In this document: positions 1 to 64,000 of the stretch, in pieces
Layout: each line of letters starts with the position of its first letter
Position numbering within the stretch: the stretch's first letter is position 1
NCBI GenBank assembly: GCA_003218475.1
Contig: QHNR01000106.1
Coordinates: 1,388-65,387 of the forward strand
Length of the DNA: 64,000 nucleotides
From: Verrucomicrobiota bacterium
Lineage (GTDB): Bacteria; Verrucomicrobiota; Verrucomicrobiia; Chthoniobacterales; UBA10450
Direction: 5' to 3'
Made by a program: the position numbers and the translations under genes
Notes under the pieces: generated by a model
Seen by the model: only the letters and a program-made list of their open reading frames with translations
What the model was told of the DNA's origin: nothing
The model's database searches: none

Positions 1-1
1 C

Positions 2-1501
2 AAAGTGGAGGGCGGAGCTCCTGCGACGCCGGGCTCGGGGGAGCTCGCCCCTCCACGCCAAACTGGAAATGCTGCGCCAGAACGTTCGTATCAAATCATC
101 AACAAAACTGTTTCGATTTCGCTCGATGAATCATTGCGGATGGAGCTGGACGCGATCGTCGATCTCGGTAAAAAGGAATCGACGCAGAACTTGATTCGGA
201 ATTTTTTTCTGGCGGAAAAATACAAGAAGGGCACTCCGTCGCGGACGGCAACCGAAAGAGTCATACACGCCGCTGTGATCGGCGCTGGCGTGATGGGCTC
301 GGGCATCGCGCAATGGCTCAGCTCCCGTGGCGTCACCGTAATCCTGCGCGACATCGCGCGAGAACAGATCGACCGCGGTCTGGCGAACATTGAGAAAACT
401 TATGCCGGCGCAGTGAAGCGCGGCTTGATGACCGAAGAAAAGGCAAAGCAGGGTCGCGCCCGAATCTGTGGTTCCACCGCGCCGATGGAATTGCGCGATG
501 TGCGATTCGTCATCGAAGCCGCCTCGGAGAAGATGAACATCAAGAAAGAAGTTTTCCGAGAGCTGGCGATGGAAGCCGGGCCGAAAACCATCGTGGCCAC
601 AAACACTTCAGCGCTTCCCGTAAGTGAGCTAGCCGATGTGACGGTTTCGCCCGAGCACGTGATCGGAATGCATTTCTTTAATCCGGTGAGCCGGATGAAG
701 CTCGTGGAGGTTGTTATTGCAAAACAGACTTCAGACGAGACGCGCGAGCGCACGCTGGCCTTTGCTCGACAAATCGGAAAACTGCCGGTAGTCGTGCGCG
801 ACAGCCCGGGTTTCCTGGTGAACCGCGTTTTGTTTCCTTACTTGCTCGATGCCGCGCAGCTTTTCGAGAGCGGTTTGGAAGCCGACAAGATCGACAGCGC
901 GTTGGTGCAATGGGGCATGCCGATGGGGCCGATGCGGTTGATCGACGAAATTGGCGTCGATATCACCGTCGATATTGGAAACACGCTCGAAAGAGCTTAC
1001 GGGAAGCGCGACCACGTTTCCGCGGTCCTGCTTTGGTTGCGCGACCAGCAAATGCTTGGCCGCAAAACGGGCGCAGGTTTCTACAAATACGAAGGCAAAA
1101 CGCACAAACCAAACGAATCGCTGATGCAATGGCGCGTTGTAGCCGGGGGCGGTGCCCCCGGCAGGGGCGAAGGCAGCACGAAGAGCCAGCCGGCATCATC
1201 ACCGCCGGCTACAGCGGATGACATCGCGCTGCGCCTCGTGCTCGTGATGGTCAACGAGGCCGCGCGTTGCGTGGAGGAGAAGGTAGTCGATTCGCCGGAG
1301 GACGCGGATTATGGAATGATTTTGGGGACGGGCTTCACGCCCTTCCGAGGCGGACCATTACGTTTCGCGGAGCATTTCGGACTGAAGAAGGTTGTAGACG
1401 AATTGGAACGGCTGGCGCAAAGCGAGGAGAAATTTTCGGCCTGCGAAATTTTACGGAAACACGCCCGTGACGGAACGAAATTTTATGAGAACGGAAGATA
1501 G
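2..1501 (+). CDS. 3-hydroxyacyl-CoA dehydrogenase portion of a FadB/FadJ-like enzyme (5' end runs off the window)
   Basis: ORF 5..1501. NAD-binding motif AVIGAGVMGSGIAQW, plus HFFNP and PGFLVNR motifs typical of 3HCDH. The frame is open to the window edge, so the listed GTG is probably internal. A low-complexity insert (GGGAPGRGEGSTKSQPASSPP) lies before the C-terminal domain. Confidence 0.85.
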   Translation, partial: KVEGGAPATPGSGELAPPRQTGNAAPERSYQIINKTVSISLDESLRMELDAIVDLGKKESTQNLIRNFFLAEKYKKGTPSRTATERVIHAAVIGAGVMGSGIAQWLSSRGVTVILRDIAREQIDRGLANIEKTYAGAVKRGLMTEEKAKQGRARICGSTAPMELRDVRFVIEAASEKMNIKKEVFRELAMEAGPKTIVATNTSALPVSELADVTVSPEHVIGMHFFNPVSRMKLVEVVIAKQTSDETRERTLAFARQIGKLPVVVRDSPGFLVNRVLFPYLLDAAQLFESGLEADKIDSALVQWGMPMGPMRLIDEIGVDITVDIGNTLERAYGKRDHVSAVLLWLRDQQMLGRKTGAGFYKYEGKTHKPNESLMQWRVVAGGGAPGRGEGSTKSQPASSPPATADDIALRLVLVMVNEAARCVEEKVVDSPEDADYGMILGTGFTPFRGGPLRFAEHFGLKKVVDELERLAQSEEKFSACEILRKHARDGTKFYENGR

Positions 1502-1567
1502 GCAGCCTTGCCTGTCTCGGCAGGCTGGCAGCCTGCCAGCCGAGATAATCTGGCAGATTATCATCCT

Positions 1568-3496
1568 ATGAAATCGCCGCTCGAAGCGCCGGAGAAACAA
1601 ATCGCTGAGGAAACCAGCGCCAAGATTGAAAAGCCGGCGGCCGCTGTCATTGACACATCGAAAATGGCGAAAGGCCAGCGCGAAGCGCTCGAGCTGGCGG
1701 AAGCGGCGCGCGATCCTCTCGAGGATCGTGGAAGTTTCGCCAGCAATCTGTTCGTCGGGCGTTACGATTTCAATCGGATTTACCCGTATCCGGCGCAAAG
1801 TGCAGAAGATCGCGCCGCGGGCGAAGATTTCCTCCAGAAGCTGGAAAGTTATCTGCGCGAACATGTCGATCCGGACGAGATCGATCGCACGGGCGAAATT
1901 CCGCCCGAAAATTTCAAAGGACTCGCAGAGATCGGGGCGTTTGGAATCAAAGTTCCAAAGAAATATGGCGGCCTTGGTTTGTCGCAGTCCAACTACGGAC
2001 GCGCCGCAGTTTTGCTTGGGAGCTGGGATGGAAACGTGGCTGCGCTTGTTTCTGCGCATCAGTCGATCGGTGTTGCGCAACCTTTGCTTTTATTCGGAAC
2101 GGAAGAGCAGAAACAAAAATATCTGCCGCGCGTCGCGGGCGGCGAGATCTCTGCATTCGCGCTGACCGAAGTTCATGCGGGCTCCGACCCGGCAACACTG
2201 AGTTTGAAGGCTGAGCCAACGGCGGATGGTTCCGAGTTCGTGCTCACCGGCGAAAAACTTTGGTGCACCAACGGCGTGAAAGCGGGAGTGCTGGTCGTGA
2301 TGGCGCGAACGCCGTCAAAAATGGTGGGCGGAAAAGAGCGCAAGCAAATCACAGCGTTCATCGTTGATGTGGATACGCCGGGGCTCGAGATCGCGTATCG
2401 CTGCCGGTTCATGGGACTTCGGGCACTGTATAACGCGGTCGTAAAATTCACGGATGTGCGCATCCCCCGCCAGAACATCATCTTCAAGGAAGGCGCAGGA
2501 TTGAAAGTCGCGCTTACGACGTTGAACACCGGCCGGCTCACGTTGCCGGCTGCGTGCGTAGGCCTTTCCAAACGCCTCCTTGCAATCTCGAGGAAATGGG
2601 CGGGCGAACGCATTCAATGGGGCGTGCCGATCGGTAAACACGCCGCAATTGCTGGAAAAATTGCAGAGATGGCCGGCAACGTTTTCGCGATGGAAGCAAT
2701 GACCTTTCTCACGTCATCACTGCTCGATCGCAAGGCGGGCGATCTGCGCATCGAGACTGCGATGTGCAAGATGTGGGCAACAGAAACGACGTGGAGAATT
2801 GCGGATGACGCGATGCAGGTGCGCGGTGGCCGGGGCTACGAAACTGCGCATTCGCTGGCTGGCCGCGGCGAGCCGCCAATCGCGGTGGAAAGATTCCTTC
2901 GCGATTGTCGCGTAAACACGATCTTCGAAGGTTCGAGCGAAATCATGCGGCTTTTCATCGCGCGCGAAGCGCTGGACCCGCATCTAAAAGTCGGTGGCGC
3001 GATTTTCAATACGCAACTGCCGATGTCCGATCGTGCGAAAGCCGTTCTCAGTTCCGGAAAATTTTACGCCGGTTGGTATCCGCGCCAATGGATGCCGAAC
3101 GGCGCCGGCAAGGTCGACAATTTGCATGAAGCACTGCAGGGTCACGTCAATTACGCGGCACGAACAAGTAAGCGGCTTGCCCGCGGATTGTTTCACGCCA
3201 TGGCGCGGTTCGGTCCGAAACTCGACCGGGAGCAACTACTCCTTTCCAGATTCGTCGGGATCGCGACCGAACTGTTTGCGATCAGCGCGACATGTTCTTA
3301 CGCGCAATGGCTGCTCGGCCAGGGTAAACCAGCAGACGAAATTCTTTCCGTGGCAGATTATTTTTGCCGCTCTGCGCGAATGAGAATCGACAATTACTTT
3401 GCCGGGACCGCGCGCAACGTCGACAAACGCGGCTACGATCTCGTGCAGGAGTTGCTGGCCGGAAAACACGCGCTGTTGCGCGACGGGATCGTGTAA
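1568..3496 (+). CDS. long-form acyl-CoA dehydrogenase (about 640 aa)
   Basis: ORF 1508..3496. First ATG at 1568 (MKSPLEAP). ACAD-like blocks: ALTEVHAGSDP, LWCTNG, QVRGGRGYE, IFEGSSEIMR. Confidence 0.85.
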   Translation: MKSPLEAPEKQIAEETSAKIEKPAAAVIDTSKMAKGQREALELAEAARDPLEDRGSFASNLFVGRYDFNRIYPYPAQSAEDRAAGEDFLQKLESYLREHVDPDEIDRTGEIPPENFKGLAEIGAFGIKVPKKYGGLGLSQSNYGRAAVLLGSWDGNVAALVSAHQSIGVAQPLLLFGTEEQKQKYLPRVAGGEISAFALTEVHAGSDPATLSLKAEPTADGSEFVLTGEKLWCTNGVKAGVLVVMARTPSKMVGGKERKQITAFIVDVDTPGLEIAYRCRFMGLRALYNAVVKFTDVRIPRQNIIFKEGAGLKVALTTLNTGRLTLPAACVGLSKRLLAISRKWAGERIQWGVPIGKHAAIAGKIAEMAGNVFAMEAMTFLTSSLLDRKAGDLRIETAMCKMWATETTWRIADDAMQVRGGRGYETAHSLAGRGEPPIAVERFLRDCRVNTIFEGSSEIMRLFIAREALDPHLKVGGAIFNTQLPMSDRAKAVLSSGKFYAGWYPRQWMPNGAGKVDNLHEALQGHVNYAARTSKRLARGLFHAMARFGPKLDREQLLLSRFVGIATELFAISATCSYAQWLLGQGKPADEILSVADYFCRSARMRIDNYFAGTARNVDKRGYDLVQELLAGKHALLRDGIV

Positions 3497-3530
3497 TTGA
3501 CCGCGTTCGCGGCTCAGATTACGATCAACA

Positions 3531-4952
3531 ATGAGTATGCCGCCCGTGCTCACGGAGGCGACTTCATCTCCTGCCCGCAGTGCTACAGCGTTGCAGACGG
3601 GTCGAAGCCGCACCACAAAGAGCGAAAAAGAGAAAGTAATATCACCGTCGGAAGTCCTCGAAGAAATCGAGCAACATGTCTTGCTCGATGGTTTCAAGAT
3701 CGTCATCGATCTCGAAAAAAGTCGTGGCTCATATTTGTACAACGCCGTATCCGACAAGCGGCTCGTTGATTTCTACGGATTTTTCGGCTCGATGCCCATT
3801 GGGTTTAACCATCCGCACTTCGACAATCCCAACGTGCGCCGCGATCTTTTGCGTGCTGCGAAAGTCAAGATCGCGAACTCAGATATTTATTCCGCCGGTT
3901 ACGCGGAATTTATCAAGACGTTTGACCGCGTGGTCGGGTTTCCGCCGCTGGAACGTTATCTCTTTATCGAGGGCGGCGCGCTCGCGGTCGAGAATTGTTT
4001 AAAGGCGGCGATGGACTGGAAAATTCGCAAGAACATGGCTGCTGGCCACGGCGAGCGCGGCACACAGGTATTGCATTTTCGTCACGCGTTTCACGGGCGA
4101 AGCGGCTACACCATGAGCCTTACCAATACCGATCCGCGTAAGACGGATTTGTTCGCGAAATTCGATTGGCCTCGCGTCTCGTGTCCACACATCGATTTTT
4201 CATTGCCGGAATCGAAGCGCGAAGCCGATGTGATCGAGCGCGAACAGCAAGCCGAGCGCGAGATTCGCGAGTTCATCGAGCAGCGCCGGATCGATATTTG
4301 CGCGCTTATTATCGAGCCAATCCAAGGCGAGGGAGGCGATAACCATTTCCGGGGCGAGTGGCTGCAAACATTACGAAAAATCTGCGACCAAAACGATCTC
4401 CTCCTGATATTCGACGAAGTGCAATGTGGTATGGGTGTGACTGGTCGCAATTGGTGCTGCGAACATTTCGATGTTGTGCCCGATCTCCTCGCATTTGGGA
4501 AAAAGGCACAAGTCTGCGGGGTGATGGCGGGTCCGCGTATCGATGAAGTAAAAGACAACGCCTTTCGCTTACCTAGCCGTTTGAATTCCACCTGGGGTGG
4601 AAATTTCACCGACATGGTGCGCTCGACCAATTACCTGCGCATTATCGAGGAGGAACATCTTGTGGAGAACGCAGCGAAGGTAGGCGCATATTTTCTTGAC
4701 CGATTACGTGAGTTGCAACGGGCGGAGCCGCTAATTTCGGCCGCGCGTGGACGTGGATTATTTCTCGCCTTCGATTTGCCCGATGCGAAAACGCGCGAGC
4801 AGTTTTGGCACGGCTTCTTCGACCGCGGCGTCTTGACTCTTCGTTCGGGTGAGAACTCGATTCGTTTTCGTCCCGCGCTCGATATTACCGCTGACGTGAT
4901 TGATGAAGCGATGGAACTGATGCGCAAATTTTGCAGGCGCAGAAAAAGGTAG
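3531..4952 (+). CDS. lat: L-lysine 6-transaminase-like class III aminotransferase
   Basis: HVLLDGFKIVIDLEKSRGSYLYN...FFGSMPIGFNHPHF resembles actinobacterial lysine epsilon-aminotransferase. Class III blocks: LLIFDEVQCGMGVTG, AFGKK. Confidence 0.7.
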   Translation: MSMPPVLTEATSSPARSATALQTGRSRTTKSEKEKVISPSEVLEEIEQHVLLDGFKIVIDLEKSRGSYLYNAVSDKRLVDFYGFFGSMPIGFNHPHFDNPNVRRDLLRAAKVKIANSDIYSAGYAEFIKTFDRVVGFPPLERYLFIEGGALAVENCLKAAMDWKIRKNMAAGHGERGTQVLHFRHAFHGRSGYTMSLTNTDPRKTDLFAKFDWPRVSCPHIDFSLPESKREADVIEREQQAEREIREFIEQRRIDICALIIEPIQGEGGDNHFRGEWLQTLRKICDQNDLLLIFDEVQCGMGVTGRNWCCEHFDVVPDLLAFGKKAQVCGVMAGPRIDEVKDNAFRLPSRLNSTWGGNFTDMVRSTNYLRIIEEEHLVENAAKVGAYFLDRLRELQRAEPLISAARGRGLFLAFDLPDAKTREQFWHGFFDRGVLTLRSGENSIRFRPALDITADVIDEAMELMRKFCRRRKR

Positions 4953-5014
4953 CGCATGCGTCCCGCTTGCGCTTCAGCAATGTCGCAAGCCAGAGGCTCG
5001 CGCTACATTTGAGA

Positions 5015-6550
5015 ATGCAACCAGTTTTAGAGAAACTCGGCATCGCGGATGACAACCCCGGTGTCTTCGATGGGGAATGGTGCGGTGGCGGCGCGAAGAT
5101 CAGCAAAGTTTCGCCGATTGACGGTCGACGCCTCGCCAGCGTGCATACCGCGTCAGATGAAGATTACAACCGAGCGATCACGCGGGCGCAGGAAGCGTTC
5201 TCGAAATGGCGCGTAACGCCGGCGCCGGTGCGCGGCGAAACGGTTCGCCGTCTGGGTAACGCGCTGCGCGAATTGAAACACGAACTCGGCCAGCTCGTGA
5301 CGCTCGAGACGGGAAAAATCATCGCTGAAGGCGAAGGCGAAGTGCAGGAAATGATCGACATCTGCGGCCTCGCCGTTGGTCAGTCGCGCATGCTTTACGG
5401 ACTAACGATCCAGTCGGAGCGCCCGAGTCACCGGCTGATGGAACAATGGCATCCGCTCGGCGTCGTCGCAGTAATAACCGCATTTAATTTTCCTGTCGCA
5501 GTTTGGTCATGGAACGCTGCGCTCGCTGCTGTCTGCGGTGATGCCACGGTTTGGAAGCCGTCCGAAAAAACGCCACTCACCGCAATCGCTGTAACAAAAA
5601 TTTCCGAGCGCGTTTGCCGGGAAACTGGAGCCGATCCAGCAATCTTTACGTTGCTCATCGGTGATCGCAAAACAGTTGGCCAAAAACTAGCGGATGATCC
5701 GCGGATTCCTTTGGTCTCAGCCACTGGTTCGGTGAACATGGGTTTGAATGTTGCGAAAACCGTTCATGGCCGTCTCGGTAGAACAATCATGGAACTCGGC
5801 GGCAACAACGCGCTTATCGTCGCGCCGAGCGCCGACCTGGATATGGCCACGCAATCGATCTTCTTCGGCGCAGTCGGGACTGCCGGCCAACGCTGCACTT
5901 CGACGCGACGCGTGATCATGCACGAATCAGTTGCCCCAAAGGTTCGAAACAAACTTTTGGCTGCATACAAATCTTTGGCGATCGGCAATCCGCTCGATGA
6001 CAAAACGGTGATGGGACCGCTCATCGATAAGAACGCGGTCGATCTTGTCCAACATTCGATCCAGCGATTGAAAGATGAAGGTGGCGAAATGCTCTATGGC
6101 GGAGAGCGCCTCACCGTCCCCGGCGACTGTTACATGAAGCCGTGCCTCGCGGCCGCAAAACCCGATTTCGAGATCGTGAAGCACGAAACGTTTGGGCCGT
6201 TGCTTTACTTGATGACGTATCGCGATTTCAACGAAGCGATCGCGATCCACAATAACGTGCCGCAAGGATTGACCTCATCCATTTTCAGCAACGATGTGCG
6301 CGAAGCGGAGAAATTCGTTAGTGCAGTGGGCAGCGACTGCGGAATTGCCAATGTAAATACGGGCACAAGCGGTGCAGAGATCGGCGGTGCGTTCGGCGGC
6401 GAGAAAAATACCGGCGGCGGTCGCGAAAGCGGCAGCGATTCCTGGAAGTATTACATGCGACGCCAGACCAACACGATTAACTTTTCCTCGGAGCTGCCGC
6501 TGGCACAGGGAATTCAATTCGGCGCGGGTGAAGGAAGCGGGACGGCGTGA
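5015..6550 (+). CDS. ALDH7-type aldehyde dehydrogenase (alpha-aminoadipic semialdehyde / piperideine-6-carboxylate dehydrogenase-like)
   Basis: ORF 4931..6550, with a likely ATG at 5015 (MQPVLEKLGI). GVFDGEWCGGG N-terminus, EGEGEVQEMIDICG, FNFPVAVWSWN, ELGGNN, GQRCTSTRR. Sits directly downstream of the lat-like gene. Confidence 0.8.
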   Translation: MQPVLEKLGIADDNPGVFDGEWCGGGAKISKVSPIDGRRLASVHTASDEDYNRAITRAQEAFSKWRVTPAPVRGETVRRLGNALRELKHELGQLVTLETGKIIAEGEGEVQEMIDICGLAVGQSRMLYGLTIQSERPSHRLMEQWHPLGVVAVITAFNFPVAVWSWNAALAAVCGDATVWKPSEKTPLTAIAVTKISERVCRETGADPAIFTLLIGDRKTVGQKLADDPRIPLVSATGSVNMGLNVAKTVHGRLGRTIMELGGNNALIVAPSADLDMATQSIFFGAVGTAGQRCTSTRRVIMHESVAPKVRNKLLAAYKSLAIGNPLDDKTVMGPLIDKNAVDLVQHSIQRLKDEGGEMLYGGERLTVPGDCYMKPCLAAAKPDFEIVKHETFGPLLYLMTYRDFNEAIAIHNNVPQGLTSSIFSNDVREAEKFVSAVGSDCGIANVNTGTSGAEIGGAFGGEKNTGGGRESGSDSWKYYMRRQTNTINFSSELPLAQGIQFGAGEGSGTA

Positions 6551-6551
6551 T

Positions 6552-6690
6552 CTGGGGAGCACAGGCTGCTAGCCTGTAGTTGCCGGCAACCTTGCCGGCA
6601 ACATGTTTCCGCACGCAATCACGAGGCGAAACGGTTTCCCGGTCTCGGCAAGCTGCCGAGACCTACAGGCTAGCAGCCTGTGCTCCCCAG
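6552..6690. repeat. large palindromic intergenic element E1 (perfect 28-bp inverted arms, nested hairpins)
   Basis: Arm ctggggagcacaggctgctagcctgtag at 6552-6579 and its exact reverse complement at 6663-6690. Internal palindromes: ttgccggcaa x2 (6580-6601) and a 10-bp stem ggtctcggca/tgccgagacc (about 6640-6662). Lies between convergent genes. Confidence 0.9.
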
Positions 6691-6692
6691 AA

Positions 6693-6715
6693 ACACGCGA
6701 GGCGGTGCGCTCCCC
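6693..6715. repeat. half-site of the GGGGAGCGCAC...CTCGCGTG repeat family
   Basis: acacgcgaggcggtgcgctcccc resembles the right arms at 42151-42180 and 48807-48835. It abuts the stop codon of the MmgE/PrpD gene. Confidence 0.6.
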
Positions 6716-6717
6716 AA

Positions 6718-8187
6718 TCAGCGCGCCGTAGTCAGCTCAAGAAGTTCATCCAGCTGCTCAGCAGCCTCTAAATTCATGATGCGCTTCCGCAATTTCTCGC
6801 ATTGATCTTTGCCGATCACGTCGCTGCCGAGCGCGTTGAATTTCACCGCGATTTCATCTTCGGTCATCGGATCGCGCGCATCCCCCTTGGGAACATCGAC
6901 CCGCGTTGAATATGATTTGCCTTCGTTTGTGGTGATCGTCACGCGGCTCGGCTGAAATTTTGGAAACAGCGCTTCGAACTCTTCATTTGCGACCACTTTC
7001 ACTTTGTCCATGATTGGGATCAGCGATTGATCGTCCACACGCTCTTCCCGGAATTGCAGCGGCGTCACCATGCCGTCCACCAATCCGACGGCGATGCAGT
7101 AAGGAAGCGAATGATCGGCAGTCTCCTTGGAATCCGGCCGGTACTTGTGAGGGTCCCCCAGGATGTCGGCGGCGCGCGCGATCACTTCGACTTTGATCTC
7201 TTTCACATCGTCGGCCTTGATGTTGTTATCCTTCACCGTCTTCATCATTGCGGTGAGCGGCGAATGACTAAGCGCTTCAATCGGAAAGCTCTTCATCCCG
7301 CAATCGAGAATCCGATAGTGCGATGTCGGCGACGTCGGCAGGTCCTTGACCAATGCCTCACCGTCGAAAGTCGCCGGTTGTCCTTTGTATTGCACGTGAC
7401 TGAACACGGCGAACAAGCCTTCCTTGCCGTCAATGATGTGTTCGGGACCCGAAAATCCTTCGCGCGCCAGCAGCGCGCTCTCGACACCCATGCGTCCCGC
7501 CCATGGATCGACCGTATTTTTCATATTCGTCAGCTTGCCCGCGGTCACCGCACCCGGGCAAAATGTCCGTGATGCGCTAATGCCAATGGCGGACACCATC
7601 TGCTCAGGCGTGAGCTTCAGCGCACGACCGGCCGCGACCGGCGCAGCAAACGCGCTCAAGGTGGCGTGATGCCACCCATATTCGCGCACACCTGGCCGCC
7701 CGATTTCGCAAAGACGCATTTCGATTTCGTAGGCGATGACCGTGGCGAGAATTAGATCTTTGCCGCTGAGACCTTCGCTTTCACACAGTGCCAGCGGCGC
7801 CGCGATGAGATCACTCGGGTGACATGGATCGGCTTTCCAATAAATGTCGTTGTAATCCATCGCGCGGATCATGTGGCCGTTCAAAAACGCCGCATCGACT
7901 GGATTCGTTTTGAAACCGGAAACAAATGCGGTCGCTTTGCTCCCGCATGCGGGACGGTCCCCGCCAACGGACGAGTCCGCCGTGGCGGACATCGCGCGGT
8001 AATGTTTCAACAAGATCTTAGCGTCCTCCTGCTGACTACCACCCAGCGCGCAGCCGATGGAATCGAACCAGAATAATTTCGCTGCCTGAATTGCCTCCGG
8101 TGAAAGATCTTCGTATTGCAACGCGCAAGCCCAGTTGGCGATTACATGCGAGAGGAGACGTTTTGATTGAGTTGATATTTGCGCCAT
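6718..8187 (-). CDS. MmgE/PrpD family protein (2-methylcitrate dehydratase family)
   Basis: 489-aa ORF with an MmgE/PrpD-like layout: LLSHVIANWA...DSIGCALGG, GWHHATL, ADHSLPYC. Confidence 0.8.
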   Translation of the reverse strand: MAQISTQSKRLLSHVIANWACALQYEDLSPEAIQAAKLFWFDSIGCALGGSQQEDAKILLKHYRAMSATADSSVGGDRPACGSKATAFVSGFKTNPVDAAFLNGHMIRAMDYNDIYWKADPCHPSDLIAAPLALCESEGLSGKDLILATVIAYEIEMRLCEIGRPGVREYGWHHATLSAFAAPVAAGRALKLTPEQMVSAIGISASRTFCPGAVTAGKLTNMKNTVDPWAGRMGVESALLAREGFSGPEHIIDGKEGLFAVFSHVQYKGQPATFDGEALVKDLPTSPTSHYRILDCGMKSFPIEALSHSPLTAMMKTVKDNNIKADDVKEIKVEVIARAADILGDPHKYRPDSKETADHSLPYCIAVGLVDGMVTPLQFREERVDDQSLIPIMDKVKVVANEEFEALFPKFQPSRVTITTNEGKSYSTRVDVPKGDARDPMTEDEIAVKFNALGSDVIGKDQCEKLRKRIMNLEAAEQLDELLELTTAR

Positions 8188-8530
8188 AACGATGTCGATT
8201 TTTGAAATTTAGTGAGCTTGACCGGACTGTGCCGTTTTTCAAGCCGCTTCCCCTCGTGAAGAACTGCGCCCAAATACCTTCGCAATTGGCACTGGGTTCA
8301 ACTAACGGCTCCGCCATGACTCTTCCTTGTAATAAATCGAGCCTATGGCAGAAGCAGCGCGCATGAACACGCGCGGGGGGAGCGCATGTGTAGGCGGTCA
8401 CGCAGTCCGCCGCGGCGGACTGGCGCGACCCCGAAAGTTTTCGGGGGAGCGACCAATCCTTAGGATGCAAATGTTGACGATTTACGGTATTGCTAACCGT
8501 TGAAACGGACTTCCAAGGGATGAAAAAAAA

Positions 8531-10312
8531 ATGAAGTCTGGCAGTTTCTTCGGGGAGCTGAAAAGGCGTAACGTTTACAAAGTTGCCGTCGCTTATGCTG
8601 TCGTCGGGTGGCTCTTGATTCAGGTTGCTACGCAGGTTTTTCCGTTCCTGGATATTCCAAACTGGGCGATTCGCCTCGTCATTCTCGTGACTGCACTCGG
8701 TTTTCCTATTGCGCTGATTATCGCCTGGGCGTTCGAGCTCACACCTGAAGGAATTAGGCGAACCGAAGATGCCGATGCTGCGGGCCAACGTTCGCGCGGC
8801 GGAATTTGGATGGCGCTTGTTGTAACCGCGGCCGCGCTCTCGCTCGGTCTTTTTTTCCTCGGGCGCTACTCCGCTGGAAATGCGCGATCTCAGAACCCGG
8901 CTTCGCATGGCTCCGGCGCGGCAAGCAGCGAAGCGGTTACAGCTGTTCCTGAGAAGTCGGTCGCAGTTCTGCCATTGCTTAACGAAAGCGGTGACCCGAA
9001 GGACGAATATTTTTCGGATGGATTGTCGGAAGAACTGATCGCTGCTCTAGCACAAATCAACGGGCTGAAGGTCATTGGTCGCAGTTCTTCATTCCGTTTC
9101 AAAGACAGGCATGAGGACCCGAAAGCGATAGGCGAGAAGCTAGGCGTAAGCACGCTCCTCGAAGGCACGGTGCGCAAGCAGGACGATCGTGTACGCATCG
9201 TGGCTGAACTCGTGAACGCCGCAGACGGCATCGCGCTCTGGACGCGAACGTTCGATCGCGAATTAAGAGATATCTTCACAGTTCAGCAGGAAATCGCCAG
9301 GGCCGTCGCTGAGTCACTCAAGGTGACCTTGCTTGGTTCGAATGAAAAATCGGCCCAGATGGCGTCGAACAGCGTGGAAGCACACAACGCTTACCTTCAG
9401 GCCCATTTCCATTTCCAGCGCCGTAACGTCGAGGATTACCGCAAAGCCATCACTTATTTCGATCAGGCGATCCAGCTCGACCCGAATTATGCCTTGGCTT
9501 ACGCAGAACGTTCGGAGGTGTGGACCATGATTGGGGACCTCACCGGCCAACGCGCGACCGCGTACCCGAAAGCGCGCAGCGATGCTGAGAAGGCCGTCGA
9601 GATCGCGCCCGTCCTGGCCGAGGCGCACGCGGCCCTGGGCTGGGTCCGCTTTTTTGGCGAATGGAAATTTGCCGAAGGCCTGAGCGAGCTAAACCGTGCG
9701 AAAGAACTTTCTCCGGCAAATCCCACCGCCAACGATCTGCTGGCGCGAGTAATCGTTTACCTGGGGCGAATTGATGAGGCCGAGCGACAGGCGCGGCAAG
9801 CGGTGGAACTCGATCCGTTGTCTGTTGCGACACAATTCAACCTGGGGCGGGTGCTTTTCATTGCGGGAAAACTTGACGAGGCAGACGCGGCTGGACGCAA
9901 AGTGGCAGAGTTACAGCCGTCAGCGTCTTCCAGCCACCGATGGCAGGTGCTCGTCGCTGTGCAACGTGGCGACGGCGAGACCGCACTACGCGAAGCGCAA
10001 TTGGAGCCTGACGACGGGTTTCGTCCTTTCGAACTGGCGCTCGCACATTACGTACGTGGCGACCGCAAGGCGGCGGACGCGGCTTTGGCCGAGCTCGTGG
10101 CCAATAGCAGAAATGGCCTGGCCTATCAAATCGCCCAAGCGTACGCCGTACGAGGCGAGATAGAGAAAGCTTTCGAATGGTTGCAAATCTCGTTTGATAA
10201 TCACGACGGCGGGACGCTTAGCCTTGGCGTCGACCCATTATTGCGTGGCTTGCACGACGATCCTCGCTACAAGAACTTGCTCGCCAAACTCGGTTTACCT
10301 GGACCGTCATGA
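8531..10312 (+). CDS. paralog P1: 2-TM 'ELKRRNVYKV' anchor + TolB-N-like (COG5616-type) domain + TPR repeats
   Basis: FFGELKRRNVYKVAVAYAVVGWLLIQ...AWAFELTPEGIRRTED, then a TM segment, then KSVAVLPLLNESGDPKDEYFSDGLSEELI...LEGTVRK. TPR-like repeats follow, ending in the tail DPLLRGLHDDPRYKNLL. Confidence 0.8.
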   Translation: MKSGSFFGELKRRNVYKVAVAYAVVGWLLIQVATQVFPFLDIPNWAIRLVILVTALGFPIALIIAWAFELTPEGIRRTEDADAAGQRSRGGIWMALVVTAAALSLGLFFLGRYSAGNARSQNPASHGSGAASSEAVTAVPEKSVAVLPLLNESGDPKDEYFSDGLSEELIAALAQINGLKVIGRSSSFRFKDRHEDPKAIGEKLGVSTLLEGTVRKQDDRVRIVAELVNAADGIALWTRTFDRELRDIFTVQQEIARAVAESLKVTLLGSNEKSAQMASNSVEAHNAYLQAHFHFQRRNVEDYRKAITYFDQAIQLDPNYALAYAERSEVWTMIGDLTGQRATAYPKARSDAEKAVEIAPVLAEAHAALGWVRFFGEWKFAEGLSELNRAKELSPANPTANDLLARVIVYLGRIDEAERQARQAVELDPLSVATQFNLGRVLFIAGKLDEADAAGRKVAELQPSASSSHRWQVLVAVQRGDGETALREAQLEPDDGFRPFELALAHYVRGDRKAADAALAELVANSRNGLAYQIAQAYAVRGEIEKAFEWLQISFDNHDGGTLSLGVDPLLRGLHDDPRYKNLLAKLGLPGPS

Positions 10313-10365
10313 ACGAAAGGCCTTGCTTTTTCGCGGAGCTCGGGGAAATGGGGAGCTTCTACTAG
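10309..10365 (+). pseudogene. orphan N-terminal stub of an anchor-type paralog
   Basis: The ATG overlaps the P1 stop (ATGA). It encodes MNERPCFFAEL..., matching the conserved FFxEL start of the anchor module, then diverges and stops after 18 codons. Confidence 0.35.
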
Positions 10366-10633
10366 CGGTAACGGTGGCGCATTGGTTTTCCGAACTAATA
10401 CTGAAGCACCAGCGCTATGTGCCTTGGAGGTAAGCAAGGCTCTTAAGAGCTATCCCAACTTACACGTTCTGAAACAAGGGATCGATCCGCACCGTGCCGC
10501 TAAACCAATCCGCTGGTCCTTTGCCGGATGGTTCTGAACCAACTCTTGATTTCCATTCTCAACTCCATTGTTAACTGACTCCTGTTTGTCATGACGACTA
10601 CTTCTTAAATTGCTTTCAGGAAACATTTGTTCA

Positions 10634-11389
10634 ATGCGTCCGCCGCCATCAAAGCACGCTTCCAAGTTCGGTGTGATCAAGCTTCACTTTCGAAAAAGAA
10701 CCCGTACCCTCACGTACGAACAAAAAGGCGGTTGGCAAAGCGCGGCGGACGTCAACGGCATCAGCCTCGATGCGCATATTCATGCGCTCTATGGGCTGGT
10801 TTTACAACACGCCGGGAAAAACATTCTCATGATTGGGTGCGGCGGCGGCACTCTCGGTACCATGCTGGCTCGAGCAGGGAAGCGGGTATCGATTGTTGAG
10901 ATCGACCCAGTCTCAATCAGGCTCGCAAAGCGCTACTTTGGTCTGCCGCGAAACATCGCCTGTCATGTCGACGATGGATTGGCATTCATGAGAAAAAAAC
11001 GCCGGCACTATGATTTGCTCATTGTGGACGCTTTTACCGGCGAGAAGATTCCCGCCCACATGAAGGATGCGGCATTCTTTGAGGCGGCAGGCCGCTGCCT
11101 GCGACGCAACGGCCTGGCCATGGTCAATGTTTGTCTGGAACGGAAGTCAGATCCGACGGCAGATAGAATCGCTGCGGGATTCAAAGAAAGGGGCTGGTCC
11201 GTGCGGCTCTTGGATAGCCCTGGCGCGGAGCGTAACGCTATTGTCCTAGCGGGAAACGTGAAGAACCTGCGACGGCCCAGGTTGCTGCTCGTGCCTGAAG
11301 CCGGCGCGAAACAGACGGGCAAAGAATTGACCGCCATGCGCTTCCGCCGGCGACGGTCGATTTTCCGAAACCGCGGAAGGGTCCGGTGA
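10634..11389 (+). CDS. spermidine synthase-like class I SAM-dependent methyltransferase
   Basis: ILMIGCGGGTLGTMLA (motif I), VEIDP, DLLIVDAF. ORF 10610..11389 with the first ATG at 10634. Confidence 0.6.
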   Translation: MRPPPSKHASKFGVIKLHFRKRTRTLTYEQKGGWQSAADVNGISLDAHIHALYGLVLQHAGKNILMIGCGGGTLGTMLARAGKRVSIVEIDPVSIRLAKRYFGLPRNIACHVDDGLAFMRKKRRHYDLLIVDAFTGEKIPAHMKDAAFFEAAGRCLRRNGLAMVNVCLERKSDPTADRIAAGFKERGWSVRLLDSPGAERNAIVLAGNVKNLRRPRLLLVPEAGAKQTGKELTAMRFRRRRSIFRNRGRVR

Positions 11390-11396
11390 CAGCTCC

Positions 11397-12758
11397 TTAG
11401 ACTGCTACCGCCTTCACCAATCTTTTGACGAGAAGATACACAGGATAACTGACTGCAATTCCTATCATAGCATAGAGGCTGTTTTGGGTGCTACTCACGA
11501 TGAAGGCAATCAACAGCAGACCGGCCCCAAGAAATACGATTGTTGGAAGCACCGGATAGCCGTGCGCTCTGAACGGTCGCGGAAGGTCCGGCTCTCTCCA
11601 ACGCAAAATAAAGATCGTGCCGAAGGCCGTTACATCTACCAGCACACTTAGGAACGCGGTAAAACCGAATAGCCTGTCGAAGCTGCCGAGGCCTGCGAGC
11701 ATGATGGCTACCAACGCAGTCACGAGCAAGGCCGTGGTAGGTGTACCTCCGGTATTTACCCTTGCGGCGGAATAAAAAAAGAGGCCATCGCGACTAAGAG
11801 CGAACATCACTCGCGGTGTAAAAAGGAAGGAGGCGTTGATAATTCCAAGGAGGGACACTAACATGATGCTAGTCACGATCTGGCTGCTATAACCGCCGAA
11901 GATGAGCTGGGCGGCATCTGCCGCCGCCAGTTTTGAGCCTGCTAGCTTCGACATCGGTAACGCATGTAGTATGGCGAGGTTAATGAGCACATAGATCGCC
12001 ATCACCAAAGCGACGCCGGTAAACAGCGAACGAGGAATGCTTTTCGCTGGATCAGTGTTCTCCTCCGAGAAGTAAACCGGTGCATGCCAGCCGGAGTAGG
12101 TGCCAAGAATGCTTTGCATCGACAAAGCGATGGCCACAAACAAAAGCTTCGGATCGGAAAAGAGCGACGGCTTTGCGCTTGGGGCAACGCTTAGATTCGG
12201 GCTGAAAAGAAAGCAGGCAGCGATGATGACGAAGAAAGCGAGGACTTTGAACAAGCTCATGATCTCTTGAGCGCGGCTACCCACACGCAGGCCGAGCCAG
12301 TGAAACGCGGTGAAGAAGATCAAGACAGCAATTGCCGCCGGCGTTACGACACTGGGATTATAAGAGAAGACTCCAGCGGCGTATTCGGTTAACGCAACTG
12401 CCAAATACGCCATCGAACTGGTGCGAAGGAGCCAATCACTCCAGCCGACAAGAAATCCACCGAACTCACCATACGCGCGACGAGCATAAACGTAAGGTCC
12501 GCCGTCCAGCGGCAGCATTGTGCCGAGCTCAGCATAGGTATTCGCACCGGCGAAAGCATACAGTCCGGAGACTATCCATGCGCCCATGATGAGTCCGCTG
12601 TGACTGAGGTGGGCCGCGACGCTCCCTGGAATCCGCAGAATGCCGATGCCGATTGTTCCGCCAATGCCGACCGCCACGCCAAAGGTGACTCCGAGGATGC
12701 GAAGCAACCGTTCTTTGCTGGACGACGGCGTATTAACAAAGGCTGGCTTCCTCTCCAT
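11397..12758 (-). CDS. APC-family amino acid permease
   Basis: 453 aa and about 12 predicted hydrophobic helices. N-terminal GVAVGIGGTIGIGILRIPG motif is typical of amino-acid/polyamine/organocation transporters. Confidence 0.8.
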   Translation of the reverse strand: MERKPAFVNTPSSSKERLLRILGVTFGVAVGIGGTIGIGILRIPGSVAAHLSHSGLIMGAWIVSGLYAFAGANTYAELGTMLPLDGGPYVYARRAYGEFGGFLVGWSDWLLRTSSMAYLAVALTEYAAGVFSYNPSVVTPAAIAVLIFFTAFHWLGLRVGSRAQEIMSLFKVLAFFVIIAACFLFSPNLSVAPSAKPSLFSDPKLLFVAIALSMQSILGTYSGWHAPVYFSEENTDPAKSIPRSLFTGVALVMAIYVLINLAILHALPMSKLAGSKLAAADAAQLIFGGYSSQIVTSIMLVSLLGIINASFLFTPRVMFALSRDGLFFYSAARVNTGGTPTTALLVTALVAIMLAGLGSFDRLFGFTAFLSVLVDVTAFGTIFILRWREPDLPRPFRAHGYPVLPTIVFLGAGLLLIAFIVSSTQNSLYAMIGIAVSYPVYLLVKRLVKAVAV

Positions 12759-12870
12759 GCGTTCGGCTTATCCGATTCCGCGCTACGCGGCAAGAGCACA
12801 GGACCACGCCACGTCGATCTGGACTTTGCTCTGCCTTCTGTACAATTAGCCGGCCGATTACTGGCGGAAC

Positions 12871-14709
12871 GTGAATCTAAGCAATTTCCTAGCCGAACTG
12901 AAGCGGCGCAATGTCGTCCGCATGGCTGGGCTTTATCTCGTCGGCGCATGGCTGCTCACTCAGGTCGCGAGCACCGTCCTGCCGATGTTTGGCGCTCCGG
13001 ATTGGTTGCCCCGCAGCATCGTCAGCCTGCTGGCAATTGGTTTCGTTCCGACGCTGATCTTTAGTTGGGTCTTCGAACTGACCCCGCAAGGCTTGAAGCG
13101 CGATGAGGACGTAAGGCCGGAGGAATCAATCGCGCCACAAACTGCGCGGCGCATGAATCGCATGATCATCGCCGTGCTGCTGCTCGCACTCGGATATTTT
13201 GTGTTCGACAAATTTGTCCTGACGCCACGGCGCGAAGCGGCGCTCCTTGCGGCTCGGACATCGACGGAACCCAAATCTGTACCCAGCGCCAAGTCCGTCG
13301 CCGTGCTGGCCTTCGCCAATCTCAGCGACGACAAGGGCAGCGAATATTTTTCAGACGGAATCAGTGAGGAGTTGCTGACTGTGCTGCAAAAAATTCCCGG
13401 CTTGCACGTCGCCGCGCGGACCTCAGCGTTTTCCTTCAAAGGCAAGAATGCGACGGCGCAGGAGATCGGGCAGAAACTCGGCGTGGCGCGTCTGGTCGAG
13501 GGAAGTGTGCGCAAGGCCGGCGACGTTGTGCGTATCGCGGCCCGGCTCACTCGCACGGACACGGGCGAGCAACTTTGGTCAGAAAATTTTACGCGCGATT
13601 TGAAGGACGTGTTCGCCGTCGAAACCGAACTCGCCCAGACCATCGTCGGGCAGTTGAGCGGTCAGCTCACGGGTGGCGCCGCGGATCCGGCTGCGAAGGC
13701 GGAAATTCAAGCGCAGGTGCAGGCGGCGGAAAAGGGCGGGACGAAAAATGTGGAGGCCCACGAGCATTATCTGCAGGGCCGGTTTTATAGTGATCGCCAT
13801 TCGGAAAAAAGCGCTGCTGAGGCCCTCGCTGCTTATCAACAGGCAGTGGAGCTGGACCCCGCCTTCGCGCTCGCATGGGCGGGCCTTGCCCTAACGCACG
13901 TTTGGTACTGCGAGTTTTCCACCGAGGCGGGACGAACCGGTTTCGATACCCATCTGGCAGGAGCGCGAGAAGCAACGGCAAGGGCTTTGTCCCTCGAGCC
14001 TAACCTGCCGGAAGCGTTGCTCGCCCGCTCGGAGATTGAGCTCAATTTCGATTTTGACTGGAAAGGTGCGGCCGAAACATTACGAAAGGCGCTGAGTCTG
14101 GCCCCCGCAGATCCGGCGCTCCGAATCGCCGCGGGCAACCTTGAAACAGCTCGCGGGGATATGACTCGGGCCATCGACCTCTATCGCCAGGCCGTCGCGT
14201 TGGATCCCGTTAACCCGCGAGCCCGTTCGTTCCTGGCGTTCAACCTGGCGGTGGCCGGTCGGTTTTCCGAAGCGCGGGCGGAATTTCCGAGGGTTGTGGA
14301 GTTGAATCCGGCGGCGCCTTGGGCCCATGCCGGTCTCGGTCTCGCCTTCCTCATCGAAGGAAAGTTCGAGGAGGCGGCGGTCGCTGCGCGAGACGATGCG
14401 GGCGAGTGGGCCCGGCTTCTCATAGTGGCATGCGCCTATTGGGGCGAGAAACGAATCCCGGAATCAGATGCGGCGCTTGCTCAGTTAACCGCGACCTTCG
14501 CCGATACGGCAGCTTACCAGGTCGCCGAGGTCTATGCGTATCGCGGGGACAAGGATCAGGACTTCGAGTGGCTCGAGCGCGCGCGCCGGCAGCGCGACGG
14601 GGGTCTGGCCGGTATGCGGAGGGATCCGCTCCTCGCGAACCTAAAAACGGACCCGCGCTGGAATGCATTCTTGCAAACGATCGGCCTGGCCGACGACCAA
14701 TTGAAATGA
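12871..14709 (+). CDS. paralog P2: 2-TM anchor + TolB-N-like + TPR
   Basis: GTG start. FLAELKRRNVVRMAGLYLVGAWLLTQ...SWVFELTPQGLKRDED, KSVAVLAFANLSDDKGSEYFSDGISEELL, TPR region, tail DPLLANLKTDPRWNAFL. Confidence 0.8.
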   Translation: MNLSNFLAELKRRNVVRMAGLYLVGAWLLTQVASTVLPMFGAPDWLPRSIVSLLAIGFVPTLIFSWVFELTPQGLKRDEDVRPEESIAPQTARRMNRMIIAVLLLALGYFVFDKFVLTPRREAALLAARTSTEPKSVPSAKSVAVLAFANLSDDKGSEYFSDGISEELLTVLQKIPGLHVAARTSAFSFKGKNATAQEIGQKLGVARLVEGSVRKAGDVVRIAARLTRTDTGEQLWSENFTRDLKDVFAVETELAQTIVGQLSGQLTGGAADPAAKAEIQAQVQAAEKGGTKNVEAHEHYLQGRFYSDRHSEKSAAEALAAYQQAVELDPAFALAWAGLALTHVWYCEFSTEAGRTGFDTHLAGAREATARALSLEPNLPEALLARSEIELNFDFDWKGAAETLRKALSLAPADPALRIAAGNLETARGDMTRAIDLYRQAVALDPVNPRARSFLAFNLAVAGRFSEARAEFPRVVELNPAAPWAHAGLGLAFLIEGKFEEAAVAARDDAGEWARLLIVACAYWGEKRIPESDAALAQLTATFADTAAYQVAEVYAYRGDKDQDFEWLERARRQRDGGLAGMRRDPLLANLKTDPRWNAFLQTIGLADDQLK

Positions 14710-14892
14710 GCGCCCGCTAAATGCCTAACGAGTCGCGCTTCGGCGATAAGATAATTCTGCACTCTGAGCGATGAACTCTCGCCATTTCGGTTCCGAATTG
14801 CGTCGGCACAATGCTGACAAAGTCACCTTCGCGAATGTAGTCGACTAATTCAGTTCGTTAAGTCTCTGGTTTCCGGATACAAATACTTGCCA

Positions 14893-15620
14893 ATGCTGGC
14901 CCCCGAGTCTGCCTCCGACGTAAAATTCGAGATTGGTCATGTCTTGTTCATCGACATCGTGGGTTACTCCAAGCTGCTCATTCACGAGCAGAGCGAGCAG
15001 ATGCAGACGTTGCGAGAAATCGTGCGCGGCACGGAGCAGTTCCGCCTGGCTGAAGCCGAAGGCAAACTGCTGCGCTTACCGACCGGCGATGGTGGCGCGC
15101 TTGTGTTTCGCACTAGCCCCGAAGCGCCGGTCCGCTGCGCGCTGGAAATCAGTAAGGAGCTCAAGAAGCATCCCGAGCTTCGGGTGCGAATGGGAATTCA
15201 CAGCGGTGCGGTCAATGAAATCAGCGATCTGAACGAACAAGCCAACATTGCCGGCGCTGGCATCAACATCGCGCAGCGGGTTATGGATTGTGGCGATGCC
15301 GGTCACATCCTGCTATCACGGCATGTCGGGGAAGATTTGGAGCAATATCCGCGGTGGCGCTCGCTTCTGCGCGATCTTGGTGAGTGCGAAGTGAAGCACG
15401 GCGTCCGCATCTCGTCCTTCAATATTTCGCCATCACAGCAGCGTGGGCGGGCGAGAAGAAGCTTGCCTTGCAACAACTGGAAGCTGGGCTGCGTGCTCCC
15501 GCCGCATCATGGGCGCTGAGCTACGGTGCCTTAAAACTGCACCCCTTCTGGGACCCGCTCCGCGGCGATCCGCGCTTCAAAAAAATCGTAGAGTCCCTCG
15601 CGCCGAAAGAGAGACACTAA
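14893..15620 (+). pseudogene. paralog P3: class III cyclase head joined out of frame to the family C-terminal tail (internal deletion of TM/TolB-N/TPR)
   Basis: Cyclase blocks LFIDIVGYS, LPTGDGGALVF, RMGIHSGAV, GINIAQRVMD run up to VKHGVRISSFNI (about 15420). From about 15425 a different frame reads ..ITAAWAGEKKLALQQLEAGL..YGALKLHPFWDPLRGDPRFKKIVESLAPK. This aligns with the last ~55 aa of P6. Confidence 0.65.
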
Positions 15621-15687
15621 TTTCACGAATTGTCACCAATCGGACGACGACTCTCGGTTTGATTCGTGTGGATTCGTGAAATTCGTG
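15621..15687. repeat. ATTCGTG heptamer cluster (one inverted copy + three tandem copies)
   Basis: tttcacgaatt ... gattcgtgtggattcgtgaaattcgtg. Confidence 0.8.
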
Positions 15688-15737
15688 TCTACAATCGTCG
15701 CCTCGCTGGCACCGAACTGGCCGACCTCGCCGCAGCG

Positions 15738-15983
15738 CTAAACAGGCTGCAGTTTGCGCTCGTTCTGAATGACGATCGTCGGGTTCGGATTGCTCGGCGG
15801 CACTGGCAGGCCCTGCTGACGAATCACCTCGACGTGATCTGCCATTCCTGAGCGTGCCTTGTAAACGCAGTCCTCGATAGAGTGGCCGATGCCTGTGAAT
15901 CCCTCCAGATCCGGTGAGTAGAAGCCAAAAAAATCCGGATCGTCGGTCGCTTCGATAATGAGTGAATATGGCAATGTGATCAT
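15738..15983 (-). CDS. hicB: HicB-family antitoxin (short form, no obvious DNA-binding extension)
   Basis: MITLPYSLIIEATDDPDFFGFYSPDLEGFTGIGHSIEDC.. is a typical HicB N-domain. Starts 3 nt after the hicA stop. Confidence 0.8.
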   Translation of the reverse strand: MITLPYSLIIEATDDPDFFGFYSPDLEGFTGIGHSIEDCVYKARSGMADHVEVIRQQGLPVPPSNPNPTIVIQNERKLQPV

Positions 15984-15985
15984 TT

Positions 15986-16171
15986 CTATTTCAGTCCTGC
16001 AGCTTTGAGTATTGCATGGCACGTGCCGGTCGGCACCTCTTTTGCGCCGTGGAAATCTACACGAATCAAGCGGGGATGACCAGTCTTGACATAGTAGCGG
16101 ATCGAGCCTTTCTCTTTTATCAGCCGGAATCCATTTTGCTCCAGCAGTCGCACGAGTTCAGTGAACTTCAT
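15986..16171 (-). CDS. hicA: HicA-family mRNA interferase toxin
   Basis: MKFTELVRLLEQNGFRLIKEKGSIRYY...HGAKEVPTGTCHAILKAAGL. Canonical hicA-hicB gene order. Confidence 0.8.
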   Translation of the reverse strand: MKFTELVRLLEQNGFRLIKEKGSIRYYVKTGHPRLIRVDFHGAKEVPTGTCHAILKAAGLK

Positions 16172-16193
16172 CTGCTTGCAGCATAACAAGAGC

Positions 16194-16331
16194 ATGGAAA
16201 CCGCTGCAAGCCGACGCGAACATCAACGCTGGGCTGAACCGCTGCTCCGGCTCGATCCGATGTTCGATCTGCTCCAGAATGATCCGCGCTTCCAAAAACT
16301 CGCCGAGTCGGAAGCGCCGAAAGACAATTAA
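16194..16331 (+). pseudogene. orphan C-terminal tail relic of a TPR paralog
   Basis: My own translation gives ..AEPLLRLDPMFDLLQNDPRFQKLAESEAPKDN*. This matches the family tail (DPLLDSLHGDPRFEALVQRVVAPK) and has no upstream body. Confidence 0.4.
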
Positions 16332-16394
16332 ACTACGGATCACCCGCCGTCGCCGATGCTACGGCGGGCAGGCACGGATAAAACGGATGAAGAG

Positions 16395-16450
16395 ATGATT
16401 CACGAGGAGTTGAGCGACAAAATCATCAGGGCCGCAATGGATGTGCCTTT
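16395..16450 (+). pseudogene. 5' fragment of a GxxExxY-family gene, truncated by the hairpin repeat
   Basis: MIHEELSDKIIRAAMDV resembles the conserved N-terminus of the GxxExxY family as I recall it. The frame then runs straight into the GTCATGTCGAGCGG repeat. Confidence 0.35.
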
Positions 16451-16478
16451 GTCATGTCGAGCGGAGTCGAGACATCTC
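16451..16478. repeat. GTCAT-CGAGCG hairpin repeat (left flank of GIY-YIG cassette 1)
   Basis: gtcatgtcgagcggagtcgagacatctc, 14 nt upstream of the GIY-YIG start codon. Confidence 0.85.
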
Positions 16479-16492
16479 TAAATTTCTGATTC

Positions 16493-16780
16493 ATGGCGCG
16501 TGATTACAACTTCTGGGTCTATATCATTACCAACAGGAACCATTCGGTTCTTTACATCGGGGTGACGAACCGCCTCTCTCGCCGGACTTATGAGCACCGC
16601 GAAGTTGCCAAGGTGGGGTTCGCTGCCAAATATCAGTGCAAAAACCTTATCTATTACGAACATTATCGCGACATCCGCGGCGCGATCGCTCGAGAATCGC
16701 AATTGAAGAAATGGTCGCGAGCGAAGAAAAATCGGCCTGATCAATCGATTGAACCCACGTTGGGAAGACCTTGGTGCTGA
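16493..16780 (+). CDS. GIY-YIG nuclease family protein (COG2827/UPF0213-like)
   Basis: FWVYIITNRNHSVLYIGVTNRLSRRTYEH...LIYYEHYRDIRGAIARESQLKKWSRAKK. Confidence 0.85.
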   Translation: MARDYNFWVYIITNRNHSVLYIGVTNRLSRRTYEHREVAKVGFAAKYQCKNLIYYEHYRDIRGAIARESQLKKWSRAKKNRPDQSIEPTLGRPWC

Positions 16781-16885
16781 CGTGTTATATGAGATTTGAT
16801 TCGCTCATTTCCCATTCGCTCAGCCTCCGGCCTTCCCGTCGATGTCGCGGCTTCCCAAGCCGCTCCATTCTCGACACTGTGGAGT

Positions 16886-16933
16886 TTACCCTGAGCGAGC
16901 GAAGCGAGTCGAATGGGCTACGCTCGAAATGAC
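16886..16933. repeat. inverted copy of the hairpin repeat (right flank of GIY-YIG cassette 1)
   Basis: accctgagcgagcgaagcgagtcgaatgggctacgctcgaaatgac. The reverse complement begins gtcatttcgagcgtagc. Confidence 0.75.
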
Positions 16934-17020
16934 AGAACGCCCGATTGGAATGGAAACGCGTATTGCGCCCGCGAGAAGCTGCCGAACACGACACGCCTGA
17001 TTTTTATGCCTGAGCCTTGC

Positions 17021-17048
17021 TTATCCGTGCTATCCGTTTAATCCGTGG
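17021..17048. repeat. ATCCGTG heptamer triplet
   Basis: ttatccgtgctatccgtttaatccgtgg. Confidence 0.8.
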
Positions 17049-17099
17049 TTCTTTTCAGACTTTCAAAAAATCGTCGTCTCGGCCGCGGCAAAAGAATAG

Positions 17100-19431
17100 G
17101 CTAGAGAGGGTTGCTCTCAGCCAGTAAAGTCCCGCTTCACGGCTGACGAGCACAAGGCGAAGCGCCTGGAGATCGCGCACGTGCTCTTCATGGACATCGT
17201 CGGCTACTCCATGCTGCTGACCGACGAACAATCGGAAGCGCTTCAGGAGTTGAACCAGATCGTGCGCAGTACCGAAGCGGCGCGCGAGGCCGAGGCTGCA
17301 GGAGAGCTTACTGTTTTGCCGACGGGCGATGGCATGGCGCTGGTTTTCGCCGGTTCAGTGGAACAGCCGGTCGAATGCGCCTTGGAGATTAGCCAAGCTT
17401 TGCGCGCGCAGCCGAGTCTGCCGGTGAGAATGGGAATCCACAGCGGCCCGATCCATCATGTGAAGGATGCAAACGGACGCGAAAACATTGCCGGCGTAGG
17501 CATCAACATCGCGCAGCGAGTGATGGATTGCGGCGACGCCGGCCACATTCTCGTGAGTAAACGCGTCGCCGACGATCTCGCGCAACACCGTCGATGGCAG
17601 CCGTACATCCATGAACTGGGCGACGTGGAAGTGAAACACGGAGTTGTTGTCTCGTTAGTTAATCTTTACGCCGAAACAATTGGCCAATCCCACGCCGCCG
17701 ACGCGGCTCGGAAAAGCCAGCGGCACCATCCGCAGTTCCAGAGTTAGGACACGCAAAGCACTCTCTCCGCTTGCCCGAGCGATCTTCATCGTCGCGGCGT
17801 TACTCCTCGCGCTTGCCATCGTGTCAGTAATTTTTGCGCCTGCGATCCTGCGGTCGCTCGGAAAAAGCCAGGTAACATCATCACCCCAGGTTCCAGCCAT
17901 TCCATCACCCCCGTCTCTCGCCGATACCATTAAGAGCGCAGTCGCCAAGCAGATCACCGATGAGTTGCAGGGCGAACTTTCTCGTAAGAAAAACGCCGCG
18001 GTCCAGCCACCTCCTACCGGTTCGGCGATCCCAGAGAAAAGCGTCGCTGTTCTGCCGTTCGACAATCTTAGCCGCGACCCGGACAACGCTTACTTTTGCG
18101 AAGGCGTGCAGGACGAGATTCTCACTCGTCTGGCAAAGGTATCAGACTTGAAAGTCGTTTCGCGTACATCGACGCAGCATTTCAAAAGCTCTCCAGATAA
18201 TCTGCCACAGATCGCGAAGCAGTTGGGTGTGATGCACGTCCTCGAAGGCAGTGTGCAGAAGTCTAACGATCAGGTGCGCGTGAATGTGCAACTGATCAAC
18301 GCGCTGACCGACGCGCATCTTTGGGCCGACACATACGATCGAAAGCTTACCGACATATTCGCGGTCGAAAGCGAGATCGCGAAAACGATTGCTGACACGC
18401 TACAGGCGAAGGTGACGGGCTCGGAGAAACAAATGATGGCGGCGCAGCCGACGAGCAACACGGAGGCGTACGAGCTTTATCACAAAGGAAAATCGCTGTG
18501 GGAGAAGCGTTCCGGTGATAATATTCCAAAAGCGATCGCCTATTACGAGCAGGCGATTGCGCGCGACCCGAATTATGCGCTGGCTTACACAGGTCTGGCC
18601 AAAGCCTATATCCTGCTCCCTTTTTACACGGGTGCGGACCGGCTCGATGCAGGCTCGAAGGCCAAAGACGCGGCACTCAAAGCTCTCCGTCTTGATCCCA
18701 ATCTGGCCGAAGCGCACGCCGCGCTCGGCAAGGTACTCTTTTTTCGCGAGATCGATTTGGCCGGCGCCATGCGCGAATACAAACGCGCGATCGAACTCAA
18801 TCCGAACGACGCGACGGCACATCATTGGTTCGGCAACGACAGCCTGGCAGCCCTCGGACGATTTGAGGAGGCCATTGCCGAAGGCAAGCGCGCGATTGAG
18901 TTAGATCCGCTGTCCACAGTTATTAACGTGGACCTGGGTGAAACCTTCTATTACGCCCACCGCTACGACGAGGCTGAGAGGCAAATGCGAAAAACCCTCG
19001 AGATTGATCCAACATCCTTCTACGCGCACTATAATCTCGGCATCGTTCTTCAATTAAAAGGCGACTTGTCTGGCGCGATTGCCGAATACAAAAAGGCAAA
19101 GCAATTAGGCGACAATCCACTTGTGTCGACGCTCTGCGCTCAGGCTAAAGCTCAGGCTGGCGACAAGGATGCCGCGCTGCGAATGCTGAGCGATCTCGAT
19201 AAGATAAGTCAGCACCGCGAAGTGGTTGGCTACTTGCGCGCTCTGCTTTATCTCAGCCTGAACAATAAAGATGAAGCACTGCGCTGGCTCGAACAGGGTT
19301 TCGCGGAACGCGATGGCTCCAATATCTGCTGGATCAAAGTCGATCCATTGCTCGATTCATTACACGGCGATCCGCGCTTCGAAGCGCTGGTCCAAAGAGT
19401 GGTCGCGCCGAAATCAGAAGCGAAGCAGTGA
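17100..19431 (+). pseudogene. paralog P4: class III cyclase head + TM + TolB-N-like + TPR, split by a frameshift and lacking an upstream ATG
   Basis: ORFs 17181..17747 and 17680..19431 overlap in different frames. Removing one base near 17682-17686 gives ..VNLYAETIG-NPTPPTRLGK.., a continuous protein. The homologous N-terminal region (..EHKAKRLEIAHVLFMDIVGYS) is open from 17100 with no ATG, and the first canonical start is the GTG at 17181. Confidence 0.7.
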
Positions 19432-19490
19432 AAATCGATAACTTCTTCGCCGAGCTGAAGCGACGCAATGTTTACAAGGTCACGGTTGCA
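19428..19490 (+). pseudogene. orphan N-terminal stub of an anchor-type paralog
   Basis: The GTG overlaps the P4 stop (GTGA). VKIDNFFAELKRRNVYKVTVA matches the anchor module for 21 codons, after which similarity ends. Confidence 0.45.
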
Positions 19491-19822
19491 GATATCGCCG
19501 CGCGCGCGATTATGAATCGTGCGGCGTCTCACGCCGCGCCGAAAGAGCTCGGCAGCGCCTGCGCCCATGCCACCGCCGCCATAAGAAGCTTGGTCAAAGT
19601 TATTCGTCCGCAAAAGATCTGAGCCAAGGCGATAAAGATGATTTACATCCGCACGCAAATTCGAGATCGAAATGAACCCTCAATTCGTTAGCTGCTTCGA
19701 CCCATCAGATGTTCATCGCCGCCCGCAGTTCGTTGCCTCCGCCGCGGTAGCAAAACAAAGAGCCGCCACGCGGCCCAGCGTGACGGCTGATTGCAAAATG
19801 CGGTTTGTCTCTTTCGGCAGTC

Positions 19823-21154
19823 CTAGTGATTATCCACGACCGTTTGCGCTGCAGGCTTGCTCAGTTCGAGCTGGGTACTCACCTTTTGCAAACCGGCGGT
19901 AAGCGCTTGAATTTGCTTTTGCTGCTCCGCGAGTCTCGACTGAAAGTCCTGCTTTAACTGCGCGATGGTCGCTTTCTGTTCCTCTAATGTCCGGTGTTCT
20001 TTCAGGAACTCGTTGAGCAACATCGCGTTCACCGCGTCGTAGCGCACGGTGTAAACCTTCCCTTCTGCATCTCGGACCACCAGGTCGGGGTTTACCTTCG
20101 CTACGTCCTCGGCTACGAGGCCAAACTGCGGGACACCCTCGGGGTCAAACTCTTTCTTGTAATGGAATGTGACCGGCTTGAGCGCCAGGATTGCTTCGCT
20201 TGCCTTGTCCATGGGCTTAATCTCATCCTTGAAGCGTGCCGATGAGGGTGTCGTCCCGAGTTGGCCATTGGCATTTATGAAAACTGGCGTTCCCATCGGA
20301 GCGGTCTTTCCCATAATCCCAGCGATATACGTGGCTGTCTGGGTTCCTATCGTGCCAATGCGGATGGTGTTGGCCTCGCCAGCAACACCAACGTTCCCGA
20401 CATCGATGTTGTTGTCACCAGTGGTGAGATTTGCACCGGCGAAATTGCCCAAGGCGATGTTGCCGATACCAGTTGTGTTATTCAAGAGCGCATCATAGCC
20501 GCTGGCCGTGTTGCTGTTGCCGGTTGTGTTGGAGAAGAGCGCAAAATAACCAATTGCCGTATTGTTCGGCCCGGTAGTGTTGGAGAAAAGCGCGAAACTA
20601 CCGGTAGCCGTGTTCCGGATGGCGGTGGTGTTGGAAAAGAGCGCGTCATGACCATCGGCCGTGTTGTTGTTCCCGGTTGTGTTGAAAGTCAGTGCAGCAC
20701 GACCAGTAGCCGTGTTGCGTTCGCCGGTCGTGTTGCTATTGAGCGCAGCAAAACCGTTGGCCGTGTTTCTAACGCCCGTTGTATTGGTGCTAAGCGCTGT
20801 AGAACCGGTGGCAGTGTTAGAGTCGCCCGTTGTGTTGCTGAAGAGCGCATCAAAACCTATGGCCGTGTTCTCGGTGCCCGTTGTGAGGCTGAAGAGGGCA
20901 TCAGTGCCCTCCGCGGTGTTGTCGCCGGCGTAGCCTCCGTCCGGTGGTGGCGATAGCTGTGCTTGCGCCGTCGGCGAAAGCACCAAAGCAGCGAGCACGA
21001 GTGGAATGAGAACTAAACCGTATCGCAAAGGCGACCGGCTGATCGAACTTGTTATCAGTGGAGTTTTCGCTTTGATGAAGCGCCTGTTCCGTTCCCCCCG
21101 ATTAGCTTGGCTCGACGGCGGGAACATCATTGGTTTAATAGGATTCTTTTTCAT
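19823..21154 (-). CDS. secreted tail-fibre-like protein: signal peptide, ten 17-aa repeats, C-terminal peptidase S74 (intramolecular chaperone) domain, coiled coil
   Basis: AAGGAG lies 7 nt before the ATG. Signal peptide LVLIPLVLAALVLSPTAQAQ. Repeats of the form NTAxGxxALxSNTTGxx. SSARFKDEIKPMDKASEAILALKPVTFHYKKE...FGLVAEDVAKVNPDLVV...VRYDAVNAMLLNEF matches the S74 autoproteolytic chaperone domain as I recall it. Confidence 0.8.
   Translation of the reverse strand: MKKNPIKPMMFPPSSQANRGERNRRFIKAKTPLITSSISRSPLRYGLVLIPLVLAALVLSPTAQAQLSPPPDGGYAGDNTAEGTDALFSLTTGTENTAIGFDALFSNTTGDSNTATGSTALSTNTTGVRNTANGFAALNSNTTGERNTATGRAALTFNTTGNNNTADGHDALFSNTTAIRNTATGSFALFSNTTGPNNTAIGYFALFSNTTGNSNTASGYDALLNNTTGIGNIALGNFAGANLTTGDNNIDVGNVGVAGEANTIRIGTIGTQTATYIAGIMGKTAPMGTPVFINANGQLGTTPSSARFKDEIKPMDKASEAILALKPVTFHYKKEFDPEGVPQFGLVAEDVAKVNPDLVVRDAEGKVYTVRYDAVNAMLLNEFLKEHRTLEEQKATIAQLKQDFQSRLAEQQKQIQALTAGLQKVSTQLELSKPAAQTVVDNH
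20411..20920 (-). repeat. coding tandem repeat, 51-nt (17-aa) period x 10
   Basis: Residues 79-248 of the tail-fibre-like protein: NTAEGTDALFSLTTGTE / NTAIGFDALFSNTTGDS / NTATGSTALSTNTTGVR ... Confidence 0.85.
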
Positions 21155-21296
21155 TTTCTTCTCCTTTACATGTGAGTTATTTTGTTTTGTCCGCGCGGGA
21201 GGCCTGAGGCGACTCGCGCGTGGTCAGTTTTGCTCTGCCCGTTATGAAAGTCTTTAAGTCGTGGCTGAATTTTTCTGAATTGTTGTGAAAACGACG

Positions 21297-23270
21297 ATGC
21301 AAGCTACGCCTGCTCACCTCTACGAATTTGGCGATTTCCGGCTCGACACGGCGAAACGGGTCTTGCGGCGGCTGGATGGGACGATGGTGCCCCTCACCCC
21401 AAGAGTGTTCGAAACGCTCCTTTATATGGTGGAGCATCACGATACCGTCCTCGATAAGGAACGGCTGATGGAGGCGGTCTGGCCTGATTCGATCGTCGAG
21501 GAGAACAATCTGAGTCAGAACATCTCGACGCTGCGGCGTATTTTTGGCGAAACGCCGGGCTCACACGGCTATATCGTGACGGTTCCGGGTCGCGGCTATC
21601 GCTTCGTTGCGCAAGTTAGAGAGCAAACCGACAATGGCAGTGCCACAGTCGAGGCAGAGGAAGCAACAGGACCAACATCGCCAGAGAATGGAGCGGAAGC
21701 GGCTACAGGAAAGGATCGACAGCAGTCGCCCGGAAAGACTGGCGGGCTCTTGGCGCTCGCCGTTCTCGGTGTAATTGCGCTCACGGCCGCGTTCCTTGCG
21801 CGAGGCCCGAGCGTTCGCTGGCCTGAGAAACATAAGATCGCAAAGGCACCTCCGGCACCGTCGTCCGGCACGGTGACCGATATCGTGCGCTCGATCGCAG
21901 TCTTGCCGTTCGAAAACCTAAGCGGCAACCCCGAAAACGCATACTTTACTGATGGAATCCAGGAAGAGATCCTGATGCGTCTAGCGAAGATTGCCGATCT
22001 AAAAGTGGTCTCGCGGACGTCGACAGTGCGCTATAAGAGGTCGCCGGAGAATCTGCGCGAGATCGCGACGCAGCTCGGCGTTGCAAACGTCCTGGAAGGC
22101 AGCGTCCAACGCACCGCTGACCGGGTGCACGTAAACGTGCAGTTAATTAAAGCGGCAAGTGACACGCATCTCTGGGCGGAAGCGTACGACCGAAAGCTGA
22201 CCGACATTTTTGCCGTTGAGAGTGAAATTGCGAAAACGATCGCCGATAGCCTGCAGGCGAAGCTGACTGGCTCCGAGCGAAACGCAATCGCGGCGCAACC
22301 GACAGAGAACACGGAAGCGTATCAACTTTATTTACGGGGTCGGTATCTTTGGAACAGGCGCACGGGCGAAAATCTTAAAAAAGCGCTCGCCTATTTCGAG
22401 CAAGCAGCTGAGAAGGATCCCCACTACGCCCTCGCCTACGCAGGCATGGCCGATAGTTGCGTTTTGATTCCCATCTACGCCGCAGGAACTCCTCAAGACT
22501 ATCTTCCTCGCGCGCGAGTTGCCGCGCAAAAGGCAGTCGAGCTCGACGATACGCTGGCCGAAGCGCACACCTCCCTCGCCTACGTGTTCTTTTATGATTT
22601 CGAGTATGCCCAATCGGTAAAAGAATTCGAACGCGCGATTTCCCTAAATCCGAATTACGCGATGGCCCACCTGTGGTATGGCTTAGGCCCGCTTTCGGCG
22701 ATGGGAGAGTTCGACAGAGCTATCGCCGAGGAAAAACGAGCCCTCGAGCTCGACCCAGTCTCGCCGATCATCAATGCTGATCTCGGGACCGTTTACACGC
22801 TCGCGCGACGATACGACGAAGCGATTGCTCAATTGCGCGACACGGTGGAAATGAATCCGCAATTTCATGGGGGCCACCGGTGTCTTGGATGGGCACTGGA
22901 ATTGAAAGGCGCGACCGGTGAAGCGATTGCCGAATATCACAAAGCATTCGAGCTAAGTGACGATCCGATAATGCTCGCGATGCTGGCTCACGCCGAGGCG
23001 AGCATTGGGAAGCAAAATCAAGCCCGGCAAATACTGGGCCAGCTCACCGAAGAGGCCAAGGCCCGCTACGTGCCAGCATACGCTTTTGCCGTGATTTACC
23101 TGGCGCTTGGCGAAAAGGATCATGCGTTAGATTGGCTGGAACAAGCGGCTCGCGATCACGACGGTTTCTATATCAACCTCATCAAGTTCGAACCATTTCT
23201 CGATCCCCTGCGTGGTGATCCTCGTTTCGAAACGCTTGTTTCCAGAATCTTGTCCGGGCCTGTAAAGTAA
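21297..23270 (+). CDS. paralog P5: ToxR/CadC-type winged-helix DNA-binding head + TM + TolB-N-like + TPR
   Basis: YEFGDFRLDTAKRVLRRLDGTMVPLTPRVFETLLYMVEHHDTVLDKERLMEAVWP...GYIVTVPGRGYRF (OmpR/PhoB-type trans_reg_C). TM segment LLALAVLGVIALTAAFLA. RSIAVLPFENLSGNPENAYFTDGIQEEIL. Tail DPLRGDPRFETLV. An alternative GTG start lies at 21285. Confidence 0.8.
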   Translation: MQATPAHLYEFGDFRLDTAKRVLRRLDGTMVPLTPRVFETLLYMVEHHDTVLDKERLMEAVWPDSIVEENNLSQNISTLRRIFGETPGSHGYIVTVPGRGYRFVAQVREQTDNGSATVEAEEATGPTSPENGAEAATGKDRQQSPGKTGGLLALAVLGVIALTAAFLARGPSVRWPEKHKIAKAPPAPSSGTVTDIVRSIAVLPFENLSGNPENAYFTDGIQEEILMRLAKIADLKVVSRTSTVRYKRSPENLREIATQLGVANVLEGSVQRTADRVHVNVQLIKAASDTHLWAEAYDRKLTDIFAVESEIAKTIADSLQAKLTGSERNAIAAQPTENTEAYQLYLRGRYLWNRRTGENLKKALAYFEQAAEKDPHYALAYAGMADSCVLIPIYAAGTPQDYLPRARVAAQKAVELDDTLAEAHTSLAYVFFYDFEYAQSVKEFERAISLNPNYAMAHLWYGLGPLSAMGEFDRAIAEEKRALELDPVSPIINADLGTVYTLARRYDEAIAQLRDTVEMNPQFHGGHRCLGWALELKGATGEAIAEYHKAFELSDDPIMLAMLAHAEASIGKQNQARQILGQLTEEAKARYVPAYAFAVIYLALGEKDHALDWLEQAARDHDGFYINLIKFEPFLDPLRGDPRFETLVSRILSGPVK

Positions 23271-23294
23271 TCTCGTGAGTTCGAGCGAGCGCCG

Positions 23295-25328
23295 ATGAAT
23301 CCGAAGGAATTCTTCGGCGAGGCAAAGCGACGCAACGTTTACAAAGTCGCCGTTGCTTATGCCGTCGCCGGTTGGGCGCTCGCCCAAGGCATCGCACAGG
23401 TTTTTCCGGTGTTCGGAGTTCCAAACTGGATCATTCAACTGATTGTCTTGTTGATCGTCATTGGTTTTCCGATTGCGCTTGTTCTGGCGTGGGTGTTTGA
23501 GCTGACGTCCGAAGGACTAAAACGAACCGAGGATGCCGATCTTGCGCGGCCCCGGGCAAAATCTCAAGCTTGGGTTTATGTCGCGGTTATCGGCGCTGTT
23601 TTGTCGATCGGATTATTTTTTGTCGGCCGATATACCGCCGTAAAGGCAAACGCGTCGGAAAATAGTTTCGTAAAATCAATTGCCGTGCTGCCGTTTGAGA
23701 ACATAAGCGACGACAAACAAAATAGTTACTTCGCCGACGGCGTGCAGGACCAAATCCTTACCAACCTGGCCAAGGTCTCCGAGCTGAAAGTCATCAGCCA
23801 CACAAGTGCACGCCAATACAAGAGCGGTGTGCAACGGAACCTGCGCGAGATCGGTAAACAACTCGGCGTTGCGTATATCGTTGAAGGTTCTGTCCAGCGC
23901 TCGCGGGACCGGCTCCGGATTAATGCGCAATTGATCGATGCTCGAACCGATACACACGTCTGGGCGGAGACCTATGATCGCACCGCGGCGGATTTGTTCG
24001 CAATTCAGAGCGAGCTTGCGCAATCGATTGTCGCACAGCTCAAGGCAAAACTTTCGCCCCAACAAAAAGCCGAGATTGAAGAACGTCCAACCCAGGATTT
24101 GGTCGCGTTTGAGCTTTATCTTCAAGCGAAGACAATCATCGACAGTTATATCAACGCGACCGATGTGCGGGCCGCGCTGCTCCAGGCATTGAAGTCGCTC
24201 GACGAGGCAATCAAGCGCGATCCGAACTTCGTCTCCGCGTACTGTTATGTCGCGCTCGCGAACGACCTTCTTTACTTTTTCGATCTCGATGCAACTCCAG
24301 AGCGGATCACGCTGGCTGAAAATGCGGTGAACAATGCGTTGCGGCTCCGTCCCGATTCAGCGGAAGCCCGTTTCGCGCGGGCCGATTATCTCTTCCGATG
24401 CCTCCGCGACTACGATCGCGCGCTCGAAGAACTTGCCATTGCGCGACCCGGCTTGCCGAACAGCACGCCGTTTTTCATTCTCTCCGGTTACATCAATCGC
24501 CGTCGCAATCATTTTCCCGAAGCCGAACGCGATTTCTCCACGGCGTTTGCGCTCGATCCGCGGAACCCCAATGCTTACAATCTTCTCGCCGACACTTACG
24601 TGCTTGAACGCCGGTTGCAGGAAGCGGTCCACGTCTATGACAATGTCCTCGCTGCCGGCGAAACTGTTCCGATCGTCTACTTCCGGCGCGCTTCGAGCAT
24701 CCAATCCGGAACCGGCGACATCCGCCCACTTCGCGATATTCTGGCAAAATTTCCGGACATGGAATTTGCCGGCGGTCAAACACCGGTCCGGGTTTGGATC
24801 TCGATGCTCGACCATGACTATACGCGAGCGGAAAAATTCCTGGCCGATTCGCCGCGAAAAGATTTTCAAGACATCGATTTCAGCTTTTATTTCCCGAAAT
24901 CGTGGTACGAAGCGATGATAACGCGCGAGAAAGGCGACGCCGCCAAAGCGACGTCTGCTTTTCGCGAATGCCGCGAAATTCTCGCGCAACGATTGGTCGT
25001 TAAGCCGGAGCACGCGCGAACAATCGCCGTACTCGCGCAGGTTGATGCCAATCTTGGCCAAAAAGATTTGGCGATTAGCGAGGCGCAACATGCCATCGAT
25101 CTGATGCCGACATCGAAAGATATTTACGACGGCGCTCTGGTGTTAGAAGGCCTTGCTCAGGTTTACACTTGGAGCGGTGAACACGACCGCGCCATCGAAG
25201 TGCTTCAAAAACTTGTGTCGATGCCAGGCTACACCAACTACGGCCGTTTGAAGCTTTATCCGTTGTGGGCTCCGCTGCGCGGCAATCCTAAGTTTGAAAA
25301 CATCGTAACGTCCCTTGGTCCGAAATAA
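23295..25328 (+). CDS. paralog P6: 2-TM anchor + TolB-N-like + TPR
   Basis: FFGEAKRRNVYKVAVAYAVAGWALAQ..AWVFELTSEGLKRTED, KSIAVLPFENISDDKQNSYFADGVQDQIL, tail YPLWAPLRGNPKFENIV. Confidence 0.8.
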   Translation: MNPKEFFGEAKRRNVYKVAVAYAVAGWALAQGIAQVFPVFGVPNWIIQLIVLLIVIGFPIALVLAWVFELTSEGLKRTEDADLARPRAKSQAWVYVAVIGAVLSIGLFFVGRYTAVKANASENSFVKSIAVLPFENISDDKQNSYFADGVQDQILTNLAKVSELKVISHTSARQYKSGVQRNLREIGKQLGVAYIVEGSVQRSRDRLRINAQLIDARTDTHVWAETYDRTAADLFAIQSELAQSIVAQLKAKLSPQQKAEIEERPTQDLVAFELYLQAKTIIDSYINATDVRAALLQALKSLDEAIKRDPNFVSAYCYVALANDLLYFFDLDATPERITLAENAVNNALRLRPDSAEARFARADYLFRCLRDYDRALEELAIARPGLPNSTPFFILSGYINRRRNHFPEAERDFSTAFALDPRNPNAYNLLADTYVLERRLQEAVHVYDNVLAAGETVPIVYFRRASSIQSGTGDIRPLRDILAKFPDMEFAGGQTPVRVWISMLDHDYTRAEKFLADSPRKDFQDIDFSFYFPKSWYEAMITREKGDAAKATSAFRECREILAQRLVVKPEHARTIAVLAQVDANLGQKDLAISEAQHAIDLMPTSKDIYDGALVLEGLAQVYTWSGEHDRAIEVLQKLVSMPGYTNYGRLKLYPLWAPLRGNPKFENIVTSLGPK

Positions 25329-25352
25329 ATTTCTTCAGGAGTTGGAAAAAAC

Positions 25353-27659
25353 ATGGGCAATTTCTTTTTAGAACTGAAGCGGCGCAACGTTTACAAGGTT
25401 GCGGTCGTTTACGCGCTCGTTTCGTGGCTGCTAATCGAGATTGCGTGGATTGCGTTGCCGATGTTCGACGCGCCTGAGTGGATGCTCAGCACATTCATCG
25501 TATTCGTCGCGCTCGGTTTTATTCTTGCCGTAATCATCTCGTGGGCTTTTGAAATGACGCCGGAGGGAATGAAACGAACGGCGGACATTACGCCGGGCGA
25601 GGTCCTCCCTTATTGGAGCAAACGGAAGTTCACGGCATTCATCACCGGCGTTGCGGCCGTTGCGTTCCTCCTGCTTGCCTACCAATTGTTGCGATTCAGC
25701 CCGGCGCTCCAACAGCGGTCTACGGCAAAACGCACTGATAAAATTTTGATTCAGGGCAACCAGGCCGGCACGCAAATCGTGGAAGGCCAGGCAGACGGAG
25801 CGATGCGCGCTGAATATTCCTATAACGATCGCGGCCGCGGCGATCACATCATGGCAACCTGGAAACTCGATGGCGCCGGTGTGCCGGTTGAATACGAAGG
25901 CCACGGCAATGATTACATGAAGGCACCCATCGAAGAACATTTCGAAATAAAAAATGGCAGGGCGAGTTGGAAGAACCGCAGCGAACAGGGCGAGCAGGCC
26001 GTGACCGGCGAAGCGTTCTACCTGCCGATGAATGCGCCACCGGAATTTTTCGCTGTGCTCGCGCGAGCCTTATTGAAAGCGTCAAACCACAAACTCGCAC
26101 TTTTGCCTGCCGGAGAAGCGACAATTGAACGAGCAGCGAGAGTAACATCGGCTAATTCGGAACTAACTGAATACCGCGTGAGTGGCCTCGGATTTTCGCC
26201 GCGATCAATCTGGCTGGATCGACAGGGGCGAGCGGCGTCGGTCTCCTCCTGGTTTTCTGTTTTACCTGAGGGACGCGAGTCAGCGATTGATCAGCTCCGG
26301 ACGGCGCAACAAAAGACCGATGCCGTCTGGTCGGAACGCATCGATCGCACCCTGGCACACAAACCAAATGGCGACCTCGTGATCCGCAACGCGCGCTTGT
26401 TTGATCCGCGCGATCTCAGCGTTACTCCCGGGACCGGTGTGCTCATCCGCGGCGAGCGCATCGTGCGCGTCGCGCCTGATGCCGATCTAAAACCATCTGC
26501 GAACGCGGCAATCATCGACGCGCACGACTGTTTTCTCATGCCGGGTTTGTGGGACGATCACCAACATTTCAGTGACAACGACGGCGCGCTTGATCTCGCA
26601 AACGGCGTGACAAGCGCGCGAGACATGGCCAATGACACCGATACTTTTCTCCAACGCGTGGAGCGGTTTGATAATGGCAGCGAGCTCGGGCCGCGCGTAT
26701 TAAAAGCCGGAATCGTTGATGGCACTGGCGAATTCGCGGGCCCAACCAAAATGCGTGTCGACACCGCCGAGCAGGCAATTCAGGACATCGACTGGTATGC
26801 CGATCACGGTTACGCACAGCTCAAGATTTATTCGTCAATCAAACCCGAACTCGTTCCGGTCATGGCCGATCATGCGCATGCCCGCGGCATGCGCGTAAGC
26901 GGTCACGTGCCTGCGTTCATGTCCGCGCGCCAATTCGTCGAAGGCGGGGCGGACGAGATTCAGCATCTCAACTTTATCCTCCTCAATTTCCTTTTCCCAG
27001 AAGTGCAGGAAACGCGCAATCGCGATCGCTTCATCAAAGTGGCAGAGCACGCGCGCGATTTTCCGCCCGACAAACCGGAAGTGAGCGAGTTCATCCAATT
27101 CCTCAAGCACCATGACACCGTGCTCGATCCAACGATAAGCATTTTCGAAGGTCTGTTTTGCGGCAATCCGAGTGCGATCACGCCCGGTCTGGAACGAATC
27201 GTGCCCCGCTTTCCGTCGCAGGTGCGCCGCGCGATGTTGAGCGGCGCGCTCGACGTTCCAAAAGACAAAGAGGCTGCTTATCGCGAAGCTTTCCCGGCAA
27301 TGTTGCGCCTGTTAAAGGCAATCCACGACGCCGGCGTGACGATTATCCCGGGAACCGATGCACTGGCCGGATACACGCTCCACCACGAGCTCGAGCTTTA
27401 TGTGCAGGCCGGTATCGCTCCCGCTGAAGTTTTACAAATGGCAACGTGGACGCCCGCTTTGGTTATGGGTGTGAATAAAGACCGCGGCGTCATCGCCCCG
27501 GGGAAACTGGCTGACATGATTCTGGTGGATGGCGACCCGACGAAAAACATTCGGGACATCAACAACATCACCACGGTAATCAAGGACGGAAAGGTTTACG
27601 ACCCAGCAGACATTGAGAAAGCGCTCGGGATCACGCCGCGCGAAACCCAGCCGAAGTAG
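25353..27659 (+). CDS. paralog P7: 2-TM anchor + TM + beta-rich domain + metal-dependent amidohydrolase
   Basis: FFLELKRRNVYKVAVVYALVSWLLIE..SWAFEMTPEGMKRTAD. Amidohydrolase blocks follow: IRNARLFDP, DAHDCFLMPGLWDDHQHF, GADEIQHLNF, IPGTDAL, GKLADMILVDGDP. Confidence 0.8.
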   Translation: MGNFFLELKRRNVYKVAVVYALVSWLLIEIAWIALPMFDAPEWMLSTFIVFVALGFILAVIISWAFEMTPEGMKRTADITPGEVLPYWSKRKFTAFITGVAAVAFLLLAYQLLRFSPALQQRSTAKRTDKILIQGNQAGTQIVEGQADGAMRAEYSYNDRGRGDHIMATWKLDGAGVPVEYEGHGNDYMKAPIEEHFEIKNGRASWKNRSEQGEQAVTGEAFYLPMNAPPEFFAVLARALLKASNHKLALLPAGEATIERAARVTSANSELTEYRVSGLGFSPRSIWLDRQGRAASVSSWFSVLPEGRESAIDQLRTAQQKTDAVWSERIDRTLAHKPNGDLVIRNARLFDPRDLSVTPGTGVLIRGERIVRVAPDADLKPSANAAIIDAHDCFLMPGLWDDHQHFSDNDGALDLANGVTSARDMANDTDTFLQRVERFDNGSELGPRVLKAGIVDGTGEFAGPTKMRVDTAEQAIQDIDWYADHGYAQLKIYSSIKPELVPVMADHAHARGMRVSGHVPAFMSARQFVEGGADEIQHLNFILLNFLFPEVQETRNRDRFIKVAEHARDFPPDKPEVSEFIQFLKHHDTVLDPTISIFEGLFCGNPSAITPGLERIVPRFPSQVRRAMLSGALDVPKDKEAAYREAFPAMLRLLKAIHDAGVTIIPGTDALAGYTLHHELELYVQAGIAPAEVLQMATWTPALVMGVNKDRGVIAPGKLADMILVDGDPTKNIRDINNITTVIKDGKVYDPADIEKALGITPRETQPK

Positions 27660-27662
27660 CAT

Positions 27663-28184
27663 ATGAACTGGCAAATGGTCACTGCTATTGCTCAATTGGC
27701 GACGGTCGCCGTTGGGATTCCTTCTCTCATTTACTTCGCGGTACAGCTCCGTGAGCAGACCAAGGAACGGCGCCAGGAGGCGAGGAATGCCCTTACGATT
27801 CAATGGGGAGATCTCACCAAGGCATTGCACGAGAACGGCGAGTTTGCCGCGATCCACCTACGCGGCGTACACTCTTTCCACGAGCTCGATCCCGTTTCAA
27901 AGCTGCGCTTCAGCGCATTTCAAAACCGTTTCTTCAAAAATTTCGAAGGCATGTATTACTCGCGTCGCGAAGGAATACTGAGTTCGGAGTTGTGGGATGA
28001 GATCGAACGCACGATGAGCGACTTCCTTGCCTACGACGGCGTGCGTCAATGGTGGGAGACACGCAAGCACTGGCACACGGAAGCTTTTGTCGGTGTCGTC
28101 GAGGCTATTATCGCTCGGGGCGACAAGCCGACCGCCTATTCCACATACAACGTGACAGATGTCGCCCTGCCTAAACACGGCTGA
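27663..28184 (+). CDS. hypothetical membrane-anchored protein
   Basis: 173-aa ORF with one N-terminal TM segment (VTAIAQLATVAVGIPSLIYFAV). Its stop overlaps the panE start (TGATG). No family recognised. Confidence 0.45.
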   Translation: MNWQMVTAIAQLATVAVGIPSLIYFAVQLREQTKERRQEARNALTIQWGDLTKALHENGEFAAIHLRGVHSFHELDPVSKLRFSAFQNRFFKNFEGMYYSRREGILSSELWDEIERTMSDFLAYDGVRQWWETRKHWHTEAFVGVVEAIIARGDKPTAYSTYNVTDVALPKHG

Positions 28185-29119
28185 TGAGCGAAATTCGAGA
28201 GTGGCCGCGAATCGCGGTTATCGGTGCCGGCGCCGTTGGCGGTTACTTCGGTGGGATGTTCGTCCGCGCGGGCGCGCCGACAGTTTTCATTGGGCGAAAA
28301 GGGTTCGTCGATGCAGTTAATGCGAACGGTCTTGTTCTCGATAAATCGCACGGCCAGGAGCGCATCGCGGCCCGGGCGAGTACCGAGATGAGCGCAGTTC
28401 GAGATTGCTCGCTGATTCTGTTTTGCGTCAAAGCAAACGATACCTCCGCCACCGCAAAACAGATGGCTCCGTTTCTCGCGCCGGATGCGATAGTGGTGTG
28501 TTTGCAAAACGGTGTCGACAATGCCGACCGGGTTCGCGCCGCTGCGAATGTCGTCGCCGTACCCGCCGCAGTTTACGTCGCTGTGTCTGTGCCGGAAACG
28601 GGGCGCGTCAAACACCTCGCACGTGGTGATTTGATCATTGGCCCGAGGTCCAAAATAACAACGGAACTGACAAAGCTTTTCATTCGCGCCAGTATTCCCT
28701 GCCGAATCTCGGACAACATTGAAGGCGAATTATGGGTAAAGCTGCTGCGCAATTGCGCGCTGAACGCGATCTCTGCGTTGGGGCATACGCGTTACGGAGA
28801 AATCGCGCAGAACGCCGATGCAAAACAACTGATGAAACAAATTATCGACGAAGTGCTGGCCGTGGCCCAAGCGGCTGGTATCGCTCTGCCGGGCATTGGC
28901 GACCTCGAGTCAGGCATGGCGGCGGCGATGGAGCTCGCAACGCAAATGGCCGACGCGCTCTCGTCGACTGCACAGGATTTGGATCGCGGCAGATCTACGG
29001 AGATTGATGCTCTGAACGGCTACATTGCCCGTTTGGGGGCCAAGCTTGGGATCCCGGCGCCGGTCAATCACGCACTCTTCACGCTAGTGAAGTTAGCCGA
29101 GCAAAAAGCCGTCAGCTAA
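28184..29119 (+). CDS. panE: 2-dehydropantoate 2-reductase (ketopantoate reductase, ApbA/PanE family)
   Basis: IAVIGAGAVGGYFGG, CVKANDT, LQNGV, ELWVKLLRNCALN, SSTAQDLDRGRSTEIDALNG. Confidence 0.8.
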   Translation: MSEIREWPRIAVIGAGAVGGYFGGMFVRAGAPTVFIGRKGFVDAVNANGLVLDKSHGQERIAARASTEMSAVRDCSLILFCVKANDTSATAKQMAPFLAPDAIVVCLQNGVDNADRVRAAANVVAVPAAVYVAVSVPETGRVKHLARGDLIIGPRSKITTELTKLFIRASIPCRISDNIEGELWVKLLRNCALNAISALGHTRYGEIAQNADAKQLMKQIIDEVLAVAQAAGIALPGIGDLESGMAAAMELATQMADALSSTAQDLDRGRSTEIDALNGYIARLGAKLGIPAPVNHALFTLVKLAEQKAVS

Positions 29120-29261
29120 AAGCAGCAGCAATTTTTTGCGAAAAAAAAGCTTGCGTGTGTGCCATAGTGTTGTAGTTATCTATAACACCAAATGACCGAG
29201 CAATCGTCGACCGAACCCCACAAGCGGATGTTCGCCGGACACATGCCGCCCGAAATAGCGA

Positions 29262-29648
29262 ATGAATCGTGAATGGAACGACAGTCAGCCGATTTATCGC
29301 CAACTACGCGATCGTGTCGTGCACATGATTCTCGACGGCGTTCTCAACGAAGGCGATCCGCTGCCGTCGGTGCGCAATGTGGCGGCCGATTATCGGCTCA
29401 ACCCCCTCACTGTTTTGAAGGCTTATCAGGAACTGGTCGACGAAGAGCTCGTCGAAAAAAGGAGAGGCCTGGGCATGTTCGTCAAAACCGGCGCGCGCAA
29501 TCGATTGCTCCACGGCGAACGGCAAAAATTTCTTAACGAACATTGGCCGAGAGTTCACGCGACGATTCAGCGGCTCGGTTTAGATCCAAAAGAACTTCTC
29601 GACGCCGCAGCTCGCCGCTCGGCCAAAACTGGAAAGGAGAAGCACTGA
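29262..29648 (+). CDS. GntR-family (YtrA-like, short) transcriptional regulator
   Basis: QPIYRQLRDRVVHMILDGVLNEGDPLPSVRNVAADYRLNPLTVLKAYQELVDEELVEKRRGLGMFV. Confidence 0.85.
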   Translation: MNREWNDSQPIYRQLRDRVVHMILDGVLNEGDPLPSVRNVAADYRLNPLTVLKAYQELVDEELVEKRRGLGMFVKTGARNRLLHGERQKFLNEHWPRVHATIQRLGLDPKELLDAAARRSAKTGKEKH

Positions 29649-29652
29649 CGGC

Positions 29653-30558
29653 ATGGCCTGCATAGAAGCACGCGGTCTCCGCAAAGTTTTCGGCACAACT
29701 GTCGCCTTGGACGGTATAAATCTTCGTGTCGACGAAGGACGCATTCTCGGAATCATTGGACCCAACGGCGCGGGTAAGACTACCGCGCTGAACGCGATTC
29801 TTGGCCTTACTTCATATGAAGGAGAATTGAAAGTGCTCGGTCGCGATCCGTGGAACTCGCGCGATGACTTAATGCGCGATGGCTCATTCATCGCGGACGT
29901 CGCGGTTTTGCCGCGTTGGATCCGCGTTAGACAGTTACTCGATTACGTTGCCGGTGTTCATCCGCGGTTTGATCGCGCAAAAGCGGAAAGTTTTCTGGCG
30001 AAGACCGAGATTAAGCGTGCGAGCAAAGTCAGGGAATTATCCAAGGGCATGGTTGCGCAGTTGCATCTTGCGATTGTGATGGCGATTGACGCCCGCTTGC
30101 TCGTGCTGGACGAGCCTACACTTGGCCTGGACATTTTATATCGGAAACAATTCTACGACTCGCTGCTGAACGATTATTTCGATCGCAGCCGGACGATTAT
30201 CGTAACCACGCATCAGGTCGAAGAAATACAGGATGTCCTGACCGATCTCATTTTCATCAACCACGGCCGCATTGTGCTCGAATGCAGCATGGAAGAATTT
30301 GAGTCGCGCTACGTCGAGGTGATGGTGCATCCGGACCATCTGGCCGGGGCGCGTTCGCTCAAACCAATACACGAACGGCCAGTCTTTGGCCGGACTGTTT
30401 TATTGTTCGATCAGGTCGATCGCACCCAACTCGCCGCGCTCGGTGAGGTGCGCACGCCGAGCATTGCAGATTTGTTCGTGGCGGTGATGAGCCCGCCTTC
30501 GTCCCGCAGTCGCGGGACTCTGGCGCGGCAAGCAGATCAAGTAGGAGCAGCTCAATGA
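29653..30558 (+). CDS. ABC transporter ATP-binding protein
   Basis: Walker A GPNGAGKTT, signature LSKGM, Walker B LLVLDEPT. Confidence 0.9.
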   Translation: MACIEARGLRKVFGTTVALDGINLRVDEGRILGIIGPNGAGKTTALNAILGLTSYEGELKVLGRDPWNSRDDLMRDGSFIADVAVLPRWIRVRQLLDYVAGVHPRFDRAKAESFLAKTEIKRASKVRELSKGMVAQLHLAIVMAIDARLLVLDEPTLGLDILYRKQFYDSLLNDYFDRSRTIIVTTHQVEEIQDVLTDLIFINHGRIVLECSMEEFESRYVEVMVHPDHLAGARSLKPIHERPVFGRTVLLFDQVDRTQLAALGEVRTPSIADLFVAVMSPPSSRSRGTLARQADQVGAAQ

Positions 30559-31478
30559 ATACCTCGTCCAATATCGCGAGTTCCAGGGTCACCGCCCCTG
30601 GCTACAGCAATACGCCGATGCGACCGTTCTATTGGTCGGTGCGGCGGGAACTGTGGGAGAACCGTTCGATCTACGTCGCGCCGCTGATCGTTGCCATAGT
30701 CGTCTTGCTCGGTTTCCTCGTCAGCACGATTGGTCTGCCGGAACGCCGCCGCGCTGTCTTGTTGCTTGACCCGACAAAAGCCCGAGCTGCAATCGAAGCA
30801 CCGTACGACGTCGCGGCGATGATGTTGATTTTCACCGCGTTCATCGTCGGTGTGTTTTATTGTCTCGACGCGCTGCACGGCGAGCGGCGCGATCGCAGCA
30901 TCCTGTTCTGGAAATCGCTGCCCGTGTCCGATCTCACCACATTACTCTCGAAGGTAACCATTCCACTGGTAGCTCTGCCGCTGGTTACGTTCGCGATCGT
31001 TGTTGCGACGCAGTTAGTCATGCTGCTTTGGACCAGCGCAGTCCTCATAACTCACGGCATGAGTCCAGGATCGACGTTGACAAATTTCAATTTATTGCAG
31101 CAGTCGCTCATTCTGCTCTACGGCTTGGTCGCGATTGCGCTCTGGCATGCGCCGATCTACGGCTGGGCGCTGCTGATTTCAGGCTGGGCTAAGAGAGCAA
31201 CGTTTCTTTGGGCAGTGTTACCAGTAATCGCGATCGCCATGTTCGAGAAGATTACTTTCGACACGTCACATTTCGCTGCGCTAGTGAAGGATCGCTTACT
31301 CGGTTTTGCGCCGAACGCGTTCGCGTTTGGGTTGCACGGCGGTACTTCAATCGACTCACTCGTGCAGCTCACGCCGGGCAGATACCTGAGCACGCCAGCT
31401 CTTTGGCTTGGGCTGCTTTTCGCCGCGATATGCATTGCCGCGGGAATCCGGCTGCGCCGTTATCGCGAACCACTCTGA
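30555..31478 (+). CDS. multi-pass membrane protein, probable ABC-2-type permease partner
   Basis: 4-nt overlap with the ATPase gene. About 6 hydrophobic segments. No specific family recognised. Confidence 0.55.
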   Translation: MNTSSNIASSRVTAPGYSNTPMRPFYWSVRRELWENRSIYVAPLIVAIVVLLGFLVSTIGLPERRRAVLLLDPTKARAAIEAPYDVAAMMLIFTAFIVGVFYCLDALHGERRDRSILFWKSLPVSDLTTLLSKVTIPLVALPLVTFAIVVATQLVMLLWTSAVLITHGMSPGSTLTNFNLLQQSLILLYGLVAIALWHAPIYGWALLISGWAKRATFLWAVLPVIAIAMFEKITFDTSHFAALVKDRLLGFAPNAFAFGLHGGTSIDSLVQLTPGRYLSTPALWLGLLFAAICIAAGIRLRRYREPL

Positions 31479-31508
31479 TTCCCGAACCACTGAAAAGGAG
31501 AGAAATCC

Positions 31509-32216
31509 ATGCACCCACTCAAGAAAGCCGCGCGGATCGCCGGGGCTATCTATTTATCGATGGTAGTCACCGGGCCTTTCAGCCTGATTTATGTTCCAAG
31601 CAAACTCATCGTGCACGGTAACGCTGCCGCGACGTCCGATAACATCCTCGCTCACGAGACCATGTTTCGTCTTTCGATTCTGGCTGATCTGGTCGGGCAG
31701 GTGATTTTCATCTGTCTCGCGATCGCTCTGTATCGGTTGCTTAGCAGCGTCAACAAGATCTGGGCTGGCTTAATGGTCGCGTTCGTTTTGGTCTCGGCCG
31801 CGGTAGGGTTCGTCAACACGCTGAACGATATCGCCGCGTTGATGCTCTTCCGTGGCGCAGATTTCCTTGCGGTATTAGACAAAACTCAGCGCGACGCCCT
31901 CGGGATGTTGTTCATTCGGCTGCACAGTCAGGGGATTTTCATCGATGAGATCTTTTGGGGACTGTGGCTCTTTCCTTTCGGGTTGCTGGTCTTTCGCTCC
32001 GGATTCCTGCCGCGGTTGATCGGTGTATGGCTAATGATCAACTGTTTCGGCTATGTAGTCCTGAGCCTCACGGCCTTGTTCTTCCCGGATCATTACGGAG
32101 CTGCCTTTAGCATTATGCAACCGGTCTTGTTTGGCGAGCTGGCAATCATGCTGTGGCTTCTGATTAAAGGCGCGAAGGTAAAACAATCGCATGAGCCGCT
32201 AATCGCAGCCGCCTAG
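31509..32216 (+). CDS. DUF4386-like membrane protein
   Basis: AARIAGAIYLSMVVTGPFSLIYVPSKLIV.GNAAATSDNILAHETMFRLSI is typical of DUF4386 as I recall it. Confidence 0.6.
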   Translation: MHPLKKAARIAGAIYLSMVVTGPFSLIYVPSKLIVHGNAAATSDNILAHETMFRLSILADLVGQVIFICLAIALYRLLSSVNKIWAGLMVAFVLVSAAVGFVNTLNDIAALMLFRGADFLAVLDKTQRDALGMLFIRLHSQGIFIDEIFWGLWLFPFGLLVFRSGFLPRLIGVWLMINCFGYVVLSLTALFFPDHYGAAFSIMQPVLFGELAIMLWLLIKGAKVKQSHEPLIAAA

Positions 32217-32230
32217 ATTTAGAACACGTT

Positions 32231-32965
32231 ATGGCCACGATCGACAATTCACAACGGCTCGCTGCAAAGATCGCGGGCGTGAGCGGCCTGCTCGCGTTCC
32301 CGATCGTGGTTATCGGAAACTACGCGTTGCTCAGCCCGCTAGTCGTTACGGGCAATGCTGCCGAAACTGCTCGGAATATCGTGGCGCACCAAACTCAAGT
32401 GCGAGTCGCGCTCACCTGTTTTCTTACTTACAGCATTATCGTTGTTGTTCTGCTCGGAGCGCTTTATGTGATTTTTAGACCGGTAGATCGGATTCTCGCG
32501 TTGATCGGAGCCCTCTTCCGTCTCGTATTCGCGTTGTTATGGCTCCGTGCACCACTTAATCTCCTCAGCGCGCTGCGACTCCTCGGGACCGCAAGCTACC
32601 TGCAAGTGTTCGAAGCAGATCGCTTGCAAGCCTTGGCGAGGCTACAGATCGCAGCGAACTTCGACGATTACTATATCGGCCTGCCATTCTTTGGCTTGGC
32701 TGCCACTGTTTGCAGCTATTTGTGGCTGAAGTCGGGCTATATCCCCAAGGCGCTGGCTGCTTTCGGTCTGATCTCGTCTGCGTGGTGCGTAATCTGCGCG
32801 TTTGTTTTCCTCATTTTGCCCAACTTCAACAAGGTTGTTAACGACTACTGGTTCGATTCGCCGATGGCCTTGTTCGAACTCGCAGTGAGTTTTTGGCTTC
32901 TGTTTAGAGGATTACCGCCATCCACGATAGTTATTTCGCACCAGATACCAAATAGAAACATCTAG
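32231..32965 (+). CDS. DUF4386-like membrane protein (second, divergent copy)
   Basis: Same layout as the previous gene: AAKIAGVSGLLAFPIVVIGNYALLSPLVVTGNAAETARNIVAHQTQVRVAL. Confidence 0.55.
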   Translation: MATIDNSQRLAAKIAGVSGLLAFPIVVIGNYALLSPLVVTGNAAETARNIVAHQTQVRVALTCFLTYSIIVVVLLGALYVIFRPVDRILALIGALFRLVFALLWLRAPLNLLSALRLLGTASYLQVFEADRLQALARLQIAANFDDYYIGLPFFGLAATVCSYLWLKSGYIPKALAAFGLISSAWCVICAFVFLILPNFNKVVNDYWFDSPMALFELAVSFWLLFRGLPPSTIVISHQIPNRNI

Positions 32966-32990
32966 TCATCAAACCTCACCATACATTCTT

Positions 32991-33470
32991 ATGAAAAAAC
33001 TCATTGCTGTTAGCACCTGTTTGTTCTTACTTTGCAGCTTCATTTTTGCCTCCTCCTCGCCGGAACAAAACAAGGCAATCGCAAGACGCGCATTTGAAGA
33101 AGTCCTCAGCGGTGGGCGCTTCGAACTCGCTGAACAGCTTTACGCCAAAGATTTCGTCAACCACGGCATCCATCGCGATGCCAACCTGGAGGAAGACCTG
33201 ACAGCACTGAAGGGTTGGCATCAGGCATTTTCCGACATATCCATCGTGCCTGAGAAGTTGATCGCGGAAGGCGATTTGGTCACGATCTACTGGATTGCGC
33301 GGGGTACCAATACCGGCACAGGCAACGGACTACCCGCAACCGGCAAAAAGGCTGAACTGGCTGGAATTACAATCTGGCGGATCGTCGACGGCAAAATCAA
33401 GGAGGAGTGGTCTGCATTTGATCAACTTTCGATGATGCAACAGCTCGGACTGCTTCCATCCAACAAGTAA
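32991..33470 (+). CDS. SnoaL-like ester cyclase with signal peptide
   Basis: NKAIARRAFEEVLSGGRFELAEQLYAKDFVNHG ... GTNTG...G..ATGK......I.WRI.DGKI.E.W. Confidence 0.7.
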   Translation: MKKLIAVSTCLFLLCSFIFASSSPEQNKAIARRAFEEVLSGGRFELAEQLYAKDFVNHGIHRDANLEEDLTALKGWHQAFSDISIVPEKLIAEGDLVTIYWIARGTNTGTGNGLPATGKKAELAGITIWRIVDGKIKEEWSAFDQLSMMQQLGLLPSNK

Positions 33471-33487
33471 CCGGTGAGAAGGATGAA

Positions 33488-34654
33488 ATGATGCAAAAGA
33501 CTGAAGGAACAATAATGAACCGTGAAGCAAAAGCGAAACGTTCTCGTAAGCGATGGAAGCGCGTCCTAACATGGAGTGTAGCGGTAATTCTAGTCGCGTT
33601 GCTGGCCTGGTTTGAGATCGCCTACTGGACATCAAGTAACGACTGCGGTTACTCAGCTGCTCCGACCAATCCTATGAAAGCTATTGTTTATTGCGACTAT
33701 GGTCTGGGTAATCTCAAGCTCAAGGATATTGAAAAACCCGTTCCTAATGACGATCAAGTCCTGGTCAGAGTTCGGGCGGCTTCAGTTAATCCGTACGACT
33801 GGCACTTCGTGGAAGGCACTCCCAAGATCATGCGGATGATGGGAGTGGGCCTGCGCAAGCCAAAGGACACACGACTCGGCGTTGATTTTGCCGGCACAGT
33901 TGAAGCTGTTGGTAAGAACGTCACTCAGTTCAAACCAGGGGATGAAGTCTTTGGCGGAAGAGGCGGAGCATTTGCCGAGTATGTGTGTCCTCGCGCAACT
34001 CGGGCGGTTGCGCCGAAACCGGCAAACGTGACTTTTGAGCAGGCGGCTTCTGTCAATATCGCTGGTATCACCGCGTTGCAGAGTCTGCGCGATAAAGGAA
34101 AAGTCCAGCCAGGGCAGAAGGTCTTAATTAACGGTGCGTCCGGGGGCGTCGGCACGTTTGCGGTCCAAATAGCCAAATCATTCGGCGCGGACGTGACGGG
34201 CGTATGTAGCACACGCAACATCGATCTCGTGCGATCTCTCGGCGCGGATCACGTGATTGATTACACGAAAGAAGATTTCGCGAAAAGCGATCAACATTAC
34301 GACGTGATTCTCGACAATGTCCCCAACCATTCGTTGTCAGAAATCCGGCGCGTGTTGAATCCCAATGGAAATTACGTGTTGATCGGAGGAGGAGGGCCTA
34401 ACGATAATCAATGGATTGGGCCTTTCGGTCGCGTCATTCACACGCTTGTGCTGTCACCATTCATCAATCAGAAAATGGGAATGATGATGGCAGACGCGAA
34501 TCAAAAGGACCTGACCATTTTGGCTGATATGATGCAGACCGGAAAACTCAAACCCGTCATCGACCGTACTTACAAGTTAGATCAAGTACCCGACGCCATT
34601 CGTTATGTCGAAGCAGGGCACGCGCGCGGCAAAGTGATAATAACGGTGGAGTAG
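33488..34654 (+). CDS. MDR-family NAD(P)-dependent oxidoreductase (zinc-type ADH / quinone oxidoreductase-like)
   Basis: MKAIVYCDYG..LKLKDIEKPVP, GVDFAGTVEAVG, NGASGGVGTFAVQIAK. The listed ORF has a 62-aa N-terminal extension with a TM segment, and the core could start at the ATG at 33674. Confidence 0.8.
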   Translation: MMQKTEGTIMNREAKAKRSRKRWKRVLTWSVAVILVALLAWFEIAYWTSSNDCGYSAAPTNPMKAIVYCDYGLGNLKLKDIEKPVPNDDQVLVRVRAASVNPYDWHFVEGTPKIMRMMGVGLRKPKDTRLGVDFAGTVEAVGKNVTQFKPGDEVFGGRGGAFAEYVCPRATRAVAPKPANVTFEQAASVNIAGITALQSLRDKGKVQPGQKVLINGASGGVGTFAVQIAKSFGADVTGVCSTRNIDLVRSLGADHVIDYTKEDFAKSDQHYDVILDNVPNHSLSEIRRVLNPNGNYVLIGGGGPNDNQWIGPFGRVIHTLVLSPFINQKMGMMMADANQKDLTILADMMQTGKLKPVIDRTYKLDQVPDAIRYVEAGHARGKVIITVE

Positions 34655-34709
34655 CAACTCGTATGAAAAATCTCGCTTTCACTGCGGATAAATGATCTTA
34701 TCTGCTTCT

Positions 34710-35021
34710 ATGAAGATCTTATCCGTTCTCGCATTAGCGCTCGCTGCTGGATTTTGCGTTGCGGCGGAGCCGATCTGGAACCCGGCTGATGCCGTGAAGG
34801 AAGCCGAACAAGATATTCGGACGGGGCATATCAAGTTTTATTGGTCGGGCAGCATCGCGTCGATGCCAGTTGGTGTTCCGATCGAGGTAGCGAAGAAGTA
34901 TCCGCAAGCCAATGCTGGAATTGGCTGCGTCACCAACGACATACCACTTCGGAAACGACAGGAAGAATACGCCCGCCGATACAACGAGAAGATGTTTGCT
35001 TGCGTTAGTCAGAAGCATTAA
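34710..35021 (+). CDS. small secreted hypothetical protein
   Basis: Signal-peptide-like MKILSVLALALAAGFCVAA. No family recognised. Confidence 0.4.
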   Translation: MKILSVLALALAAGFCVAAEPIWNPADAVKEAEQDIRTGHIKFYWSGSIASMPVGVPIEVAKKYPQANAGIGCVTNDIPLRKRQEEYARRYNEKMFACVSQKH

Positions 35022-35399
35022 TGCGCACCGCCCTCGTCATTAGCGCCTTGATTGTGCCGGTCATCGCACTGGCGCTTCCGGACGACGCAACTTTGTCACG
35101 GCTTTTGCTTGGAACATGGCACGGCCATCGACACGACACTCAATATCGCGGGGACGGAACCTGGATCATGGATCCGCCCGACGAAGGCGACAACACCCGC
35201 GGAAAATGGCGGATCGAACACGGCCGGTTGATTGAGACGTGGCGAGTCTTCCGATTCGACGTCTTTGGATGAGATCATCGAACTGACTGAAAAGGTTTTT
35301 AAGTCCCGCATCATTTCACAGGAGGGACCAGGTAAGCCTGAAGGGCAGGTCCTTCCGAGCGAGATTTTCACTGTTACCCGTGTAACGACGAAGAAGTAG
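35021..35399 (+). pseudogene. small secreted hypothetical protein, possible frameshift near 35240
   Basis: ORF 35021..35272 ends ..GRLIETWRVFRFDVFG*. The neighbouring frame, open from 35232, continues ..ESSDSTSLDEIIELTEKVFKSRIISQEGPGKPEGQVLPSEIFTVTRV*, which reads like the rest of a small beta-barrel domain. Confidence 0.3.
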
Positions 35400-35509
35400 G
35401 TCGGGGCTCATTCGCGATTCTCGATCTGCAACATTGTGTCAGCCACCGCAGGGATACAGTCCATAATAGGATTAGACCCAACCATTCTGTATAATCCTCG
35501 TTAGGCCGT

Positions 35510-36451
35510 ATGAGGTTTCCCACGGTGTCAATTCTTCAAAGGCAATCAGTAATCCGTATTCCGCGGCAACTTAATGCCCTTCTGGTCGTCGGCGTCACTT
35601 TGCTCTGTACGGCGGCCCCGCTGGTTCCCACCAACGCAGCCATTGCCGCTGCGAGCGGAATTGTCTTGTTGGCTATGCTGGCTTGGTACAAGCGGTGTCC
35701 GGCAGCTGCGCCCTTTTCAATTTTCTGCGTGATCTGCCTCAGCCTGATCTTCTCCGGCGTGCGATATTTTCCCGTTATCCTGGCCCTTGGTCTCCTTGGT
35801 TACGCGGGGGTCGTGCGCGGTGTACCCTGGCTGCGGGGAACAGCGACGTGGGCTCGGTGGGGATCTTTCGATGCGGGCGTCTGCTTGCTCTCCGTAGGCG
35901 CATGGCTCCTCGCAGCCGTCGCGCTTCTCAGCTGGTACCTTCTTCTCCATCCGAATATTGCGGATATCGTCAAAGCTTATGTGCCACCGCTGCCATTGGG
36001 ACTGCTGATTGCTGGCGGCCTGATTTTTGCCATGCTCAACGCAGCTGTCGAAGAAGCCACCTATCGCGGTGTGTTCTTACACGCGCTGGATAGGTCACTC
36101 GGACCGGGATTCGCAGCTCTTCTGCTGCAAGCCGTTGCCTTCGGAGCGATTCATATCAGAGGATTTCCGCGCGGTTGGCTTGGCGTTGGCCTCGCTTGTA
36201 TCTTCGGGCTGTTCATGGGGGTCATTCGGCGACGCGGCGGCGGCATGTTCGCTCCCTGGGTAGCACATGTTTTCACAGACGTCGTGATCGCGGGAATCGT
36301 GCTCCTCCTAGCGCGCCCTGAAAGGCCAAACCAGGCAGTTCAGCGAACCGCGAGCCAGCCTGCGATCTGCCTTCTGCGCGTTTGCCATCCACCCTTTGGC
36401 TGCGAGTCACGCTTTACCGGACTCGCGGTCGCTGATCTTGTGTCTCGTTAG
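35510..36451 (+). CDS. CPBP-family intramembrane glutamic endopeptidase (CAAX protease-like)
   Basis: Multi-pass membrane protein with NAAVEEATYRG (EExxxR) and AVAFGAIH (FxxxH) motifs. Confidence 0.75.
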   Translation: MRFPTVSILQRQSVIRIPRQLNALLVVGVTLLCTAAPLVPTNAAIAAASGIVLLAMLAWYKRCPAAAPFSIFCVICLSLIFSGVRYFPVILALGLLGYAGVVRGVPWLRGTATWARWGSFDAGVCLLSVGAWLLAAVALLSWYLLLHPNIADIVKAYVPPLPLGLLIAGGLIFAMLNAAVEEATYRGVFLHALDRSLGPGFAALLLQAVAFGAIHIRGFPRGWLGVGLACIFGLFMGVIRRRGGGMFAPWVAHVFTDVVIAGIVLLLARPERPNQAVQRTASQPAICLLRVCHPPFGCESRFTGLAVADLVSR

Positions 36452-36557
36452 GCTCACAGCGAAACTCACCCTATGGCAGAGAAGACGCTAGACTCGATGA
36501 GGATCGAAAATTTCTTCGACGGAACTGACATTCACTGCTAACCGGGAAGGAATCAAA

Positions 36558-37478
36558 ATGAGGCTAAGTAAAATTATCGGCTTCGCCGTTAGCGCAATGT
36601 TAGCTGCTACGGCAGCGTGGGCCGACGAAACCCTCATCGTCAGCAATGTTCTTGGACCCGAGGGGCCATTGTACGTTGACGGCAACCTTTACTACGTTGG
36701 TTGGGTCTCAAACACGCTGTCGAAATGGGATGGCAAGACGACCACGGTATTGAACCATACCCCGGGTTGCGGTCATAACGGGCTGGCGCTTACCAAACGA
36801 AAGACGTTCCTCCTTGCCTGCACCGAGGAGCATGGCGCCATTCTTGAGCTCGACATGACCGGCAAGCAGCTGCGCCGTTGGGATGCCGAGAAGAACGGCA
36901 AGCCATTCGACGGCGGCATAAATGATATTGTGGTGACCGCCAATGGCGGCGCTTATGCCACGGTTTTCGGTCCGTACAAGGACCTGCCAACCTCGGTGGT
37001 AGGGAAAGTTCTGTATCTTGCGCCCGGCGGTGAGAACTGGGTTGAAGTAGCGGACGATCTGAATTACGCCAACGGAATAGGCGTCTCCCCGGACCAAAAG
37101 ACCCTCTACGTCAGCGAAACCGTCGGGAACTGCATGTTAAAATTCAAGATCAATGACGACGGCTCGTTGAGTAACCGATCGAATTTTGCTCTGCTAAACC
37201 TTCTTACACCAAACAAGGTCGAATCCTGGTGGCTTGGACCTGATAGCATGAAAATCGACAGCAAAGGTAACATTTATGTTGCTCAATGGTTTGGCGGCAA
37301 GATTTTGAAGATATCTCCTGACGGCAAGCTTCTGCACGTATTTAAGATCGCCGCGGGTGACGGCACAACAAACGTTGCCTTCAGCGAAGGCGAGAAGGAG
37401 TTATACGTGACCGTGGTGAAAGACGCGAAGGACCCGCAGGCAAAGGGCAGCATCGTAAAGATCGCAAATGTGAAGTAA
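36558..37478 (+). CDS. SMP-30/gluconolactonase/LRE-family beta-propeller protein with signal peptide
   Basis: GPEGPLYVDGNLYYV, NDIVVTANGGAY, ANGIGVSPDQKTLYVSET. Confidence 0.75.
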   Translation: MRLSKIIGFAVSAMLAATAAWADETLIVSNVLGPEGPLYVDGNLYYVGWVSNTLSKWDGKTTTVLNHTPGCGHNGLALTKRKTFLLACTEEHGAILELDMTGKQLRRWDAEKNGKPFDGGINDIVVTANGGAYATVFGPYKDLPTSVVGKVLYLAPGGENWVEVADDLNYANGIGVSPDQKTLYVSETVGNCMLKFKINDDGSLSNRSNFALLNLLTPNKVESWWLGPDSMKIDSKGNIYVAQWFGGKILKISPDGKLLHVFKIAAGDGTTNVAFSEGEKELYVTVVKDAKDPQAKGSIVKIANVK

Positions 37479-37616
37479 CGAATTTGCTTATGGCGAACGA
37501 CGCGTTCGAATCCGCGCCTACGAACTTTGGAAGATCGACAACGACGGACTCATTGCAGAATCGAAAGGCCACTTTGATGGCGCGGAGTAGGAACGTCAGC
37601 TCAAGCACGGTGGCCG

Positions 37617-38600
37617 CTAAGAACTTTGGACGGAACACGATTTGCGCAGCTGATTGGCTACGTTCGAAATAAGATCTCGCATATGTTTAACAATGGCGGG
37701 AGTGACAACGATTCTTTGGCCGACGTGGTACGTTTTGTCACCTGAGCGCTTAATATATCGCTGATCCACAATTCCTTCATGGTGAGCGAGCAAGTGCCTT
37801 TGTTGATAATAGATCTTCAAAGAGTCAAAATCAGCGCCTAGCCAATATTCATATCCTTCACCGATTGCTGTGCGCCACAATTTACTTGATTCAGTCAAAC
37901 GCTGGAACGCATTCAATGGCGCTGGTTGCAGATTCGGGAGTTGGGAATACAACTCCTCACTTAGACGCTGCAGTCCTCCCGACAAGCTCCACAAGACAAC
38001 TCTCAATAAGGGATCTGCAAATGTCTGCCGCCTCATCTTTCTGATCCGTTTCTTCCAGAAGTAAACGCATTTTCTCAACGTTTTCGAACTTCGCTCTGGT
38101 TTTTTCGAGAGAAGTGTCAAACATTCGCTCAGCGGAGCTGTGACCACAGCAAGGGCAGAAAAAGGCAGAACCAATCACTGCAAAGCGAGCCTTACAGTTA
38201 GCGCACTCAATAGCCATTTGAAAAGGCTCAATCGCTGGCGCGGGCAGGCTGTAAGATCGATAGTTACCTCCACTAACCTTCATCGACATTGTGATGAGGG
38301 AGTTGCGGAATTGTCGTCGATTGAAGTCACTAGCAAATCCTTCCAGCATTTTATGGAGCTCTTCCTCCACATAATTTCGTGCTTCTTTCTCGAGGTGCTG
38401 AACCTGGGCTTGGGTATGCCAGTATCAGCCGGAGCGGCATGCCGGCATTGCGGGCAAAACACTTCCTCGTCTCGAAATAAATTCTTCCAGTCGGTGGAAT
38501 TGACCTTGAATACAACGAGGCATTCCTCAGACGGGCATTGTCGGTCGATGAAACCCTTTTCGTCTGCGGAGATCTGAATTGAAAAAGTGCACTGCGACAT
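37617..38600 (-). pseudogene. double zinc-ribbon + C-terminal HEPN-like (RHLLAHH) protein, broken by two frameshifts
   Basis: Three overlapping minus-strand ORFs (38600-38280, 38370-37957, 38174-37617) join into one ~325-aa protein if single-base shifts are allowed near 38420-38430 and 37970-37986. CxxC pairs: CPSEEC..CPQC and CANC..CPCC. C-terminus reads QQRHLLAHHEGIVD. Confidence 0.5.
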
Positions 38601-38609
38601 GTTCTGATT

Positions 38610-39761
38610 TTATGCGTATTCGGCGATGGCTTTGGCGACGTCGAGCGTGGACGCGTTTCCTCCCATATCATAGGTACGCACCTTGCCTTCGGCGATCACG
38701 CGCGCGATGGCGGACTCGAGACGCGTTGCGCGCTCGGTCTCATTGAGCCAATCGAACATCAGCTTCGCTGTTAAGAGCATCGCGATTGGATTCACCTTGT
38801 ATTGACCGGCATATTTCGGTGCGGAACCATGCGTTGGTTCGAACACCGCGTAGTCATCGCCCAGATTTGCGCTCGGCGCGAAGCCGAGTCCGCCCACAAG
38901 GCCGGCGCACAAGTCACTCACGATGTCGCCAAACATGTTTTCTGCGACCAGCACCAAGTAGTCCTGCGGATTCTTGAACATCCACATGCAGATGGCGTCG
39001 ATGTTTACTTCGTCGGCCCAAATGTCCGGATATCCCTTTGCTACGTCGCGGAAACAGCGCGTCATAAGGCCGCCGGTCTCGCGCAGCACATTTGGTTTCT
39101 CGATTAGCGTCACGCGTTTGCGTCCGGTTTTCTTCGCGTACTCGAACGCCTCTTTACAAATATTGGTGCATCCCTGCACGCTCATAATGCGTGTGGAGAG
39201 CGCAATGTTCTCGAGTCCTGCTTTGTCTTTCCACTTCTTCATTTTTGGATTTGCGCACAGCGCGGTAAAAACCGATTCCGGCAACGGAAAAAATTCGACG
39301 CCGCCGTACATGCCCTCGGTATTTTCTCGGAACACGACCTGATCGATCGGTACGTCTTCGCCACTTGGATTTGTGATCTTGTTACCGCGGTAGTTCAGCG
39401 GATTTCCGGGGTAACTTTTGCACGGTCGCATGTTGGTGTGCAGATTGAATAACTGTCGCAGCCCGACGATTGGCGAGAAATACGAAAGGCCTTTGTCCTT
39501 GAGTTCTGGGCTCAATTCCTCCTTCGCTTTATCTTGCGCCTTGCTCGTGATCGCGCCGAAGAGCGCGCACGTCGTGTCCTTGAGCGCCTTCACCGTGCGA
39601 TCGGGAAGCGCGTTGCCTTCCGTGCACCAATATTTCCAGCCGATATCGCAAGGCACGTACTCGGCGTCGAACTTCATCCGGTCGAGAACGATCCGCGCTG
39701 CTTCCATGACATCGTTGCCCACACCGTCTCCTGGCATCCACGCAATTCTGTATTTAGCCAT
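38610..39761 (-). CDS. isocitrate/isopropylmalate dehydrogenase family protein (IPMDH or homoisocitrate DH-like)
   Basis: MAKYRIAWMPGDGVGNDV, LFGAITSK, LRQLFNLHTNMRP, RENTEGMY, FEPTHGSAPKYAG. Confidence 0.85.
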   Translation of the reverse strand: MAKYRIAWMPGDGVGNDVMEAARIVLDRMKFDAEYVPCDIGWKYWCTEGNALPDRTVKALKDTTCALFGAITSKAQDKAKEELSPELKDKGLSYFSPIVGLRQLFNLHTNMRPCKSYPGNPLNYRGNKITNPSGEDVPIDQVVFRENTEGMYGGVEFFPLPESVFTALCANPKMKKWKDKAGLENIALSTRIMSVQGCTNICKEAFEYAKKTGRKRVTLIEKPNVLRETGGLMTRCFRDVAKGYPDIWADEVNIDAICMWMFKNPQDYLVLVAENMFGDIVSDLCAGLVGGLGFAPSANLGDDYAVFEPTHGSAPKYAGQYKVNPIAMLLTAKLMFDWLNETERATRLESAIARVIAEGKVRTYDMGGNASTLDVAKAIAEYA

Positions 39762-40084
39762 AGGAAGCCGATTTTATCGGCGCGCGCCCCGCCCGCAAGC
39801 GAGCCCCGTAGTTTTAGAGGCGACCGCGGATTACCCGCCTTTGCCTAAGCTCCGGCGCGGCACGCGCGGATAAAACTGATAGAGATCCAGCAGCAAACAA
39901 TGGCAAGAGGACAGATGGCGCGACAGGCTCGCCACGGGACGAGTCCGTCCGACTGGCGGACAGGATGCCTGCGCTACGAGTGCAGCGCCCACATGTTAAT
40001 GCCGCGCTGGAAAACGTTGTCCCGAATTCGTCTGGTTGTTCGTCGTACTCATAAAGAACGAAATCAGCGACGAGGGGGCAAAGT

Positions 40085-40204
40085 ATGAGCACACAGGTAA
40101 GGACATCGAAAAGAACTGAAAATCCGGCAGCGCATGAAATCGTGTCGCGCGCCGAATTGCTGCAGTGCATGAGTCAGCGGCGGCGTAAGGGGAACGCGAC
40201 ATGA
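40085..40204 (+). CDS. tiny basic ORF (39 aa), first of three overlapping small ORFs
   Basis: AGGGGG lies 8 nt upstream of the ATG. The stop overlaps the next ATG (ATGA). Translated by hand, since it is below the ORF-track length cutoff. Confidence 0.3.
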   Translation: MSTQVRTSKRTENPAAHEIVSRAELLQCMSQRRRKGNAT

Positions 40205-40437
40205 GAACTTTCGCGCAACACTTCCTTCACATCGTGAGTCCAATCGCTTCGGCGATTGCGCTCGTATTATTGCCGAAGTGTCCGGTGTGTCTTGCCGCTT
40301 ATCTGATGATGGCAACCGGAATCAGTATTTCTGTTGCGGCGGCCGTGAGTCTGCGAGCGTCCCTCGTTGTCGTATGTGCTAGCTCGCTCGTTCTTCTTGG
40401 GAGACGATACATTCGCAACCTGGGGGTCGGAGCATGA
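40201..40437 (+). CDS. small 2-TM membrane protein with a CPVC motif
   Basis: IALVLLPKCPVCLAAYLMMATGISISVAAAV... Confidence 0.4.
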   Translation: MRTFAQHFLHIVSPIASAIALVLLPKCPVCLAAYLMMATGISISVAAAVSLRASLVVVCASSLVLLGRRYIRNLGVGA

Positions 40438-40595
40438 ACCATGTAAATGCGATTGCTCTCAATTTGATGTCGCTTGCCTTGGGTTCGCTGCGAGGGCTCT
40501 CATTAGGCGACGTGGCTCTGATTATCGCGTGGACCCTGATTATGATCGTGTATGTGGCGGGTCAGGCGTGGCGCTTCCCTGGGAAACACCGATAG
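40434..40595 (+). CDS. small 2-TM membrane protein (53 aa)
   Basis: ATGA overlap with the preceding ORF. MNHVNAIALNLMSLALGSL..VALIIAWTLIMIVYVAG. Translated by hand. Confidence 0.3.
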   Translation: MNHVNAIALNLMSLALGSLRGLSLGDVALIIAWTLIMIVYVAGQAWRFPGKHR

Positions 40596-40712
40596 AAGAG
40601 CTAGCAAAGCGTGCTGTCGCGCCGCGTAGTAGCGGTGGCGAAATAAATGTCCCAAAACGGTGTGCTCGTTCGTCGCTTTATTGAAGAACGAACGTAAAAT
40701 TAGGAGAGGAAT

Positions 40713-41096
40713 ATGTTAAGAGACAGCAAAGGATTCAGCGGATTTTCGGCAGGGGACATCCCGAAGGCGAAAGAATTCTACGAGAAAACACTCGGCCTCG
40801 ACGTTTCGGAATCTCACGGTCTACTCACGTTGCGGCTCGCCGGAGGCAACAACGTTCTCATTTATCCAAAGCCCAACCATGTGCCGGCGGCGTTCACGGT
40901 TTTGAATTTTCCCGTTAAGGATGTCGATCTTGCCGTCGACGAGCTGGCGAAACGAGGTGTCCGCTTCGAGATATACGATCTGCCCGACCTCAAGACGGAC
41001 GAGAAAGGCATCATGCGCGGAAATGGTCCGACCATTGCCTGGTTCAAGGATCCGGCTGGAAACATTTTGTCGGTGATCGAAGACGCAAAAGATTAA
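40713..41096 (+). CDS. VOC/glyoxalase-family protein
   Basis: [14 protein letters not shown]...[15 protein letters not shown]. Confidence 0.75.
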
Positions 41097-41127
41097 AACT
41101 AGCAACCCAAACCCAAAGGAGAGTTCT

Positions 41128-41892
41128 ATGGCCAAAGCAAAAAGGAAAAAAACAATGAAGACACCGCCGATCGTGTCACCGAAGGAGTGGGAGGCTGCGC
41201 GTCAGAAACTGCTCGTGAAGGAGAAGAAGCTGACCCGCGCCCGGGACGAGTTGGCAGCCGAACGTCGGCGGATGCCGTGGCTGGCCGTTAAGAAGAATTA
41301 CGAGTTCGACGGACCCAAGGGCAAAGCGAGCTTGCTCGACCTGTTCGAGGGCCGGCGTCAGCTGATCCTCTACCGCGCCTTCTTCGAACCCGGCGTGAAG
41401 GGGTGGCCCAAGCATGCCTGCGTCGGCTGCTCCATGGTAGCCGACCAGGTCGCCCACGTCGCCCATCTGAACACCCGCGACACCACTCTCGCGTTCGCCT
41501 CGCGCGCGCCGCAGAAGGACATCGAGCGTGTGAAAACGCGCATGGCCTGGGAGATGCCCTGGTACACCATAACGGACGACTTCGACAAAGACTTTGGAGT
41601 GGACGAGTGGCACGGCACGAACGCATTCATCCGTGCGGGCGACAGCGTGTTCCGAACCTACTTCATCAACAACCGCGGCGACGAGCAGATGGGAAACACC
41701 TGGAACTACCTCGACATCACCGCGCTTGGGCGCCAGGAAGAATGGGAGGACTCGCCGGACGGCTACCCGCAGACTCCGACGTACGAGTGGTGGATCTGGC
41801 ACGACGAACCAGACACGACGGATGAAGATCGACCAGGCCTAGTGCAACTGCGCGCTTATCGCGACTACGCGAAGGGCGGCAGCGCCACATGA
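41128..41892 (+). CDS. DUF899 thioredoxin-like protein
   Basis: SPKEWEAARQKLLVKEKKLTRARDELAAERRRMPW, LILYRAFFEPG, CVGCSMVADQVAH, VFRTYFINNRGDEQMG. Confidence 0.8.
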   Translation: MAKAKRKKTMKTPPIVSPKEWEAARQKLLVKEKKLTRARDELAAERRRMPWLAVKKNYEFDGPKGKASLLDLFEGRRQLILYRAFFEPGVKGWPKHACVGCSMVADQVAHVAHLNTRDTTLAFASRAPQKDIERVKTRMAWEMPWYTITDDFDKDFGVDEWHGTNAFIRAGDSVFRTYFINNRGDEQMGNTWNYLDITALGRQEEWEDSPDGYPQTPTYEWWIWHDEPDTTDEDRPGLVQLRAYRDYAKGGSAT

Positions 41893-41943
41893 CAATCAAA
41901 GGAGAAGAGTTCACCACAGAGATCACGGAGTTCACAGAACGTT

Positions 41944-42180
41944 CCGGGGAGCGCACGCGCCCTCGCGTGTTGGCGATTGCGCCCCCGCGATCGCGGACTT
42001 TTTTTTCAAAAAATGAACTAGGAAAGATTCCGGCGACGGCGTGGCAATTAGCATCCGAAGTCGGGGTGTGCTCCCCGATCCAACACCACTAAAGTTCGTC
42101 TCGGCGAGGGCGCCGCTGCAACGGACACGAAGGACGGCCCGGCTTTCAAACCAGCACGCGAGGGCGCGTGCGCTCCCCGG
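41944..42180. repeat. large palindromic intergenic element E2 (30-bp arms, 1 mismatch)
   Basis: ccggggagcgcacgcgccctcgcgtgttgg at 41944-41973, and ccagcacgcgagggcgcgtgcgctccccgg at 42151-42180. The element ends 1 nt from the aconitase-family stop codon, between convergent genes. Confidence 0.85.
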
Positions 42181-42181
42181 A

Positions 42182-44158
42182 TTACGCTTTCGCACGCAGC
42201 CGGCTGGCGACGAGTTTCTCGGCGCCGCCGGCGACGATCAATTCCTGGGCGGCGGGACTCAGAGGCGGGAATGCGAACGATTTTCCGTCGAGTGTGAGAA
42301 TGGATTTGGCGTAATCGATTGTGATCTCCGGGCCGACAGTCGTCGGCGCGCGGTTGGTCAAGACGGCGCGCAGGTGCGTCACCAACTCGGGACACTCGAA
42401 CACGACGAAACCGTTATTGAACGCGTTGCGTTTGTAAGTTTCCGAAAAACTGCCGGCTATCACGCACGGAATTCCTTTGAACTTCAACGCGGTGGCCGCT
42501 TGTTCGCGGCTCGAGCCAGTTCCAAAATTGAATCCAGCAACAACGACGTCGCCAGACTGGTAGAGCTCGTTGAATTTCGGATCGTAATTTTCAAATGTGA
42601 CTGCCGCCATTTGCTCCGGAGTCATGTCGTCGCGGTATGTGTGTTTGCCGGCGTACATGCCGTCGGTGTTCAAATTGTCTTTGTCGATGAACAGAACGCG
42701 GCCGCGCACACTGGAGGGAAATCCTTCCATGATCTGCACCGATGCTGCGGGCCTTGATTTTCTTTCAGGGCGTCGGACGCCAGTGCCCGCAGGTCGTTCC
42801 GCAAAATTTGTTGGCGCGCAAATGAATCCAGCCAACGCGCTGGCGGCCACGACCGCGGGCGAAGCCAGATATACGTACGCATCGCGATCGCCCATGCGGC
42901 CTTTGAAATTGCGATTCGTTGCGCTGATCGCCGTTTCGCCTTTTTGCACCAGACCGCGCCCCAGTCCAATGCACGCGCCGCAACCGGGCGGGAGTGCAAT
43001 CGCGCCTGCGTCGATGAGAGTTTGCCAATCACCATTTGATTGCGATCTGGCCTGAACTTCCGCGCTGGCCGGCGCGAGATAAAATTCGACACCATTCGCA
43101 ACGTGTCCGCCTCGACTGCGCACCACTTCCGCGGCGTCATGCAAATCCTCGAAGCGCGCGTTCACGCACGACAACAAATACGCTTTCTGAATCGGCACCC
43201 GTTTACGCTCCATCTCAGTGAGGGACACCATCGTCTTAACTTCGTTAGGCCCCGACACGTGCGGAACCACAGTCGCGAGGTCAAGCTCAAGCTCGATAGC
43301 ATACTCTGCATCAACATCGGCGTTGAGGTCGCTGCGATTCTTCCACCACGCGTCGATGTCGGCGTTGGTATACGCGGAGCGACTTTTCGAGCCGCGTCTT
43401 CCCGGTCGGTTGGGATTCGTGAACTCGGGAACACGCGACCGCAGATAATTGACTGTCACCTCATCGAATGGAAACACGCCTGCCAGCGCCCCCCACTCGG
43501 TAGTCATGTTGGCGATCGTCATGCGCGGTGACATGGGCAGATGAGCTACGCCGTCACCCATAAATTCTACCGCGTGGTTGAGCACTTCATCTTTGTTGAA
43601 GAGTCCGCATAAGGCGATGATCACATCCTTTCCGACAACACCGGGTGAGAGCCTTCCTTTGAGCACAACTTTCGCCACTGGCGGGACCTGCCACCATGTC
43701 ACTCCGGTCGCCCAAATACTGGCCGCATCGGTCCGCACGACTGGCGTGCCCAGCGCGGCCGCGCCACCGTATAAATTCGAGTGCGAATCGCTCGCTACGA
43801 CCATGGCGCCCGGGACAACGTAGCCCTGTACCACCATCACCTGGTGCGAAATGCCTGTGCCCGGCGGATAAAAATCGATGTCGTGGTCGCGTGCGAACGC
43901 TTCGATCTTTGCGTACTTCGCCAGATTTTCCGGCGAAGTATTTTGAATGTCGTGATCGATTGCAAAGACCGGCTGTGCGGGATCGGCGATGGTAGTCGCG
44001 CCGATCTGCTTGAACTTCGGAATCACCGCGCCGGTGTTGTCGTGCGTCATTACATGGCGCGGCCGAATTGAAATGAAATCGCCACTGCGCACCACCGTGC
44101 CCGGGGAAAGCCCGTCCGCGTGACGTGCCGCAATCTTCTCAACAAGCGTGAGACCCAT
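42182..44158 (-). CDS. aconitase-family hydro-lyase with fused large and small (swivel) domains (homoaconitase / IPM isomerase-like)
   Basis: 658 aa. HVMTHDNTG, VASDSHSN, CGACIGLG, NRNFKGRMG, then LeuD-like GSSREQAA. Confidence 0.85.
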   Translation of the reverse strand: MGLTLVEKIAARHADGLSPGTVVRSGDFISIRPRHVMTHDNTGAVIPKFKQIGATTIADPAQPVFAIDHDIQNTSPENLAKYAKIEAFARDHDIDFYPPGTGISHQVMVVQGYVVPGAMVVASDSHSNLYGGAAALGTPVVRTDAASIWATGVTWWQVPPVAKVVLKGRLSPGVVGKDVIIALCGLFNKDEVLNHAVEFMGDGVAHLPMSPRMTIANMTTEWGALAGVFPFDEVTVNYLRSRVPEFTNPNRPGRRGSKSRSAYTNADIDAWWKNRSDLNADVDAEYAIELELDLATVVPHVSGPNEVKTMVSLTEMERKRVPIQKAYLLSCVNARFEDLHDAAEVVRSRGGHVANGVEFYLAPASAEVQARSQSNGDWQTLIDAGAIALPPGCGACIGLGRGLVQKGETAISATNRNFKGRMGDRDAYVYLASPAVVAASALAGFICAPTNFAERPAGTGVRRPERKSRPAASVQIMEGFPSSVRGRVLFIDKDNLNTDGMYAGKHTYRDDMTPEQMAAVTFENYDPKFNELYQSGDVVVAGFNFGTGSSREQAATALKFKGIPCVIAGSFSETYKRNAFNNGFVVFECPELVTHLRAVLTNRAPTTVGPEITIDYAKSILTLDGKSFAFPPLSPAAQELIVAGGAEKLVASRLRAKA

Positions 44159-44174
44159 ATCAGTTTTTGAGTTT

Positions 44175-44250
44175 CCCGCGAATCACACGAATCACGCTAA
44201 AGGATAACAGATGAACCAGAAAATTCGCGTCAATTTGCATAATTCGCGGG
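44175..44250. repeat. heptamer/IR cluster (cccgcgaat ... attcgcggg, with gaatcac repeats)
   Basis: 9-bp inverted termini at 44175-44183 and 44242-44250, with cacgaatcacg inside. Confidence 0.7.
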
Positions 44251-44271
44251 CAGAATCTTAACTCGAACGCG

Positions 44272-44877
44272 TCACTTCTTTGCCGCGCGTTTGCCAAGGA
44301 GCTTTGCGATATCGAAGTCCACGAAATCCGCGTGGTGAAAAATGATCGACTCAATCGAGCGCTCTACCTTGTCGCCTTCATGACTATGCGTGGCAATAAT
44401 ATGCAGGACTTCCCCGGGAATCTTATGTTTGTATGCGAGGGCAACACCGCTAAATGGATGGCGCAGCTGCTGTCCGAATTTTCCCTGAACCACTTTGCCC
44501 GAGGCGTCCTTGTCGTACTCGAGCGGTTTGCCCACGTCAGCCAGCAGCGCACCGGCAATGAGGTAGTCACGCTGAATGGGAATCCCGCAGCGGAACGATT
44601 TCTCCAGCACATCCGCAATGGCGATGCATTGCCGCGCACAGGAATTGAGATGCTCGACAAAGGTCATGTCGATATCGCCAGCCAGCAGCGTGAATTTCAC
44701 CGCGCACAGCTCATCGAAAGTCCAGCCTTGACCACCGCATCCAGTGGTGATGGCTTCGCTCCACACTGCCGCCACTTTTTCGCGCAGCGATTCATTTTTG
44801 ATCTGCATCAAAGGCGGAAAAAGTTCCGCAATTTCTTTTACGCTGTAGTTACTTCGTTCCTTTGCCATGGTGATCAC
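44272..44877 (-). CDS. HD-domain phosphohydrolase-like protein
   Basis: LLADVGKPLEY, RHPFSG, IIATHSHEGD. Confidence 0.65.
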   Translation of the reverse strand: MITMAKERSNYSVKEIAELFPPLMQIKNESLREKVAAVWSEAITTGCGGQGWTFDELCAVKFTLLAGDIDMTFVEHLNSCARQCIAIADVLEKSFRCGIPIQRDYLIAGALLADVGKPLEYDKDASGKVVQGKFGQQLRHPFSGVALAYKHKIPGEVLHIIATHSHEGDKVERSIESIIFHHADFVDFDIAKLLGKRAAKK

Positions 44878-45155
44878 CTCTGTTTCAGCCGGTATTTTTG
44901 AGGTTTTGAAGATGTTCTTTCGATAATTTTCCTGGCTTTCAGGTCGAGTTTATCAGTTTCTCCGTACCAACTTACATTTTCTGAAAACCTGCCCTTTAAC
45001 CGCTTGTTGAGCTGATTGAACAGCTCTGTGTGAGCGAGCTCACTGTTTTTCAGAGCTGACAGCATAGCCTTCTTGACTACTTCGTACTTTTGGCGGCTGA
45101 TATTTTTCCCGCTTTTACCCAGCGGGTGTTTCGTAAGAATTTTTTCTTCTGCCAT
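44874..45155 (-). CDS. small hypothetical protein (possibly DUF6958-like)
   Basis: ATG at 45155 (MAEEKILTKHPLGKSGKNI..). 4-nt overlap with the HD gene. Confidence 0.4.
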   Translation of the reverse strand: MAEEKILTKHPLGKSGKNISRQKYEVVKKAMLSALKNSELAHTELFNQLNKRLKGRFSENVSWYGETDKLDLKARKIIERTSSKPQKYRLKQR

Positions 45156-45289
45156 TTGTGCTCTCTCTTTCAATGGTAGCTTGTATTCATTTGCTTGAAG
45201 TCACAAGGCCACGAGCTTGAGGTTGAATTGTAGTTTGTTTAATGCAGACTTCCCGGCGTCGTTTCAAGAGCTGACCGGCCCCATTGCTC

Positions 45290-45646
45290 ATGCCAACTTA
45301 CGAGTATTCTTGTCAGAAGTGCGGCCAAAATTTCGAAGCATTCCAGTCAATGCGCGACGAACCGTTCCTTGAATGCCCGAAGGAGCTTTGCCGGTTGCCG
45401 AAGTGGGGCCACGGCAAAGTGAAACGCCTGCTGGGCACCGGCGCGGGTCTGATCTTCAAGGGATCGGGGTTCTACACCACCGATTACCGAAGCGATTCGT
45501 ATAAAGAGGCTGCCAAAAAGGAGTCTCCATCGAAGAAACCCGACAGTGCCGAGAAATCTGCCGCCTCCAAGGAGCCGGCGAAAGCCCCTTCGCAAGTTCA
45601 GACCAAGACGCCCGAGAAAAAACCAGCAAAAGAATCCGGCGAGTAA
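45290..45646 (+). CDS. FmdB-family zinc-ribbon protein
   Basis: MPTYEYSCQKCGQNFEAFQSMRDEPFLECPKELC (CxxC...CxxxxC), followed by a K/E/P-rich tail. Confidence 0.8.
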   Translation: MPTYEYSCQKCGQNFEAFQSMRDEPFLECPKELCRLPKWGHGKVKRLLGTGAGLIFKGSGFYTTDYRSDSYKEAAKKESPSKKPDSAEKSAASKEPAKAPSQVQTKTPEKKPAKESGE

Positions 45647-45890
45647 GTTGTAGCGGTATCGCTGATGCCGGTTTTCTCAAGTGGTGCGCTTTGGCCAGAA
45701 TCATCCGGCTTCGCCGAAGGCTGCGGTTTGATAAACTGATTCCCGGCTAAAGCCTGCTGCAATTCTCGATAAACGTTCCGGAAAATCAAAAAATCGGATT
45801 ACTCTTCGGCGGTCAAATTGCTGCGGTATTCTTGACAAACAGGCGACGCATTGTGTTTAAAAGTAGCGCGCGCTCATCAGTGGCGGCCGT

Positions 45891-47339
45891 ATGAAATCTT
45901 CGACTTCCATTTCTCACTCCTGGTCGGTAACTTGTGGAGCGCGATTCTTCCAGCACACGCGCAGCTGAATGTGACGCAGGAGCACAACAATCTTTCCGCG
46001 ATGGGCTTTACATCGACGCGGCGTTTACGCCTGCCGCTGCCGCTGCTCTGACGCCGACCTGAACTTCGATGGCACGATTTCCGGGAACGTTTACGCCCAG
46101 CCGCTCTACATCGAGGGCGGTCCCAGTGGGCCGATGATAATTGTCGTGACCGAATCCAATAACGTTTACGCGCTCAACGCCACGACTGGCACGGTGATTT
46201 GGCAGCGAACCGACTTGGGGCCGGCCGTGATTTCGGTCTTCCCTGCGGAAATATCAATCCGGCTGGCATCACCGGCACGCCGTGGTCGATCTCGCCTCCC
46301 GAAGACTTTTCTTCGATGCATTGATCGATGGCCCTACCAAGAAGCATTTTATTTACTCCTTGAACGTGGACACTGGCGCTACCAATCCGGGCTGGCCGGT
46401 AGATGTAAACGCCACCGCGACTTACAACGGCATGACCTTTACTTCCCTGGTGCAGGAAGAACGCGGTGGACTGGCTCTTGTGAACGGGATCGTGTACATG
46501 GCTTACTCCGGATACAACGGCGATTGCGGAATGTATCACGGATGGGTTGTCGGCGTGCCGATTAATAATCCTTCGAATGTGCATGCCTGGGCCACGACAG
46601 CAATCGGCGGCGGGATATGGGGGCACGGTGGCATCGCTTCGCCCGTGGCCCAGGCGAATGTTTCCGGCACGGTGAACAGAGGGACATCAGCTGTAACGTA
46701 CCACACCAGCCAGGGAACATATTTTGCCTTTCATAACGACGGCAATGCAGTCTCGGCCTACAGAGTTACCGCTACAAATCCACCCGCGATTGTGAGCGGC
46801 TGGAGCGTAGGTCAGAGCGGTCGAGGCTCACCCTGGGTCACAACTACTGACGGAACCAATAACGTGATTGTGTGGGTAGCCGGCGTCGGAGGGGACCAGC
46901 GCTTGCACGGCTACAACGGAGATACCGGCGCGGTGATTTATACCGGCGGCGGCGCCAACGAATTGATGAGCGGTACCCGCCAATGGAACACCGGCATGGT
47001 GGCTCGTGGCCGGATCTACTTCGGTGCCGACAATAAAGTCTATGCCTTTAGGCTTCCGACAGGAAGCCCTACACCTACTGCGACGCCGACTGCAACACCT
47101 ACCGCAACGTTTACACCAACTGCTACGGCAACTCCGACCGCAACAGCTACAGCGACTGCCACGGCGACTTTACTCCCACTTCCACCCCAACTGCAACTAC
47201 GACTCCACCACCAACTCCGACATCTACGCCGACGGCTACTCCGACGACTGCAGCCAGGCCAACGCCTACGGCCAGGCCGCATGTAACGCCGAGGGGACGA
47301 CCCACCCCGCCGCCGCGCCCGATCGCGCCGCACGGATAA
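45891..47339 (+). pseudogene. secreted PQQ-like beta-propeller protein with a Pro/Thr-rich tail, about six frameshifts
   Basis: A homology-like reading (..LPAHAQLNVTQEHNNLS / RDGLYIDAAFTPAAAAAL / DLNFDGTISGNVYAQPLYIEGG..VTESNNVYALNATTGTVIWQ / LPCGNINPAGITGTP / VVDLASRRLFFDAL...) needs frame changes near 45915, 45998, 46050, 46233, 46281 and 47160. Confidence 0.55.
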
Positions 47340-47606
47340 AATTTGGTAGGGCGCGACCGCTCGCCACGCCGGAACCCGTCCACGGCAAAGGCGGGCCGGG
47401 GCGCGCCGAAGCGAACTGCGCGCGCTCAGCCAAAATGCAGCGCAAAAGTGTTGACAGTCTTCTGCGGCGTTGGGTAAAAAAGGGGGTGGCTCCGGTGCGT
47501 TTATGATCATGAACCAAAACCGCACATCCGTATCATCACGATTGCGGGTTCTCGTGTGCCTTGTCCTTATTCAGTTTTCAGACTGAGCCGAGGTCGCCGA
47601 CCCCGG

Positions 47607-48629
47607 CTACAACTTGTCGAGACCTTCAATCACTTTCTCCATGGCGCTGACCACCAGAGTGAAGCGATCGTAATCGAGCTTCTCTGGCGTGTCGCTCGCT
47701 GAATGGTAGTGCGGATAACGGAACAGCGCCGTGTCGGTGACCATGATGCCAGGATAACCGCTCCGCCAGAAAGACCATTGGTCTGACCAACTGACCCCGG
47801 GAATAAATGAGGGAAGCGCTGCGCCTTCGGACGGAATCTTTGCATGTTTGCGAAAGAGCGCGACGACGCGACGGAGCAATGTCCGCGAATGAACATTGCT
47901 GACGAATCCGATGAAGTTGCCAACTCTCGGATAAAAGATGCCCAGTCCCGGCGATGGATATGTCTGCGAACGCGGTGCATCGGAAAAATAGCCGATGGTT
48001 TCGAGGCTAATCATCGCGGAGATTTTGTCCCCGCGCGCTTTGCAGCGATTCGCATAGACGAAACTACCCATGTCTCCGCCGAGGAAATAAGGCGGCTCCT
48101 CGTTCACAAACGCGACAAAGCGCACCGTATGTTGTGTAGCTTTTCCTGCAAAGCGCCGCGCTAGTGCGAGCATTGCAGCGACACCGCTGCCGTTGTCATT
48201 GGCGCCCGGCGAGCCAAACACCGAATCGTAATGCGCGCCGATGACGATGATCGAAGGCGGCGGTCTGGAGTCCGCCGCTCCTTGAGGCTCGCCGGGAATT
48301 TCTGCTCCGATGTTGTGGCAGGCTTGCCCGCGTATTTCGTAACTGTCCCGCCGCGGGTGAAGCCCGGCGCGTGAAAAAGAATCTTCGATGAAATCGGCAG
48401 CGGCGTTTAGCTGTGGATAGTGCCACATGTTTCGCTCGCCGATGTCACCGGCGAGCTTCTGCACATCAGCGCGGAGCTCTTCGCGTAACGTTACTTCATC
48501 TGGTGATAGCGGCGCCGCCTTTGAAATATTTTTGCCGGGCATCCTCATTCCAAACCACCAGAGTAACGCGAAAAATGCGGCGACCGCGACGGTAATGCGC
48601 AAGACGCTGAACAGAATTCGTTTCGACAC
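47607..48629 (-). CDS. M28-family metallopeptidase (aminopeptidase) with N-terminal membrane anchor
   Basis: VIGAHYDSV, GANDNGSGVAAMLALAR, FVAFVNEE. Confidence 0.85.
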   Translation of the reverse strand: MSKRILFSVLRITVAVAAFFALLWWFGMRMPGKNISKAAPLSPDEVTLREELRADVQKLAGDIGERNMWHYPQLNAAADFIEDSFSRAGLHPRRDSYEIRGQACHNIGAEIPGEPQGAADSRPPPSIIVIGAHYDSVFGSPGANDNGSGVAAMLALARRFAGKATQHTVRFVAFVNEEPPYFLGGDMGSFVYANRCKARGDKISAMISLETIGYFSDAPRSQTYPSPGLGIFYPRVGNFIGFVSNVHSRTLLRRVVALFRKHAKIPSEGAALPSFIPGVSWSDQWSFWRSGYPGIMVTDTALFRYPHYHSASDTPEKLDYDRFTLVVSAMEKVIEGLDKL

Positions 48630-48683
48630 GCAGCGAGCAGATTACAAAGGAACTTGATAACCAGAAGCGCATTCGCGTGGCTT

Positions 48684-48835
48684 CCGGGGAGCGCACGCGT
48701 CTCGCGTGCTGGCGAAGGCGTCCTCGCCGTCGCGAACTTTATTAATGGCGCTGCGCGGGTTGCGTTCGAGACTGCAGAAAAGATTGTTGCGGCGGGACGC
48801 CGCAAACCAGCACGCGAGACGTGCGCGCTCCCCCG
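48684..48835. repeat. large palindromic intergenic element E3 (same family as E2)
   Basis: ccggggagcgcacgcgtctcgcgtgctgg at 48684-48712, and ccagcacgcgagacgtgcgcgctccccg at 48807-48835. Internal 8-bp stem ttgcggcg/cgccgcaa. Lies just downstream of the ABC permease stop. Confidence 0.85.
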
Positions 48836-48854
48836 ACCGGACGTGCACCGCACG

Positions 48855-49979
48855 TCACGCGATCTTTTTCCGGAACTGCAGCGCGCAGAGAATGAACAGC
48901 AGGTTGGACATCACAATGAGTACGGCAAGATTTGGCCAGTATTCGAAAAAATTTGCGCCACGCAGGATGATTGCCCGCATCAGCGCGATGAAATAAGTCG
49001 TGGGGAAGAGCGCACCGAGCGCGTAAAAGATCCACGGCATGGTTTCTCTGGGAAAAATAAAACCGGAAAAGAAAACGCTCGGCAACAAAAACACCATCGA
49101 CATTTGGAGCGCCTGCATTTGGTTTTCGGCCTTGGTCCCAACGAGCAAACCCAGGCTAAGCAACGCAAACACATACACGAGTGTCGAAAACATCATCGCG
49201 AACACACTGCCGACAATTGGGACGAAAAAAACGAACCGCATGATCGTGAACAAAACCAGCGCCATCGCCATACCGATGCACAAATATGGAACCAGCTTGC
49301 CGAGCATCAGGCCTGCGCGGCTCAACGGGCTTACCAGTAGTTGCTCGAGCGTGCCGCGTTCGCGTTCGCGCACCAGGGCCATGGCGGCAGCAACCGTCGT
49401 CCCGATTTGCAAGACGACTCCAATCACGCCCGGCACAAAAAAGTTCGGGGCGCGCATTGCCGGGTTGTAAAGCATTTGAGGACGGACATCGATCGGCATC
49501 CCCTGCCGTCCGGTCTCACGCAAAAGCGATTCCAGTGATTGCGTCAGCGCCACGCCCAGTCCGGTCTGAAGAGCCTGCAAGGCGGTAGTGGAATTGGATC
49601 CGTCGACAAGCAATTGCACCTGCGCGGAGTGCCCCGCCATCAGTTCGCGAGTGAAGTTTGGCGGGATATCGAGCGCGGCGTAGGCGCGGCCTTTGCGCAT
49701 TTCGCTCTTCAGCTGCTCTAAATTTTGCACTTCGCCCACTACACGAAAACTCTCCGTGTTCACAAAACGGTCGATCAACTGACGGCTCTCGACGGTGCGA
49801 TCCTCGTTCAAAACGAGCATCGCCATGTGTTTCACGTCGTTATCGAGCGCGTAGCCGAATGCAATCATCTCGATCAGCGGCGGGAAAAAAAAGAAAAAGA
49901 GAGTCAACGGATCGCGCCAGACTACGATGAACTCCTTAAAGAGAATTGCACCGAGCCCGCGAAAAAGTTTGTGTTTCAT
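48855..49979 (-). CDS. ABC-2-type transporter permease (YbhS/YbhR-like)
   Basis: 374 aa. N-terminal cytoplasmic segment, one TM, a large loop, then 5 C-terminal TM segments. Last gene of the TetR-HlyD-ABC operon. Confidence 0.85.
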   Translation of the reverse strand: MKHKLFRGLGAILFKEFIVVWRDPLTLFFFFFPPLIEMIAFGYALDNDVKHMAMLVLNEDRTVESRQLIDRFVNTESFRVVGEVQNLEQLKSEMRKGRAYAALDIPPNFTRELMAGHSAQVQLLVDGSNSTTALQALQTGLGVALTQSLESLLRETGRQGMPIDVRPQMLYNPAMRAPNFFVPGVIGVVLQIGTTVAAAMALVRERERGTLEQLLVSPLSRAGLMLGKLVPYLCIGMAMALVLFTIMRFVFFVPIVGSVFAMMFSTLVYVFALLSLGLLVGTKAENQMQALQMSMVFLLPSVFFSGFIFPRETMPWIFYALGALFPTTYFIALMRAIILRGANFFEYWPNLAVLIVMSNLLFILCALQFRKKIA

Positions 49980-49988
49980 GTTTCCGCG

Positions 49989-50131
49989 GTCATCCCAAGC
50001 GAAGCGAGGGACCTCTCATAGGCATACAAAAGCTTCAAACTACCATTGATCATCTTCGCCTCGTCGATCTTCAACTGATTGCAGTAAACGCGGATTCCAA
50101 ATGTGCGATCCTTCGCTCCGCTCAGGATGAC
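49989..50131. repeat. 143-bp IR-bounded element, copy A
   Basis: Starts 10 nt upstream (operon sense) of the permease ATG. Confidence 0.85.
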
Positions 50132-50172
50132 AGCATGGCCCCGCGAAAAGGTTGTCGTTTCATTTTAAGTGG

Positions 50173-50493
50173 TCATCCCGAGCGAAGCGAGGGACCTCTC
50201 ATATGTTGAAAAAGCATCGGCGATAAATCCGCCCACTTCGGGTTCATCCTCTCGACTAATGCATTCTTCTTTTCGCGGCGCCATCCCTTGATCTCCTTTT
50301 CCCGCGCGATTGCGTCCCGAGGATCACTGAAACGTTCGTAGTAGAAGAGTCGATTAACTTTGTAGGTCTTAGTAAAACTTTCTATTTCGCTCTTCTGATG
50401 CTGCCAGACTCGTCGCATCAAGCTGTTTGTAATGCCTGTATAGAGAACCACTCGGCTGCGATTGGTCATCATGTAGACATAGAATGCTTTCAT
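50173..50493 (-). CDS. GIY-YIG nuclease family protein (COG2827/UPF0213-like)
   Basis: FYVYMMTNRSRVVLYTGITNSLMRRVWQH...LFYYERFSDPRDAIAREKEIKGWRREKK. The C-terminal codons (MRGPSLRSG) are encoded by a hairpin half-repeat. Confidence 0.85.
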   Translation of the reverse strand: MKAFYVYMMTNRSRVVLYTGITNSLMRRVWQHQKSEIESFTKTYKVNRLFYYERFSDPRDAIAREKEIKGWRREKKNALVERMNPKWADLSPMLFQHMRGPSLRSG

Positions 50494-50522
50494 CAGTTGG
50501 CGGGGCCTCGCTTCGCTACTCT

Positions 50523-50665
50523 GTCATCCCGAGCGAAGCGAGGGATCCCTCATCGGTCGGCAATATTTTCAAATTACGCTGGATTATCTTCGCTTCGTTG
50601 ATCTTCAACCGATCGCGGTAAACCCGCATTCCAACTGTCAGGTCCTTCGCTTCGCTTAGGATGAC
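50523..50665. repeat. 143-bp IR-bounded element, copy B
   Basis: Ends 10 nt from the ATPase stop codon (50676-50678). Confidence 0.85.
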
Positions 50666-50675
50666 ATTCATCACA

Positions 50676-51635
50676 TCATGCGGCTCTTTGTTGTTCGCCA
50701 GCGTGCTTCGCTGAAAGCTCAACAAACACGTCTTCGAGCGAAGGACCTATTTCGTGAATCTCTACATGACTGATGCCGACCTTGCGCAGTTGTTCCTCGA
50801 TCTGCGCGCGCTTCACGGTTTCATCAACCAGCAAATGCATCGATTGACCGAAGACTGTGGCGCTGCGAACGCCACGCATTTGGTGCATGGCTTGCAGCGC
50901 TGTGGTCACGTGATCGCACGTCACGTCGAGTCGGCGCGTTCCCGGCGGATTTACCCCTGGCAGTTTTTTTAACTCGTCCGGCTCGCCGCATACGATCAAC
51001 TTGGACATGTAAATGTAGCCGACGTGATCGCACCGCTCCGCTTCATCCATATAATGAGTCGTGACGAACAGGGTCATGCCTTTCCCAGCAAATTCGAAGA
51101 GCAAATCCCAGAGTTCACGCCGCGCGACCGGATCGATGCCCGCCGTCGGCTCATCGAGAAAAAGCACGGTGGGTTTGTGCATGAGCGAGCACGCCATCGC
51201 CAGACGTTGACGCCAGCCGCCGGAAAGTTGCGCAGCACGCCTGTCGATGTACGGCTGAAGATGCGTTGTGGCGATCATTTCGTCCCGCCGCTGGTTCAAT
51301 TCGCGACCGCTCAGGCCATAAAGTTTTCCTGCAAAGATGAGGTTCTCATTCACGGTCAACTCGTCGTACAGCGAAAATTTCTGCGACATATAGCCAATCA
51401 TTTCCTTGATAGGCTCCAGATCGCGCACAATGTCGTGGCCGCCGATTCCCGCCGTCCCCTGCGTTGGCTCCAGAATCCCGCACAACATCCGGATCACAGT
51501 TGTTTTCCCGGAGCCGTTCGGGCCGAGAAAGCCGAAGATAGAGCCTTTCCCGACGGAGAACGAAACGTGATCAACTGCTGTGAATGTACCGAAACGCTTC
51601 GTCAGCCCTTCAACTTCGATCATTGCTTCAGCCAT
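50676..51635 (-). CDS. ABC transporter ATP-binding protein (YbhF-like, single NBD)
   Basis: GPNGSGKTT, LSGGWRQRL, LFLDEPTAGID. Confidence 0.9.
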   Translation of the reverse strand: MAEAMIEVEGLTKRFGTFTAVDHVSFSVGKGSIFGFLGPNGSGKTTVIRMLCGILEPTQGTAGIGGHDIVRDLEPIKEMIGYMSQKFSLYDELTVNENLIFAGKLYGLSGRELNQRRDEMIATTHLQPYIDRRAAQLSGGWRQRLAMACSLMHKPTVLFLDEPTAGIDPVARRELWDLLFEFAGKGMTLFVTTHYMDEAERCDHVGYIYMSKLIVCGEPDELKKLPGVNPPGTRRLDVTCDHVTTALQAMHQMRGVRSATVFGQSMHLLVDETVKRAQIEEQLRKVGISHVEIHEIGPSLEDVFVELSAKHAGEQQRAA

Positions 51636-51673
51636 AAGTCAGCACAAACTCGGGACTGGTATCTTCGCCAACT

Positions 51674-51736
51674 AAACACACGAACTACACGAAACGAATT
51701 CAAAACAACCCTTTCGTGTTTTTAGTGTGTTTCGTG
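51674..51736. repeat. CACGAA/TTCGTG imperfect hairpin cluster between the hlyD-like and ATPase genes
   Basis: aaacacacgaactacacgaaacg ... tttcgtgtttttagtgtgtttcgtg. Confidence 0.75.
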
Positions 51737-51748
51737 GGCAGTCCTGCT

Positions 51749-52624
51749 TCATTTCACGTTGGGAAAATAAACATCTGCGGCCATTCCGGCACGCAGACGA
51801 TCATTGTCGCTGGGCAACCGAACCTTCACCCCAAACACCTGTTTGATCCGGTCCGCGACAGTTTGCACGTTGCGCGGCGTAAACTCGGCTTGCCGATTTA
51901 TCTGCTCGACGACGCCATCGAAATCCGTGTGCGGAAACGAATCGACACGGACGCGCACGTGCTCGCCCAGTTTGATCAAACCCAGCCAGGATTCCGGCAC
52001 GTAAACACGCACCCAGAGATGGCCGGTCAAAAGCAGCGTGGCAGCCTCACGATTTGGAGGCAGCACATCGCCGACCTTGACACTGAGCACCTCCAGAATG
52101 GAATCGGCCGGTGCGATGACCTGCATTTCCGCTAACTGCGCGTCGATGTCGGCTAGTTGCGCACGCGCCTGCGCGACACGCGTTTTCGCCGCCTCGACAT
52201 TTTTCTCCTGCGATTTCGCCGCGCTGTCAGCCCGCTCGGCATCAGTAGGCGAAACTACCTTGCGCTTAAGCAGCTCCTGCTGACGCCTTGCATCGTCGCG
52301 AAGAAATTGCAACTGCGCTTCCTGCGCATCCGCGTCATGGATTGCCGTATTGATTTGCGCGGCGGCAAGATCACGACGCGCGTGCAGTTCTGACGCATCC
52401 AGTTGCACGATCACTTGGCCTTCGTGCAAACGATCGCCTTCCCACGCGAGAATTTTCTCGACACGTCCACCCGCGCGTGGACCGACGTGCGCTTCGTCCA
52501 CTTCGATCGTTCCCGAGACTGCGTTCTTCCGACTATTGCACCCGCAAAGAAAGATCGACACCGCGAGCGCGGCGAAAGTCCAAAGCGTCTGATTTCGGAC
52601 GAACGATTTTCTCATCAGTCGCAT
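51749..52624 (-). CDS. HlyD-family periplasmic adaptor (YbhG-like)
   Basis: Signal/lipobox-like SIFLCGCN, GTIEVDEAHV, a coiled-coil region, GMAADVYF. The ORF is listed from a TTG at 52648, with the first ATG at 52624. Confidence 0.8.
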   Translation of the reverse strand: MRLMRKSFVRNQTLWTFAALAVSIFLCGCNSRKNAVSGTIEVDEAHVGPRAGGRVEKILAWEGDRLHEGQVIVQLDASELHARRDLAAAQINTAIHDADAQEAQLQFLRDDARRQQELLKRKVVSPTDAERADSAAKSQEKNVEAAKTRVAQARAQLADIDAQLAEMQVIAPADSILEVLSVKVGDVLPPNREAATLLLTGHLWVRVYVPESWLGLIKLGEHVRVRVDSFPHTDFDGVVEQINRQAEFTPRNVQTVADRIKQVFGVKVRLPSDNDRLRAGMAADVYFPNVK

Positions 52625-52644
52625 TGGAGCAGCCAGAGATTCGA

Positions 52645-53286
52645 TCAACCGATGGTGCGGCCCCGTCGGGTCAGCGCGCCTTCGAGGATAATTTTGAGAA
52701 TTCCAGCGAACCCCTCTTTCGGCGTCATTCCTAACTCCTCCATCTTCAATGGATTCATGATTGCCTGAACGATGGCGAGCAGAATCTCGATCGTGAGCTT
52801 GGCCGGAACGTCTTTGCGCACCATTCCCGAGCGTTGACCCTCAATGAAAAGTTTTCCGAAGAAACGCTCGATCAAAGCAGCGCGTCGACGTTCGATAACT
52901 TTGAACACGTGCGGCGCTTTCTGTCGCATGTCGCGAACGAACGGTGGCTTAATCTCATCCAATTCGCGTTGCATGTTGGCCAGCAGTTCCTGTAGCGCCG
53001 TCGAGAAATCATGCGGATGTTCATGCGGATGTGCATGTATGATTCCGTTCAGTTTCGCTTCGACGCCGGCGAACTTGTCGGCCAGCACCGCCTCGAGTAG
53101 TTCGATTTTGCCTGGGAAATGGGCATACAGTGTCTTCTTGCTGATTCCCAACTCCTCCGCGAGCTCATCCATCGTCACGCTGCGGAATCCGTGGCAGAAG
53201 AAGTGCGCACGTGCCGCTTCCACAATTCGTTGCTGGCTGAACTCGTTCTTTCGATTGCGCGGCGGCGCTTTCTTTGGGGGTTTCAC
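52645..53286 (-). CDS. TetR/AcrR-family transcriptional regulator
   Basis: RIVEAARAHFFCHGFRSVTMDELAEELGISKKTLYAHFPGK. A GTG at 53286 forms a GTGA overlap with the upstream gene's stop and gives a typical ~213-aa TetR. The longer listed ORF (to 53394) overlaps that upstream gene. Confidence 0.8.
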   Translation of the reverse strand: MKPPKKAPPRNRKNEFSQQRIVEAARAHFFCHGFRSVTMDELAEELGISKKTLYAHFPGKIELLEAVLADKFAGVEAKLNGIIHAHPHEHPHDFSTALQELLANMQRELDEIKPPFVRDMRQKAPHVFKVIERRRAALIERFFGKLFIEGQRSGMVRKDVPAKLTIEILLAIVQAIMNPLKMEELGMTPKEGFAGILKIILEGALTRRGRTIG

Positions 53287-53774
53287 GTCAATGTTGTCCT
53301 GTTGCCGATCGCGTAATAGGTGTCGAGGGCCTTGAATGAAAAGAGAACGCCGATGAATCCAAGCAACGAGCGGAGCCAGTTCATGTGACTCCATTCGGCG
53401 ACCGCACCTCGAATTTGGTCGACGTGATCAGGAATTGACCACGTAAAGAGGATCAGATCGCGGTGAACGAAATAGGCAAGCGTCAGGACGACGATTGCCG
53501 TGTACATCAAAAACGAAATCGCAAAGTAAACGCGAAGCGAGACAGCGTCCGTCCAGAAGAAAATGATCGCCAGGACGATTAGAATCTCATTAACCGGTCC
53601 GACGATTACATAGAAGCGTCGTGGATCGACATGCTGAAAGTAATCTCTCGCACTCTGGATCGAAGCCGGAATGTCAGAACCCCAGCTTTGCGCATCGACG
53701 ATCGTGTTATAGATGCTGAACATTGTCAGCCCGGATGCGCAAATGATCGAGAGGAACACAATTATTTTCTTCAT
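53283..53774 (-). CDS. 4-TM membrane protein, DUF1772-like
   Basis: 163 aa with four hydrophobic segments. The family call is from general resemblance only. Confidence 0.45.
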   Translation of the reverse strand: MKKIIVFLSIICASGLTMFSIYNTIVDAQSWGSDIPASIQSARDYFQHVDPRRFYVIVGPVNEILIVLAIIFFWTDAVSLRVYFAISFLMYTAIVVLTLAYFVHRDLILFTWSIPDHVDQIRGAVAEWSHMNWLRSLLGFIGVLFSFKALDTYYAIGNRTTLT

Positions 53775-54103
53775 GGGCGTGCTACACCGGCGAAGTAATC
53801 GTGCGACATCTCTATAAGCTCCATTGCAGAGGCCAAATCGTTTTCGTTCCGGACGACGAGCGTTACGTAGCCTCGTTCAGGCGCCCAGCGATGCGAACGC
53901 GCTTTGCCTTCGGCAAGAACTCGCTCTTGATCTTCTCTCGCTAATCGGATGTCGCAATGACCATGCCCATGGATGTGCATAAACATGGTTCGTCCCACAA
54001 AAAAGGCATCTTCGTGAATGCCTGCGTTCTGCCGCTCGGTCACACCCTGGAGACTCAGAATTCTTTGCTGCAATTCCCGCTGAAGCTCTCTTCGTGATTT
54101 CAT
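53771..54103 (-). CDS. small 'luciferase family'/DUF5519-like protein
   Basis: LQGVTERQNAG...FFVGRTMFMHIHGHGHCDIRL pattern. 4-nt overlap with the next gene. Confidence 0.4.
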   Translation of the reverse strand: MKSRRELQRELQQRILSLQGVTERQNAGIHEDAFFVGRTMFMHIHGHGHCDIRLAREDQERVLAEGKARSHRWAPERGYVTLVVRNENDLASAMELIEMSHDYFAGVARP

Positions 54104-54377
54104 GCTGTCTTCCGTTTCGTGCTTAACTCTAGATCTACTTAGGACACTAATCCAGTATATTTAGTTTCCCAGCAACGGAAAACTAGTTCCGACGGCACTG
54201 AGTTGACGCCGCTCATTCTGAAGAAGACCGCGACAGATCCGCTTACACAATAACAACCTCGACGTTTCGGTTTTCGCCCGGTTCGGACCGACGCTCTCCG
54301 AAAGAAAGCAATACAATTCTTACAACTACGTCCGGTCAAAGACACGCGGACGTAGGGACTTGAAAGGGAAAGCCATT

Positions 54378-54821
54378 ATGAAAGCGAAACATATACTCTA
54401 TTGGACAACGACCTCACTCATCGCGCTTGAGACTTTTGCGGGCGGGGTGATGGACCTGACACACGGGCGAACAAACGTTTTCAGCGGCCCAACTGTCGTC
54501 GAAGTCGTAACCAGCCTTGGGTACCCCGTGTATGTTCTCGTCATTCTTGGCATTTGGAAAATTCCCGGAGCCATAACCCTAGTCGTGCCGGGTTTTCTAC
54601 GGCTGAAGGAATGGGCCTACGCCGGACTCGTTTTTGAACTTTCGGGCGCGGTCGCATCGCAGGCGATACGCGGCGAGCCCAAAGACATTATCGCCTCTCT
54701 GGTCCTACTCGCCCTCGCGCTTTTTTCCTGGGCACTCCGTCCGCCACATCGCATTCTCGGCGGTGCCCTAACGGCGACGACACACAGACATACAGCTGTA
54801 GCAAGATCGCATAGCTTGTGA
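54378..54821 (+). CDS. DoxX-like membrane protein
   Basis: MKAKHILYWTTTSLIALETFAGGVMDL... with four TM segments. Confidence 0.55.
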   Translation: MKAKHILYWTTTSLIALETFAGGVMDLTHGRTNVFSGPTVVEVVTSLGYPVYVLVILGIWKIPGAITLVVPGFLRLKEWAYAGLVFELSGAVASQAIRGEPKDIIASLVLLALALFSWALRPPHRILGGALTATTHRHTAVARSHSL

Positions 54822-54986
54822 CAGCACATCCGTATCTCCGGCGGTGCATGACTGGTGGTTGGTTAAGCGTAACGGTCTTCCTCGTTGCGGTATTCTCACG
54901 CACCGGGAAGGACAGTGGTTTTCGCTCTGCTACCCAAGCCATTGAAATGACCGGAGTCATGCGTTAACCCATGCCGCGAGTCGACC

Positions 54987-56297
54987 CTAGTTGCACTCGG
55001 ACTCTTTGTTTTTCCAGCGCAGAAGCTCGACAGACAATCCGACAAAGAGCAGCAGCGTGGCAAAAAATGTATTGCCGTAAAGCTGCGCGCCGCGCGGAAA
55101 AAACAACCCGAGAGCGAGCAACGCCAGCGCGGGCAGGCTCCACCACAGAATCGCAGAATCCTTTGCAGCAAGCACGAGTTGCGTTACGACGGCAAACGGC
55201 AGCATCAGCCAGGAATAGAAATAGCCGAACGAAAGTGGTGTAACCATCAGCATCAATAAAAGGAGCAAGGCGAACTCGATCGCATCGGTCTCCACGGTTC
55301 GCATATCCCGCTGTGGCATTACCGCGATGAACACGCTGCCCAACGCCAGTGCGATGCCAACAACGATTGCATTTACGACCGAAAATTTGAGATTCGCCAA
55401 GTTCACGTAAATCGGCTGATGCGGAGCAGAAGCAGCATCGGCATCAACGTGGCGAAGCAAGCGATTGCTGACCCCAACCAGCGATTGATTTTTCCACGTG
55501 TAGCTGCGCATAGGGCGCTGTCCCACGCTGGTTTCACTGTATTTTAGCATTCCGGCGCTCCACTTCTCGATGTCGTGCCACGCTCGTTTAAAGCCTCGGA
55601 ATGGCGCCGGTAGAATGAGCAGTGAAAATACAAGCGTCACGACAAGGCTGACTGCTGCTATCCAATAGTGCCGGTAAAATAGATAAACGATCGCAATTAC
55701 CGGAAAAGCTTTGATGGCCGCAGCAACTGCAATCAGATTGCCGGCGATAATTTGGCAGTTTGCGCGCAGCGCAAAAAAAGCGCCAAGCATCAGCGCGAGC
55801 AAAACAAGATTCGGCTGGCCCAGGTGATAACTGGACCAGATATAAACGATCAGAAGCAGACTCGGAACCGCATAAAGCCACACATTTCTCGCACCTGCTT
55901 GTCCCCCGGCGAGAAGAGGACTCAGTCTCGCACTATAAAACCAAGCCGCAGAATTGATCGCGACCAGGAGAAGAATCAGTCGTCCTTGTCCGAGCAAGCT
56001 TGCACCGGCGAGAAACAGCGCGCACGGCGGCGGATACATGAAATCGTACTTCCCTGAGCGAAAGAAATAAATTTCATGGCCTGCGAGGACATGTTGCCCG
56101 GTTTCGTACCAAAGTTTGTAATCAAAGAGAGTGCGGCCGCGGAAATAGCGCAGAAGCGGAAGAGCAGAAAACACAATGACTATCACCAGAAAGACGACGA
56201 GCAATGCGCGAAATCCGGCGGGGCTGTTGATTCGACGACTCAGCGCTAACCAATCAGTTCGTGCTGCGCCTCGTGGAAATGAAATGCGGCTTTTCAA
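54987..56297 (-). CDS. GT87/DUF2029-family integral-membrane glycosyltransferase-like protein
   Basis: DYKLWYETGQHVLAGHEIYF...YDFMYPPPCALF, and more than 10 TM segments. Confidence 0.65.
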   Translation of the reverse strand: MKSRISFPRGAARTDWLALSRRINSPAGFRALLVVFLVIVIVFSALPLLRYFRGRTLFDYKLWYETGQHVLAGHEIYFFRSGKYDFMYPPPCALFLAGASLLGQGRLILLLVAINSAAWFYSARLSPLLAGGQAGARNVWLYAVPSLLLIVYIWSSYHLGQPNLVLLALMLGAFFALRANCQIIAGNLIAVAAAIKAFPVIAIVYLFYRHYWIAAVSLVVTLVFSLLILPAPFRGFKRAWHDIEKWSAGMLKYSETSVGQRPMRSYTWKNQSLVGVSNRLLRHVDADAASAPHQPIYVNLANLKFSVVNAIVVGIALALGSVFIAVMPQRDMRTVETDAIEFALLLLLMLMVTPLSFGYFYSWLMLPFAVVTQLVLAAKDSAILWWSLPALALLALGLFFPRGAQLYGNTFFATLLLFVGLSVELLRWKNKESECN

Positions 56298-56343
56298 AAC
56301 CTTGCTGATGTCCTTTGTTCGCTTGGGGAATTTGTTTCTTTCA

Positions 56344-56440
56344 CCTCTCCCCTAGCAGAAGGAGAGAGGACTCAGGTGAGGGGTTGCAGCGTCCAAACGC
56401 CAATTGCCCAACCCTCACCCTCCCCCTCTCCCTTACGAAG
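56344..56440. repeat. REP-like hairpin cluster (cctctcc..ggagagagg; gtgaggggttg..caaccctcac)
   Basis: Imperfect inverted repeats between the GT87-like start and the gatA stop. Confidence 0.6.
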
Positions 56441-56502
56441 GGCGAGGCGACCCGTGCGCCTCAAAAATAATTTGATCTGCCATGCCACCGTTGCGCAGGC
56501 TA

Positions 56503-57981
56503 TCACGCCTTCCGGGGCACCGAAGCGATGGGCGGACGCGTCTTGTGCCAGTCTGTGCTCTGCTCGTATGCATATGCGATTCGCAAAATACGCGCTTCAT
56601 CCAGCGGCTTGCCTAACAATTGCAATCCGATCGGCAGGCGTTGTCCATCCATGTCGGCAAAACCGCACGGCACGCTGATTCCGCAGATTCCCGCGAGGTT
56701 AGCTGCAATGGTGAAAATATCGGCAAGATACATTTGCAACGGATCGCCGACGCGTTCGCCTAACTTGAACGCTGGCACTGGCGAGGTCGGCGAAACCAGC
56801 GCGTCAACTTTTTCGAAAGCTCTGGCGAAATCCTGGCGAATCAGCTCACGCACCTTTTGCGCGCGCAAATAATAAGCGTCGTAATAACCGGAGCTCAAAA
56901 CATAAGTGCCGAGAATAATGCGCCGTTTCACTTCCTGCCCGAAACCTTCCCCACGAGTGCGGCCATAAAGATCGAGGATGTCTTTCGGATTTTCCGTCCG
57001 GTATCCATAACGGACGCCATCAAATCGGGCGAGGTTAGTCGAAGCCTCCGCGGTGGCCACAATGTAATAGACCGCAATTGCGTATTCAGTAGTTGGCAAC
57101 GAGACTTCAACAATTTCCGCGCCCAACGAATTCATCTGTTTCATCGTGGCATCGATTGCAGTTTTGACCTGTGGATCGATCCCTTCGATCAGATATTCCT
57201 TGGGCAAGCCCAACCGAACTCCGCGCAAATCTTCTCCGAGCCTCGCGGCATAATCAGGCACCGGCTCGTTCAGAGAACTGGAGTCTTGCGGATCATGACC
57301 GGCAATCGCGTTCATGATCAGGGCGGTGTCGTTAACGGTTTTCGTCAACGGCCCGATTTGATCGAGTGATGAAGCAAACGCGACCAGACCGAATCGCGAA
57401 ACCCGCCCGTAAGTCGGCTTAAAACCAACAACACCGGAAAGCGCAGCCGGTTGCCGAATCGAGCCACCAGTATCCGATCCCAGTGCACCGATAGCTGCGT
57501 CCGCGGCAACTGCTGCTGCCGAACCCCCACTGGATCCACCCGGGACGCGCGACAAGTCCCACGGATTGCGCGTCAATTTCATGGAGGAATTTTCGGTGGA
57601 TGATCCCATGGCGAACTCGTCCAGGTTGGTTTTGCCAAATGGAATCGCACCCGCTGCGCGCAATCTTCGAATTACGGTCGCGTCATAGGTGGCCCGATAA
57701 CTCTGCAAAATCTTCGACGCGCAGGTGCACGGCTGACCCATGACGTTGATGATGTCCTTGATTGCAAGCGGCACGCCGCCGAGCGGAAGATCGACGTTCG
57801 ACTTCTCCGCCTCTTGAGCAGCAGCCTCCATGTCGAGCGACAGATAGGCTCCAATGTCTTGATCAACGGCTTCAATGCGAGCTCGTAGCGCATCAATGAC
57901 TTCCCGCGCGGAAACTTCGCGGCGACGCAATAGCGACTGCAGATCGGCGATGCTCAGCGCCGGCAGATCCTTATCCGTCAT
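56503..57981 (-). CDS. gatA: Asp-tRNA(Asn)/Glu-tRNA(Gln) amidotransferase subunit A
   Basis: Amidase signature GGSSGGSAAAVA, KDIINV, and full-length GatA-like collinearity. Confidence 0.92.
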   Translation of the reverse strand: MTDKDLPALSIADLQSLLRRREVSAREVIDALRARIEAVDQDIGAYLSLDMEAAAQEAEKSNVDLPLGGVPLAIKDIINVMGQPCTCASKILQSYRATYDATVIRRLRAAGAIPFGKTNLDEFAMGSSTENSSMKLTRNPWDLSRVPGGSSGGSAAAVAADAAIGALGSDTGGSIRQPAALSGVVGFKPTYGRVSRFGLVAFASSLDQIGPLTKTVNDTALIMNAIAGHDPQDSSSLNEPVPDYAARLGEDLRGVRLGLPKEYLIEGIDPQVKTAIDATMKQMNSLGAEIVEVSLPTTEYAIAVYYIVATAEASTNLARFDGVRYGYRTENPKDILDLYGRTRGEGFGQEVKRRIILGTYVLSSGYYDAYYLRAQKVRELIRQDFARAFEKVDALVSPTSPVPAFKLGERVGDPLQMYLADIFTIAANLAGICGISVPCGFADMDGQRLPIGLQLLGKPLDEARILRIAYAYEQSTDWHKTRPPIASVPRKA

Positions 57982-58268
57982 TCGACGACTTTCGGGACGA
58001 TAAAAAGGCCGTTCGCCTGTCGGGGCGCGTTGCCTAGCGCTTCCTCCGCTGTGAACCAGTCACGCTGCACGTCCTCGCGAAAGACATTATAAATTGGAAG
58101 GGCGTGCGCCGCCGCTTCCACGTGGCTTACGTCGGCTTGATGAAGTTTTTCGACGTACTTGAGCACGTCGCTCAGTTGCTTCTGAAAAACTTTGGCCTCG
58201 GCGTCCGTTAGATTTATCCGCGCGAGCCTGGCAACGTACGCAACATCAAGGTCGGAGTTTCTGGCCAT
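57978..58268 (-). CDS. gatC: Asp-tRNA(Asn)/Glu-tRNA(Gln) amidotransferase subunit C
   Basis: VAYVARLARINLTDAEAKVFQKQLSDVLKYVEKL. 4-nt overlap with gatA. Confidence 0.88.
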   Translation of the reverse strand: MARNSDLDVAYVARLARINLTDAEAKVFQKQLSDVLKYVEKLHQADVSHVEAAAHALPIYNVFREDVQRDWFTAEEALGNAPRQANGLFIVPKVVE

Positions 58269-58277
58269 GATTGTCGC

Positions 58278-58649
58278 TCAAGAATGCAGATGGCTGATGA
58301 GCCACATCACAGCGGCCGCCAGCGCCATCAAAAGAAATAGAAAAATGACCCGGCCTTCCCGTCGCACTTTGCGCAGCGAACGAGGCCTTCGTGCACTGCG
58401 GCCGGCATCGATGGCGTGGCCACCTTCCATCGCTAGCGAGACATGGAATCGCTTCTCCGGGTTGTTGCCCTTTACGCCGTATTCCCGGCTTTGCCCTGGA
58501 GACTTGTTTTCCGGGGTGCCCCGCCCCTTTGTGACCATGCGTTCGAGATTGTTGAGCCTCTCACGCAGCTCCGTTTCCTGTCGCGCTATCTCTTGTTGCC
58601 TGTGGCGAAGCGGTGGGGTAGATCTGCGCGAACGACGAAACATCCCCAT
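58278..58649 (-). CDS. basic tail-anchored hypothetical protein
   Basis: The ATG at 58649 shares one nucleotide with the upstream stop (TGATG). C-terminal TM segment VIFLFLLMALAAAVMWLI. Confidence 0.4.
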   Translation of the reverse strand: MGMFRRSRRSTPPLRHRQQEIARQETELRERLNNLERMVTKGRGTPENKSPGQSREYGVKGNNPEKRFHVSLAMEGGHAIDAGRSARRPRSLRKVRREGRVIFLFLLMALAAAVMWLISHLHS

Positions 58650-59269
58650 CACCTGCTGGCCATCCAAAAGAAAATCGCAAGCGCAACAGCGCCAAAGATA
58701 ATCAGCGGCAAGGTGAGAGCGACGCCGATCTGCAACCACTGAACAAAAGAACGCCCGTTGCTGCTTTCATAAGCTTCTGGGGCGACGTCAGGCAACGAGA
58801 CCTCGCCAGGTGTTGCACCGGCTGCTTGCAACCGGCTGCGTTGCTCGCCGTACTCGGTCCGCGCGTCGTCCACCGTGCTTAGAGCCCGGCTCAGCTCCTT
58901 GTGCAAATCTGCGGGATTCCAGCTTCTGGGATCGATCGCTTCAATTAATTCCAAATGTTGAGAGAAACTTTCCCGAGTCGCCCGGATTTGCTCCAGTCGA
59001 TTTTGCGCACTGTACGCTTCTCGCTCGAGCACAACCAGCGCGCGTGTCAATTTATCGGCCATTTCCGTCCGCCCAGTCTCCAGTTCGTCCTGGCGTCGGC
59101 TTAGTTCTTCCAATTCGCGCTTCTGTTTTTCGATCTGCTCCTGCTGGCGCTTGAGCTGGAGCAGTTGCTCCTGCGCTTTTTGCACCTGTGAATCCAGATG
59201 CTCGGCAGAAATGGCTTCGTCCCCGCTCAGCTCGAGCATTTGTTCAATCGGTCGAATTTTTTCTGCCAT
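58649..59269 (-). CDS. coiled-coil tail-anchored hypothetical protein
   Basis: Long Q/E/L/R-rich helices, then C-terminal TM segment IGVALTLPLIIFGAVALAIFFW. Confidence 0.5.
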   Translation of the reverse strand: MAEKIRPIEQMLELSGDEAISAEHLDSQVQKAQEQLLQLKRQQEQIEKQKRELEELSRRQDELETGRTEMADKLTRALVVLEREAYSAQNRLEQIRATRESFSQHLELIEAIDPRSWNPADLHKELSRALSTVDDARTEYGEQRSRLQAAGATPGEVSLPDVAPEAYESSNGRSFVQWLQIGVALTLPLIIFGAVALAIFFWMASR

Positions 59270-59396
59270 GATTAAATCGAGACCCCCGTCCGGGCTCGCC
59301 GTAGCGCATATTAAATGGCTGACTCGAGAATTCCAGATATTTCCGTCAATAAACGCGCGAAAATTTTTGATTGTGCTGGAATTAAGTCATTGGGCG

Positions 59397-60563
59397 CTAT
59401 CGCCCCGGCATCATCTCGAGAAGAAAACCCCTGAGATATTCCGTTTCAGGAATTGTCGGGAGAATAGGATGATCACGCGCCTGCTCGAACCGGCGCACGC
59501 GTCTCGCGGAACGCCGGGCATCTAGGAGCGCGTCGGTAATTGTCTCCGAGAATGCGGTATCGCTCACGTGATGCGAGCATGAGAACGTCGCCAGCAAACC
59601 GTCTTTCGATAAGAGCTTGAACGCGCGCATGTGCAATTCTCGATAACCGCGCAACGCATCGCGCAGTCCGCTTTTCATCCTGGTAAACGAAGGCGGATCG
59701 AGAACAATCAGGTCGTACTGTGCCTCCGCTTTTTCAGCCGCGCGAAGGAATTGAAAGACGTCTTGCTCGATCCATTTCGCCTTCAGTTCATTATGGGCCG
59801 CGTTTCGTTTCGCAGCGGAAATGTTCTCGGAACTTTCTTCAACACCAGTCACATCCGCCGCGCCTGCGCGTGCACACGTCAACGCAAACGCTCCCTGGTT
59901 TGCAAAGCAATCCAGAACGCGCCGGTCGCGGGCGTATCCCGCGACGATTCCGTAATTATATCTCTGGTCGAGATAGAAACCGGTCTTTTGACCGTGCAAC
60001 AGATCGACTTCGAACTTTACTCCTTCGATTTCGATCGCTGTTTGCGCAGGAGTTCCGCGTAAAACGCCTCTACCTAGTTCCAAGCCTTCTGCGTTGCGGA
60101 CAGGCGCATCGTTTCGTTCAATGATGACAACATCGCCGAACAGATCGACCACCGCGGCCGTGATCGAATCCTTTCGAATGTCCATCGCGCGCGTGAGAGT
60201 CTGCAAAACGAAATGATCGCCGTAGCGATCGACGATCACGCCGGGCAGGCCGTCACTCTCACTCCACACAACGCGGCGCAGTTTTGGATCGACCTTCCGC
60301 CGGTCGCGATGCTCGGAAGCTTGCGCGATTCGGCGCCTAAAGAACTCAAGATCCAAATCCTGCCGGCGCCGCGAGAAACGACGCGCCACGATTTGTGATC
60401 TCGAATTGTAAATGGCGCTTCCAATCAAACGGTCCTTGCCGTCCTTGAGTGAAATCACATCGCCGTCCGTTGGATTGCCAAAAACCTTGAGGACTTCACT
60501 AGAGAACACCCAATCGTGTCCGTGCAAAATTCGCGCACGCGGTTTGACAACGATTCCGGCCAT
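59397..60563 (-). CDS. PUA-domain class I SAM-dependent rRNA methyltransferase (RlmI/RlmK-like)
   Basis: GHDWVFSSEV, GLPGVIVDRY, VLDCFANQGAFAL, LIVLDPPSF. Confidence 0.85.
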   Translation of the reverse strand: MAGIVVKPRARILHGHDWVFSSEVLKVFGNPTDGDVISLKDGKDRLIGSAIYNSRSQIVARRFSRRRQDLDLEFFRRRIAQASEHRDRRKVDPKLRRVVWSESDGLPGVIVDRYGDHFVLQTLTRAMDIRKDSITAAVVDLFGDVVIIERNDAPVRNAEGLELGRGVLRGTPAQTAIEIEGVKFEVDLLHGQKTGFYLDQRYNYGIVAGYARDRRVLDCFANQGAFALTCARAGAADVTGVEESSENISAAKRNAAHNELKAKWIEQDVFQFLRAAEKAEAQYDLIVLDPPSFTRMKSGLRDALRGYRELHMRAFKLLSKDGLLATFSCSHHVSDTAFSETITDALLDARRSARRVRRFEQARDHPILPTIPETEYLRGFLLEMMPGR

Positions 60564-60644
60564 AGAAGGAATTCAACGTCCAATACCCCACTCGCCTTCG
60601 CAACGCTTCCGCGCATCCAACCGCCCAACTGTCAACGCCCAATT

Positions 60645-60715
60645 GTCATTCCGAGCGAAGGCGAGGAATCTCTCGAAGTTAAATCCAGAGATGTCTCGAC
60701 TTCGCTCGACATGAC
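60645..60715. repeat. solo 71-bp hairpin of the GTCAT-CGAGCG family (no nuclease gene)
   Basis: gtcattccgagcgaaggcgaggaatctc ... gagatgtctcgacttcgctcgacatgac. Lies between the divergent rlmI-like gene and purC. Confidence 0.85.
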
Positions 60716-60765
60716 AAAACAGTAAGCGAGTTGAAAATTGGGCGCTAAACGTTCAGCATTTGCTC

Positions 60766-61662
60766 ATGCAAATTGCCATCCAATCCTCAATCGAGCTACC
60801 CCGGATCAACAAACTGCGCAGCGGCAAGGTGCGCGAAGTCTTTGACCTTGGCGACACACTTCTCTTTGTGGTTACCGATCGCATCTCGGCTTTTGACGTG
60901 ATTTTGGCCGACCCAATCCCGCACAAGGGCGCAGTGCTCAACCAGATTTCTGCGTTCTGGTTCAAGCGGTTCGGCGATGTTCCGAATCACCTCATCACGG
61001 CGAATTTTGAAGAGTTCCTGGACGATCTGCAGGAGTTTCGCGAGCAGCTTGTCGGACGCTCGATGATCGTAAAGAAAACGAAACCCTTGCCAGTAGAATG
61101 CGTCGTGCGCGGTTATCTCGCGGGTTCTGGTTGGAAAGAGTATCAGCAATCGCAGAGCGTTTGCGGAATCAAGCTTCCAGCCGGACTAAAACTCGCATCG
61201 CAATTGCCGGAACCAATCTTCACCCCGGCAACGAAAGCAGAAGAAGGTCATGATGAGAACATCGACATGAAACGATGCGCTCAGATTCTTGGTGAAGAAG
61301 TCGCGGATCGCGTAAAAAAGCTAAGCCTGGAAATTTATTCGCTAGGCCGCGATCACGCTGCTCAGCAGGGAATCATCGTCGCGGATACGAAATTTGAGTT
61401 TGGCACTGTTGAGGGAGATTTGCTCTTGATTGACGAATGCCTCACGCCGGACTCTTCTCGCTTTTGGCCAAAGGACCAATACGTTGTCGGACAGAGCCCA
61501 CCCAGTTTCGACAAACAATTCGTGCGAGATTATCTGGAGACGCTCGACTGGGACAAGACTCCGCCGGCCCCGCGTCTGCCGAAGGAAGTTATCGAAAAAA
61601 CCTCCGCGAAATATCTGGAAGCATTTCGCCGACTGACGGGGAGCGAAATCGCGAACGTCTAG
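60766..61662 (+). CDS. purC: phosphoribosylaminoimidazole-succinocarboxamide synthase
   Basis: [56 protein letters not shown]. Confidence 0.92.
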
Positions 61663-61703
61663 ATCATCCGCTCCCTGCGTAGGCGCTTCAGCTTGAAACG
61701 AAA

Positions 61704-63245
61704 ATGTCAGTAAGCCGGCCCGACATCCTGTTCGTCATGACGGACCAGCAGCGGTTCGACACTATCGCTGCGCTCGGCAACTCGCATATTTACACGCCTA
61801 ATATCGATCACCTGGTGCGAAGAGGAATTGCGTTTTCGAATGCATACGCCACGTGTCCGGTTTGCGTCGCCGCGCGCTACACGATCCGGACGGGTTGTGA
61901 ACCGCCGACAACGCGGGTGTTTAGTAACGCAAAAGCGGCTGCGGTGGCTGGGCAAGCGCTAGAAATGGAAGCGCGTTGCGGACCGTATCTGGGACGGACG
62001 ATGTCGCGACTTGGGTACCGAACTTTTGGAATCGGAAAATTTCACACGACTCCGTGGAACGAAGATCTCGGTTACGAAACGTTATGGCGCTGCGAAGAGA
62101 CTTACCATCCGCCAAAGCGCGAAGGCGATGACTACGGATCATGGCTGGCAGGGGAGCACCCAGACTTCGACTTCCTGGAGCAACCGATGGGCGAACGCAG
62201 CGAGATGTACTACCTTCCCCAGCGCAGCCCGCTTCCAGCCGAACTAGGAGGCGAATGGTGGATGGCCGATCGTGCGATAGAGGAGATCGCAAAGTCAGGT
62301 GATTCGCGCCCGTTTTTCGGATTCGTCTCGTTTGTAGGTCCGCATCCGCCGCTGGCTCCGCCAATTCCGTTCAATCGAATGTACAATCCAGATCGAATGC
62401 CACAGCTGGTCCTCGGCAGCATCCAGGAGGACCACCTCGATGAGGAAATCCCTTTCATGCGACACGCTATCTGGGCAGACGCCATTAATCCAGAGCTGGC
62501 GAAGATCGTGAAGGCACGATATTACGGCGAGATCAGTTATCTGGATCATTGCCTTGGCCGAATCCTCGACGCGATCGAAGCGCGACCGAGTCGAGACAAC
62601 GTTCTAGTCTGTTTTTTTTCCGACCACGGCGACCTTTTGGGCGATCATCACGGCTGGCAGAAACAAAACTTTTTCGAGAGCGCCTGCCGTTTGCCATTGC
62701 TTCTGAGCTGGCCCGCAATGCTGCCCGCCGGAACGATCCGAACTGAACTGATCAGTCTGGCCGACCTTTTCGGCATTGCGACGGGGGCGGCAGACGCATG
62801 CGAAGTGCGTCAAGGAATAGACGTTCTTAAAATGTTGCGAGGCGAATGCGCGCCGCGCGAATATCTCGTCGGCATGGTAGAAATTCCTGGCTCACAGGAT
62901 TTCAAAGTCATGGTGCTCATGGGCGAGTGGAAATATATTTTCATGGCCAACGGCGGCCGGGAACAACTCTTCAATCGCAGGCACGATCTTAATGAGCTGT
63001 CGAACTGCGTCAGCTCGTCTTCGGCAATCAGGAATGATCTTTATGTTTTGGCTGTGCAAGCATGCCGCGTCCCGGGCGCGATGGACGCGCTCGACGGGGA
63101 TAAACTTCGCGCATTTCCTTTTCGCAAACGGCCATTGATGCGCATCTGTCAATTCGACCGGTCGCGCGGCGTGCTCGGCTTTCCAGATAAACCGGAGGAC
63201 GCGCTGAAAGATTTCGACCGCGCTACGTTGAGGCGAGTGAAGTGA
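61704..63245 (+). CDS. sulfatase-family protein
   Basis: ILFVMTDQQRFD, CVAARYTIRTG (variant of CxPxRxxxxTG), FSDHGD. Confidence 0.85.
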   Translation: MSVSRPDILFVMTDQQRFDTIAALGNSHIYTPNIDHLVRRGIAFSNAYATCPVCVAARYTIRTGCEPPTTRVFSNAKAAAVAGQALEMEARCGPYLGRTMSRLGYRTFGIGKFHTTPWNEDLGYETLWRCEETYHPPKREGDDYGSWLAGEHPDFDFLEQPMGERSEMYYLPQRSPLPAELGGEWWMADRAIEEIAKSGDSRPFFGFVSFVGPHPPLAPPIPFNRMYNPDRMPQLVLGSIQEDHLDEEIPFMRHAIWADAINPELAKIVKARYYGEISYLDHCLGRILDAIEARPSRDNVLVCFFSDHGDLLGDHHGWQKQNFFESACRLPLLLSWPAMLPAGTIRTELISLADLFGIATGAADACEVRQGIDVLKMLRGECAPREYLVGMVEIPGSQDFKVMVLMGEWKYIFMANGGREQLFNRRHDLNELSNCVSSSSAIRNDLYVLAVQACRVPGAMDALDGDKLRAFPFRKRPLMRICQFDRSRGVLGFPDKPEDALKDFDRATLRRVK

Positions 63246-63247
63246 TT

Positions 63248-64000
63248 ATGGAGAGCCCTTCGGATGATCAGGAAGACCTCGGCGCCGGCCTAAAACCGGG
63301 CGACCCGCATTATCGCGCGTACGTCGGTCCTCCAGAGGATTACGATTTGATCGCGGCGATGACATTCAATCTTCTCACCACGCTCGGCCTGCGCCAGTCT
63401 CATTCATTGCTTGATGTCGGCTGCGGTTCGCTTCGGATCGGGCGCTTGCTCATTCCCTACCTGAATCGCGGAAAATACTTCGGCGTAGAGCCGAATGAAT
63501 GGCTGGTCGAGGAAGGAATTGAGCGGGAGCTCGGCGAAACATTGGTGCAAATCAAACGCCCGACGTTCTTCTTTTCCGATTCTCCCGATGCCGTTGCCAG
63601 AGCGAAAGTCTCATTCGATTTCGTGCTGGCTCAATCGATCTTCAGTCATTGCGGGTTGGATCTGATCAAGAGTTGGTTGTCTGCAGTTTCGCGTTCACTG
63701 GCGAGCGATGGAGCTTTAGTCGCGACATTTTTGCCCGGCGAGGAAGACTCTCGGCGCACCGGCTGGATCTATCCCGAATGTGTAAATTACCGGCCAGCGA
63801 CACTGAAACGCGCAGCCGCAGAAGCGAATTTGCGATTTGAAATTCTGGATTGGAAACATCCTCGGCAGACGTGGGCGCTCTTTGCTGCGCCGAAGTTTGA
63901 TTCAACATGGTTCAAGGATCGGTCTCTCACTTGGAACACAGCGCTCGAAAACGCGCTGAGTCGAAAGAAACAGGGAAATGTCGCTCCGGTGACCGATACG
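63248..64000 (+). CDS. class I SAM-dependent methyltransferase (3' end runs off the window)
   Basis: Not in the ORF track because no stop falls in the window. My translation from the ATG at 63248 is open for 251 codons to the window end. Motif I LLDVGCGSLRIG, and FDFVLAQSIFSH. Confidence 0.6.
   Translation, partial: MESPSDDQEDLGAGLKPGDPHYRAYVGPPEDYDLIAAMTFNLLTTLGLRQSHSLLDVGCGSLRIGRLLIPYLNRGKYFGVEPNEWLVEEGIERELGETLVQIKRPTFFFSDSPDAVARAKVSFDFVLAQSIFSHCGLDLIKSWLSAVSRSLASDGALVATFLPGEEDSRRTGWIYPECVNYRPATLKRAAAEANLRFEILDWKHPRQTWALFAAPKFDSTWFKDRSLTWNTALENALSRKKQGNVAPVTDT

Follow-up and report, generated by a model that had tools for sequence, protein, structure and literature searches.

The 696-nt spacer that separates the ATPase and permease genes of an ABC efflux operon in a Verrucomicrobiota bacterium (assembly GCA_003218475.1, contig QHNR01000106.1) is very probably an Ssn/SRM cassette lodged inside the operon, composed of a gene for a single-stranded DNA (ssDNA) nuclease, its own hairpin repeats and two added repeat doublets named A and B. 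Judged from the sequence, the cassette is an already published kind of element, the Ssn/SRM system (Chenal et al. 2025, PMC11893778), in which the gene of a site-specific ssDNA nuclease is flanked by the repeats that the enzyme targets. What is new here is the location inside an operon, the purifying selection combined with broad co-divergence of gene and flanks, the patchy presence on the host tree and an orphan copy of the permease start. Literature searches for GIY-YIG proteins associated with repeats, MITEs or COG2827, and for the repeat sequence, returned nothing beyond the Ssn paper, and no follow-up papers were found. In what follows, the window is the whole stretch of 64,000 nucleotides that was analysed, and orthologous or compared loci are designated by L numbers.

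The organisation of the operon and of its spacer is given in Table 1. The permease ATG at 49979 and the ATPase stop codon (TGA, 50678-50676) leave 49980-50675 between them, and this spacer, described in a first-pass annotation of the window, was confirmed by the sequence, the ORF list and the Pfam matches. The same annotation placed the outer repeat ends 10 nt from both codons, which is exact at the ATPase stop but not at the permease ATG, where the distance is 9 nt. The tight spacing that it assumed elsewhere in the operon is not uniform, as 113 nt separate the HlyD and ATPase genes, and the resemblance to E. coli ybhGFSR is only loose because the present operon has a single ATPase and a single permease. 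Read along the minus strand, the spacer contains sequentially the 10-nt flank, element A, a crippled left repeat, the GIY-YIG ORF, the right repeat, the orphan ATG segment, element B and the 9-nt flank that precedes the permease ATG. The left flank ends in ATGA[ACT]T, a motif recurrent at the same position in most occupied loci of the flank table, and the right flank stands in place of the overlapping TGATG junction of empty alleles. The permease is 97-99% identical to orthologues from cassette-free operons. A chimeric assembly was rejected, since the order ATPase, GIY-YIG gene, permease recurs in NCBI, ENA and JGI contigs from different samples; an identical layout is found in a relative at 94% nucleotide identity.

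Table 1. Features of the efflux operon and of the spacer between its ATPase and permease genes (window coordinates)
Feature	Position	Strand	Basis
TetR gene	52645-53394	minus	Pfam
HlyD gene	51749-52648	minus	Pfam
ABC ATPase gene, upstream neighbour of the spacer	50676-51635	minus	PF00005, E=3e-34; ORF list
Left flank, 10 nt, TGTGATGAAT, ATPase stop to first repeat	50666-50675	minus	sequence
Element A, 144-nt non-coding doublet of inverted Ssn-type hairpin repeats	50523-50666	minus	repeat family D1, inverted pair I4, pattern matches
Crippled left repeat of the ssn unit, GT-AGCGAAGCGAGGCCCC	50502-50519	minus	inverted repeats I7, I8, I10
ssn gene, 106-aa single-domain GIY-YIG protein, SsnA homologue	50173-50493	minus	PF01541, E=1.9e-14
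Right repeat of the ssn unit, intact, GGTCCCTCGCTTCGCTCGGGATGAC	50172-50197	minus	pattern match, translation
Orphan diverged copy of the permease 5' end, ATGAAACGACAACCTTTTCGCGGGG	50139-50163	minus	direct-repeat family D2
Element B, 144-nt repeat doublet, same family as A	49989-50132	minus	repeat, pattern and identity comparisons
Right flank, 9 nt, CGCGGAAAC, directly upstream of the permease ATG	49980-49988	minus	sequence, flank table, empty-site comparison
ABC-2 permease gene, downstream neighbour, intact, 374 aa	48855-49979	minus	PF12698, E=2.9e-52

The PF01541 domain spans residues 4-76 of the 106 residues of the cassette protein without any further Pfam match, in agreement with the single-domain composition of the Ssn family (CDD model cd10448, GIY-YIG_unchar_3; about 90-110 aa, no extra domain). 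BlastP against the 94-aa SsnA orthologue of N. gonorrhoeae (L111) gave 39% identity over 85 aa (E=7e-21), and a tblastn match to Neisseria reached 6e-12 in a 7.3-Gb database; the homology thus passes the working criterion of the family, homology to N. meningitidis SsnA at E<1e-10 (PMC11893778). Residues Y7, Y18 and E65 align without gaps with the catalytic Y6, Y17 and E64 of SsnA, positions at which mutation abolishes cleavage (PMC11893778). Purifying selection on the gene is strong (dN/dS about 0.057, 136 pairs), and 17 of its 20 copies are intact. NCBIfam and defence-system libraries contained no match for the protein; among solved structures, the UPF0213 protein 1ZG2 comes nearest (E=0.005). 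The first-pass annotation did not identify the cassette as an Ssn/SRM system (PMC11893778).

Gene and repeats are also associated across the family. In homologues, the C-terminal tail varies with the repeat that comes next, and a repeat-derived peptide, in any of the three frames, was detected in the tails of 43 of 132 diverse cluster representatives versus 0.7% of shuffled tails. By inspection, inverted palindromic repeats lie on both sides of the homologues from Planktothrix and Spirosoma, where they begin with GTCAT, and of that from Novosphingobium, where they begin with GTCG. Elsewhere in the window, a second, frameshifted paralogue (16493-16780) likewise has a repeat of this kind 14 nt upstream.

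The repeat of the window can be written GTCAT + TCCY + GA + GCGAAGC + GA + RGGA. A 23-nt repeat pattern occurs five times in the 64-kb window, always within the spacer, and never in 100 shuffles. The hairpin is supported by covariation (95.7% of cells paired, four of six pairs changing on both sides, an observed score reached by none of 500 shuffles). Inverted hairpin repeats bracket the ssn gene: the left one is intact in L020 and crippled in the window, where comparison by eye (L020 2967-2993, and L019) indicates the loss of 7 nt (CATGCTG), and the right one codes for the last 8 residues (GPSLRSG) of the protein and holds its stop codon.

Element A resembles a REPIN or a MITE, and its inverted ends measure 24-26 nt (about 50665-50641 for the left repeat, 50545-50523 for the right one). 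Its fold is one long hairpin (-61 kcal/mol, z=-6.3), and 17 related loci contain it at the equivalent position with 70-88% identity. Element B (-59 kcal/mol, z=-4.4) shows 80% identity to A and 78-83% to the A copies of most other lineages (74% in L093); among the orthologous loci it is limited to the window lineage and L017/L018. Both doublets share ends of about 35 nt with the gene unit. Their origin as internal-deletion derivatives of the gene was not retained, since their interior similarity to it is marginal (z=0.3-3.8 versus shuffled interiors). A coding role was also discarded: one frame is open through both elements, yet 17 of 48 residues differ between A and B, so that there is no sign of a conserved peptide. 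An Rfam scan of the spacer (E<=1) returned a single chance snoRNA-like match, and no known RNA family fits. Adjoining element B, the orphan permease-start segment is conserved in L017 and starts a 13-codon ORF that stops inside the left repeat of B. It belongs to a 58-nt direct repeat (49963-50020 versus 50146-50203, 81%) that is too diverged to be a fresh target duplication. Away from the junction, the Udaeobacter DNA that was sampled contains few repeats (about 12 in 647 kb), most of which belong to another subtype.

The pattern published for SRM searches, HGTCWYN(0-2)YYVSBRHN(0-5)WNVSBRGN(0-2)RNCYNB, was hand-built from 29 genomes (PMC11893778). Applied strictly, it gave seven matches in the Neisseria locus and none in the window, L020, L108, L109 or L110. 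The window repeats are one or two mismatches away from it, a tolerance at which chance matches dominate. Given how the pattern was built, we consider this mismatch as a limit of the search string and not of the family definition.

The locus is close to the SsnA/NTS-SRM system of N. meningitidis (Chenal et al., Nat Commun 2025, PMC11893778). Its GIY-YIG protein likewise has one domain and about 100 aa, shares 39% identity and retains Y, Y and E at the catalytic positions. The gene is again enclosed by an oriented repeat, GTCAT joined to a hairpin, in inverted copies, and extra copies lie nearby as inverted doublets, as in the Neisseria locus L111. The window differs by its stem and loop (4 bp, a GA/AG mismatch pair and a GCGAAGC mini-hairpin, unmatched by the published pattern), by the position of the cassette within an operon, between genes that overlap in relatives, by its host, a free-living soil verrucomicrobium that is neither symbiont nor pathogen, and by the few dispersed copies seen in Udaeobacter versus the large dispersed repeat population of Neisseria.

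The history of the junction was examined in 74 orthologous operons of Ca. Udaeobacter. The claim of an insertion with empty sites in related operons held, as the ATPase stop and the permease start overlap as TGATG or TAATG in 22 of the 74 (empty junction ...GCCGCGTGATGAAACACAAAC...; exact excision from the window would join ...GCATGA to ATGAAACAC). The GIY-YIG gene is carried by 20, and most others contain repeat footprints or unrelated small elements. The inserted DNA does form the sequence just upstream of the permease ATG, as had been proposed; a single precise insertion must be replaced by a composite of at least three units accumulated over time. The minimal form is repeat-gene-repeat, with a 379-nt spacer (L020), to which element A was added in some lineages. 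Footprints include single repeats, left or right, a TGAC stub, a doublet on its own (L056) and, in L105, a gene with an internal deletion; decayed gene copies are present in L038, L043, L069 and L105. The target-site duplication that the first-pass annotation suggested looking for was not found: the flank table across loci contains neither direct repeats around A, B or the gene unit nor a consistent target sequence. In other species, the same junction holds unrelated small palindromic elements, which indicates that the site tolerates, or attracts, insertions generally.

The cassette is old and largely inherited with its flanks, and is not a recent arrival. Gene distances follow host-gene distances (Pearson 0.85) and are of similar size (0.233 versus 0.196). 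Presence is patchy, occupied and exactly empty alleles being interleaved on the host tree, and the pair L040-L041 is discordant, with host genes 3.6% apart and cassette genes 16.9% apart. No co-conversion or haplotype association was detected near the junction (Fst-like measure 0.00-0.03, without a junction peak). The gene would have been at this junction since before the divergence of these Ca. Udaeobacter species, kept by purifying selection, while repeated loss or exchange would have left the footprints.

Fixed site and patchy distribution would also be accounted for by a free-standing homing endonuclease gene like T4 seg, cutting the duplex empty junction of relatives and being copied in by repair, which we judge highly unlikely. 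The window gene shares with the T4 Seg proteins and I-TevI relatives a GIY-YIG catalytic domain, a position between conserved co-oriented genes and a presence that differs among relatives. All close homologues that were looked up, namely four proteins and 20 species loci at 85-100% identity, are at one junction, the occupied and exactly empty alleles are interleaved with flanks undifferentiated between the two states, some pairs such as L040-L041 are discordant, and the decayed copies fit a homing cycle. However, the protein is a bare catalytic domain devoid of a DNA-binding domain, its characterised relatives cut ssDNA only and are inactive on duplex DNA (PMC11893778), and family members in other phyla occur in unrelated contexts, always with their own repeats. 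The window gene has flanking inverted repeats, which homing endonuclease genes do not have. Moreover, the strong correlation and similar size of gene and flank distances argue against frequent long-range transfer, and there is no co-conversion signal near the junction.

Another alternative is mobility by a new mechanism. In one version, the repeat-gene-repeat unit and the doublets form an autonomous transposable element that excises precisely and reinserts as single strands, the GIY-YIG protein taking the role of the HUH transposase of IS200/IS605. Its IS-like architecture was remarked on by the Ssn authors too (PMC11893778), and A and B, as short non-coding units whose inverted ends fold into hairpins and share about 35 nt with the gene unit, recall MITEs and IS200/IS605 elements, as does the internally deleted derivative in L105; occupied relatives are interspersed with the 22 exact TGATG/TAATG junctions. 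Against this, the cassette has no target-site duplication, consistent target sequence or classical transposase, the gene unit and the A/B-type doublets were found at one chromosomal site only in about 700 kb sampled, the interiors of A and B resemble the gene unit only marginally, and the exact empty sites would follow just as well from homologous replacement by empty alleles. No GIY-YIG nuclease is known to form the covalent intermediate that strand transfer requires. We hold this version for very improbable. A narrower version, in which the repeat-gene-repeat unit alone is still an active site-specific mobile element, restoring TGATG by exact excision and re-entering the same junction via single-stranded intermediates with the GIY-YIG protein replacing the HUH transposase, is compatible with the interleaved exact empty sites, the flanks alike in both states and the hairpin ends, and is considered unlikely. 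As for a domesticated regulatory part of the efflux operon, whose hairpins and small protein would tune ATPase:permease expression via mRNA processing, stabilisation or decoupling, there is only the faintest chance. The strong purifying selection and long residence at one site, the RNA hairpins formed by A and B (-59 to -61 kcal/mol) and the first repeat beginning 10 nt past the ATPase stop would suit it, and closeness of E. coli REP elements to a stop codon is reported to affect expression of the upstream gene. But the same operon exists with overlapping genes and without cassette in 22 of 74 species, unrelated small elements occupy the junction in others, the same gene family and repeats stand beside unrelated genes in other phyla, and the characterised relatives do not bind RNA (PMC11893778).

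As an Ssn/SRM cassette, the spacer would work like a REP-RAYT system without being a member of it. As in REPtrons, the nuclease gene is single-copy, inherited vertically and subject to purifying selection, hairpin repeats of its own stand on either side of it, REPIN-like non-coding inverted doublets occupy intergenic DNA and a conserved short tag precedes the hairpin (GTAG or CGTC in REPs, GTCAT here). Unlike them, its enzyme is a GIY-YIG nuclease and not an HUH/Y1 transposase, with a different chemistry, no covalent tyrosine intermediate being known for this enzyme type, and the repeats outside the junction are few in sampled Udaeobacter DNA. Characterised Ssn relatives have no activity on duplex DNA and no RNA binding (PMC11893778). 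By analogy with them, each repeat on an exposed strand would fold into a small hairpin, which the nuclease would bind before nicking a few bases 5' of GTCAT, cutting being limited to that strand and leaving duplex DNA and RNA uncut; this strand and site specificity is extrapolated from relatives at 39% identity. Such cutting would fragment incoming or exposed single strands at the repeats and alter nearby recombination, and repeat spread and turnover may depend on it too, as in REP/RAYT systems.

With regard to the pump, the cassette would have inserted where the ATPase stop and the permease start once overlapped (TGATG). Gene and operon share one strand, a search of the spacer gave no sigma-70-like promoter and terminator-like matches are at chance level (1 found versus 1.3 expected), so that co-transcription, which the first-pass annotation had considered necessary, is the simplest reading. 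The cassette would thus be a co-transcribed passenger and no pump component. It would have broken the original translational coupling between ATPase and permease, and the permease, which nonetheless remains intact, would now be preceded by two RNA hairpins of high stability and by a weak ribosome-binding context that is new. Polarity on the pump transcript, or its processing, is plausible.

The Ssn family was first described in 2025 and its role is known in Neisseria only; its authors raised, without being able to test it, the possibility of the repeat-gene-repeat unit being a domesticated mobile element (PMC11893778). The locus adds a new variant of the repeat, with the very stable GCGAAGC mini-hairpin at its core, and since the published pattern misses it, repeats of the Ssn family are probably under-counted. 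In Ca. Udaeobacter, a group among the most abundant soil bacteria, one chromosomal site provides a natural comparative series of empty alleles, minimal and expanded cassettes, decayed copies and footprints. With purifying selection throughout, this series makes the question of whether the system is selfish, domesticated or both, and that of whether it shapes local recombination, testable with existing metagenomes. For the efflux pump, it is a natural experiment in breaking ATPase-permease translational coupling.

Pfam supports all four operon genes, which lie with the spacer features on the minus strand of the window (see the table of features). The distance of 696 nt from ATPase stop to permease ATG, claimed by the first-pass annotation, is confirmed, and its account of the spacer contents proved accurate: the layout is as measured, elements A and B are 80% identical, and a search of the 64-kb window for the 23-nt repeat pattern gave five matches, every one of them within the spacer (none in 100 shuffles). 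The 10-nt gaps it placed at both ends hold on the left side, but the right one is 9 nt. The operon, taken there to be uniformly tight, is not so because 113 nt separate the HlyD and ATPase genes, and the likeness to ybhGFSR is only loose since there is a single ATPase and a single permease. Gene callers have annotated a 51-52-aa ORF on A in public assemblies (loci L002, L003 and L005).

Features of the operon, of its ATPase-permease spacer and of related elements in the window
Feature	Position	Strand	Remarks
TetR regulator gene	52645-53394	-	Pfam
HlyD-type adaptor gene	51749-52648	-	Pfam
ABC ATPase gene	50676-51635	-	Pfam
Left flank of spacer			10 nt, ATPase side
Element A	50666-50523	-	144 nt, inverted repeats of 24-26 nt at ends; one frame stop-free throughout
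Crippled repeat	50519-50502	-	between A and the ORF
GIY-YIG ORF	50493-50173	-	106 codons
Right repeat	50197-50172	-	last 8 codons and stop of the GIY-YIG ORF
Orphan ATG segment	50163-50139	-	between the gene unit and B
Element B	50132-49989	-	144 nt, inverted repeats of 24-26 nt at ends; one frame stop-free throughout
Right flank of spacer			9 nt, permease side
ABC-2 permease gene	48855-49979	-	Pfam
First 25 nt of permease	49955-49979	-	
Second Ssn-type GIY-YIG gene	16493-16780	+	region 16451-16934
Degenerate inverted copy, GTCATGTCGAGCGGAGTCGAGACATCTCT subtype	near 16905-16934		
Inverted doublet, second repeat subtype	60644-60717		minimal, 74 nt; GTCATTCCGAGCGAAGGCGAGGAATCTCT ... AGAGATGTCTCGACTTCGCTCGACATGAC

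A chimeric assembly can be ruled out: NCBI, ENA and JGI assemblies from different soil samples contain contigs that encode the ATPase protein, and every contig shown, including one of the curated MAG GCA_003218035.1 (labelled Verrucomicrobia bacterium), carries the GIY-YIG gene between ATPase and permease. Using the permease as query against species-representative genomes, we obtained 80 loci, mostly labelled Candidatus Udaeobacter, Chthoniobacterales or Verrucomicrobia (a few with other bin labels), which are orthologous operons since the gene order TetR-HlyD-ATPase-permease-M28 peptidase is conserved in most of them. Spacers were compared in the 74 loci where both gene boundaries of the junction could be placed (see the table of junction states). 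The empty site predicted by the insertion reading was found in 22 of them and this reading is correct; what did not stand is a single precise insertion: the window filler was put together in at least three events. Because unrelated small palindromic elements (for example of the types GGGGAGCACAGGCTGCCAGCCTGT... and CCACAGATGAA..., in other Ca. Udaeobacter species) occupy the same junction in some species, this junction is a general sink or landing site for small elements. More repeats or doublets occur elsewhere in or near the operon (L046 at 2805, L101 at 2830 and 2914, L058 at 1035 and 1105).

States of the ATPase-permease junction in the orthologous operons (L-handles designate loci from other genomes)
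State	Length	Loci
Stop/start overlap TGATG or TAATG		22/74
Effectively empty too	spacer 2 nt	2/74
GIY-YIG gene present, nested forms		20/74
Form: repeat-gene-repeat only	spacer 379-384 nt	e.g. L020
Form: repeat-gene-repeat, longer 3' part	spacer 455-464 nt	
Form: element A + gene	spacer 515-519 nt	
Form: element A + gene + one further element	spacer 597-603 nt	
Form: as in the window	spacer 696 nt	only window and L017
Other junctions (footprints or unrelated small elements)		30/74
Footprint: left repeat solo		L029, L084, L085, L092, L094, L095, L099, L101
Footprint: right repeat solo		L031, L048, L065
Footprint: TGAC stub + right flank		L068, L079
Footprint: gene with internal deletion, repeats intact both sides		L105
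Footprint: doublet without gene		L056
Unrelated palindromic elements	about 230 nt	L028, L033, L039, L061
Unrelated palindromic elements	about 125-210 nt	L034, L051, L103
Unrelated palindromic elements	about 106-150 nt	L046, L062, L081

The GIY-YIG gene is intact in 17 of the 20 species copies, and a dN/dS of about 0.057 (mean dN 0.081, mean dS 1.44, 136 pairs) indicates strong purifying selection. The four close homologues that were looked up (proteins P0001, P0007, P0079 and P0038, 85-100% identity) all sit at the same junction, with varying upstream neighbours. The nucleotide distance of the gene rises with that of ATPase plus permease (Pearson 0.85, Spearman 0.76), and the two are comparable in size (0.233 vs 0.196); the gene has largely moved together with its flanks. 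Clear exceptions exist, such as the pair L040 and L041, 3.6% apart in ATPase plus permease and 16.9% in the cassette gene, whose discordance points to cassette exchange between lineages. In a neighbour-joining tree built from the flanking genes, footprint alleles are intermingled with occupied and empty ones, which are themselves mixed, and in no sliding window, junction-adjacent ones included, were occupied alleles differentiated in sequence from empty ones (Fst-like 0.00-0.03). Presence/absence turnover is therefore fast relative to flank divergence, and may proceed by repeated loss, repeated re-entry or allelic replacement via homologous recombination.

The orphan ATG segment, a diverged copy of the initial 25 nt of the permease gene, begins a 13-codon ORF that ends within the left repeat of B and makes up, together with the right repeat, a 58-nt direct repeat (81% identity). 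A fresh target duplication was rejected as its source because the segment is common to the window and L017, 6 of 27 positions are mismatched between the copies and the linkers differ; our best guess is that two diverged alleles recombined at the right repeat of each. Among the loci compared, the left flank nearly always ends in ATGA[ACT]T, which could be a relic of an old TGATGAA junction.

Chenal et al. (2025, PMC11893778) described the Ssn family as single-domain GIY-YIG proteins (CDD cd10448) that bind a hairpin repeat, generally named SRM (NTS in Neisseria, CGTCATTCCCGCGMAVGCGGGAATCYRG), solely as single-stranded DNA, cut a few nucleotides 5' of it on one strand only and act on neither duplex DNA nor RNA. 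At least one SRM lies near 71% of Ssn homologues, with SRMs on both sides in 42%; the enzyme makes N. meningitidis less transformable by repeat-carrying DNA, and the authors themselves likened NTS-ssnA-NTS to an insertion sequence and drew the REP/RAYT analogy (PMC11893778). Over 85 residues, the window protein shares 39% identity (E=7e-21) with a 94-aa SsnA orthologue taken from a N. gonorrhoeae record, and the catalytic residues Y6, Y17 and E64 are aligned with its Y7, Y18 and E65. The window repeats have the SsnA-type design, here with GTCAT ahead of a TCCY/RGGA stem, a GA/AG mismatch pair and the core GCGAAGC. Judging from these sequences, the element is a member of the family published in 2025 and not a new kind. 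The hairpin covariation seen in 46 different copies of the repeat (pairing in 95.7% of cells, 4 of 6 pairs changed on both sides) was reached in none of 500 shuffles, a control weakened by the relatedness of these copies. The published degenerate SRM pattern gave 7 matches in the Neisseria locus and none to any window repeat; at 1-2 mismatches it matches the window repeats but its specificity is gone, which we read as the limit of a hand-built search string.

The family is very large, with 12,051 cluster representatives at E<=1e-3. Of 132 diverse ones, 43 have a C-terminal tail that contains the right repeat translated in any of three frames (e.g. ...GPSLRSG, ...LGMT, ...AQDD), against 0.7% for shuffled tails, so that the repeat is a DNA-level feature following these genes across the family. 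Inverted palindromic repeats also flank homologues on Novosphingobium replicons (starting with GTCG) and on Planktothrix and Spirosoma replicons (GTCAT), where the homologues also sit between co-oriented genes. On Planktothrix agardhii plasmid p1 (L108, 17347-20616), an Ssn-type gene has as its same-strand neighbours an MmeI-type restriction-modification gene on one side and DISARM drmA on the other, with arrays of GTCATTCTGAGTGAAACGAAGAATCTC doublets and partial copies flanking it on either side. The window holds a second Ssn-type paralogue, 44% identical to the first and apparently frameshifted at its C-terminus, with a repeat of a different subtype (GTCATGTCGAGCGGAGTCGAGACATCTCT) 14 nt upstream. 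The 74-nt doublet, located between two long divergent putative ORFs, resembles a REPIN.

A homing endonuclease cutting duplex DNA would fit the fixed site and the patchy distribution; however, the protein is a bare catalytic domain whose relatives are inactive on duplex DNA, the family occurs in many other genomic contexts and the co-conversion signal is absent, which makes homing quite improbable. We regard as very unlikely an active transposon moving as a single strand: exact empty sites and hairpin ends would suit it, but it lacks any second site in the roughly 700 kb sampled, a target duplication and known strand-transfer chemistry. That the gene is a domesticated regulator of the efflux operon is contradicted by the 22 species running this operon without the cassette, and can hardly be credited at all.

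Most likely, an Ssn-type nuclease acts here on its own repeats: on exposed single strands it would recognise the repeat in folded form, nicking 5' of GTCAT. Single-stranded DNA would thus be fragmented at the repeats and recombination around the locus modulated; nicking may also drive the turnover of repeats. The cassette is probably co-transcribed with the operon, as it shares the operon's strand, the spacer showed no promoter-like site and the single terminator-like match there is within chance. The TGATG translational coupling would be replaced by a 696-nt leader, predicted to form two hairpins as RNA (-59 to -61 kcal/mol). The permease is intact and 97-99% identical to orthologues without cassette. 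The element is valuable for the comparative series that it offers at a single operon junction and for a repeat variant missed by the published SRM pattern.
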